The translations under genes were made by a program, and so were the position numbers. A stretch of DNA of 63,075 nt, the filler included, from Octopus bimaculoides (taxonomy: Eukaryota): NCBI RefSeq assembly GCF_001194135.2. It is 7 parts of 6 records of this genome, joined end to end, with 100 filler letters (N's around TTAATTAATTAA, not from the genome) between each part and the next. Parts side by side here need not be neighbours in the genome. Positions count along the whole stretch, not along the records: positions 8,992 to 24,872 come from NC_068986.1; 6 more parts are not named here. One strand, 5' to 3'. Every line of letters begins with the position of its first letter. Within the stretch, counting starts at the first letter, position 1. The notes under the pieces are model-generated. The model ran no database searches and had not been told where the DNA came from. It saw only the letters and a list, made by a program, of their open reading frames with translations. Shown here one piece after another: positions 1-63,075 of the stretch.

Positions 1-299
1 ATGAAGTTAACAAAAACAGATAGTGTGTTAGTTTTATTCCTTCTACCTATCTACGTTGTTTAGAAAAGAAAAAAGTAATTTTTAAAAAATTATTTACTTT
101 GTTTAAAAGAAATTATTTACTAATTTGCATACGCGCGCACGCGCACACATACATTCATTTGCGCGCACGCGCGCATTTTTGGTAGGATCAACCACTCACG
201 ACTAGCTAGCGCGTTCGGGCCCGCTCTGCTTGAGTAGTACCGAAAAGAATATATGAGCATGTTTAAACATGCATACATACGTACATACACACATACACA

Positions 300-1470
300 T
301 TACACTTTGAAGGTTATGCATTTGCAATCCAAGAGTCAGAGATTGCTGCAAAACACCCTGTAAACAAATGGGATGAGGAAGGCTTTACAACTGCAAAATG
401 AAACCAAAATTATTGACAAGGTCACATTTCTGTTGAAGACATCACACATGGGATCAGTTGCTGCCCCAAAATGTCTTCCTGGTGCTACCTCCCAGCATAA
501 CATGATGTCACTAAAACAATATACAATGTTATCCAAAAATAAGATTGTTCCGGGATAAATATAGAAAACACTGCTGTTATTGAATGTTGTTGTTGTTGGC
601 ACTCCGTCGCTTACGATGTCGAGGGTTCCAGTTGATCCGATCAACGGAACAGCCTGCTCATGAAATTAACATGCAAGTGGCTGAGCATTCCACAGACACG
701 TGTACCCTTAACGTAGTTCTCGGAGATAATCAGCATGACACAGTGTGATAAGGCTGACCCTTTGAATTACAGGCACAATAGAAACAGGAAGTAAGAGTGA
801 GAGAAAGTTGTGGTGAAAGAGTACAGCATGGTTCGCCACCATCCCCTGCCGGAGCCTCGTGTAACTTTAGGTGTTTTCACTCATTAAACACTCACAACGC
901 CCGGTCTGGGAATTGAAACTGCGAGTCCGCTGCCCTAAACACTGGGCCATTGCGCCTCCACTATTATTGAATACATAAACATCAGCAAAAGGAATATTTG
1001 CATCACACTTCTGCCAAATGCAAGCATAATAGACTAAATATCATTGTTTAAGACAGACAAGAAAAAGTAGACAGAAGTCAGCTACTCTGCTAATATAAAT
1101 CTCTCTTCAAAAATCTAAGAGAAAGAGGGTAACTATGGACAACTGCTTTGAAACTTGCAGCTTCTAGATCCAGATTATAGATTTACATTTATACCAATAA
1201 TAATTGTCGCACTTGGTCTTGTGAGTAAATGCCTAAATGATAAACTGGAAAAGATAAGGTTTTCAGAAGAAAAAAAAAATCAAACAGCTTAATTTGCTCA
1301 TTACAAATATAGTCTGTAAATGGAACAGTAAAAACATGCAAGATTTTTCTCGGGTTCAAAATGTGACTTTCTTTTTGTTATACACATTTCAATGATGGAG
1401 CTTTGCATCTTTGTTAAAAACCAGCTTCTTCTCTACAGGAAGAATTCAAATAATCAAAAATAGAAGAGAA
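300..1470 (+). mobile_element. R4-clade (RLE) non-LTR retrotransposon 3' portion, decayed, interrupted by a SINE; flanked by (CATA)n
   Basis: Frame-broken peptides LHFEGYAFAIQESEI, SVEDITHGISCCPKMS (CCHC knuckle remnant), HDVTKTIYN and PDYRFTFIPIIIVALGLVSKCL (RLE C-terminus). The 3' part matches 12985-13296 and 7372-7513. Confidence 0.7.
585..960 (-). mobile_element. tRNA-derived SINE with (CAA)n tail
   Basis: Minus-strand head TGGAGGCGCAATGGCCCAGTG (A box) and TTCAATTCC (B-box-like). Target-site duplication CTGTTATTGAA (574-584) / CTATTATTGAA (961-971). Confidence 0.8.
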
Positions 1471-1639
1471 CATACATGTATACATACATGCATCCATTGA
1501 TATCTCCCTTTTGTCTTTCAATGAGGCATGATGCCAAAGTCTAAAAAATTAAACCATACAATCATTAGAAGATGATCCAGAAGCTTAAAACCAAAGTTTC
1601 AGTGATGTGATGGGCATAATCACTCATTATATGAAAGAA

Positions 1640-1825
1640 AATTGGTTCTCAACCATTTTTTAATTATGGATCTCTTTGATCACTATTTTATTCTGATGGA
1701 GCTCCATAGGCATTCAATGTTTAAAACTAGCTTTATAGAAGCTTTTTTCAAAATTCATATTTTGTTTTTCACTCATTAACTTGTATTGGTTGAACTATCT
1801 AAAATGTTAAAGTAAGAAACCCGGT
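1640..1825 (+). mobile_element. Possible hAT-type MITE left end
   Basis: Begins TGGTTCTCAACC, resembling CAGTGGTTCTCAACC hAT-type termini. No right end found. Confidence 0.3.
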
Positions 1826-1861
1826 TGTCTCTTGCAATGTATACCAATACCTACATACATA

Positions 1862-2262
1862 CATCATCATCATCATCATCATCATCCTCCTTTTAACGTC
1901 CGTTTTCCATGCTGGCATGAGTTGGACGGTTTGACTGAGGACTGGTGAGCCAGTAGGCTGCACCACGCTCCAATCTGATCTGGCAATGTTTCTACTGCTG
2001 GATGCTCTTCCTAACGCCAACCACTCCAAGTGTGTAGAGGGTGCTTTTTATGTGCCACTGGCATGGGATCCAGTCAGGTGGCAATGGAATTAACCATATT
2101 CAGATGGTACTTTTTACATGCCACCAGCACGGGAGCCAGTTAGGTGGCACTGGCATCAACCATGTTTAGATGGTGCTTTTTACATGCCACCAGGACAGAA
2201 GTCAGTCAGGGGACACATGCATCGACCATATTTGGATGGTGCTTTTTACATGTCACCCTGAG
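1862..2262 (-). mobile_element. SINE or RTE-3'UTR repeat with (GAT)n tail and internal ~60-bp tandem units
   Basis: Minus-strand tail AAAACGGACGTTAAAAGGAGGATGATG. The unit GATGGTGCTTTTTACATGCCACC recurs at about 2103, 2169 and 2236. Homologous to the copies at 2600-2775, 5108, 7100, 8662, 55285 and 58725. Confidence 0.8.
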
Positions 2263-2289
2263 TGGATAAATCTTTTGCCTTTTACATAC

Positions 2290-2775
2290 CAATACATACA
2301 TCTAAATGAAAGCACTTTTCAAGCATTGGGCTTCACAGAGGCAAGGACCGAGACCATTTGGCATTATGCCTTGTTTGAGAAGGAGACCACAGTTGTGGTA
2401 GATTACCGATGTCATGCAAATGGCAAGTGAAAGCATCTTTTGAGTGTTGGGCCTCACGGAGGCAAAGACAGACCATTTGACATTATGTTGGGCTTTGAGC
2501 ATTGGGCTTCACGGAGGCAAGGACTGAGTCCATTTGGCATTCTGCTGTGTTTGGGAAGAAGACTCATCAAGCCAAGTAAAACCACAGTCATGGCAGATAC
2601 TGGTGTCATGTAATAGCACCTATTACACTCTCGGAGTGGTTGGCATTAGGAAGGGCATCCAGCTGTAGAAACCATGCCAAAACAGACTGGAGTCTGGTGC
2701 AGCCTTCTAGTTTGCCAGCCTTGGTCAAACCGTCCAACCCATGCCAGCATGGAGAACGGACATTAAATGATGATG
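2290..2775 (+). mobile_element. Same GAT-tailed repeat family, longer copy with a triplicated 5' module
   Basis: GAGCATTGGGCTTCACGGAGGCAA...CCATTTGGCATT occurs three times (~2322, ~2442, ~2496). Ends GAACGGACATTAAATGATGATGAT. Confidence 0.75.
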
Positions 2776-2792
2776 ATAATTTGATGGGCTTC

Positions 2793-3200
2793 TTTCAGCT
2801 GATTTACTCTCCAGCCTTCATCAGGTGTCTTGGTTGAATTTTGAACCTAACCTTGGGTTCTTGTTCCTAAGGTATTTTTTGCTGATGTTACTATTATTAT
2901 TATCATCATCATCATCATCATCATCATTATTATTATTATTATTATTCAGTAGTTTTATTTTTATAACGTGCTTTCACTTCACTACCGAGCACAGCTCTGT
3001 GTGCCTTGGGTATGTGCTGTGGTTTGCTGTGACGCTCTTATGGTTACTGTATTGAAAGTTATTATTATTATTATTGTTATTTATTCAAGGCACTGCCTGG
3101 AATTGAACTCGGGATCTTAGGAATGAGAATTCAGGGTTAGGTTCAAAATTCCACCAGGACACCTGATGAAGCTGGAGAGCAAATCAGTCAAAATGTTGTG
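2793..3200. mobile_element. Inverted pair of ~80-bp Penelope-like terminal repeats carrying hammerhead-like cores
   Basis: Arm 2793-2871 is the reverse complement of arm 3116-3193 at roughly 80% identity. Each arm has CTGATGA, a short stem, and GAAA or AAAA. Confidence 0.55.
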
Positions 3201-3429
3201 GTAACAACAAACAAAATGAGGGCACATATCCGTCCAATGTAAATAATGTACAATGAGATAATGCCTAATTAATTCAAAACAATGTGAATAAATATACTTT
3301 ACATTTGACAGAAAAATTTGAACATTAAAGGATTAAACTATAATTTATTTTTAAGTAGCTTTGTGCCTCTACCTCTCTATAAATAGTGATTTTGGAACCA
3401 ACTTAAGGCAATTGCCATGATGTGCTGTT

Positions 3430-3650
3430 ATCTGCAACATGGAATGCTGCCAGTTTATTCAGTCAAGAATAATAAAAAGTTTGCATACCACCATATTCTT
3501 CTGAAGTTTATTTTCACATAAACTTTTCACACAACAGAACAAAGTGTGATTACAAACCTTTGAACTTTATAACTGCTCACACCTGCACAACAACTCACCA
3601 AAATATGATAATAAAAGTTGTGACTGTATTGTCTAATGCACCTGCATACC
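3430..3650 (+). mobile_element. Possible Tigger/pogo transposase remnant
   Basis: Peptides MLPVYSVKNNKK and IKVVTVLSNAPAYP resemble the DDE_1 motifs LPV.W.SNKKAW and KVLLILDNAP.HP. Confidence 0.3.
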
Positions 3651-4112
3651 CTCTCACCTCATGTTTCCTTTTAACATGTTATTTTTCTCATATAAGAAAG
3701 AAAAATAATCGCATATTTTTTTGCTTGTTCTGTCTTGCATAATCTTCTTGCCATAAAATATGTACATTGTAATATTTTAAAACATTTTTACTGAAGTTTG
3801 TGTAAACTTAGTTCTTATCAACAATTTAATCATTTGAATCAAATTTTTTTTATTTCGTTGGAAATATTTGTTTTTCTTGTTCTCTATCCTTACATCATTT
3901 AATTTGTACAAGTTGTGACATGATGCCTGCAATTTGTATCAAGCCAGCTTTGCATTGTTTGATCATCATTTAATTTTGGTTTCTTTGAATCTCATCAGAA
4001 TGTTCCTCCTCATCTCCTTCAGTTATAGCTGGAATAGACACTTCTACCTATTAGCAATCAATAATCATAGTTATCATTGGCACCATAATATTTTCACACT
4101 GTCAGTCTATAT

Positions 4113-4343
4113 TTAACTCAAACATTCAACTTTCTCTGTCAAATGTATTGTTTGTTTATTCATATTGTTTTGAATCAGTCAAGCATTACCTTGTAGCTTT
4201 GAGATTTTAATAATGAGATTGCTTATTTTTAGAATAATATTGTAGGGTAAGTGTGAGGCCAGATCTGACAGTTTGAAGATAAAACATGTAGAATATTTTG
4301 GCTGGATATGGTGATATGGCTGGTTTAAATACTAACGGGTTAA
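4113..4343 (-). mobile_element. TTAA-flanked MITE (piggyBac-like non-autonomous element); fragments also at ~3252-3335 and ~55550-55660
   Basis: TTAA at both ends and degenerate terminal inverted repeats (TTAACTCAAACATT / AATACTAACGGGTTAA). Internal sequence is shared with the other two fragments. Confidence 0.55.
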
Positions 4344-4430
4344 GAGGTTTAGCTTATAGCATTTAAGAAACTCTTTCAACGTTTTAATCAATGTTTTGTT
4401 TTAAAATAAATTTTATGCATATAACAAGTG

Positions 4431-6680
4431 TCTTACTCCAGTGAATCATGTGTGTTATGAGCACACATCCCACATAAAGAGAGGAGGTCTTCACTGATGA
4501 TGTATAACAGCAGTTATCAGATAATCATATTTGAATTTGCCAGAACATATAAAGACCAAAGAGACACAATGTTGTTTGTATTCTTGTTGTTCTGTGAGCA
4601 CTCCATAATTTATTATCTTTTTTTGGCAGACATCAGTATGCATCAGCAAAAAATTTGCTTGTGAAGTCTATAGACAAAAGCTCATGCTCTTGTGAAATTT
4701 ACCAGTCTGGGGTAGCTTCGAATGTAGAGACACATATAAAGGTTGAAACACCAAGATGCTTCAGATTTCTCTTACACTGATGAATCACGTGTAATGAAAA
4801 CACATGTGTTTACATGGGGGAGGTGTTCTTTGATGATATAAAACAATAGTGGTCAAATATTCATGTTTGAATTTGTTAGAAGGCATTGAGAAAGAAGACC
4901 TTATTATTCAGATTCTCACTGCTCTGCATGCAATCCTATGAATTATTATCTGTTTGGAAAGCATCAGCACACATCAGCAAATAATCTGTTTGCTGATTCC
5001 TATTTACAAGAATTTGTGTTCATGTGAGGAAATTCACCGGTCCAGGACAGCTTCATCTGAAGAGACACAAAACAAGGTCAAAACACCACAGTGTTTTGAG
5101 GTCCCCTTATCATCATCATCATCATCATCGTTTAACGTCCGCTTTCCATGCTAGCATGGGTTGGACGATTTGACTGAGGACTGGTGAAACCGGATGGCAA
5201 CACCAGGCTCCAGTCTGATTTGGCAGAGTTTCTACAGCTGGATGCCCTTCCTAATGCCAACCACTCAGAGAGTGTAGTGGGTGCTTTTACGTGTCACCCG
5301 CACGAAAACGGCCACGCTCGAAATGGAGTTACTACCTACTCCTTTTCTACATACTGAGCAGGGCCATCTACCTGAAGGGGTTTGTGTTTTATCTACCTTC
5401 CTACTTATTAGGATTTTGGTTTTAGCTANNNNNNNNNNNNNNNNNNNNNNNNNNNNNNNNNNNNNNNNNNNNNNNNNNNNNNNNNNNNNNNNNNNNNNNN
5501 NNNNNNNNNNNNNNNNNNNNNNNNNNNNNNNNNNNNNNNNNNNNNNNNNNNNNNNNNNNNNNNNNNNNNNNNNNNNNNNNNNNNNNNNNNNNNNNNNNNN
5601 NNNNNNNNNNNNNNNNNNNNNNNNNNNNNNNNNNNNNNNNNNNNNNNNNNNNNNNNNNNNNNNNNNNNNNNNNNNNNNNNNNNNNNNNNNNNNNNNNNNN
5701 NNNNNNNNNNNNNNNNNNNNNNNNNNNNNNNNNNNNNNNNNNNNNNNNNNNNNNNNNNNNNNNNNNNNNNNNNNNNNNNNNNNNNNNNNNNNNNNNNNNN
5801 NNNNNNNNNNNNNNNNNNNNNNNNNNNNNNNNNNNNNNNNNNNNNNNNNNNNNNNNNNNNNNNNNNNNNNNNNNNNNNNNNNNNNNNNNNNNNNNNNNNN
5901 NNNNNNNNNNNNNNNNNNNNNNNNNNNNNNNNNNNNNNNNNNNNNNNNNNNNNNNNNNNNNNNNNNNNNNNNNNNNNNNNNNNNNNNNNNNNNNNNNNNN
6001 NNNNNNNNNNNNNNNNNNNNNNNNNNNNNNNNNNNNNNNNNNNNNNNNNNNNNNNNNNNNNNNNNNNNNNNNNNNNNNNNNNNNNNNNNNNNNNNNNNNN
6101 NNNNNNNNNNNNNNNNNNNNNNNNNNNNNNNNNNNNNNNNNNNNNNNNNNNNNNNNNNNNNNNNNNNNNNNNNNNNNNNNNNNNNNNNNNNNNNNNNNNN
6201 NNNNNNNNNNNNNNNNNNNNNNNNNNNNNNNNNNNNNNNNNNNNNNNNNNNNTGATGCTGCTACACCAGTCATTGGGTATGACTCCTTCGTGTATCACCT
6301 GGTTCGTAATATGGGTGACTAGGCTATAGCCAACACTGCCAGATATTTTGAGCATCTCTGCAGTGATTCCTGATGGGCCGGGGGCTTTCCAGGTCTTCAT
6401 ACTCTTAATTGCTTTATCTACCCTGGTACTATCAACTCGGATAGCTGGTCCCTCTATTGGGTCGACATACGGCAGGCTCTCTTTCTCCCATTCATTCTCT
6501 TTGTCAATGAATAATGTGTTATAAACACAACATCATGAAAAAATATTTTCTCCAATAGTAAATAATAACAGTGATCATATATTCATGTTTGAATCTACCA
6601 GAACATATTGAGAATGAATAAATATGTAATTGTTTGGATTCTCTCTATTCCTGCATACACCCTATGAATATTTTAATTTT
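4431..6680 (+). repeat. Three diverged tandem copies of a ~335-340-bp unit, with the copy 2/3 junction split by an RTE insertion
   Basis: Units start at 4431, 4770 and ~5105 (resuming at 6504). Shared motifs include TCATGTTTGAAT, CCAGAACATAT and CCTATGAAT. Confidence 0.7.
5108..6503 (-). mobile_element. RTE-clade LINE, 5'-truncated and internally deleted, spanning an assembly gap
   Basis: KAPGPSGITAEMLKISGSVGYSLVTHITNQVIHEGVIPNDWCSSI at 6400-6252 and LAKTKILISRKVDKTQTPSGRWPCSVCRKGVGSNSI at 5428-5320. The latter joins directly to the GAT-tailed 3' repeat at 5108-5325. Confidence 0.8.
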
Positions 6681-7099
6681 TTAATTCTTTAAAATGGTTG
6701 AAAATATGATGTTAAATAATGATAATTTGCCGTCAATGAATATGTTGATTGGAGAATTGCTTAAAGGCAAATTTACCAACAGTTGGTTTATAAATTGCTG
6801 TCAGTGAATTTTCCTATTATAAAACTGAGGCAATGTAAAATAACAAACAAAATGTATTGAGCAGCAAGACTGATGAAATGTCTTCTTTGATTTTGAACTC
6901 ATGATATATGAGTAAGTAGTCCCATAGTTTATCCATTTGGCCACCTTACATGCATTGGAATCTGGTCAGGTATCCGCTTGACCTATTTACTTCTGGTTCT
7001 GGTAGCAAACCAGTGAAGATGCATCATGAGCCAATAAGAGAGCTTCAATATCAGATAGCCAGTCAGTGATGCATCTGCTAGAAACGATGCACTAAATTA

Positions 7100-7345
7100 T
7101 TAGAAATTGCATGTAAAAGCACCCATGCTGGTGCCACATAAAGTACCTATACTGGTACCATGTTAGAGGCATCCAGTGCACTCTGTAAAGTGGTTGGCAT
7201 TAGGAAGGGCATCCAACCATAGAAACCATGCCAAAAGAGACAAATGGAGCCTGGACAGTTCTCCAGTGGGCCAGTTCCTGCCAAACCGTTCAAACTATGT
7301 CAGCATGGAAAACGGACTTTAAATGATGATGATGATGATGTTGAG
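7100..7345 (+). mobile_element. GAT-tailed SINE or RTE-tail repeat; a second short copy lies at 7517-7622
   Basis: GTGGTTGGCATTAGGAAGGGCATCC...CAGCATGGAAAACGGACTTTAAATGATGATG. Confidence 0.75.
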
Positions 7346-7371
7346 GATGAGGATGATGATGATGATGATGA

Positions 7372-7513
7372 TGTTCTAGTAAAGGAGTTGATTTCCAAGA
7401 AAGATACAAGACTCCATCATTGGAAAGTGGATAATAAAAACAATGTCACATTTTAAACTTAAAAAAGTCTTGCATATTTTTACTGTTCCACTTACAGATT
7501 GTATTTGTATTGC
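7372..7513 (-). mobile_element. 3' end fragment of the CATA-associated R4-clade family
   Basis: Minus strand encodes IQIQSVSGTVKICKTFLSLK. The DNA matches 1300-1440 and 13145-13260. Confidence 0.65.
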
Positions 7514-7894
7514 ATGAGTTGGTTGATTTCTCCAGCTGGCCAGCTCCTGTTGAACTGTCCATGCCATACCATCATGGAAAACAGACGTTAAATGATAATG
7601 ACGATGATGATGATGATGATGACTGTTCACATCCTCCCATAAATGCTTAATGTATGTTTGATACTTGTTTGATCCTGAGGCCACAGTAATGACTATCTAT
7701 CACAGCTTTGAACTTGTCAATTTACAACGGACACCCCAATGTTACAAAGTCGTGCCTCATTTGTTCCTCCTGAAGATACACAAGTTCATACAATTTTTTT
7801 TAGAAAATTAAGTCTTGTCTTTACTTTATCCATCACAGTGCAAAAAAAAAAATAATGAAATAATAAAATAAATAATAAATAATTAACAAAAGAA

Positions 7895-8460
7895 AAGCAG
7901 AGAATGTTAGTGTGAAATCAATGAAGTGTTATTTATAGTGAGTCCTTCTGGAAAAAAAAAAAAAAACCCAAACTATTGTGCATTGTTTGCAAAAATAGTT
8001 TTTTGCACATAATAGAAGACATGATCTTAACAGAAACTATGAAACACAATATCAGACTAAAATAGAAGAAAAGCTAAAACTAATGTCAGGGTTTGCAGTT
8101 AGTGAAAGAATACGTGATTTAGAAAATGGAAGAACTCAAAAGAAGACAAAACATATTTGCTGAAAGAAGTTATGAAAGTTTAGCAAAGAAAGAAGTATCC
8201 TGTGGAATTGTTTTAGCAATGGTTAAAAATTGAAAGCCTTTCTGTGAAGGAGAAAAAATTTGTTAGGCCATGTCTCCAAATATTTGCGAGTTGTCTTGGG
8301 AATAAAAATTTTGAAAGGAAACAAAATTGTTCTACCAAAGTAAGCAGTTATGAAATGCATTGAAGAACTTTCTTTTGATGTGTCTGAACAAGTAAACGGT
8401 ATTTTCCTTCTTTGTACTGTATTCTTTCCTTTTAACTTTGGATGAATCTATCAATATATT
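7895..8460 (+). mobile_element. Decayed hAT transposase N-terminal half (GTF2IRD2/Charlie/SPIN-like)
   Basis: Frame-broken peptides LLCIVCKN, LNRNYETQY, EELKRRQNIFAE, KPFCEGE, CIEELSFDVSEQV and LTLDES. Confidence 0.65.
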
Positions 8461-8635
8461 ATAGGCACAGACATGGCTATGTGGTAAGAAGTTTGCTTCC
8501 TAACAACATGGTTCCAGGTTCAGTTCCACTGCGTGGCACCTTGGGCAGGTGTCTTCTACTATAGCCTTGGACCAACCAAAGCTTTGTGAGTAGATTTCAT
8601 AGACAGAAACTGGAAGAAGCCTATCATATATATAT
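8461..8635 (+). mobile_element. tRNA-derived SINE head (AGGCGCAGGAGTGGCTGTGTGG family)
   Basis: A box TGGCTATGTGG and B-box-like GGTTCAGTTCC. Matches the full copies at 51943 and 58911. Confidence 0.75.
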
Positions 8636-8661
8636 ATATATATGTATATATGTATATATAT

Positions 8662-8891
8662 ATCATCATCATCATCATCATCGTTTAACGTCCGCTTTCC
8701 ATGCTAGCATGGGTTGGACGATTTGACTGAGGACTGGTGCAACCGGATGGCTACACCAGGCTCCAATCTAATTTGGCAGAGTTTCTACAGCTGGATGCCC
8801 TTCCTAACGCCAACCACTCAGAGAGTGTAGTGGGTGCTTTTACGTGTCACCCGCACGAAAACGGCCACGCTCGAAATGGTGTCTTTTATGT
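8662..8891 (-). mobile_element. GAT-tailed repeat nearly identical to 5108-5325
   Basis: About 215 bp align with only a handful of substitutions. The copy runs into an assembly gap. Confidence 0.8.
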
Positions 8892-8935
8892 NNNNNNNNN
8901 NNNNNNNNNNNNNNNNNNNNNNNNNNNNNNNNNNN

Positions 8936-8947
8936 TTAATTAATTAA
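8936..8947. other. Assembly linker TTAATTAATTAA inside 100-bp N gaps (also at 24917, 38256, 48605, 53598, 61085); not biological
   Basis: The identical 12-mer sits centred in N runs six times and gives stops in all six frames. Confidence 0.95.
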
Positions 8948-10058
8948 NNNNNNNNNNNNNNNNNNNNNNNNNNNNNNNNNNNNNNNNNNNNTTTTTTTTT
9001 TTTTTTTTTTTTTGCTTAATTCAAAAGCAATTTGTTCCTCTGAGAAAACTGTTGAACTCCAATTAGTGTCATCTTTGTGTTGCATCTAGATGATAATGAC
9101 ACTACGTCTTCTGATATGTAGTGCAAATATGACGTCACAAATGTTTATTATTGTTGTTGTTATTTACTCACAGGTCAATTAGTATAAAGGTGACCTATGA
9201 GGAAAAAGATTTCAACTGTAACCGTCCCTTTTATTTTACCTATGTGAGACGGGAACCCAGATCAGCATTTGCACAACATTCGTTAAATTATTGCTTTGTT
9301 ATAGATGTCACTCGGGACTGAGTATACTTATACGCAAAGGCGACTTAACCGTTATAAAATTCGGATGTTTTCCATCCAAAATCACTACGATTAAGTAGTG
9401 ATTTAGGATGGAAAAGTTCTCCTGCCTTATTGAAGACGGCAGGGTGTGACATGTTTTATATTCGTATGTATTTTTAGAGATTTCATTTGTAGGTGGTTTC
9501 AAATTTGAATGTGGTTCAGGGGTACCCCAAACTGCCTTTTAGACAGGGATGAGCAATTTGGAGTTGTATATGTGTTGTTACATGCAACACGTATATATAT
9601 TTGCATTTAATCATTATTGTAGATACATACATACATACATAAACACACAAACATTCACATTCAAACGCACATACANNNNNNNNNNNNNNNNNNNNNNNNN
9701 NNNNNNNNNNNNNNNNNNNNNNNNNNNNNNNNNNNNNNNNNNNNNNNNNNNNNNNNNNNNNNNNNNNNNNNNNNNNNNNNNNNNNNNNNNNNNNNNNNNN
9801 NNNNNNNNNNNNNNNNNNNNNNNNNNNNNNNNNNNNNNNNNNNNNNNNNNNNNNNNNNNNNNNNNNNNNNNNNNNNNNNNNNNNNNNNNNNNNNNNNNNN
9901 NNNNNNNNNNNNNNNNNNNNNNNNNNNNNNNNNNNNNNNNNNNNNNNNNNNNNNNNNNNNNNNNNNNNNNNNNNNNNNNNNNNNNNNNNNNNNNNNNNNN
10001 NNNNNNNNNNNNNNNNNNNNNNNNNNNNNNNNNNNNNNNNNNNNNNNNNNNNNNNNNN

Positions 10059-10093
<35 letters not shown>

Positions 10094-11593
10094 CGTTTGT
10101 GTGTGGTTGTGTGCATGTGTATACGTGCATGAGCGCTCTCGTGTGTATTTGCATGATTTCGCTTTTTCTTGTCCAGAATATGAATGAATACCATACATAG
10201 TCTTTCTTTATTACGTTTGTACAAGATACAGTTTAGGTGGGCGGAGATCATCGTCAATTAAATCTCTTGAGTACTTAAATCGTACTTATTTTATCTTCTG
10301 AAAGAAAAAAATGAAAAATAATCAGCAATGATAGAAATTATATATAACATAGCGTCATAGTCACAAATGTCTGAAGGCGTTTCATTCACTTTAATTGACC
10401 AGATCACTCGAGTGGTACTTGTTTCATTGATCTTCGACGGATGAAAAAAGCTACAAGAATCCTGATTAAAATGTCTGAGAATAAAATTGATATCCAAAAC
10501 AACAATTTCTATATATTTTTGGAACATTACATTATTTTTATCCTTTTAATTTCATTACACTAGATTTCAATAAAATGTTTAAAAAATTTAGTAACATAGC
10601 AGAAAGCTATTCTGAACTTTTACTCAATATCAGTTGAAAAGACAAGTAAGGAGATTTCGTATCAACTTTTCATTTATAGTTTGTGAAGGCGAAAGAGAGA
10701 AATAATGAAAAATATTCCTATACGAAGGCTTGCACTTGAAAAGGGAAACTGAAACCTTTGAAAATTATTCAACTCCTTGTTAGATCTCGACCAAATGATA
10801 ATGAGATAATCCTTTGACGCGACTCTGGACTATGACGTCATAAATGATATTTATTATGTGGTTTTTCCTCAATAATTTATGGGAATATGAAGACATTAAA
10901 AGTCGGGATTCCATTTGACGAACTGGTATTCTTCAGGCACTTCAGATATTTTTCACGCGTTGTGTCTTGGAAAAGCATATTTTCAGCACGCTAAATGCCG
11001 TGTAGTAGAAAAATCTGTAACTCTGATAAAGGAAAAATTGATCTTGTAGGTCCATAATCGAAGGCGACCCATCTGTAAACATTCATTTCTTTCCCAGGTA
11101 AGTAAATCTAGGACTGCATCGTATTCTTCTGTCTTTCCTTCTTCGCCATAGTAGGTACCATGAAGAAGAGATTTCGTAGTTACTAGTTTACAACGATCAC
11201 GCAGAGGCTCCCTAGTTAACTCAGAATCCACAAGTATTTGTTAGAAATGAGCTGCATGAAAGTTAGGAAAGTTAATAAAATTCCTTCTTTAAGGCATAAT
11301 GTGATGGAGATTGGCAGCTATCCTTAACAAGTAGAGCGACCGTTTTCAGGTCCCTTAGTTAGCTGAAAAGCCAGAACTCTTTGGTGAAGGTAAGATAAAG
11401 AAAACTTAGGAATGTTAATGAATTTAACGTGATAACAATATTAAAAATAAACATGGATACTTAAAACGAAAAAACAAACCCCAAACATGGGATTCATTGA
11501 TAAGTGCGTATTTTTCAAGATATAAATACAAACACACTCTCTTGCTTGCCTAAGGTTTTCTACCAAATCTGATTTTCTTTTATTTGTGGCTGC

Positions 11594-11814
11594 AAATTTT
11601 GGTACAGAGCCAGAAGTCTTTTTTTTTTCCTTATTTGAGGTGTGGGGAAATAGATTGCATCAACCCTTGTACTTAATTGCTATTTTATTTTATCGACCCC
11701 GAAAGGATGAAAAGCAAAGTCGACCTCGGAGGAATTTGAACTTAGAACCTAAAGACGGACGAAATGTTGCTAAGCATTTTGTCCACTATGCTAACGGCTT
11801 TGCCAGCTCGCCGC
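11594..11814 (-). mobile_element. tRNA-derived SINE (AAGGCGGCGAGCTGGCAG family)
   Basis: Minus-strand head GCGGCGAGCTGGCAAAGCCGTTAGC and B-box-like GTTCAAATTCC. Related copies at 12250-12460 (+), 32990-33190 (+), 52935-53092 (-) and 53330-53535 (-). Confidence 0.75.
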
Positions 11815-12630
11815 GTTACTGTACCCTATGTATAATGCATTCAGTTTCAGTCATGGACCAAATATGTAACTACTGACTTGGAGATGTCAGTTATAACACT
11901 GTATGGGTGTCTCTTTTTCGGTTCTGCAGGTTGTACAGCGTGTTTCTTTCTTCGTCAGTTTTAGCGGCACCTAACTTCTTACACTCTTAAAATGTTCAAT
12001 GCTAGTCTTCTTTAAAAATATCTTTAATTAGTCTTTGCTTCACACATCTATTTATTCTTTCTTTTTCATTTGGTACTACAACTACGTGTTCCTTATAATG
12101 TGGCCAACACAATATGAGAGACACGAGGCAGATTTGCAGACTGCAAAGTTCGAGCCATCATAACTAATACTTCAATAGTGTGAATGTGATGTTGGTTATA
12201 TTGGCTTAACAGAGGATTTTTATGTGCATAATCCTATCTCACCAAAGTACTTGGCAAAATTGTTACCGCACCAAGCAAAAAATGCTTAGCAGCATTCCGC
12301 TGTTTTTTTTTTACGGTCAGAGGTCAAATTCCGCCGGGATCGACTTTATCTTTCATTCTTTCGGGGTCGTGAAAATAAACACCAATTGTTCACTTGGGTC
12401 GATCTAATCGACTTAAATCCTTCCCTGAAATTTCTGATCTTGTGCCAAAATTTTAAACCATTATCAGAGGCTCCAGTAGTGCATGTTATCAAATTTTAGA
12501 ATAAGAATGAATTAGTTAGGTTTGTCAAATATTCAACGAACTATTTACATTCAATTATTGATGTAGATACATTTACAAAAATGCATACATACGTACATAC
12601 ATACATACATACATACAAACATACATACAT

Positions 12631-13296
12631 TTGTTATCGACCGGCTTGAACTCTCTCAAGAAGAACTTAAATAGAAATTAATGAAAATTCACACATACAT
12701 ACAACAAGGAAACCTCCCTATGCGATTCGATGTTGTTGAAACAAAATACAATGCGATTCGGAAAAAGACTGTCCTGGAATAAATACTGAGAAATCCCCTG
12801 TTATTGAATACATACACAAACATCCACACAAATATTGGTAGCACATTCTCATCAAAACATCTGTCAGGCCGGATATTGTTGTTTGGTAATTTGGTACAGA
12901 CAAGAAACAGTATATACCATCATAGAGGTCAACTCCCCAGCTGATTTGAATATCGTTTTGGAGATCAAGTAAAAGAGGATAACTGACAACTGTTCCGAAT
13001 TCTCCAGTTCTTATATCCAGATTATAAATTCACATTTATAGCAATAATAATTGGTACACTTGGTTTTGTAAGTAAATGCCTAAGTGACAACCTGGATAAG
13101 ATGGGGTTTTCGGAAAAGAAATCAGCCAGCTAATCGCACCTTACAAATACAATCTGTAGTGGGACGGTAAAAATATGCAAGACTTTTCTCAAGTTTAAAA
13201 CGTGACTTTGTTTTTGTTATCTACATTTTTGTATGTTTGTTATAAACCAACTCCTTCCTCAGTGGACGAATTCAAATAATTAGAATCAGAAGAGAA
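12631..13296 (+). mobile_element. R4-clade RLE 3' end between two (CATA)n arrays
   Basis: YNAIRKKDCPG, RPDIVVW and IEVNSPADLNI (PD..E endonuclease motif), then YPDYKFTFIAIIIGTLG. Ends GAAGAGAA|CATACAT, the same junction as the copy ending at 1470. Confidence 0.75.
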
Positions 13297-13370
13297 CATA
13301 CATACATATGTATGTTTACACACACAGATACCCATCGATCCAACAATCCTATCTATCCATTCATCCGTCC

Positions 13371-13371
<1 letters not shown>

Positions 13372-13401
<30 letters not shown>

Positions 13402-13558
13402 CAAACATACATGCATACATACATACATACATACATACATACAAACATACATACATACATAAATACATACATACATACATACAAACATACACACATACAT
13501 ACATACATACATACATACATACATACATACATACATACATACATACATACATACATAC
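13372..13558. repeat. (CATA)n microsatellite; other CATA/CA arrays at 12583-12630, 16078-16160 and 21795-21910
   Basis: Directly visible tetranucleotide repeat. Confidence 0.95.
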
Positions 13559-14089
13559 GTAATGGTAACCGTTGTGGTCAGTCCAATACTCGGACATGTG
13601 TAATTACTGTTCATATGAAGGCAACATACGAAATATTGGAAAAGTTGAGCTACGGAGTGCGGTAAGATTACTTACAAATATTTCTACATACGTGTTTTGA
13701 ACATTACATGTATTGCAGCAATTCTATATACACGATACGTACATCTTAATACATTTATATAAACACAACGCTGTAACATTTACATACATAAAGAAATGTC
13801 AAGTAACTTTTCAAAACAAATCACGAAAAAGAAACACACTACTCCATTTGTACATTTAATGAAATTGTAGAATTAAAAATAACCTGAAAGGAAAAATTAA
13901 TCAAGCTGTGAACAACTTTAAATTTAATTCTGACAAAACTTTATCGAAACTTTTAAAGAAAATCATTGTCTGTTTTGAAAAATAAATACAAATATCAGTG
14001 AATAGACAAAATCATTATGACTAAACGTGTAAGTCTCCTTCAACCTAACAGTGACTACAGTTATTGTATATTATGGGCGTACGACCTTA

Positions 14090-16075
14090 ACAAATATTTA
14101 TATGAAGCATACATATAATCTGACCATAAAAATGTTTGGTTTTATACAAAAGTTAAGAATTTGTGGAACTCCAAACATACAGAATTAGATTTTCCCTCCA
14201 AACATTAAAATGAACAACTAAAACGTATTATCAGATGTAAATTGATACATCTAACAGAAATGTCCGATTTAAAGCAGGCAAGCACTAAAAAGCCTGCCGT
14301 TGAAGATAATCATCCCACTTCAAGGGAAGAACAGATAGAACGGTTAGTTAAAGTTAGCAGTAAACAACACAACCACAATTTAATTGAAATCCATGCCTAT
14401 ACTATACAAACAAGAGGACCAGAAACCTGTGGACGCCTTACAAGTGATCTGGGATGGTATGTTTCAACAGGTCCACAACCTTAATTTGAATGACAGGCCA
14501 TATAACACCAGTATAAGTAAAGAACCCAGTAAATTAGAATTAGAGGCAGTAAACGAAATAACAAACAAATATCTGAAGACCACAGAGTCTAGACGTATGA
14601 ACACAACCTACGCAACCATTAATCTTTTGGTATATGTTTCAGTTGTCACATTACTAGCGTCTCGCAAATAGCTGAAACCACGCAATCGAGATTCAAGCAG
14701 AAAGCCTGAACCAGCATGGGCACGTAACTTAAAAAGTAAAATTTTATTCCTGTGAAAAAGTATTTCACCGATCATTGTAGTTTTGAAATGTAACACAGAG
14801 AACAAATTCACACGGCATCAGAAATACCTCAGAAAAAAAAAAAAAACTAGAGAAGCGATTTGGTGCTGCAGGGTTTAAAAACCTAAACTCCAAACTGCAT
14901 CAGCTAAAAAAATAATTCAGAACTACAGCTGAAAAACTAAAATATAAATCTACAGCATCTAAACGGCAAATGCTCAACAAATTATTTTCCAGAGATCCCG
15001 ATTCAGTTTATCAGTTTCAATGCAAAAGGCTCAATTTCTGTAAAAGACGTCCTGACAAACGATCAGGTTGAGGTCAACTGGAAATCTGTATGGGCAATAA
15101 ATGATGAATTCACCAAACAAGCTGTTCGACTAAAAGAACTGGTGCAGAATTACTATCAGCATAGCTAGCAAAATCAGTATGAAATAGACGACGAAATACT
15201 AAAAACAATTGCAGTGTGGAAGGTGCTTATAAGCCATTTAAAAACACACAAAAACCGTTCGATTCACTTCAACATTTAAATTTAATTTGTCAAAATATTT
15301 TCGTCGCTTTGAGACCGTGACCTGTTCACTGACAAAATTCCGTGCTGAAGTGAATCTAACGGATTTTGTGTGTTTTTAAATGGCTTATAAACACCATCCG
15401 CGCTGCAGTTGTTTTTGTTTCAGCACACGATCTCAGATCAGGTCATTTGCAATACAAGCACATCTCCGTAATACTAAAAACAGTTCTACAGAAAATGTCA
15501 AACAGGAAATCTCCAGTCCAGACCTCATAACCGGTTACTGGCAGAAGTATTTCATCTTTTCATCGGCGAGATCTCATACGACTGTATGGAGAAAGTATCA
15601 AGGGCAGACAAGAACTGTCCCAATCGTCATCAACAGCGACTTCTCTTCTCATTCCCCAAAATAACCAAATTGCACTTGCTAAATTTACCACCCAGTAGTC
15701 TGCCAGAATATCGGAATTGTACAAATTATACACTGAGTGCCCCAAACCGTCCATGCAAGATCATTGTCTCACCAACAACAGCACAACACCTGAGCAAACT
15801 GGAAAAATGTGGGGCTGTATACAGCAGCTACAATTTAACAAAAAGGATCCAGGAAAAAAGTAAAGCATCACAGGAAATTAATAATAGCGTGGTTGGACTA
15901 CCAGAAGGCTTTTGATAATATACAATAAAGTTAGCTTATCAGGACCTGTTCTTGAACGCATGACCAAAAGTTGGTACACCACTTGGGTGTGATAAGAAAC
16001 AAATTGAGTCGGATAGCATTCACTACCCAAAAAGCTATCTTTCAGCGTGACGGTCTGTTGTTGCCCTTCGTCCAC
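14090..16075 (+). mobile_element. Decayed R4-clade element, N-terminal region and RT domains, 3'-truncated into (CATA)n
   Basis: PAWARNLKSKI, QVEVNWKSVW, MQDHCLTNN, GKMWGCIQQL, KLIIAWLDYQKAFDNI and KAIFQRDGL (GIFQGD motif) in shifting frames. Confidence 0.7.
15195..15421. mobile_element. Near-palindromic MITE-like insertion with ~76-bp arms inside the R4 element
   Basis: 15195-15271 is an imperfect reverse complement of 15346-15421 (core TAAGCCATTTAAAA.ACACA...GATTCACTTCA). Confidence 0.7.
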
Positions 16076-16268
16076 TCGTACATACATGCATGCACACGTA
16101 CATACATACATACATATATACATACATACATACATACATACATACATGCGTACATGCATGCAAATCACAGCCGTCATTTAAGTGAGAATAACACAGTGTG
16201 TACCATGGTTTCGCTAACTGTTTAAGATGCCTATATAGTTGCAGGCAAACTCAGGCACCCACATGATA

Positions 16269-16307
<39 letters not shown>

Positions 16308-17089
16308 ATCCTCTCTGTGTGACTGTACTTACATGTATTTGTCTATAGTCTGTTGACTCTAATCCAGTATGTGTATATCGTACATAATATCGATTTATTA
16401 CATTTGAAGAAGACCAGTTTTAGTTGGGCTGAAGTCATCTTCAATTAAATCCACTTGAGTATTTGAATCGTACTTATTTCATCTTCTGTCAAAGAAACAG
16501 AACATATAAAAACAACCAGCAATAATAGAGATTATTTATATAGTCTTGTAACCAGAAATTTTTCAAGGAATGTTTATTTGCTATAATCGACCAAACTACT
16601 CGAGTGATGCTTACTTTATTGATCTCGAACGGATGAAAAAAATTACAGACATCTTGATTAAATGTCTTAGAAGATGAATGATGTCCAAACAACAATTTCT
16701 AAGTATTTTTGGAGAATTCAATATTTTTTTCTCTTTTAATTTTGTTTTCTCATTCGAGTTCAATAAAATTTGAACAAAATGTATTAAGATAGTTGAAATC
16801 TAATCTGAAAAATTTACTTACTCAGCAGGACTTTTGCGAAGATAGCTGAATATCAGTTTAAAAGGCATGAATGTGTTTCCAATGTACTTCGTTGATAATT
16901 TAGGAATATACTGTAGTATGCAGAAGAGCAGGAAATAACTTAAGAGATTTCTGTACGAGGGTTTGCATTTCAAACAAGGAATTGGAAGCTATTTACTTCT
17001 TCGTTAGCACTGCAAATAAATGAGATACTTCCTGTAACGACACTCTGAAGTATGATGTCAGGAATGATATTCATCGTCTGGATTTTTCT

Positions 17090-17760
17090 AATAACTGATA
17101 ACAAAGCCAAATCTTATCCATGGAAGTGAAGACGTTACAGAGTCGAGTTTTCACTTGTACTGTTATTCTTCAAAAACTTCTGATATTACGTTCGTATTAG
17201 GTATCGTATACCATATAGATTCATAACGTTGGTAGAGTGTCTGTGCTGTTTAATACTTAGCCCCGCATCAGTCTTGGTCTGGCAGTCCACTGAAAGAAGG
17301 CAACGTAACGGTGATCATCAGTGTACCTAAAACTATATCAGAATCCTATACGGCCATCCTTCTTCAGTACCGTAAGTCTCCTGAGGGAGATTTCACTGCT
17401 ACTTCTAACATACCGAACGAATAGTGGAGGTTTCCTTCGTTAACTTGACGGCCACAAATGCTCCTTAGAGACGAGCTGAATAAAAGTCCGGAGAGTTAAT
17501 GAATTTGAAGAGCGGAAATAAAAGCTGACAAGGATCTCTTGCCCCAAGGAACATCGGAAATGATATTTAACACAATGACAAAATACAAAACTATAAGTCG
17601 GTATTTAAAATAAAGAAACACTGATAATAGAGAGAATAAAACTACACTAACAGCCCAGAATGGAATAGCAACAAGTTCATAACATCGCACTTTGAAGGCT
17701 GCTCCATGAAATCCAGGAGCTATAAATCGTCAATTATAACATTCTTTGAAGGAATATCGG
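17090..17760 (-). pseudogene. Speculative decayed transmembrane-TIR (Toll-like) receptor C-terminal region within block B
   Basis: One minus frame with several stops reads Cys-containing segment, hydrophobic LVAIPFWAVSVVLFSLLSVFL, YFKYRLIVLY, GKRSLSAFIS, and later D*CGAKY*TAQ. Motifs are not confirmed in the paralogous blocks. Confidence 0.25.
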
Positions 17761-18199
17761 CTAGTGACAAAAGGACAATTTAATCCGAGATATACTAAAG
17801 AAATATACCTTTGATAATAGATCTGTTCAATGGAAACTAATCTTAAAATGAATAACATTTGTCATTCTGTCTCTTACGGATAGTTTTATAAGTTATGAGA
17901 ACTTTGTGATAATATAAAACATTTTAACATTTCAAAGTCGGTGTTCCTTGCTCTACACNNNNNNNNNNNNNNNNNNNNNNNNNNNNNNNNNNNNNNNNNN
18001 NNNNNNNNNNNNNNNNNNNNNNNNNNNNNNNNNNNNNNNNNNNNNNNNNNNNNNNNNNNNNNNNNNNNNNNCACACACACACACACACACACAACATACA
18101 CACACACACACACACACACACAACATACACACACATACAATACACATACACAAATAACACACACTTTGCTTAAGGTTGCCTATATATGACTACGATCAT

Positions 18200-18700
18200 C
18201 ATTATTTTTGATATCTGGAACTTCTGGTAACTGAACATTACAATCCGAATAGCTTCGGTCGTAGACAGGACATATAAATGGTAGCATAGGGAGATCAAGT
18301 GTGATACTGTATGAATAATATAATCATGCCTATTTTCTCGCTTTTCTGAGTGTATATTTTCTTCCTTTTCTTCGGTATTCTTTGAACACTGAGACTGACG
18401 AATTAAGTGACGCTTAGTGATGCTCTTTCTCTCTTGAAGTCTTAGTGCTGCGCCTCTTTAAAATAATCTTTAGTTGAATTTGATTCCCTTCTTATATCTT
18501 GCAGTTAATTGTTTGTCATAGTGTAACTGTCCGTAGAAAATTTTACACGTGAGACTCGAATTTGATATGGGTAATGCATGTCCAAGCCATCTCAGTTTGA
18601 TGTCTGTATAGTGTGGTTTCAGAGTGTGGTGGAGAATTTCTCCGTTCCTGGGTTCCGTGGAGAAGGGAGGTAACTCTTTGTAAAGTAACGTTCAGAAATT
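18200..18700 (-). mobile_element. Decayed RTE (BovB-like) 3' end
   Basis: Minus-strand IKLRWLGHALP...KIFYGQLHYDKQ...RYKKGIK, followed by a terminal zinc-knuckle-like remnant. Confidence 0.6.
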
Positions 18701-18818
18701 GTTTGTCTCCCTTTCATCCATTGATCATAAAAAAAAAGAAATATTGCTTTTAATATTTGATTCACGTCTTTGAAAGTTTTTAAAAATATTTATTTCCGGT
18801 TTTCTAGCGTCAGTGACA

Positions 18819-20568
18819 TCTATATCTTTCTATCTATATCTCTCTATCCATCTCCCTCTATCTATCTCTATCTCTCCATATCTCTCTATCCATCTCTTTC
18901 TTTGTATCTTTCTCTCACTTAGTATCTATTTGTCTATATCTTATCTATCTATCTCATTTGTCTAACTAGCTACCTCTCTCTCTCCCTCTCTCTATATCTC
19001 ACTCACTCTCTTGTTTTCACTTTCATTTTTCAGACGCTATTGTTTTCACTTTAAGTTCAATCGCTATTGTTTTCACTGTGAGTTTTCAATCGCTATTTAC
19101 AAACAACAACGACAAATTACTGACAAAAAGAAGTTCACAATTACTGATGAAAGTAATTTCATACATAATTTATTGACAGAAGTAACTTCATAAATTTCAC
19201 TTCAATCTGTACACTTCGTTAAATTTGCCTATAAATTTCTTATTTACTTTTGCAACGTTTTGTGTTTTTTGTTGTTGGCGGAATTACTGATAAAAGTAAG
19301 TTCATAATTTACTGTCAGATGTAACTTTAAAAAATTTCACTAAAATCCGTACATTTAGTTAATTTCCCTAAAAATCTCCTATTTACTTTTGAAACGGTTT
19401 TGCGTTTTTCTGTAGTTAACGGCTTTTTTCTGGTTCCTTCGATACTGGCCCTTTGATTCACTGACAAATTTCGCTTCAACCTGTACAATTCTTTATTTTC
19501 CGTAAAAAATTTCTTATTTACTTTCTGTCCATCGTACTAAAAAATATAATTTCTGTTACCAAGTTATTTTCATTGTTTACTATATTCTGCACCCGTGTGT
19601 ATCATGCTTAGAAGGGAAGTGTCAAACCTGTCTACAATGTCAAGGTTAGCTAAAAGAATGTCTCTGTATCTTTCTCTGGCTTAGTATTTATAACCAGGCT
19701 TAGAAGGGAAGTGTCAAATCTGTCTACAATGACAAGGTTAGCCAAAAGAATGTGTTTGTCCAGGGAAAGAGAGACAGCTGCAGAAAGGGAAGCATACCAA
19801 GAAACTAACAGAATGTGCACTACAAAAGCCAGAGCATCTCAAAGTGATTAACAGAGGTATGCACGGCTGACAAGGAACGAAGAGCATTTGCAACACCTCA
19901 GAGAAGCAACTTCTATGAAGCAGCTTTCAATTATGATCCAGCAGTTTATTATGCAGATGACAATAGTGTTTCCATTAGTGCAATGATAACTGCGTGCATA
20001 CATTGTAAAGCAAGGAAGTGGCCTGAAGAGACACCTGCACTGTGCTGCAGTGGTGGAAAGGTTAAACTCCCTGCAGTCACCCAACCTCCAGAGCCATTGA
20101 AGAAACTATTGTCATCAACTGACCAAGATTCCAAGCACTTCCAAAAAAAATTAGACAATACAACGCTGCACTAGAGATTACATCATTTGGAGCCACAAGA
20201 GATTTAATTGGATTCATGCAAACTTTCAAGATCAAAGGTCAGATTTATCATCGGATTGGCTCTCTACTACCACTGTCAAAATGAATCACCAAAATCGGCC
20301 TTTAATTGTATATAATCTGTATTTGTTTTTGATTATGAAATAAGCTGCACAAAACGTGTTTTTGAATTACTTTATATACATATATGAGTTGAAAACTTTC
20401 TTTTAACATTGCACGTTACGTTTATGTTCCATGCTGGATGGATTGGAGAGTTATTAATCTAGAAAGTTGGTAACCCAGCTACTAGCAGTTGAGACCTGCG
20501 TAATCTAGATGGCATTTTAAAATTTCATTATCCTCTTTAACCAGGGCAACGCCGGGTATTTCTGCTAC
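18819..20568 (+). mobile_element. Helitron, internally deleted, retaining the Rep N-terminal fragment (~19920-20280)
   Basis: CIHCKARKWPEETPALCCSGGKVKLP...PPEPLKKLL...ITSFGA...TFKIKGQIYHRIGSLLP. 5' end A|TC; 3' end CCAGGGCAACGCCGGG hairpin plus TATTTCTGCTAC|T (CTAG mutated). Confidence 0.85.
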
Positions 20569-20960
20569 TGTCTATATATTTCATATGAATTTGATCAGCT
20601 TTTCTATACAATTTTTCATTGTAAAATTTTGTAGTTATTGCTTCAGCCCATCGAATGTTGAAATTTTACGCAAATTTGCATTTTTACTCGCTCCAATGTG
20701 TAGATGGATATGTTACGAAACTCTGAAATGAAAATTGATTAATCTGTCAAAATTTCAGAACACAGGAAGTCAATACTATGTAATTAGATATAATGTAGAA
20801 AACTTGAGCTTAATGTATACAATGGGAGTTCCATATTACGAGACTTATGTTCACAATAGATACAATTTCTATATTTCGTAAGAAGGATACTCGGTCAGTG
20901 GCGTAGCAAGGGTGAGTGGATGCGAAGGAACGGTCTACTTTGGGCGACTCTTTTAGTTAA

Positions 20961-21136
20961 ACCTTGCATTCATATAGATTTGTAAAATTAAAGATTCATT
21001 ATTATTCTCATTACATACGGGATCGTCACTTTTTGGTCTTCTATATAAGCCTGTATAAGCTTGGCAGCTGGCGGGTAAAAGTGACAGCAAATTGAACGGC
21101 TGTCCCAGGCGGCTCATACTGTAACTACATATCCTT

Positions 21137-21176
<40 letters not shown>

Positions 21177-21488
21177 CTACGTCACAGTATCCAGTTTTCA
21201 AGCACCGTAATTTTGTAGAAGATATAACAACTGTTACGTTAACCAAGGCAGACTCCTGTCATAGTCGCTGTCTGATTCGTCTTACACTCCTTTAATAACA
21301 GAGTTGTTAATTAAACTGTTACTTTCTGTGTCTCGCTGAGATAATAAAATTCCATCTCATTGAAGTTAACAGCGTGAAATCCCTTTAGTACTAGAAGCGA
21401 ATTGCAAGTTACTAAGAACTCATGGGATGCATATGTAATGAAAATAATAATGAATCTCTAATTCTACAAATCTACATGAATGTAACGT
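20961..21488. mobile_element. MITE-like element with ~62-bp terminal inverted repeats and an internal (GT)n
   Basis: CATTCATATAGATTTGTAAAATTAAAGATTCATTATTATTCTCATTACATA (from 20967) is an imperfect reverse complement of 21432-21482. Confidence 0.65.
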
Positions 21489-21828
21489 ATATTGAATTAT
21501 TGCTGAGGTATTGGAGGTCACCCGCGGCCAATCAGACATATGATTAAAAGCGATCCAAATGTGATTGTAGTTATTCCATTATAGTACACAGCAACAACTA
21601 CGTAACTAACCCCCGTGGGTATGTTGTGATACGTTGGAGATTTTTCTTTCGTATAGATTTTTGGAGACGTTCTCAACAAGCGACTTCAACCTTTAACACG
21701 AGAAGGTACAAGTTGGGATTGTTAAACTTTCAAAGATCTATTCCCATTCAACACATATTTGCATGAACTTTTTAATGTAGATACGTGTACGCTCATACAT
21801 ACATACATACATACATACATACATACAA

Positions 21829-21885
<57 letters not shown>

Positions 21886-22064
21886 TACACACATACACAC
21901 ACACACACATATCGATCCCTCGATTCATTCATCCATCTATAAAAAATACATAAATTATTACTTACATACCAACATAGATATATAAACATATATACATACA
22001 CACACACACCAAACATAAATCCTTTAGTGTGTGTGCGTGTATGTGTGCGCGCGTGTATGCGTGC

Positions 22065-22105
<41 letters not shown>

Positions 22106-22198
22106 CATTTACACGTATTTGTCTATGTTGTCTTTTGACCAGAATATTGTGAATATGGTGCACAATATTGATTTATTGCATCGATACAAGACCACAGT

Positions 22199-22386
22199 AT
22201 TAAGGCGGCGAGCTGGCAGAAACGTTAGCACGCCAGACGAAATGCTTACGTTCTGAGTTCAAATTCCACCGAGGTTGACTTTGCCTTTCATCCTTTCAGG
22301 GTCGATAAATTAAGTACCAGTTGCGTACTGGGTCGATCTAATCGACTGGCCCCCAAATTTCGGGCCTTGTGCCTAGAGTAGAAAAG
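22199..22386 (+). mobile_element. tRNA-derived SINE with a 16-bp target-site duplication
   Basis: A box TGGCAGAAACGTTAG and B box GTTCAAATTCC. TSD GATACAAGACCACAGT (22183-22198) / GATACAAGTCCACAGT (22387-22402). Confidence 0.85.
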
Positions 22387-24169
22387 GATACAAGTCCACA
22401 GTTTAGGTGGGCGGAGGTCATTGTCGCCAATCTAATCAATTCTCCTATTTGAACCATACTTATCTTATCTTTTGCGGAAGAAATATAACAGAAAAACAGA
22501 GAAGCAATAATTAAAAATTATTTATAATATAGCTTAAAGGCTACAGATATTTTGAAGGATGGTTCATTCGCTTAAGGCGACCAATCTACTTGTGTAGTAC
22601 TTATTTTATTGATCTCGAACGGATGAAAATATTATAAAAATATTGATTAAATATCTCAGAATATGATTCTTGTCTAAATGGCAATTTCTATGTATTCTTA
22701 GTGCATTACATTATATGAATCTCCTATTTAATTCCTTTTATTACAGTTCAATAAAACGTTAACAAAACCTATTTTCTTCATTTACCAAACAAGACCTTTT
22801 CAAATATAACTTACTGTCAATTGAAAAGGCATGCGTGTGCTTCGTATCGACTTCATTGCGAGTTTGTGTGTATAGGAAACAACAGTGCAGGAAATATTTG
22901 AATTAACATACGCACAATGTCTTGTATTTCAAAGTAATCGGCGCCGTTGGAAGCCATTTAATTCCTTGTTAGTATCACTGCCAAATGTTGATGGAATACG
23001 TCTGGAGGCGAAATATTGAGTAAATTATGAAGTCATAAATGATATTTATTGATGGAATGTTTTTTAGCAATGACTAACTTAATTCTTCGCTATAGAATCT
23101 TCTCTACAGAAATATAAACAGTACAGAGTTGGGCTTTCTCAACATGTAAAAATATTCTTCAGATCTTTGAGATACTTGCTTCTCGCATTGTCTAATAAAA
23201 AGTCTTTATCCAGTATGCGAATACTGCACATTATTTTGATCACAAATTAGGTACATCTTGTAGTAGCTGTTGTTTTTAACTCTAGGTCAATCATTAGGGA
23301 GCTGAGCGCTGATCAAAGGTGGTGCGACTGTGACCATCCTTCTTGTTTCCAAGTTAATATACATTGGGTTATATTACTATTCAAGTTAGTATATTTAGAA
23401 CTACAACCTATGTGTCTTTTTTTATGACGTCAGAGTGTGGTAAGAATGGGATTTCTAGCAGTAGACCACGCAACCGTGTTAGGGTTTCATCGCTAGTTCA
23501 AAGACTTCGAGTGTTTGGTGGAGGTAAATATTCCTGGTTTTTATTGTCATTAATTTTCATAACTATACCAGAAAAATGAAAAACAAACAATATTGTTTTG
23601 TTTCATAGATAACAGGATACATGATTATAGAGATGCTAGTCGTTTAACCAAACATCAGTACTTGACTAGAAATTGTTGGGAAATTATGAGAACATGTTAT
23701 TTTTTTGCATTATATGACTCACTGGAGTATAATTTCTACATAAGATATACCATACATTTTTTAAATGATTTTATCAGAATTCAATAAAATGGTGTCCAAT
23801 AGAACAGTAAGTACACTTAGCCGGTTTACATTTATTCTGAAGAATTATATCCTACTTACATAAGAATAATAACAAGTCCCTTAAAAATCTGATTCAGTAT
23901 CAGTTGAAAAGCAAGCAAGCATTACAGCTCATATCACCAACTCTAATCCCTTTCTTTTATGACAATCAAAACGCCTTTCTTTAAAGACCATTTCCACTCC
24001 AGATCTTTCCTTTGTTACTTCTTTCTGTTGCTCTTCAGAGAGATTTAGTGTAGACGGTGTTGTTAAATTCAACATCGACATATCATCTGAATGAATTTAG
24101 TACACCAGTTTCCCAACAAAACAATTCACCAAGTGTTTCTATCCGTCTTTCATCTGTTGGATCGACTGT

Positions 24170-24660
24170 CTCCAGTTAGATTGCACGATCCGTACTGATG
24201 GAACACTGCCTGATCAACATTCTATCTAGTCTAATGCGTCCGAGATTCGGTTTACTCTCTCAATACTCACACTCCTCTTTCTTCGCGTGTATCAACAACC
24301 TACCTACTTGCCGTTACGTCTAACAACGTTTGAATAGGCATGGACGTCTAACAATGTCCATGCCTATGCAGACGATGCCACCATTCATTATTTCCAAACC
24401 TTCCGTGCTCAAGCGTCATTCACATGAAACCTGAATAGCACACAACAAATTTACACTAACTCAATGAACGGATATTTTGAAAACGAACTCCAAATAAGTC
24501 TTGTTTGCGCTTGCATCACAAAACTACTCCTCTCAAGGTAACAATGTCGTACCCTTCCCTAATGAATATGAACAACATGTAAATTGAAGTCGTAAGGTTG
24601 TTACAAAAGCAAAGACTCACCACCATTGAGGATCTCTTCTGTCGAACGTACGTTAGCAAA
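24170..24660 (+). mobile_element. Decayed CR1/Jockey-group RT fragment
   Basis: VRTDGTL...SILTLLF...NNVHAYADDAT (YADD motif at ~24364-24378). Confidence 0.6.
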
Positions 24661-24711
24661 AGAACCTCTCTCTCTCTGTCACATTCACTCACTCTCTCTC
24701 TTTCTCTCTTA

Positions 24712-24731
24712 CTACTACAACAACAACAACA

Positions 24732-24780
<49 letters not shown>

Positions 24781-24808
24781 TTACTACTACTATTACTACT
24801 ACTACTAT
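24712..24808. repeat. (TAC/CAA)n microsatellite; further compound TAA/CAT/GTA tracts at 25537-25645, 26017-26183, 27740-27880, 29975-30060 and 34378-34455
   Basis: Directly visible. Confidence 0.95.
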
Positions 24809-24972
24809 AATGTCCTTTGCTCCCATGAACTGACTGGTTTTGTGCTGCTTTCCCTTTGGCACTTCCGACTTCNNNNNNNNNNNNNNNNNNNNNNNNNNNN
24901 NNNNNNNNNNNNNNNNTTAATTAATTAANNNNNNNNNNNNNNNNNNNNNNNNNNNNNNNNNNNNNNNNNNNN

Positions 24973-25009
<37 letters not shown>

Positions 25010-25014
<5 letters not shown>

Positions 25015-25535
25015 GAGTGAGAGAGCAGTGCATGTCATCAAAGTGACACTGGGGTAAAATATACGAAGCCCATTATACCCATCATGACTACCCGTCTGAT
25101 AAGGGTACACCAGGCACATGCATCACAACCATATATGCGCGACAAGGTGATCTCATATCAAGATAAACAGCGCATGACTTCGCAGGTGGGACCAGTTAGA
25201 ATTTTCTTCAGGTCAGGTAGCCCATCCCGCTCAAAAGGTCCCTGAATAAGGTTTGTTTAAGGATGTTGAGCAAAACACCCATGTTTCCAAAGGTGAATTA
25301 TTCAAACCCCAAAGAATTCCTCTCAACACATGGCTATGATGCTCCCCCACTACTTCTGCTCATGATCAGAGATGCACATATCCTCAGCCACAAAGGGACA
25401 TGCTCAACTTGTTAAGGTCAAAACAACTGACAAGCAAATCTGTGGTATTAAGCAGAATACTTGCTGTAGCCCATCTTTTATACCAAGACAAAACAATGTA
25501 CATGATAACACTTCCAATCAATTAAGATCAGAAGC

Positions 25536-25545
<10 letters not shown>
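25010..25545 (-). mobile_element. Non-coding interspersed element between (TAA)n tracts (SINE-like)
   Basis: Bounded by TAA arrays at both ends. Its end GAGTGAGAGAGCAGTGCATGTCATC recurs at 34457-34482. Confidence 0.55.
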
Positions 25546-25572
<27 letters not shown>

Positions 25573-25604
25573 CATCGTCGTCATCATCATCATCATCATC
25601 ATCA

Positions 25605-25645
<41 letters not shown>

Positions 25646-25684
25646 TAATGCAAATACACAGCTTATTTTGCTGGGTATGAGGGA

Positions 25685-26012
25685 AAGAGTCAGCTGTCCA
25701 CAGCCAGAAGATTAAGGCGGCGCATGTTTACTGATCATGATTCAAGAACTCTGTGAAGAATTCTTGCAGTTCCAAGCAATGCTGACTTTTATAGGTGTTC
25801 TACATTTACATATGTACCAATCATTTTAAGCCATGTTGGTAGTTGGATGTTGATACTTCCAAGTGCGCCAATAGTACCAATTCTATTCTCTTCATTGACC
25901 ATAAACCTCGTATTTCCCACTGCAAATCGTAATAATTGTTCAGTTTTTCTTCTTTTTCCCTTTGACTCCTTTCTCATCGAGACATGCTATGTCGATTATC
26001 ACGCACGTTCTT
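25685..26012 (-). mobile_element. R4/Dong-like 3' end in (TAA)n
   Basis: ERTCVIIDIAC...IGTIGALGSI...WLKMIG...SALLGTARIL on the minus strand. Confidence 0.75.
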
Positions 26013-26014
26013 TC

Positions 26015-26077
<63 letters not shown>

Positions 26078-26096
26078 CATCATCATCATCATTATC

Positions 26097-26182
<86 letters not shown>

Positions 26183-27800
26183 ATTTGACTCACGCAATAC
26201 GAAGCGTTGGTATTAATAAGTAAGAACTATAAAAACCCAAGAATAATATTCCTCGACAACAAGAAGTAGAAAGTAAAAAAATCATTTGTGGAAGTTAGAT
26301 AACTTTGCTTGTGAATACATGCAAAGGAATTAAACATTGCCTCATAGTAAGTAGTACAAAAAGCTTTCCAAGATATATTTAGAGGAATCTTAATTGCAAA
26401 AAGAAAAAAATATGGAATAGACTAATGTCCATTATTAACTGAAGATCCAGACGAATCACAGGTTGAAATTGCCAATCGTACTTCCACTGTATTTCCGTGT
26501 CAAAACAGATAATATGTGTAAAGGGAAATGCGATGGATCCGTGACTAGTCATCACTTTTGTATTACAGTATGGACCAATGACCAAAGCATGGCTAGCGAA
26601 GTAGGATATATGTTCAAGGCACATCAAATTAGTTTGCAAGTCTTAATGACCACCTGAAGGCCACACAGATCTATTGAAATTGTGTCCAGCAGAATTTATT
26701 GAATTGCATACAGAGCAGAAAGCCTAGTTGTTATATTTTCCAGAAAAAGTGGAGGCTAAACAAAAACACAAAAGCAAAAATAATGATGATCAACTGCAAC
26801 AGTTAAACGAACTACAAACAGTAGTTTCCAGACTAGCATCAGGGGATGGCAAATGAGCTAACAAAACTCAGGGGATGGCAAATGAGCTAATTTTGTGCCC
26901 ACCAAATGGGTGAACTAACATCTCGTTTGGAACACTACCAACGAATACTATTAATTCATATAGTTAAGAGAAAGACTGAATAGTTGCAAATGGAACCTAC
27001 CAATCTTTGGTGATAATCCGACAGTTAAAATACCGAAATTTTCAAAGGAAGAAGACTCGATATAAAACAACGAACATGGCTAAGAAGGAACATTTTCTTC
27101 AAAGGAATAACAATAACAACTTCAGAAAATAATGAAGAATTGGCAACGGAGATAAACTGAAATTCACCTTCTTCGAAAATAATACAAAGAATTAGAATTC
27201 AAACTTGCGAGAAAGTTAGAATTCGAATGATACAAAACTATTAGACTCGGATAGATTATTATTGAAATTAAGCTAAAATAGTATGCGGAACTAAGAGGAC
27301 AGTATTCTGAAGAAGTTGGAGTTTTTCAACACACTGTATATCAAGAAATGCATTTTGTTGCTTTCGTACTGTATTTCAGAAATTGTTCAGCTTTACACAA
27401 CCTATCCACTAATATTTCATGTTGTATTTTCCTTTTTCTTTAAATTATTGTTTTAGCTTACTTCTTATTTATTACGTGTGTGAGAGAGTTGTGTGCGTGT
27501 GCGTGTGTTGTGTGTGTGTTTGTGTGTGTGTGTGTGTTGAGTGTGTGTAGTGTGTCTCTGTGTGTGTATTGTTATAAAAGCTTTTAAAAGTTTAATACAT
27601 TTTGTTATGTATTATATAACATTTCTTACCCTCCATTTCATATTTGTAAACTATTTCAATTTTAATTTCGCTCTTACTGCGAGTGAAATTTCTGTATATT
27701 TTACGTATTTTGGACCTTTGTGACTGATATACGTTTGTTATAATTATCATTATTATTGTTATTATTATTATTATTATTATTAGTAGTAGTAGTAGTAGTA

Positions 27801-27862
<62 letters not shown>

Positions 27863-27894
27863 GTTATTATTATTATTAATATTATGGTTATCAT

Positions 27895-28745
27895 ATGAAA
27901 ACTCACAGCTTATTTTGCTTGGTATAATGGAAAGTGTCAGTTGTCCACAGCCAGCAGACTGACGTGACACTTGTTTTTTGGTCAGGCTTCAAGAAACCTG
28001 CGAAGAATTCTTGCAGTTCCAAACATGCTGGTTTTGTGGGTGTTCTACCTTCACACTTGCACTAATCTTTTTCAGCCATGCTGGAACTTGAGTGCTGATA
28101 TGTCGAAGTGCACCAATAACTATCGGTATCACGTCTACTCTCTTCATTGACTACAACCTTCGTTTTTTCCCACTTCAATCGTCATAATTATTTTTTCTTC
28201 CTCTTTCACGTTGATCCTGTTGTCACCTGGGCATGCTATGTCGATTATCATACATGTTCTTTCTTTTTTTATTCACCACAACAATGTCCGGTTTCCAATG
28301 TCTGGTCAGCTGACCGCAGTGGATCGTTGCTTCCCACAGGATTTTGCAATTCTCATTCTCGATGAGTCCTTCTGGGGTTTGCTCATAACACGTCTTTGCT
28401 ATTTCTGATTTCCACAAAGCTTCCAATGGATCAATCTTGCCACATTGTCATGGCGTCTTTTCTATTCGCGTTGTGCCATTTTCGGGCATTCGCTAACGAT
28501 GTGCCATATCGCTTCACCCCTTTCACCACATATTCTCCATTTGTTGCTGTCGGTAGAGTTGTCTATTCTGCACTTCGTATTCTTGGTCCTTAACGCTTGT
28601 TCCTGAGCTACGCGTACGAGTTTTTGTGTCTCTGTCTTCAGGTCATTCCTCGTCACTCATATCTACCCGCCCTCTATATCTGTCTTCGCGTTTACATCTC
28701 TTACAAACTGACTTACATCTTCTTTTCCTTCCATGGTTTTTTTTT
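27895..28745 (-). mobile_element. R4/Dong-like 3' portion with CCHC knuckle and RLE
   Basis: AQEQALRT, WRICGERGEAIWHIVSECPKMAQRE, CKILWEATI and HWKPDIVVVNKK, then a (TAA)n tail. Confidence 0.8.
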
Positions 28746-28955
28746 CTGTAGACGAGGTCAGAATATTACTGGAGGAAAATTTTACGTCATGCACACGTGA
28801 ATTTTGGAAGAGGAGCTTTGCAAGTCTACCAGGTAAATGCAAAGGCATTGTAGACAATGGGGGAGATTTTAAATGAAAATGAACTTTGTTTCTCTAAATT
28901 TTTAAAAGGACGACAAATATGAAAAAACTTCATTATTTATGGGATGATACAATAT
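28745..28955 (+). mobile_element. Mariner right-end fragment
   Basis: FWKRSFASLPGKCKGIVDNGGDF* resembles a mariner C-terminus. ATTATTTATGGGATGATACAATA resembles a TIR end. Confidence 0.55.
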
Positions 28956-29184
28956 TTGATGAAGTATTTCTCTATAGAAACAAGAAATACATACTCTCAG
29001 TGGTGGGTATCAAATATAGGGGATACTGAAAAATATTGCAGAAGTAAAATTTATCAATTCTAAATTATGGTGAACAATGGACAATTAACATCATTACCGG
29101 AATTATAATGGAATTAAATTTTGCAGTCAAAAGATTAAATTTATCCCTAACTACGCGTATTCGATTTTCATTATTTTATTTGTT

Positions 29185-29965
29185 TAATGAAAGTATCAGT
29201 TGTCCACAGCCAGCAGACTAAGGCAATGCTGATTTTCTTAGGCGTTCTACCTTCACACTTACACTAATCTTTTTCAGCCTTGTTGGTAGTTGAGTGCTTA
29301 TACTTACAAGTAAACCAATTACTATTAGTATCTCTCTCTTCATTAACCACAACCTTCGTATTTCTAACTTCAACTCGTCATAGTTGTTTATTTTATCTTC
29401 TTTCTAATTGGCCTTGTTGTTACCGGGACATGCTATGTCGATTATCAAATATGTTCTTTCTTTTTTATTCACCACAACAATGTCCGGTTTACGATGTCTT
29501 GTCGAGTGATCGTACTGGATTGTTGCATCCCACAGGATTTTGAAATTCTCATTTTCACTGATTCCTTCTAGAGTTTTCTCAAACCACGTCTTTGCTCTTT
29601 ATAGACCGCGATTTCCACAGAGTTCTCAATGGACCATTCTTGCCATATTGTCATGGCGTCTTTCATATTTGTGTTGTGCCAATTTCGGGCGTTCGCTAAC
29701 GATATGCCATATCGTTTCACCCATTTCACCACACGTTCTGCGTTTGTTGCTATCGGTATTGTTGTCTATTCTACACTTCGTACAGCTGGTCCTTAACACA
29801 TGTTCCTGAGCTACGCATATGAGTGCTTGTGTCTCTATCTTCAAGTCACTCCTCCTCATCCATAGTCACTGGACCTCTCTATTTGTCTTCGCGTTCACAT
29901 CTATTGCAAACTGACCGTACGTTTTCTTTTCCTTCCATGCTTTCTCATTTTTGTTCATTTCCTGT
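29185..29965 (-). mobile_element. Third R4/Dong-like 3' portion of the same family
   Basis: LKIETQALICVAQEHVLRT...RTCGEMGETIWHIVSERPKLAQHKYERRHDNMARMVH. Collinear with 27895-28745. Confidence 0.8.
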
Positions 29966-29980
29966 TTAATTTTGTTGTTG

Positions 29981-30039
<59 letters not shown>

Positions 30040-31479
30040 ATTATTATTAATATTCATGTTATTATTACCCCCTTCAATATATCACATACCTATTTTCAGT
30101 AAACATTTGTTAAGTATTATATAAATATTAAGTGATTGCAATCTACTTAAGATTCTTAAGCATCTCTCTCTTTCTCTCTCTCTATCTCTCTCTCCCTATC
30201 TCTCTCCCTATCTCTCTCACACACACAGAGACAGTAAGATATATTTTTACCAATAATTGAGAATATTAAGATCAGAAATTGAAATTGTTGCCAAATTTAT
30301 TTCAAAACGATTAAACAAATATTTAACCTCATTTGACATTTATAAATGTTCGGTAAGTAACCTCATGTGTGAAATGGTGTCCATCAGTTGTCGAAGCTGA
30401 TTTTGCTGCCAAGATATAAAACGGAATAAATGATATTATATTTTCATCGATCTCATATAATTTAAGTGAATCAGGAAAGTGGACAAGGAACATTCTATTC
30501 AACGATGAGTCTGATACTCTTAATCTTTCAGATTCATCTATTTTAATGTATATTTTAATGTATATTTGTTGGAACATAAATACTTTTTCTTCTTAGTGCA
30601 ATCAACATCGAACATATGAAAATAAACCAGTGAAGAATATTGATCAATTGACAGGGAAAAAGAAAGATTGTATATATTTTACATGTTTGAAAAGTGTTAG
30701 TTTGAAGTTAATATATTCACCAAGAGCGAGTCATTAAATAGATTAGAAAAGGTAATTAGGAAAGGCATCACCAACAACGTGCTTGCATGGAAAATGTGAC
30801 GCGAATACTTTTTCGACGCAAAGCACATTGATTTTGTGGTGTCAAAGTTAAGAAGAGTTCACTCGCATACGAAATAACAAAAGCAGCTCGATGAGCAAGG
30901 GTAGCAGAGGTGCTACATTAAATCTAAAAACTAGTTAGGTTTTTGACTAAATATAACGGATGCGTGTTATTTGATTCCATAGAAATTGTGTTATTTTTCG
31001 CAGCACTTTGTTTAGTCATGTGTGTATTATATTAACGGGGAATCTCAGTGCTTACATCAATGGCTCACTGCAAGTATCGTCAGAAGTCTTGCAAACGACT
31101 GATAAACAGTGTCTGTTATCTTATTTTTTCTTTTACCCATTTTTATTTCTCTTTGTTATTCCAAATTGATCTTGGTCATGACGGTACTAAACCCTTTCTC
31201 TATTTGTAGATTACCCAAATCTGTTCGAAAAGAGAAGAAAGAAATATAATATGCTATGTTGATGAAGCTAAACTTAGGCCAAAACGCGTCTGCAGTGTCT
31301 TTCGTCTCAGAATAAAAAATCAAATTATTTTGTTGCTGAACCTGAACCACAGTGAAATTATAAGTAATCTCATTTCCAGCAGAGTTTTTCACAATTATTT
31401 CCAGTTCCTATACATTTTCAATGAGGAAAATTATGAATGTATCCCGTACGACATTCAGTACATCCGCTATTGAAAAATG

Positions 31480-31531
<52 letters not shown>

Positions 31532-34222
31532 TATATACACGCATGTACAAAGACACGCACATATACATCTAATTTTTTCGATCCGGAGAGAAGTGAGTAC
31601 TTATTTTAATAAGTGGGCATTCAGTCCATACTGATTAGAACTAGGTTTAAGAAGTGATTTCATATTATGAGCAAACAGAATAGGAGAAATATTTTTAGAG
31701 TATAAGCTATTTTTGTCTAATCATATTATATCGTGGGTTTCGATAAATTGTCAAGAGTGCTAGGTAAATTACTAAGACTGTACAATTTTGTGCCATTCCC
31801 TTCCTAAACTTAGTAACCCAGTTCAGTGCTGAGCAGTATACGATAGGTGCATCCTATTTGTTTCAGATTACAAGTGTAAAGACGTCTAGCAGCATTTTGA
31901 CCATTTTGCTTACTTCACGGTCCGGGGTAAAATAACTGAAGTGTTCTCGACAGAATAGCCGATGTGTCTAACAAATCGATAGCTGCAACTGAATTATGTT
32001 ATTATGAATTATGACAGTGAATAGTTATGCAAAAGTAAAATCGCTTGGTTCGAGTGGTTTGCTGAATAAGATTTTAGATGAATGTAAGGTCTCTTCTCCT
32101 CTGTGACAGATGACTGTCATCTATCACACTTGAGTATTGACAGGGAATATTGGCACAAAGATACAGAATTTCTCTAGAAAAAATGTATGTGAATAATCAT
32201 GACAATATCAGTTAGGCATAGACATGTGAAATTCACTGCAAATTTTTCCACGATAATCTTCACATTTTTCGATATGTCAAATAGGTAGTATGTAACAAAA
32301 CTGGTCTTGCTGGAAATCCGATACATTTATATCATCATTCCAAAATTTCCTGCAGCGTTGACCTTCGTTAGTTGATGTTTTAATGTTAGTTTTAATGCAA
32401 TAATTTCGATCTCGATTTTAGACAGTGTATCGCGTCAATGTTCATCAAGCATCTCCTCTGAGGTCAATGTAATATAGTCGTCTATTGAAACTGTTTTCAG
32501 AAAGCCAAACTCACTGCATCAAGGATGCCGCTTTTCAACACTAATGGTCACTTTTGTTTTTCGGTAATTGGTGTCCATATATAGATACTGAGGAAAAGAA
32601 CATTGTAAGCAACGTGAGTATCCTACCTGCTTACAAGAAGAAATTTCCCATTATGATGTCAAATGATACTGTGATGTCAGTTCAAGTGGTTTGCAACTTG
32701 GCCTATGTCAACCAGTGATGTCAGCCGGATGGAGCGGCTAAAAGGATTGTGGTGTGGTTTTGACGAAGGCTAGATGTACATACGAATATGGTGACGTTTC
32801 AAGAAACGTAGCTAGTCCCACTCACTGAAAAAATATTAACCTTGAAGGATCAGCAATAACTTTCGCAATTTATTACTGCATGACCGTAGTGACTGCCAAG
32901 AGTTTTCACTGACAAAACTGAAACGTATGTTCGTTCGATTTTTATGGGCAAGTCATTTCACCTGCTGAAAACACACTTACGTTTTGTTATTGTTCGCTCA
33001 GCTGCCAGACTCGTTACCACGCTGCACAAAGTACTTGGCGGCATTTCTTTCTGCTCTCTACGTTTTGAGTTCAAATAGCACCGACTTACACTTTGCCTTT
33101 CATCCTCTTGGGATCGATAAGATATGTACCAGTTGGGAATTTAGATCGATGTATATGAGTGTCACCTTCAAAATTTTCAGGCCTTATAGTATATAAAATC
33201 ATTGATTCTCTGAGTTTGAACTTGTCTTCATGGAATTCCTTTCGATGCGTGTTTTATGTCAAACGTTACCAAATGAAATTATTTTGGAGTAAAATGAACT
33301 TAATTTACTTAAGAAAGGGTTGCCCTTGACACGCAGACAATACCAAAAGTTTCAAAATTTTAATTACACATATTTTCATTTACAAAATGACCACCATATT
33401 TGATTATGCTATACGACAAAACACCAGAATTACTAGCAACGTGATAGAAAACCAATCATACAATGTCCCTAATACCCCAATAAAGCATGTGGAAGAGAGT
33501 GAGAGCTACAACAACAGCAACAACAAAAGCAGCTGCACTTAAAAGATTACAGACACTCCAGTTCATGTAGCATGTGTTGAACATACCGTCAAAACTAAAT
33601 GAGCAGGCTTCATTTTTTTAACCTACCACGGGTACAAGAAAATCATGCAAATAGAAGAATGCTGCTACAGAACGTTATCCAGAAGGCGAAAAGATAATTA
33701 TATATTTTTGCTTGTGAGAAAATGGAAACGGGTTATATTTGTCCTCGAGCCAAACAATACAACAGGCTCTCGAAGACATATCAGAAAATATTATGTCACA
33801 TAAAAAAGCAAAGGGCAAGGCACAATTTAAAACTAAAAATGCAGTTAAAACATGGGTGGAAATCGTCAGACATATATTTGACGATACATTGATTTCCCAC
33901 TACATGAGCCGAAGTAATACAAGCACCATAATATGGAGATGTTGGACACGACTTAGACTAATGGAGGGTAGTGACGTTTGTGTTGTAGTATGAGAGAGCG
34001 GTCAAAGCAGGTTTAATAATTGGCTTGTAGTCAAAGGATGCGAAAGTTATATAGGCACTACTTAGACTAATAGAGGATAGTGGTACTTATTTTTGCAATA
34101 TAGGAGAGCGGTCAAGCAGGTTTAAGACATTTTGTCTTTCAGTACTCTTTTCTATCTAATATTCTACACATATATACTTGAATACCTGTGTATATGAATC
34201 TATACTGGATTGTATGCGCGCG

Positions 34223-34275
<53 letters not shown>

Positions 34276-34376
34276 GTATGTATTTAAGTGTGATTGTATG
34301 CAACTTACAAATTATTTATATGTCCTTCCATTTGTTGTATAATGTCTCTTACCCCTTTCAACTGGAGTGAGAAATC

Positions 34377-34441
<65 letters not shown>

Positions 34442-34482
34442 CATTGTTATTATTAGTGAGTGAGAGACCAGTGCATGTCATC

Positions 34483-37400
34483 TTCTTTGTCTGATCTTTT
34501 ATAATAATATCCGGTTTATTAGCTTTTATAGTCTTGTCGGTATGTACGGGGAAGTCCCAGAAAATCGACACATTTTCTCCCTCAGTCACAGCTTCAGGAT
34601 GGTGTTTATACCATTTGTCAGCGGTGTGGATTTTATAATGCCGACATATTGTCCAGTGTAAATACTGGCCAACTCTGTCATGTCTTTCTTTATATTCTAC
34701 AAGTGCTAAGACTCTACACCCTGAGATTAGGTGGTCTATAGTTTCAATCTCATCGTTACAGAATCGGCATTGTGGGTCAGCTCCACTTTTTATCACATTG
34801 GCTTGGTAGTTCCGGGTTAATAAGCTTTGGTCTGGAGCAGCTAATATGAAACCTTTACTCATTGCTTTTAGCCCTGAGCCTCGTAACCATTGATGCGTGT
34901 GTTTCTGGTCGACATCAGCTTGTTCGCTACGAGCCACATACTTGCCATGCAGAGGTTTCTGTTCCCATCTGCTACCTAATTTTTCATGTGCTTTTGTCTT
35001 TGCAATTAACTTTATTTTCTTGGCAGCAGCAGTTGGCACATTTCCTTCAAACTGATCAATCTGGTAGGTATCTAAGAGACCAGTAGCAATTTTTTTGCTC
35101 TCTTCCATGTTTTTCAACAAGCTTCAGCATCCAATCGTTGGTTGTTTCAAGGAATTTGGCCAGTCCGATTATGGTGGATTTGTATGTAAGTTCAAGCTGG
35201 ATCAATCCTCGACCTCCCTGATCTCTGGGAAGGTAAAGACGATCCATGTCTGCCTTTGGATGGTGCATCTTATTACAAGTCAGTAGCTTGCAGATTTTTC
35301 TATCAAGTTTCATTATTTCACAGGTATTCCAGTTAAGCACATTGAAGCTATAAAGATCAACTGGGACTGCTAAGAAATTTATTGCTCACACTTTATTACA
35401 TGCAATCAGCTCTGACTTCAGAACTGCTCAAACACTTCTATAACATTCCTTCATAACCTTCTCTTTCATGCTTGCATGATGGATACCAGAGTCTTTATTT
35501 ATTCCTAGGTATTTATAGGTTTGTTCTTGCGCAAGTTCCTTTATTACTGTTTCGACATCTAATTCGGTTGAACTTGACTTTACCAGTTTCTCTTTCTTTA
35601 AAATGGCTTTGACACACTTTTCAATGCCAAACTCCATCCCGATATTATCACTGAATCCTTTCACAGTATGTAGTAGTCCTTCAAGCTCTTCATCAACTTT
35701 GCCATATAGTTTTAAATCATCCATATAAAATAGATGGCTTATTTTCCTGTTGTCAATTTTGTAGCCATTCCCTGTTTTATTCAGTTCACTTGAGAGTGGT
35801 TTTAGTGCTATGCAGAGAATTAGTGGTGAAATTGTGTCACCTTGGGAAATGCCACAGTTTATGCTAATATTGTTTGAGTGCAATACTCCAAAAAATCTGA
35901 AATCACAGGAGAAATTTTGAAAATGTTCAGCGATTTCAGAATCCACGAATGTGGCATGCTGTCAAAGGCGTTTTTATAATCAATCCATGAAGAACTGAGA
36001 TTTCTGCGCTTGTTATGGCAGTTCTCAAGGATCATGCGATAAATTATGAGCTGATCTTTGCATCCGTATGAGCCTCGTCTGCATCTTTTTTGTTCAGTGG
36101 GAAAGAGGTTATTCTCATCCATAAACGTATATGTTTTCTCCACTAGAATAGATGTCAAAATCTTATAGGTAGTAGACAAACATGTTATATGCCGGTAGTT
36201 TTTGGATCTTTGGTTTCGTTATTTTTGGGGAGGAGGTAAGTATTACCATTTGCCATCCAATGGGGAGTTTTTTTTATGGGTCTTTCATAATACCATTAAA
36301 TAGTATTACTAACATTTTGTGTGCGGACGAGAGTGATGAGAGCCAGAAATTTGGTACTCTATCTATACCAGGGGATTTCCACTTATGAGCCTTCGTTAGT
36401 GCCCTCCTTAGGTCGGTGATTGAGATGTATTCCCATACCTGTTCTTGTAGAGTTTTGTAGGCATCTTAGATGCGTTTGATCCAATCTGCATTTTCATTGT
36501 ATGGTTTCTCATCACTCCAGTTCCCTTTCCAAAAGTTTTCAACTTCTTCCATTAGGGCTGGATTTTCAATGGCTATTTTTTCTTTCCCTATTTCCCTGTA
36601 AAATGATTTGGCATTGGATTTGAACATCTTATTTTGCTTGTAGAATTTTATTCTTTTCTCAAATCTGCGTATTCTCTGAGCGTTTGCTTGAACTTTTTTG
36701 TCTAAGTGTTTCATTCGCTGACATTACTTCTTCTCTTGTTGAGAGTCCATATTTTCTCACAATCTTCCTGCTTCTTCTTGATCTTATATCATTTCCAGAG
36801 ATTAGTTCAGTTAATATTGATATATCCCTTCGCAATGATTCAGTCTCAGTTTCAATTCTACTCCTCCAGTTTGATTTTCTTTTCGAATTTGGTATTGTTG
36901 GCTTTTTGGGTGTTAAACAGCGACTTTCGATTAACTTAGCAACAGAGTAAATAATTTCATTTAACTTATTAAGATCGGGTTTTAGTTGTATGATTTCTTG
37001 TTTAACGCAATTGCAAATTTTTATTTGGTTTTATGTTGGTGTGCATTTGAGAGTTTATGGAGTGGTTCCCTGTCATTCATATTTGTATACCCAACAAGTG
37101 CAAGCTCATTCAGAACTTCTTGCTTCATTTCAATGATAGATTTTCTATGTTGTTCAGCAAATATGTGGTCTTCAAATTCTGTTTCGACATCAATTTCCTG
37201 GCTGTTTTTTCTAGGGTCATTATATTTTTCTTTTTCTTCAGGCTCTTGAGTGGTTTCGGCAGATGGTCGACTTTCAGTCAATACTCTTGGTCCAACACTC
37301 CTCTCCTCTGCTTCGTTATTTCTTTCCTGATTTATATTTAAGTCATTCTCTACCACTTTTTTTAATAGAGGTAAATTCTGCACCTGTGAGTCTAGTATTT

Positions 37401-37806
37401 CTGAAGATATCTCTTCTAATATTTGCTAATCTATTTTCATCTAGGTTTCGTCTGCTAGTTGGATTCCGGCTCCTCCAAATTCTGTAGGAGTTTGCGTTGT
37501 GTTTCTCTTGGGTTGGCCTACTTAATACAAAGTAATAAGCGTATATTATTACTTCTTTATATTCTTCCCGGTTCCATGTAGTTCTTTTACATTTTTGATT
37601 TTGTGGTCGTTGTGGTGATGAATTTTAGAGGCTTTATTTGGGACAAATCCCGTTTAAGTGACTTTCCAGATTCGTATTCGGGGAAGATATTCTGCCATTT
37701 GAAAACTTTTCTACGTCAGGCTGACAGCCTCCTGACAGGAGCGCTTCCAGAATAACCATTTAACAAACGATTCGGTGTACTGCTTGAAATCTTTAAAAAA
37801 ATTCAT
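34483..37806 (-). mobile_element. Near-full-length Dong/R4 non-LTR retrotransposon, frameshifted and 3'-truncated
   Basis: N-terminal RTTWNREEY...LANIRRDI; RT motifs YKILTSIL, EQKRCRRGSYGCKDQL, WIDYKNAFDS, GISQGDTISPL and LFYMDDLKLY; knuckle CRFCNDEIETIDHLISGC; RLE ANKPDIII. Flanked by (TAA)n. Confidence 0.92.
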
Positions 37807-37807
37807 T

Positions 37808-38211
37808 ATTATTATTATTATTTTATGTTTGACTTTTGTTTGCATTTGTACAAGTTGGATCCAAGTCTCACCCAGAGACCTCAAGAGACAACAAGTTAGA
37901 GGTTCATGTAGGTGTTATGCCTAGGGTACCATATATTTGGATTTGTACAGTTTTGTTCAAGTGAATGTTTAAGAAACCATAAGAAAAGTATGTGTTTGCT
38001 TTAAAATTTAAGATCACGTAGACAGTATTTTACGTAGGATATGGGCAGTTCCCATGAGCACTATCTTTTGAACTTCAGCCATTTTGGGGTTTCCTGGTAT
38101 CTGAGCTAAGTAGTAATCAGCCCGTTTCGCTGTCATCCCCAGGGCACCTATGACAATAGGTATTGTTTTCGTCTTCAGATTCCACATTTTGCTAATTTCT
38201 ATTTCAAGATC
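37808..38211 (-). mobile_element. 3' end and 3' UTR of another Dong/R4 copy, head-to-tail upstream of the long copy
   Basis: DLEIEISKMWNLKTKTIPIVIGALGMTAK...VLMGTAHILRKIL*, followed by a (TAA)n tail. Confidence 0.85.
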
Positions 38212-38311
38212 NNNNNNNNNNNNNNNNNNNNNNNNNNNNNNNNNNNNNNNNNNNNTTAATTAATTAANNNNNNNNNNNNNNNNNNNNNNNNNNNNNNNNN
38301 NNNNNNNNNNN

Positions 38312-39365
38312 TACTTGTGGTTAGATAACTGAGGTGTGGTCTTGTTTGCTCAAGTTTTCTTTCATGTGTTTCAGAGGAAACATGGCTGCACCAAGGAACA
38401 AAAGAGATCAGTGATTCAATTTTTCTGTTCTGAAGGTTTGTCAGGGGCTGAAATTCAGCGCTGGCATTCAGTATAATAGGACAGAGCTCAAACGTACAGA
38501 ATGTTGCATGAGTGTATGAAGAAGTTATAAATAACTGGACAAACACAAACCACGAAGATGGCCCAACTACCTCCACTACTCACACGAAGGTTCAACAAGC
38601 TCGACAGATTGCTCTAGCGATGAAGGAGTGGCCAGTGTTGAAGTGGCTTGTTTTCTTTAGATTTTTTTATGTTTCTACACAAGGAATCATCCACACAAAC
38701 TTTGCTTTCGCGGAGTCTGTGGGAAATAGGTGCCTAGAGAGCTTAGCGAAGCTCATAAGCGCAATCGTGTAGAGATCTGTCAACGTTTATTCCACTACTA
38801 CGGCGATAAATGTGATGCTTTAAGAGAGAGAGAGAGTGAGAGAGAGAGGCAGACAGACAGAGAGGATAGTCACAGGTGATGCGACCTACGTCTATCACTT
38901 TGACCCAGAATCCAAAAGGCAAAGTATGGATTGGAAACACGGGGATTCGCGAACGAAAAAGGCTTTCAGGACTCAAGCTTCCCTACAAAAGGGATGCTAA
39001 TCGTCTTGAAGGGAGTCAAAGTGCCTATACTGAAACATTAACTGGAAAAACGGTCTACAGTCACCAGTGCAGGCTGCTGTGATATGCAGAATAACAAACT
39101 GAAATCAATAATCCGCACCAAGGATTGATTGTCAAAGTAAGTGTTATTGCTGAGAATGATTGTCAAACTAAGTGTTATTGCTGCACGACAATACACAGCT
39201 ACATACGGGCACCTACTCCGTTGAAACTACTGAAAAATTGGGGTTCAAATTGATAGAACATCAACGCTGCTTCCGGTTGTTACCTCTTAGGATCATTCAA
39301 ACATCCTTTAGTTGGTCGTCAATTTGCTACAGACAAACACTTGCAAAAAGTGGTGCATAACTGGC
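38312..39365 (+). mobile_element. Decayed mariner (DD34D) transposase
   Basis: SVIQFFCSEGLSGAEIQR, ELSEAHKRNRVEICQRL, IVTGDATYVYHFDPESKRQS, VLLLHDN and VHNWL. Interrupted by (AG)n at ~38822-38865 and a ~26-bp duplication at 39124-39183. Confidence 0.85.
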
Positions 39366-39366
39366 T

Positions 39367-39999
39367 GTGAAAATTGACAAATGGTCTATTCACCCATCCA
39401 TTATTCTTAGAAATAAGGTCGGCAATATCGGAAAGCGCATTTCATCATTATCATCGGATGAGACAGACCTTGACCTTTGCGATACCTCGCTGTATTATAA
39501 TGATGCTCTGAGAAAAAGTCGGTTCTCGAAGGAGATCCACTATATCTATAACGGAAGTTTGAATAATGTAAGACCTGTAGAACTAGAAAGTTTTGTCGCA
39601 AAATCCAACATTTGGCATTGCCATTAGAACCGATATAGGTAGAGAAGTTTTAAATCTAGTTTCTAGACAGCTTCCTGTCATAAATATCATAGAATTTACA
39701 ATAGTAGAACGCTAATGGTTAGCTATTCTGGTTCCAAAACGTTGCCTCTTTTATGAGCCTATTTAATGCAAATATTTCTTACAAATCGATAGGTGTTACG
39801 GAACGTCCTGATCCAAAATGTAATTGTAATTGTAAAAATACGGGTAGCTGTCCTTTCAACGGAAATTGTTTAATGAAAGGGATCGAAAATCGAGCTGAGG
39901 TTCAGCAGGAGGATACCAATACGTAGAAATTATACACAGGTTCCACAGAAAATAGATTCAAAACGAGATTATATAGGTAAAAGAACTTTTTAAAGTACC
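39367..39999 (+). mobile_element. Penelope-like element fragment (RT thumb, linker and GIY-YIG start)
   Basis: HPSIILRN..GKRISSLSSDE, YNDALRKS, CNCNCKNTGSCPFNGNCLMKG and KLYTGSTENRFKTRLY. Confidence 0.8.
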
Positions 40000-40708
40000 C
40001 GTTTGAATGCTAAAATTTATTACGTTATTAAAATACATCGGGATGAAGGAAAACATTACATTTCGTTAATTTCATTACTTTATCGTTTAGAGAACCATCA
40101 TTTTTATGAATGTTTCATTTTCATTTTAGAAACTATCCTCATTTCCTTTTCATTTTATTATTCTCGTTGCTGACAACTTTAAAAATTTTTTTATGATTAC
40201 AACCACCAATAAAACAGTAATAGGAAAAGTAAATATAGTATACAACTGAGTTGTTATTTGAATTGCACATTGAAAGGATTTGTACTCTGCATACTGCTGA
40301 AATGTTTTCTATTCCAATTGTGTTTCGATTTGTACTGCAAACATATTCAGTTACAGGAAATTCATAAGTAAAATAATAAACACAAACATTATATATTGAA
40401 AACGTCATATAGAAATGCACTAAATATCAATAAATAGCAGAGGGTTGGAGACAAAAAAAGATTATTGAATCATTATGTGGCACAAATTAATGAATCAGGT
40501 GAATTAAGGAGCTAACATTGAAAGTAGGCAAATACTGCTTATCAGCAACAAATTTAATATTGGTAGTTTTGTGAGTTTAACTTGAATTAATATCTAGTGA
40601 AAATATATTGTAACTTTTAATGACAATTGTGTATGAAGCCAAATATAACATCGTATGACCACGGACATTTTCACGTCAAAAAGTGGCTTGTGTTAAAGAA
40701 CACAACAT
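40000..40708. repeat. 709-bp direct repeat, copy 1
   Basis: Nearly identical to 44726-45434. I count about 4 substitutions by eye. Confidence 0.95.
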
Positions 40709-42130
40709 GCCCGTTATGTCCGAATGGAGAAGATTTTTATCCTTTTCCAGGATAAAGATGCAGCTCCTAGGTTTTTGCAAAGTTTTATGAGGTACATTAT
40801 GTGCTGCCAATCGATTCCATACGGGTAATCTATCTGGACTGTAACATATATCGCACACGGCGTTACGTTTCTTTTAGAAAAGTTGTTGACTTTTACAAAC
40901 TATCGGGCTCTTTGATAGTTTTAAACGATTCTTTTGCTGCCACTCAGTAGAACTTACCGTCTGTAGTCTTCACCATCTATCTTATATACATATATTTTAA
41001 GCTCATTCCTAGAATGAATTTTTTATAGCATTATTACAATATTGTGTATTTCCTACAGGTCGTGCATTTTTCATTCATTTATTTCCCATTTTATATTCTT
41101 TAATTCTTTGCATTTCATATTCAGTTTGTTTTGCACGCCATAGCTGCGAATTTCGGTTTTTATAAAAATACATATTTTTATAAAATTAGTATATTAAACC
41201 TTAAACATATACTAAGACATTTCAAAGGCCATGAAACTTAATGAGCAATTTCATTTATAATATTTATATTTTAATAAGTTTAATTATTATGACTCTTAAT
41301 TCATCCTAAATTACTTTCGTTTATCTCTGTATACAACTTGTCTTTCTTTTTTGTCATTTTCTTAATTGTATATATTTAAATTATTCTCTAGTTCCACTAA
41401 TGGATATACATATTTTTCTCTTACATTTATGGTGTGTGTTCACACATTATTCTCCTAAGTTTTTTTCTGTTGTTAATAATCTTACTCTTTCTATGTTTTG
41501 TTTCTTTGTTCGTATCAACTTTCGGACACACCACCAACGACACTCGGTAATCTTCGATAAATTACATTCATTACAACAGAGCTTATGTGTCATAACGTTA
41601 AACTAGCCTCTTTCTCTACACATACCCGTATATATCCTATACAATCTTTTTCTTGTCCCCACTTTCCCAGTTTCTTTTCTTCTTTCTCTCCCATCTTGCT
41701 TTATTTCTTCTTCGTTCTTCTATTTTTCTGCCTTTCGCTTTTTACTTCGCTTGTTTCTCTATCATTGCTGTCATTTCATTTTTATTTGAGGTGTTATATA
41801 CTCTTTGTATAATTGTTTTCTTATTTATTTCCTCGTGTACGGGTTCTATTTTTATCTTTTATTATAACGTCAAGTTTTAAATACCTAATTTAACAATCCT
41901 ATAATTCTTTATAATTATTTGTAATTCCTGTTTCTGGACATATTTTGTTCATTTTTACGCACTCTTCCACATTTGTTTCTTTTTTTCGAATTAATTATTA
42001 ATTATTGTGCATTCCACCGTTAAAGTTAACCACCTATCGCAGCCAACCCACACCGTTATTCTTTCCAAACGTCTCACCCAATCTAATGCAATTGCTTATT
42101 CGTTGAACGGCAATGCCTACATTGTATTAT
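40700..42130 (-). mobile_element. Heavily decayed Penelope-like RT-thumb / GIY-YIG region
   Basis: Weak remnants: EINKKTIIQRVYNTS, KKKIV, RVSLVVCPK, VKTTDGKFY*VAAKESFK, WNRLAAH and EKDKNLL. The frame ends inside the 709-bp repeat. Confidence 0.5.
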
Positions 42131-44725
42131 ATTATATTATATTATATGTATCCACATAATATTTTATTTCGTCTTATCGCAAATGTCGGACGACCGGTTA
42201 GGTAAATCTCCGAGTAACAATTTGTGAAGATTTTTTCGGTTTTTATTTGTGTGTGTATGCATGCTTGCGTGCGTGTTTGTGTGTATGTGCGTTTGAGTGT
42301 ATATGTATGTGTGTGTATGTGTAGATATGCGATACCATACACAAAAGTTTTTGACACTATGACACAGGTGTTTATATTGAATACTAGAAAATGAAACTAG
42401 TGTTCTGATTCAATGATTTTAGATAGCTTTATTTGTTTAAAATAAATGCATATGTTAAACCTTGTTCTCGTAATAGCGTACCTGAAGTTGGCAATTTCCA
42501 GTTAAGTTTTATGTTGCTAATTATATAGGAAAACAAGCAACAAATTGCCTCATTTTCTGTTACTTAAAATATAGTGCAAACAGCTAAATATATCAAGGTG
42601 ATTCTTTATAACTTATGGTAAACTGTAAATATAGAATATATAACATGTTATTATGAATAGTCTTTGATTGGTAGATACCATCAGAAAAAAATATTTTAAA
42701 ATCAAAATTTAGTAAGCTCAAAATTATAAGACAGCAATGAATTTGTATGAAGAATGTTGTATTTATATCAACAAGTAACATGAATTAACTTAGGATTCAA
42801 TACAAATAAAATTCGTTAGATCATGCATATTTCATATTAAATAGTATGGTATGAAAAATTTGTATAAATGAAGCTTCAATGCATTTTTTCCTATTTAAGT
42901 TATTCAGATATCTTTCAAAATATTCTATTCAAAGAATTTATCAACGAATGTATATTTTTATGCCTTTTACATTATATTATCACTTATAGAATTTCCCCAC
43001 ATAGAGAGTATTGTATTAATTATTCATGATAAAATCCAGTTCACATAAACGGACTCACTACGACTGGATACAAAAGGTCATAAAATAAATGAATAATCTA
43101 TTACAAATGAAATCATACGTTTACGCAGAGAGGTTTCAGACCGGAAGTAATTTATTTGATTTTCAGACATAGATAACCATTACAATTAAACGATATTTCA
43201 ATGTTGATTATAAGATAGTCTAAGAAAACAACAGTGCATATAACCGCGATAAGTCTAATACAAAAATAACTCTACACTTGTAGAGTACTAATTCTGCATA
43301 AATACATATTATAAATCTGCATTGATACAATAACGCTACGTTAATACAAAAATAACTTTACAGCGATAAGTCTACTCAACGGCAGCACTGGTGCAGAAAT
43401 AAAAAGGTAATCAATGTCGATACATTTAAAATATTTAGTATGTTAAATAGAACTGAGTAACTTTTATGGAGAAATGTCTGGGTTATGTTGCGTGCTTAAT
43501 ACAATAATCAGCTACTATATCATGTATATTATATTAGCCAGTATTTTTATATAAATTCTTATATTTAAAATCATACCTTTCGTCTAAAGCCAAATGTCTG
43601 TAGTCACTTTTATGTTCATGAATAACTTCTTTCACACATTATAAATATTATTTAGAATTCAACATTATTGGAGGATCTGCACATGTCATCTCTACCGCTC
43701 CTCCTGTGATATATACAACTACATTTTGGCAATCCTTGTTTAGATTTAATAGCAGCCTTTTCACGTGAGGATGATTCATAAACACCATGGTATAGGTGCT
43801 TGAATTTAAAGTTATTTGGCACTTAGATATTTATAACATCATGTGATAATGAATTTTAGGATGACATGAAAATAAAAATAATCGCATTTATCCAAGTTAA
43901 AATATATATTTCTGATTACCAAATATTTACTCTGACACTTTGCATTTGATGTTGGTTCAATGATGTAATATAGCGTTAAGTATATGCAACTATTTTTACA
44001 ACTGATAGCTTTTAGTAGTAATTTATACTTTACGTGTGTTACTGTTTCCTACGTTTCGGATGTGCCGCTGTTACACACTTAGGTATCCGGCTCCTCTTAG
44101 ACAGCACTTCTGTCTCTACTCCTCTGGTTACACATATTTCGTCCATATTCAGTTCAACCGGCATCGCACTAACCAATAGAACGGGTTCATTCTCTATGGG
44201 ACTTCGATATTCTGGAATTTCATCCTTCTATATGTTTTTCATATCGCAGCCAACTGAGGAACTGGATCGATTTCACGGGTATCGGTGAAATCTGAGTCTA
44301 TACCCACGGTGAATCTGTACCCACAGGATTTCACAAGTTGTGCAATCTGTGGGTATAGCCTCTTACTCTAGACCAAATCAAATGGTTCAAGTTACGTAAT
44401 AACAAGACGTAAATTTCTGTTATTATAGTCTAAATAAAATATCTTGACATATACAGATTTACAAAGTATTCATTAAATTTGATATATTCTACTAAATATC
44501 TAGTATTATATGGCAATAGAAAATGACGAAATACATAAATACATAAAACTGAAACTAGAAATATTTGGATAATAACATAATAGGCAAAACAATTATTTCC
44601 ATTTATTATACAAAAATATTCTGACACATCTAATTAAACAAATTAGTAAACGCATGTTTTTCGATTATTAACGATACTTTATCCACTCTGGCAAGGATAT
44701 CAATGCTCTATCTCCTAAATCAAAG

Positions 44726-45434
44726 CGTTTGAATGCTAAAATTTATTACGTTATTAAAATACATCGGGATGAAGGAAAACATTACATTTCGTTAATTTCA
44801 TTACTTTATCGGTTAGAGAACCATCATTTTTATGAATGTTTCATTTTCATTTTAGAAACTATCCTCATTTCCTTTTCATTTTATTATTCTCGTTGCTGAC
44901 AACTTTAAAAATTTTTTTATGATTACAACCACCAATAAAACAGTAATAGGAAAAGTAAATATAGTATACAACTGAGTTGTTATTTGAATTGCACATTGAA
45001 AGGATTTGTACTCTGCATACTGCTGAAATGTTTTCTATTCCAATTGTGTTTCGATTTGTACTGCAAACATATTCAGTTACAGGAAATTCATAAGTAAAAT
45101 AATAAACACAAACATTATATATTGAAAACGTCATATAGAAATGCACTAAATATCAATAAATAGCAGAGGGTTGGAGACAAAAAAAGATTATTGAATCATT
45201 ATGTGGCACAAATTAATGAATCAGATGAATTAGGGAGCTAACATTGAAAGTAGGCAAATACTGCTTATCAGCAACAAATTTAATATTGGTAGTTTTGTGA
45301 GTTTAACTTGAATTAATATCTAGTGAAAATATATTGTAACTTTTAATGACAATTGTGTATGAAGCCAAATATAACATCGTATGACCACGGACTTTTTCAC
45401 GTCAAAAAGTGGCTTGTGTTAAAGAACACAACAT
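44726..45434. repeat. 709-bp direct repeat, copy 2 (putative upstream pseudo-LTR)
   Basis: Offset 4726 bp from copy 1. The same 93-aa spurious ORF appears in both copies. Confidence 0.95.
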
Positions 45435-46959
45435 ATTTTCTATAACATATGAAGTGGTAGGGACGGTGAACCCAAAATTTGCAGGTTCTCTGAAACTGTC
45501 TGGTAGATCGAATTTTTATTTAGCATGAAAATAAGGAAGCCAGCAACTAAAAAAGACAGTGAGTGGGGGGGGGGGGGTCTTCATGAGTTTGACGTTCTAA
45601 GTGAAATTAATAGGTTAAGTGGATAGTGCGCTACAAAGGGAAACCTGAATGCTGGAAGGACAAACATGCATCAACACAACTATATTTTTTGTGTACTTTC
45701 CCATATGACATGAACCGTAATTTATAGATATAACGTTTTCAGGAATGTCATTAACCTCTTTGTTTCATGCTAGCAATACTTTTACAATACGTTCGAAATT
45801 AATATTTAATGCTTTATTGGATTCAGAAGATTCTTTATTTCTGTATTTATGTTGCACTAAGCCACCGGTTCCTAAACTCACAGTAATTACCATAATAAAT
45901 TTAATATTATTAACAGAGCGAGGGAAACTCCTGTCTCATCCCTGCCATATGACATGATGTAAATCATCATTATTCAAGAAAGAAAATGAGATAAACTAAA
46001 ACTAGGTGAATTCTTCGCTCTACATCATATTTGGGTTTTGTTTATAAGAGCAGCAGGAATGGAAGGAACTAAAGGGAAATCGGGGGACCAGAAGTAGAGA
46101 TGTGTGCCTAATACTCATCTATTTAAATTTTTTTCTCAAAACGCTTGATTTGGTGTAACAAGAGAAGACAGCTTAGTTAGTTTAGCGTAACTTAACTTAG
46201 TTCACATTGATTTATAATTGTTGCTGTGCTGAATCAGCCCCGTATATCTCCTATGCAAGTGAAGTTCACTCTTTGTTAGGTTATCATATCTCGCGGGGTT
46301 ACGCTACTGTTCTAATAATCATATTTATATATTCAAAACTGAGCGCCTTTACGTAATTTATAAATTGTTACTTTTTACCGAATTTGTAAATTGATACTTG
46401 TGGAGTATGTATCGATACAATAATTTTCAGGAGATATCTGTTATAAAATATGATTCCTTGTCTTTAAAAAAATATTGTTTAACTGAAATAATTTCTACTG
46501 TTTTAGAGATATTAATTCTTAATTCATTATCCGATCAAAGAAGAAAGGAAAATTGATAATCATAAGAAACTGCGTGCAACTACTTGCATTCAAAATGCTC
46601 ACTTTAAACGCTTGTTCTGTTTGGTGTTGCACACCTTCAAAACATAATGCGTTCTCTTTACTTTGGTATTTGATGATGCATTTTCAAAATAAGTGACGAG
46701 TATTTCTTTTTATTTTATTTTAAATGACAATCCATTACATACGTTATAAAGTACTGTATTTCAAAATTAAAAAAAATCTTATCTTCAATGGGAACAATTA
46801 ATACGTATGCATTGTANNNNNNNNNNCCGCGGTACACGTGTTTCAAGCTTTATACACAAACAGTCGTTGCATCATTATATGGGTATAAAATTGATAGACA
46901 GGATGGTATAAAGCTATCTTCAGCCGCAAATATATTCTTTCCCAAGCATTATATCACAA

Positions 46960-62617: not shown

Positions 62618-63075
62618 ATATATATATGTTCGGCCAAGTTTGATCTTTCTTTCTTGGCTGGATGTTGCGTGTGCAGCATCGTTATTCCTCCCCGTGCTTG
62701 TGAAATCTTGTATCCCTGCTGTAAGGCCTTATTTCCATACTAGCTATATAAATACATACATACGTAGGTACACACACACACAAACACACACACACGTGTG
62801 TGCATATGTATGCTTGAATCTATAACTATATATCTACCTGTCTGTTTGTACACACACACACAACACACACACACACACATACATACATATATACATGCAT
62901 AACTATACGTGTGCATGTTTATATTTATGTGTATGTATATATACATGACTACATATAAATATACACATATGTAAATGTGTATAAATATATACATAGCCAT
63001 TTTACAAAATTACATATAATTAAAGTTTCTGTGTGTAGATAGCTAAATATACGAATATATACATATATATATATA

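What the first reader, a model, noticed from the sequence alone, without database searches (positions are those of the whole stretch)
9075..24170. Five-copy ancient tandem block of unknown function under the transposon layer
Seen: blocks E, A, B, C and D share collinear motifs at roughly 65-75% identity by eye. These include a GC box (GGTGGGCGGAG), an embedded degraded SINE fragment at the same position, AATAAA, a CRE palindrome (TGACGTCA at 9130, 10833 and 23425) and donor-like GTAGGT/GTAAGT near 11153 and 17372. Later insertions (R4, Helitron, RTE, SINE with TSD) differ between units, so the duplication predates them. Inference: the relic of a tandem gene cluster or a duplicated promoter/first-exon module. 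This is the largest structure in the window that TE calls do not explain.
Basis: partly seen in the sequence, partly recalled or inferred. Interest (0 to 1): 0.7.

Follow-up and report, generated by a model that had tools for sequence, protein, structure and literature searches.

The report
Decayed tandem duplication in octopus junk DNA
This is an old, non-coding tandem duplication (three full and two partial copies of a ~1.7-2 kb unit) in an Octopus genome that was later stretched by transposon insertions; it evolves at the same rate as the dead transposons around it, so it looks like ordinary decaying DNA rather than a gene or promoter cluster.

Summary

- **Copies:** three direct copies of a ~1.2 kb body are solid (A 10114-11282, B 16307-17506, C 22106-23350), at 60-73% pairwise identity. 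E (9019-9675) is a degraded copy lacking its 5' half. D (23761-23912) is a 150-bp fragment.
- **Period:** the ancestral period was about 1.7-2 kb, not 6 kb. Units join tail-(ATAC)n(AC)n-spacer-(GT)n-head, and the 6 kb spacings come from later insertions.
- **Insertions:** SINEs (one with a 16-bp target-site duplication), two R4-like fragments and an RT-bearing relic inside the (ACAT)n tract, an RTE-like relic, and a Helitron relic.
- **Orthologue:** I recovered the orthologous locus from Octopus vulgaris (L011, ~93% identical, no gaps). It bridges both assembly gaps collinearly and shows no further copies in the flanks.
- **No constraint:** between species the units are 0.932 identical, against 0.923 for dead TE relics and 0.933 for other DNA.
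- **No function signal:** no shared ORF, no protein homologue, no Rfam family and no conserved RNA fold.
- **Open point:** genome-wide copy number could not be tested.

Verdict: a neutrally decaying local tandem duplication of low interest.

The parts
9019..9675 (+). Unit E. A partial copy: body positions ~662-1140 of the unit profile (9019-9448), tail motif 9597-9622 and (ATAC)n from 9623. The 5' half is absent.
   Evidence: Collinear nhmmer hits score above all 100 composition-matched random controls. The tail aligns to the A and B tails. The O. vulgaris left flank (L011 1-2030) has no unit sequence.
9623..10113 (+). E->A junction: (ATAC)n/AC-rich tract, assembly gap 9676-10058, then (GT)n 10059-10113.
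   Evidence: The flanks match the left and right halves of the intact B->C junction. The orthologue bridges the gap with 364 bp, including a tRNA-like SINE head.
10114..11282 (+). Unit A body. It contains two SINE-core relics (10253-10317 and ~10395-10460, minus orientation), the GC box at 10236, TTCAATAAA at 10566 and TGACGTCA at 10833.
   Evidence: blastn and MAFFT alignments to B and C. SINE alignment. Motif searches.
11283..12630 (+). A post-body and insertions: a local 143-bp duplication (11205-11282 / 11348-11425), SINE 11641-11818 (-), SINE 12311-12457 (+), 'A tail' 12489-12583 and (CATA)n 12584-12630.
   Evidence: Segment 11934-12629 has no counterpart in O. vulgaris.
12631..13294 (+). 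Two tandem 5'-truncated 3' fragments of an RLE-type (R4/Dong-like) non-LTR element: a 50-bp remnant at 12631-12680 and a larger fragment at 12685-13294. Each ends in a homologous 3'UTR abutting (ACAT)n.
   Evidence: The RPDIVV...IIEV...IIIGTLG motifs were seen by inspection. A longer copy in O. vulgaris carries a CCHC-like region. There is no Pfam or PDB support.
13295..13558 (+). A piece of the ancestral A->B junction (ATCGATCC...CATTCATCC spacer motif) plus (TACA)n at 13372-13558.
   Evidence: 13296-13520 aligns to the B->C junction at 21801-22020.
13559..16078 (+). RT-bearing non-LTR relic lying between two (TACA)n tracts. It contains a 216-bp palindrome at 15201-15416.
   Evidence: RT motifs AWLDYQKAFD...FQRDGLLLPF with a marginal RVT_1 hit at E=0.05. 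An 85%-identical O. vulgaris annotated protein, P0035. Inverted repeat I8.
16079..16306 (+). The rest of the A->B junction: (TACA)n 16079-16159, a spacer, and (TG)n 16269-16306.
16307..17506 (+). Unit B body.
   Evidence: Aligns to A over ~1.3 kb and to C over ~0.8 kb.
17507..21685 (.). TE-rich filler between the B body and the B tail. It holds gap 2 (17959-18071), (CA)n 18072-18164, an RTE-like relic (-) at ~18165-18800, a TC-rich tract, a 139-bp tandem at 19139-19560, a Helitron N-terminal relic (+) at 19848-20340, and an element with 60-bp inverted ends at 20958-21491.
   Evidence: Helitron: 34 homologues carrying PF14214/PF05970. The RTE-like call rests on the LRWLGH motif only. Repeats. 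Inverted ends. Gap 2 is bridged by ~76 bp in the orthologue.
21686..22105 (+). B tail (21686-21796) and the intact B->C junction: (ATAC)n(AC)n 21797-21909, spacer 21910-22026 and (GT)n 22027-22105. The (AC)n and (GT)n tracts form a long imperfect inverted repeat.
   Evidence: The single-stranded DNA fold has z = -6.6.
22106..23350 (+). Unit C body, interrupted by a younger SINE at 22199-22386 that is flanked by a 16-bp target-site duplication (22183-22198 / 22387-22402).
23761..23912 (+). Fragment D, covering unit profile positions 439-565 only.
   Evidence: nhmmer score 13.8 against a control maximum of -3.0. The anchors TTCAATAAAATG, TATTCTGAA and TATCAGTTGAAAAG are collinear. No further extension was found.

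Best explanation
This is a neutrally decaying local tandem duplication, a low-copy macrosatellite-like array.

**Unit.** A stretch of ordinary non-coding DNA of about 1.7-2 kb, already carrying SINE debris and bounded by microsatellites, was duplicated head-to-tail several times.

**How it formed (inferred).** The most likely route is unequal exchange or replication slippage anchored in the (ACAT)n/(AC)n...(GT)n tracts that form every unit junction.

**What it produced.** The array reads E(partial)-A-B-C-D(fragment).

**What happened since.** The copies have drifted apart to 27-40% divergence. The region between one unit's body and the next unit's head, including the (ACAT)n tract (which took two R4-like fragments and the RT relic), absorbed most of the later TE insertions. 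That inflated two periods to ~6 kb.

**Status of each step.** The copies, the junction architecture, the order of events and the lack of constraint are shown. The formation mechanism and the absence of function are inferred.
For: - **Array structure.** Five same-orientation, collinear copies share a repeated tail-microsatellite-head junction.
- **Bounded array.** The O. vulgaris orthologue shows no unit sequence in the 2 kb to the left or the 3 kb to the right, and the end copies are partial.
- **Patchwork unit.** The unit contains two SINE-core relics, as expected for duplicated genomic DNA rather than a TE consensus.
- **Later insertions.** These include a SINE with a target-site duplication at a site that is empty in A and B, a Helitron relic, and non-LTR fragments flanked on both sides by (ACAT)n.
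- **No constraint.** Orthologous identity is 0.932 for units (n=3879), 0.923 for TE relics (n=4299) and 0.933 for other DNA; p = 0.14 and 0.37. Motifs are lost between species.
- **No function signal.** No ORF, no protein homologue, no Rfam family, no tRNA and no conserved RNA fold.
- **The locus still makes local copies.** O. vulgaris has a 157-bp patch 98% identical to its own unit B, flanked by microhomology, and an extra junction+head copy.
- **Age.** Pairwise JC distances of 0.38-0.46 between units compare with 0.07 between species. The array is therefore about 5-6 times older than the species split.
Against: - Genome-wide copy number of the unit was not measurable with the tools at hand, so a dispersed family is not excluded.
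- Unit B's core is somewhat better conserved between species (0.961) than the average. The R4-like relic (0.956) and a 139-bp tandem (0.956) are just as high.
- The 'A tail' segment is absent from the O. vulgaris orthologue, so the A->B junction reconstruction rests on one species.
- The proposed microsatellite-anchored unequal exchange is inferred from the junction architecture, not demonstrated.
- Absence of function cannot be proven from sequence alone.
Confidence: 0.65

Rival explanations
1. The unit is itself a mobile element. For example, it could be a non-autonomous retroelement ending in (ATAC)n that is mobilised by a microsatellite-specific LINE. Under this reading the array arose by repeated insertion into the tail microsatellite of earlier copies, and the family is dispersed through the genome.
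For: - Each unit ends in a conserved tail motif followed by (ATAC)n.
- RLE-type non-LTR fragments at this locus demonstrably sit in tandem inside (ACAT)n.
- Microsatellite-specific LINEs that build such arrays are known (PMC3812793).
- Dong-R4 is among the most active octopus LINE groups (PMC13282606).
- The three full copies are roughly equidistant from one another, which also fits a burst.
Against: - A, B and C all start at the same point, just after (GT)n, rather than showing variable 5' truncation.
- The unit tail has no similarity to the R4-like 3'UTR.
- There are no target-site duplications, terminal inverted repeats or coding remnants.
- The unit embeds SINE debris.
- None of the ~4.6 kb of DNA found only in the O. 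vulgaris copy of this locus is a full new unit copy; it holds only the 157-bp B-like patch.
- Two partial copies at the array ends fit unequal exchange.
Confidence: 0.2
2. The units are functional modules. They would be tandem promoters or first exons, enhancers (GC box plus CRE), or a cluster of non-coding RNA genes.
For: - TGACGTCA occurs three times against 0.19 expected by chance.
- The GC box is exact in A and C in both species.
- TTCAATAAA is shared by four copies.
- Unit B's core is slightly more conserved than average.
Against: - Two of the three CREs are the same ancestral site, and the third is out of register.
- B and C have mutated CRE sites. In O. vulgaris the CRE in E, the 23425 CRE, AATAAA in A and the donor in B are all lost.
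- There is no shared ORF or codon periodicity and no protein homologue.
- Rfam hits are only sub-threshold, driven by microsatellites or a hairpin. Consensus folds are weak with no covariation.
- Divergence between species is indistinguishable from that of dead TEs.
- The only annotated O. vulgaris gene here is a two-exon model made of TE relics, with unit B in its intron.
Confidence: 0.05
3. The array is an assembly artefact, meaning a mis-joined or artificially duplicated repeat around the two N gaps.
For: Two gaps of estimated length lie inside the region, and both abut dinucleotide repeats.
Against: - The copies differ by 27-40%, so they cannot be duplicated reads.
- An independent gap-free chromosome-level assembly of another species has the same order and orientation of all units and bridges both gaps.
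Confidence: 0.02

Closest known systems
Macrosatellites and low-copy kb-scale tandem duplications (for example human D4Z4 and DXZ4; cited from my own knowledge)
   Same: A kb-scale unit repeated head-to-tail in one orientation, with partial units at the array ends. Local exchange between units continues, as the 157-bp patch 98% identical to unit B in O. vulgaris shows.
   Different: There are only three full and two partial copies. The copies are 27-40% diverged with no homogenisation. There is no embedded gene (D4Z4 carries DUX4). The array is heavily interrupted by TEs and evolves at the neutral rate.
Microsatellite-specific non-LTR retrotransposons: Waldo in (ACAY)n, Mino in (AC)n, Dong in (TAA)n (PMC3812793); Dong-R4 in Octopus (PMC13282606)
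   Same: The fragments inserted at the A->B junction are 5'-truncated, arranged in tandem, and each abuts (ACAT)n at its 3' end. This explains why the (ACAT)n tract of the A->B junction took several insertions.
   Different: This describes the insertions, not the duplicated unit. The clade assignment rests on motif inspection only, and genome-wide target specificity was not tested.
TE-borne tandem arrays, for example satellite-like repeats carried by Helentron/HINE elements in oysters (cited from my own knowledge)
   Same: Tandem repeats associated with TE debris and microsatellites in a mollusc genome.
   Different: Here the unit is about ten times longer. No Helitron termini bound the array, and the Helitron relic is a later insertion inside one period.
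   Same: Same-orientation tandem modules spaced a few kb apart.
   Different: There is no ORF, no conserved splice donor, no conserved promoter motifs and no constraint between species.

Membership tests
Low-copy tandem duplication / macrosatellite-like array | Head-to-tail copies in one orientation with the same junction between successive units | tested here: met
   The tail-(ATAC)n(AC)n-spacer-(GT)n-head junction is intact at B->C, is seen on both sides of gap 1 at E->A, and is reconstructible at A->B.
Low-copy tandem duplication / macrosatellite-like array | A bounded array with partial units at its ends | tested here: met
   E lacks profile positions 1-660 and D covers only 439-565. There is no unit sequence in the orthologue's 2 kb left flank or 3 kb right flank.
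Low-copy tandem duplication / macrosatellite-like array | Sequence homogenisation among units (concerted evolution), typical of active macrosatellites | tested here: not met
   Pairwise JC distances are 0.38-0.46. The only sign of recent exchange is the 157-bp patch in O. vulgaris. I therefore call it a decayed array.
   The protein-collection proxy failed its positive control: SINE ORFs also gave zero hits. The metagenome pattern scan gave only chance hits. Contigs of Helitron homologues were not from an octopus. Only the orthologous locus was retrievable.
   No TIR, LTR or TSD flanks the units. A, B and C share a common 5' start. No protein similarity was found in any frame.
Tandem gene cluster or promoter/first-exon module | A reading frame or exon conserved among units, or homology to a protein | tested here: not met
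   The longest jointly open frame is 46 codons, there is no periodicity, and indels are mostly not multiples of three. There were no hits among 5.8 billion proteins.
Tandem gene cluster or promoter/first-exon module | Purifying selection: slower divergence between species than in neutral DNA, and maintained motifs | tested here: not met
   Identity is 0.932 for units, 0.923 for TE relics and 0.933 for other DNA. CRE, AATAAA and donor motifs are lost in O. vulgaris.
Tandem gene cluster or promoter/first-exon module | Transcription or open chromatin phased with the units | not testable with these tools
   No expression or chromatin data were available. The only annotated O. vulgaris model here is TE-derived, and unit B is intronic in it.
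Non-coding RNA gene array | A match to a known RNA family, or a conserved secondary structure with covariation | tested here: not met
   Rfam gave only sub-threshold hits driven by microsatellites or a hairpin. No tRNAs were found. RNAalifold gave about -18 to -20 kcal/mol over 460 columns with a covariation term near zero.
R4/Dong-type microsatellite-specific non-LTR element (applies to the insertions at 12631-13294) | A restriction-like endonuclease domain and R4-clade reverse transcriptase | tested here: inconclusive
   CCHC-like and RPD...(I/V)IE...K-type motifs are visible by eye. Pfam, PDB and the large-collection search gave no hit for these fragments.
R4/Dong-type microsatellite-specific non-LTR element (applies to the insertions at 12631-13294) | A 3' end abutting the target microsatellite, with tandem 5'-truncated copies | tested here: met
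   Two fragments have homologous 3'UTRs, and each is followed by (ACAT)n.

The most novel reading that the evidence does not exclude
The array could be a lineage-specific regulatory or small-RNA-producing macrosatellite. A subset of units (notably A, with an intact GC box and CRE in both species, and the better-conserved core of B) would still act as promoter or enhancer modules. The hairpin-forming (AC)n...(GT)n junctions would serve as programmed landing pads for an undescribed (ACAT)n-specific R4/Dong lineage.
Probability: 0.05. Interest if true: 0.45.

Novelty: new member of a known kind. Interest (0 to 1): 0.12.

Why it matters
It matters little in itself. It is one more decayed tandem duplication in a genome that is about two-thirds repeats (PMC13282606).

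Three modest points are worth keeping:
- **Annotation.** The largest structure in this window that the TE calls left unexplained is explained without invoking a gene. The overlapping O. vulgaris 'hypothetical protein' model is stitched from TE relics.
- **A worked example.** The locus shows microsatellite junctions acting both as the seams of a tandem duplication and as repeated insertion sites for retrotransposons. Comparison of two species shows that local copying is still going on.
- **Method.** A two-species neutral-rate comparison against in-situ dead TEs was enough to dismiss motif-based promoter speculation.

Tried and rejected
1. **Pfam on X-masked six-frame translations and stitched TE fragments.** The only result was a marginal RVT_1 hit.
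2. **Protein collection as a copy-number proxy.** The unit fragments gave zero hits. The positive control using ORFs from the abundant SINE also gave zero, so I rejected the proxy as uninformative.
3. **Exact look-up of a window ORF.** It was not on record.
4. **Metagenome scan with a two-anchor unit pattern.** It returned seven chance matches in AT-rich contigs with no similarity beyond the anchors.
5. **Contigs of the Helitron homologues P0004 and P0005.** They share only the Helitron segment and carry no SINE, so they are not from an octopus.
6. **PDB sequence search for the R4-like C-terminus.** No relevant hit.
7. **Rfam.** The mir-297, MIR841 and similar hits are all far below gathering scores. 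They lie on (TACA)n tracts or on the 15201-15416 palindrome, so I rejected them as artefacts.
8. **The 23425 CRE as part of block D.** I rejected this because the flanking similarity is at shuffle level and the site is absent in O. vulgaris.
9. **The ~6 kb spacing as the true period.** I rejected this because only ~1.2 kb of each period aligns, and E->A is ~1.7 kb.

Full report
**What is in the sequence.** Self-comparison of the piece (8992-24872) shows a direct repeat with start-to-start spacings of about 6190 and 5990 bp. Gapped alignment gives three solid copies of a ~1.2 kb body on the + strand:
- A: 10114-11282
- B: 16307-17506
- C: 22106-23350

Each copy is preceded by a (GT)n tract at 10059, 16269 and 22027. 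Pairwise identity is 60-83% in 100-column windows over the first ~800 bp, 50-63% up to about A 11256, and at background level after that. The remaining ~4.5 kb of each 6 kb period does not align between periods.

**The two weak copies.** A profile built from A/B/C finds two more matches.
- E matches collinearly at 9019-9155, 9161-9235 and ~9334-9448. The first two scored 7.7 and -0.3, against a best of -3.9 in 100 composition-matched (first-order Markov) random sequences.
- D matches only at 23761-23912. It scored 13.8, against a control best of -3.0.

The five-block observation therefore holds, but only three blocks are substantial.

**The true period and the junction.** E->A is ~1.7 kb and C->D is ~1.0 kb, so the 6 kb spacing cannot be ancestral. 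A conserved tail motif (...TATTTGCAT...ATGTAGATAC followed by (ATAC)n) occurs at 9597-9640, 12540-12630 and 21750-21830.

The B->C junction is uninterrupted and reads:
- tail, 21686-21796
- (ATAC)n(AC)n, 21797-21909
- spacer, 21910-22026
- (GT)n, 22027-22105
- head of C

The (AC)n and (GT)n tracts form a long imperfect inverted repeat. Folded as single-stranded DNA it gives z = -6.6. Gap 1's flanks align with the left and right halves of this junction. The ancestral unit was therefore about 1.7-2 kb, and the A->B and B->C periods were inflated by later insertions.

**What was inserted.**
- **SINEs.** Younger SINE copies sit at 11641-11818 (-), 12311-12457 (+) and 22199-22386 (+). The last has a 16-bp target-site duplication (GATACAAGACCACAGT / GATACAAGTCCACAGT), and A and B show the empty site.
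- **Helitron.** 19848-20340 (+) is a Helitron N-terminal relic. It has 34 homologues with E-values from 1e-34 to 1e-5, most of them carrying PF14214 and/or PF05970, and one is from the cuttlefish Acanthosepion pharaonis.
- **R4-like fragments.** 12631-13294 holds two tandem 5'-truncated 3' fragments of an RLE-type non-LTR element. Each has a homologous 3'UTR abutting (ACAT)n.
- **RT relic.** 13559-16078 is an RT-bearing relic lying between two (TACA)n tracts. It gives a marginal RVT_1 hit (E=0.05) and has an 85%-identical annotated O. vulgaris protein.
- **RTE-like relic.** ~18165-18800 (-) carries a non-LTR RT C-terminal motif, seen by inspection only.

They rest on motifs, however. Pfam, PDB and the large protein collection gave nothing for these fragments. 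Non-LTR elements that target microsatellites are well documented, for example Waldo in (ACAY)n, Mino in (AC)n and Dong in (TAA)n (PMC3812793). That fits the clustering of insertions in the (ACAT)n tract.

**The unit itself.** Its best-conserved core contains two relics of the same SINE-core segment in minus orientation (A 10253-10317 and ~10395-10460, with counterparts in B and C). It also shows that the unit is a patchwork of ordinary genomic DNA that already carried TE debris when it was duplicated.

**Tests of the gene / promoter / RNA reading.**
- Across A, B and C the longest jointly open frame is 46 codons. Substitutions show no 3-base periodicity, and most indels are not multiples of three.
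- A composite of all stop-free fragments of at least 35 residues from the three bodies found no homologue among 5.8 billion proteins.
- Rfam gave only far-sub-threshold hits on microsatellites and one palindrome. No tRNAs were found.
- Consensus RNA folds of the core on either strand are weak, with no covariation.
- TGACGTCA is enriched (3 observed against 0.19 expected). However, 9130 and 10833 are the same ancestral site, B and C carry TGATGTCA and TGAAGTCA there, and 23425 is out of register.

**The orthologue.** An exhaustive phmmer search with the intact 95-residue fragment at 14384-14668 returned an Octopus vulgaris protein, CAI9724530.1. Looking up the contig that encodes it returned 26.2 kb of O. 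vulgaris chromosome OX597819.1 as locus L011. L011 2030-23147 is collinear with window 8994-24870 at about 93% identity and contains no N. The window therefore comes from an Octopus species about 7% diverged from O. vulgaris.

This comparison settles several points.
1. **Gaps.** Both assembly gaps are bridged collinearly, by 364 bp for gap 1 (estimated at 383 N) and ~76 bp for gap 2 (estimated at 113 N).
2. **Array limits.** The array is bounded. No unit sequence occurs in the 2 kb to the left or the 3 kb to the right, and E's 5' half is missing.
3. **Shared history.** All the units and the major insertions examined here (R4-like fragment, RT relic, SINEs at 11641 and in C, RTE-like and Helitron relics) have O. 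vulgaris orthologues, so they predate the split; the window segment 11934-12629 (with SINE 12311-12457 and the A tail) has none.
4. **Constraint.** Orthologous identity is 0.932 for unit bodies (n=3879), 0.923 for dead TE relics (n=4299) and 0.933 for other non-unit DNA (n=2932). The differences are not significant (p = 0.14 and 0.37). The units evolve neutrally.
5. **Motifs.** In O. vulgaris the CRE in E is TCACGTCA, the 23425 CRE is gone, AATAAA in A is AATAAC, and the donor in B is GCAAGT.
6. **The annotated gene.** The O. vulgaris model is two exons, both within TE relics, with unit B in its intron.

**Ongoing local copying.** O. vulgaris carries a 157-bp patch next to D that is 98% identical to its own unit B and is flanked by CTGGAGTATA microhomology. 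It also has an extra junction-spacer+(GT)n+head copy (L011 18813-19119) that is 85% identical to the one before C. The two species also differ by a replacement at window 11934-12629. The locus therefore keeps producing and losing local copies, which supports a local recombinational origin.

**Age (rough inference).** JC distances between units are 0.38-0.46 on the best 800 bp, against 0.07 between species. The O. vulgaris calibration has JC-to-consensus 0.09 at about 25 My and 0.2 at about 56 My (PMC13282606). On that scale the units separated roughly 50-65 My ago and the species about 10 My ago.

**What remains open.**
- The protein-collection proxy failed its positive control.
- The metagenome scan gave only chance hits.
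- The only octopus DNA I could fetch was the orthologous locus.

The structural evidence argues for a local duplication, at about 0.65: a common 5' start, no termini or target-site duplications, embedded SINE debris, partial end units and local patch copying. I leave about 0.2 for a TE-type origin.

**Verdict.** This is a real but ordinary feature: a neutrally decaying, TE-bloated tandem duplication of non-coding DNA. Interest is low.

Noticed in passing
window 12631-13294; L011 6754-9029: Two tandem 5'-truncated 3' fragments of an RLE-type (R4/Dong-like) non-LTR element. Each has a homologous 3'UTR directly abutting (ACAT)n. The first is 1.1 kb in O. vulgaris but only a 50-bp remnant in the window. 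This suggests an (ACAT)n-associated LINE lineage in Octopus. The classification rests on motifs only.
   Followed up: partly
L011 10001-16207 (window ~14393-14716 and 18373-18414): The O. vulgaris 'hypothetical predicted protein' CAI9724530.1 is a two-exon model. Both exons lie in retrotransposon relics, and unit B lies in its intron. It is probably a TE-derived annotation artefact.
   Followed up: yes
L011 21877-22033 (between window 23704 and 23706): A 157-bp patch present only in O. vulgaris. It is 98% identical to that species' own unit B (L011 13250-13406) and is flanked by CTGGAGTATA microhomology. It looks like a recent ectopic templated copy between array members.
   Followed up: partly
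L011 18813-19119 vs 19867-20157; window 20958-21491: O. vulgaris has an extra junction-spacer+(GT)n+head fragment, 85% identical to the one before C. It lies inside an element bounded by 60-bp inverted repeats. At the equivalent place the window keeps only a (GT)n tract (21141-21174).
   Followed up: partly
L011 ~4619-4700 (DNA corresponding to window gap 9676-10058): The sequence bridging gap 1 in O. vulgaris contains a tRNA-like head with A-box-like and B-box-like motifs. ARAGORN does not call it as a tRNA. It is probably another SINE family inserted in the E->A junction.
   Followed up: no
window 11934-12629 vs L011 6754-7825: A replacement-type difference between the species. The window segment carrying a SINE, the 'A tail' and (CATA)n has no counterpart in O. 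vulgaris, which has R4-like coding DNA there instead. Which state is ancestral is not known.
   Followed up: partly
window 15201-15416: A 216-bp palindrome (83-nt arms, 86% complementary) inside the RT relic. It causes the sub-threshold MIR841 Rfam hit. O. vulgaris has a ~420-bp insertion at its centre (L011 10883-11303) that is 75% similar to another insertion specific to that species (L011 7874-8360).
   Followed up: partly
window 19139-19760: About three copies of a 139-bp tandem repeat and a 92-bp-spaced duplicated segment (91% identical) lie immediately upstream of the Helitron N-terminal relic. They may be part of that Helitron.
   Followed up: no
window 11205-11282 / 11348-11425: A local 143-bp-spaced duplication (68% identical) in the 3' part of unit A, with a weak match to B 17382-17506.
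   Followed up: no
L011 717-1032: A 317-bp near-perfect palindrome (91% self-complementary) about 1 kb to the left of the array in O. vulgaris, outside the window piece.
   Followed up: no
window 24666-24807: (CT)n followed by a 33-copy (TAC)n microsatellite at the right end of the piece, conserved in position in O. vulgaris.
   Followed up: no
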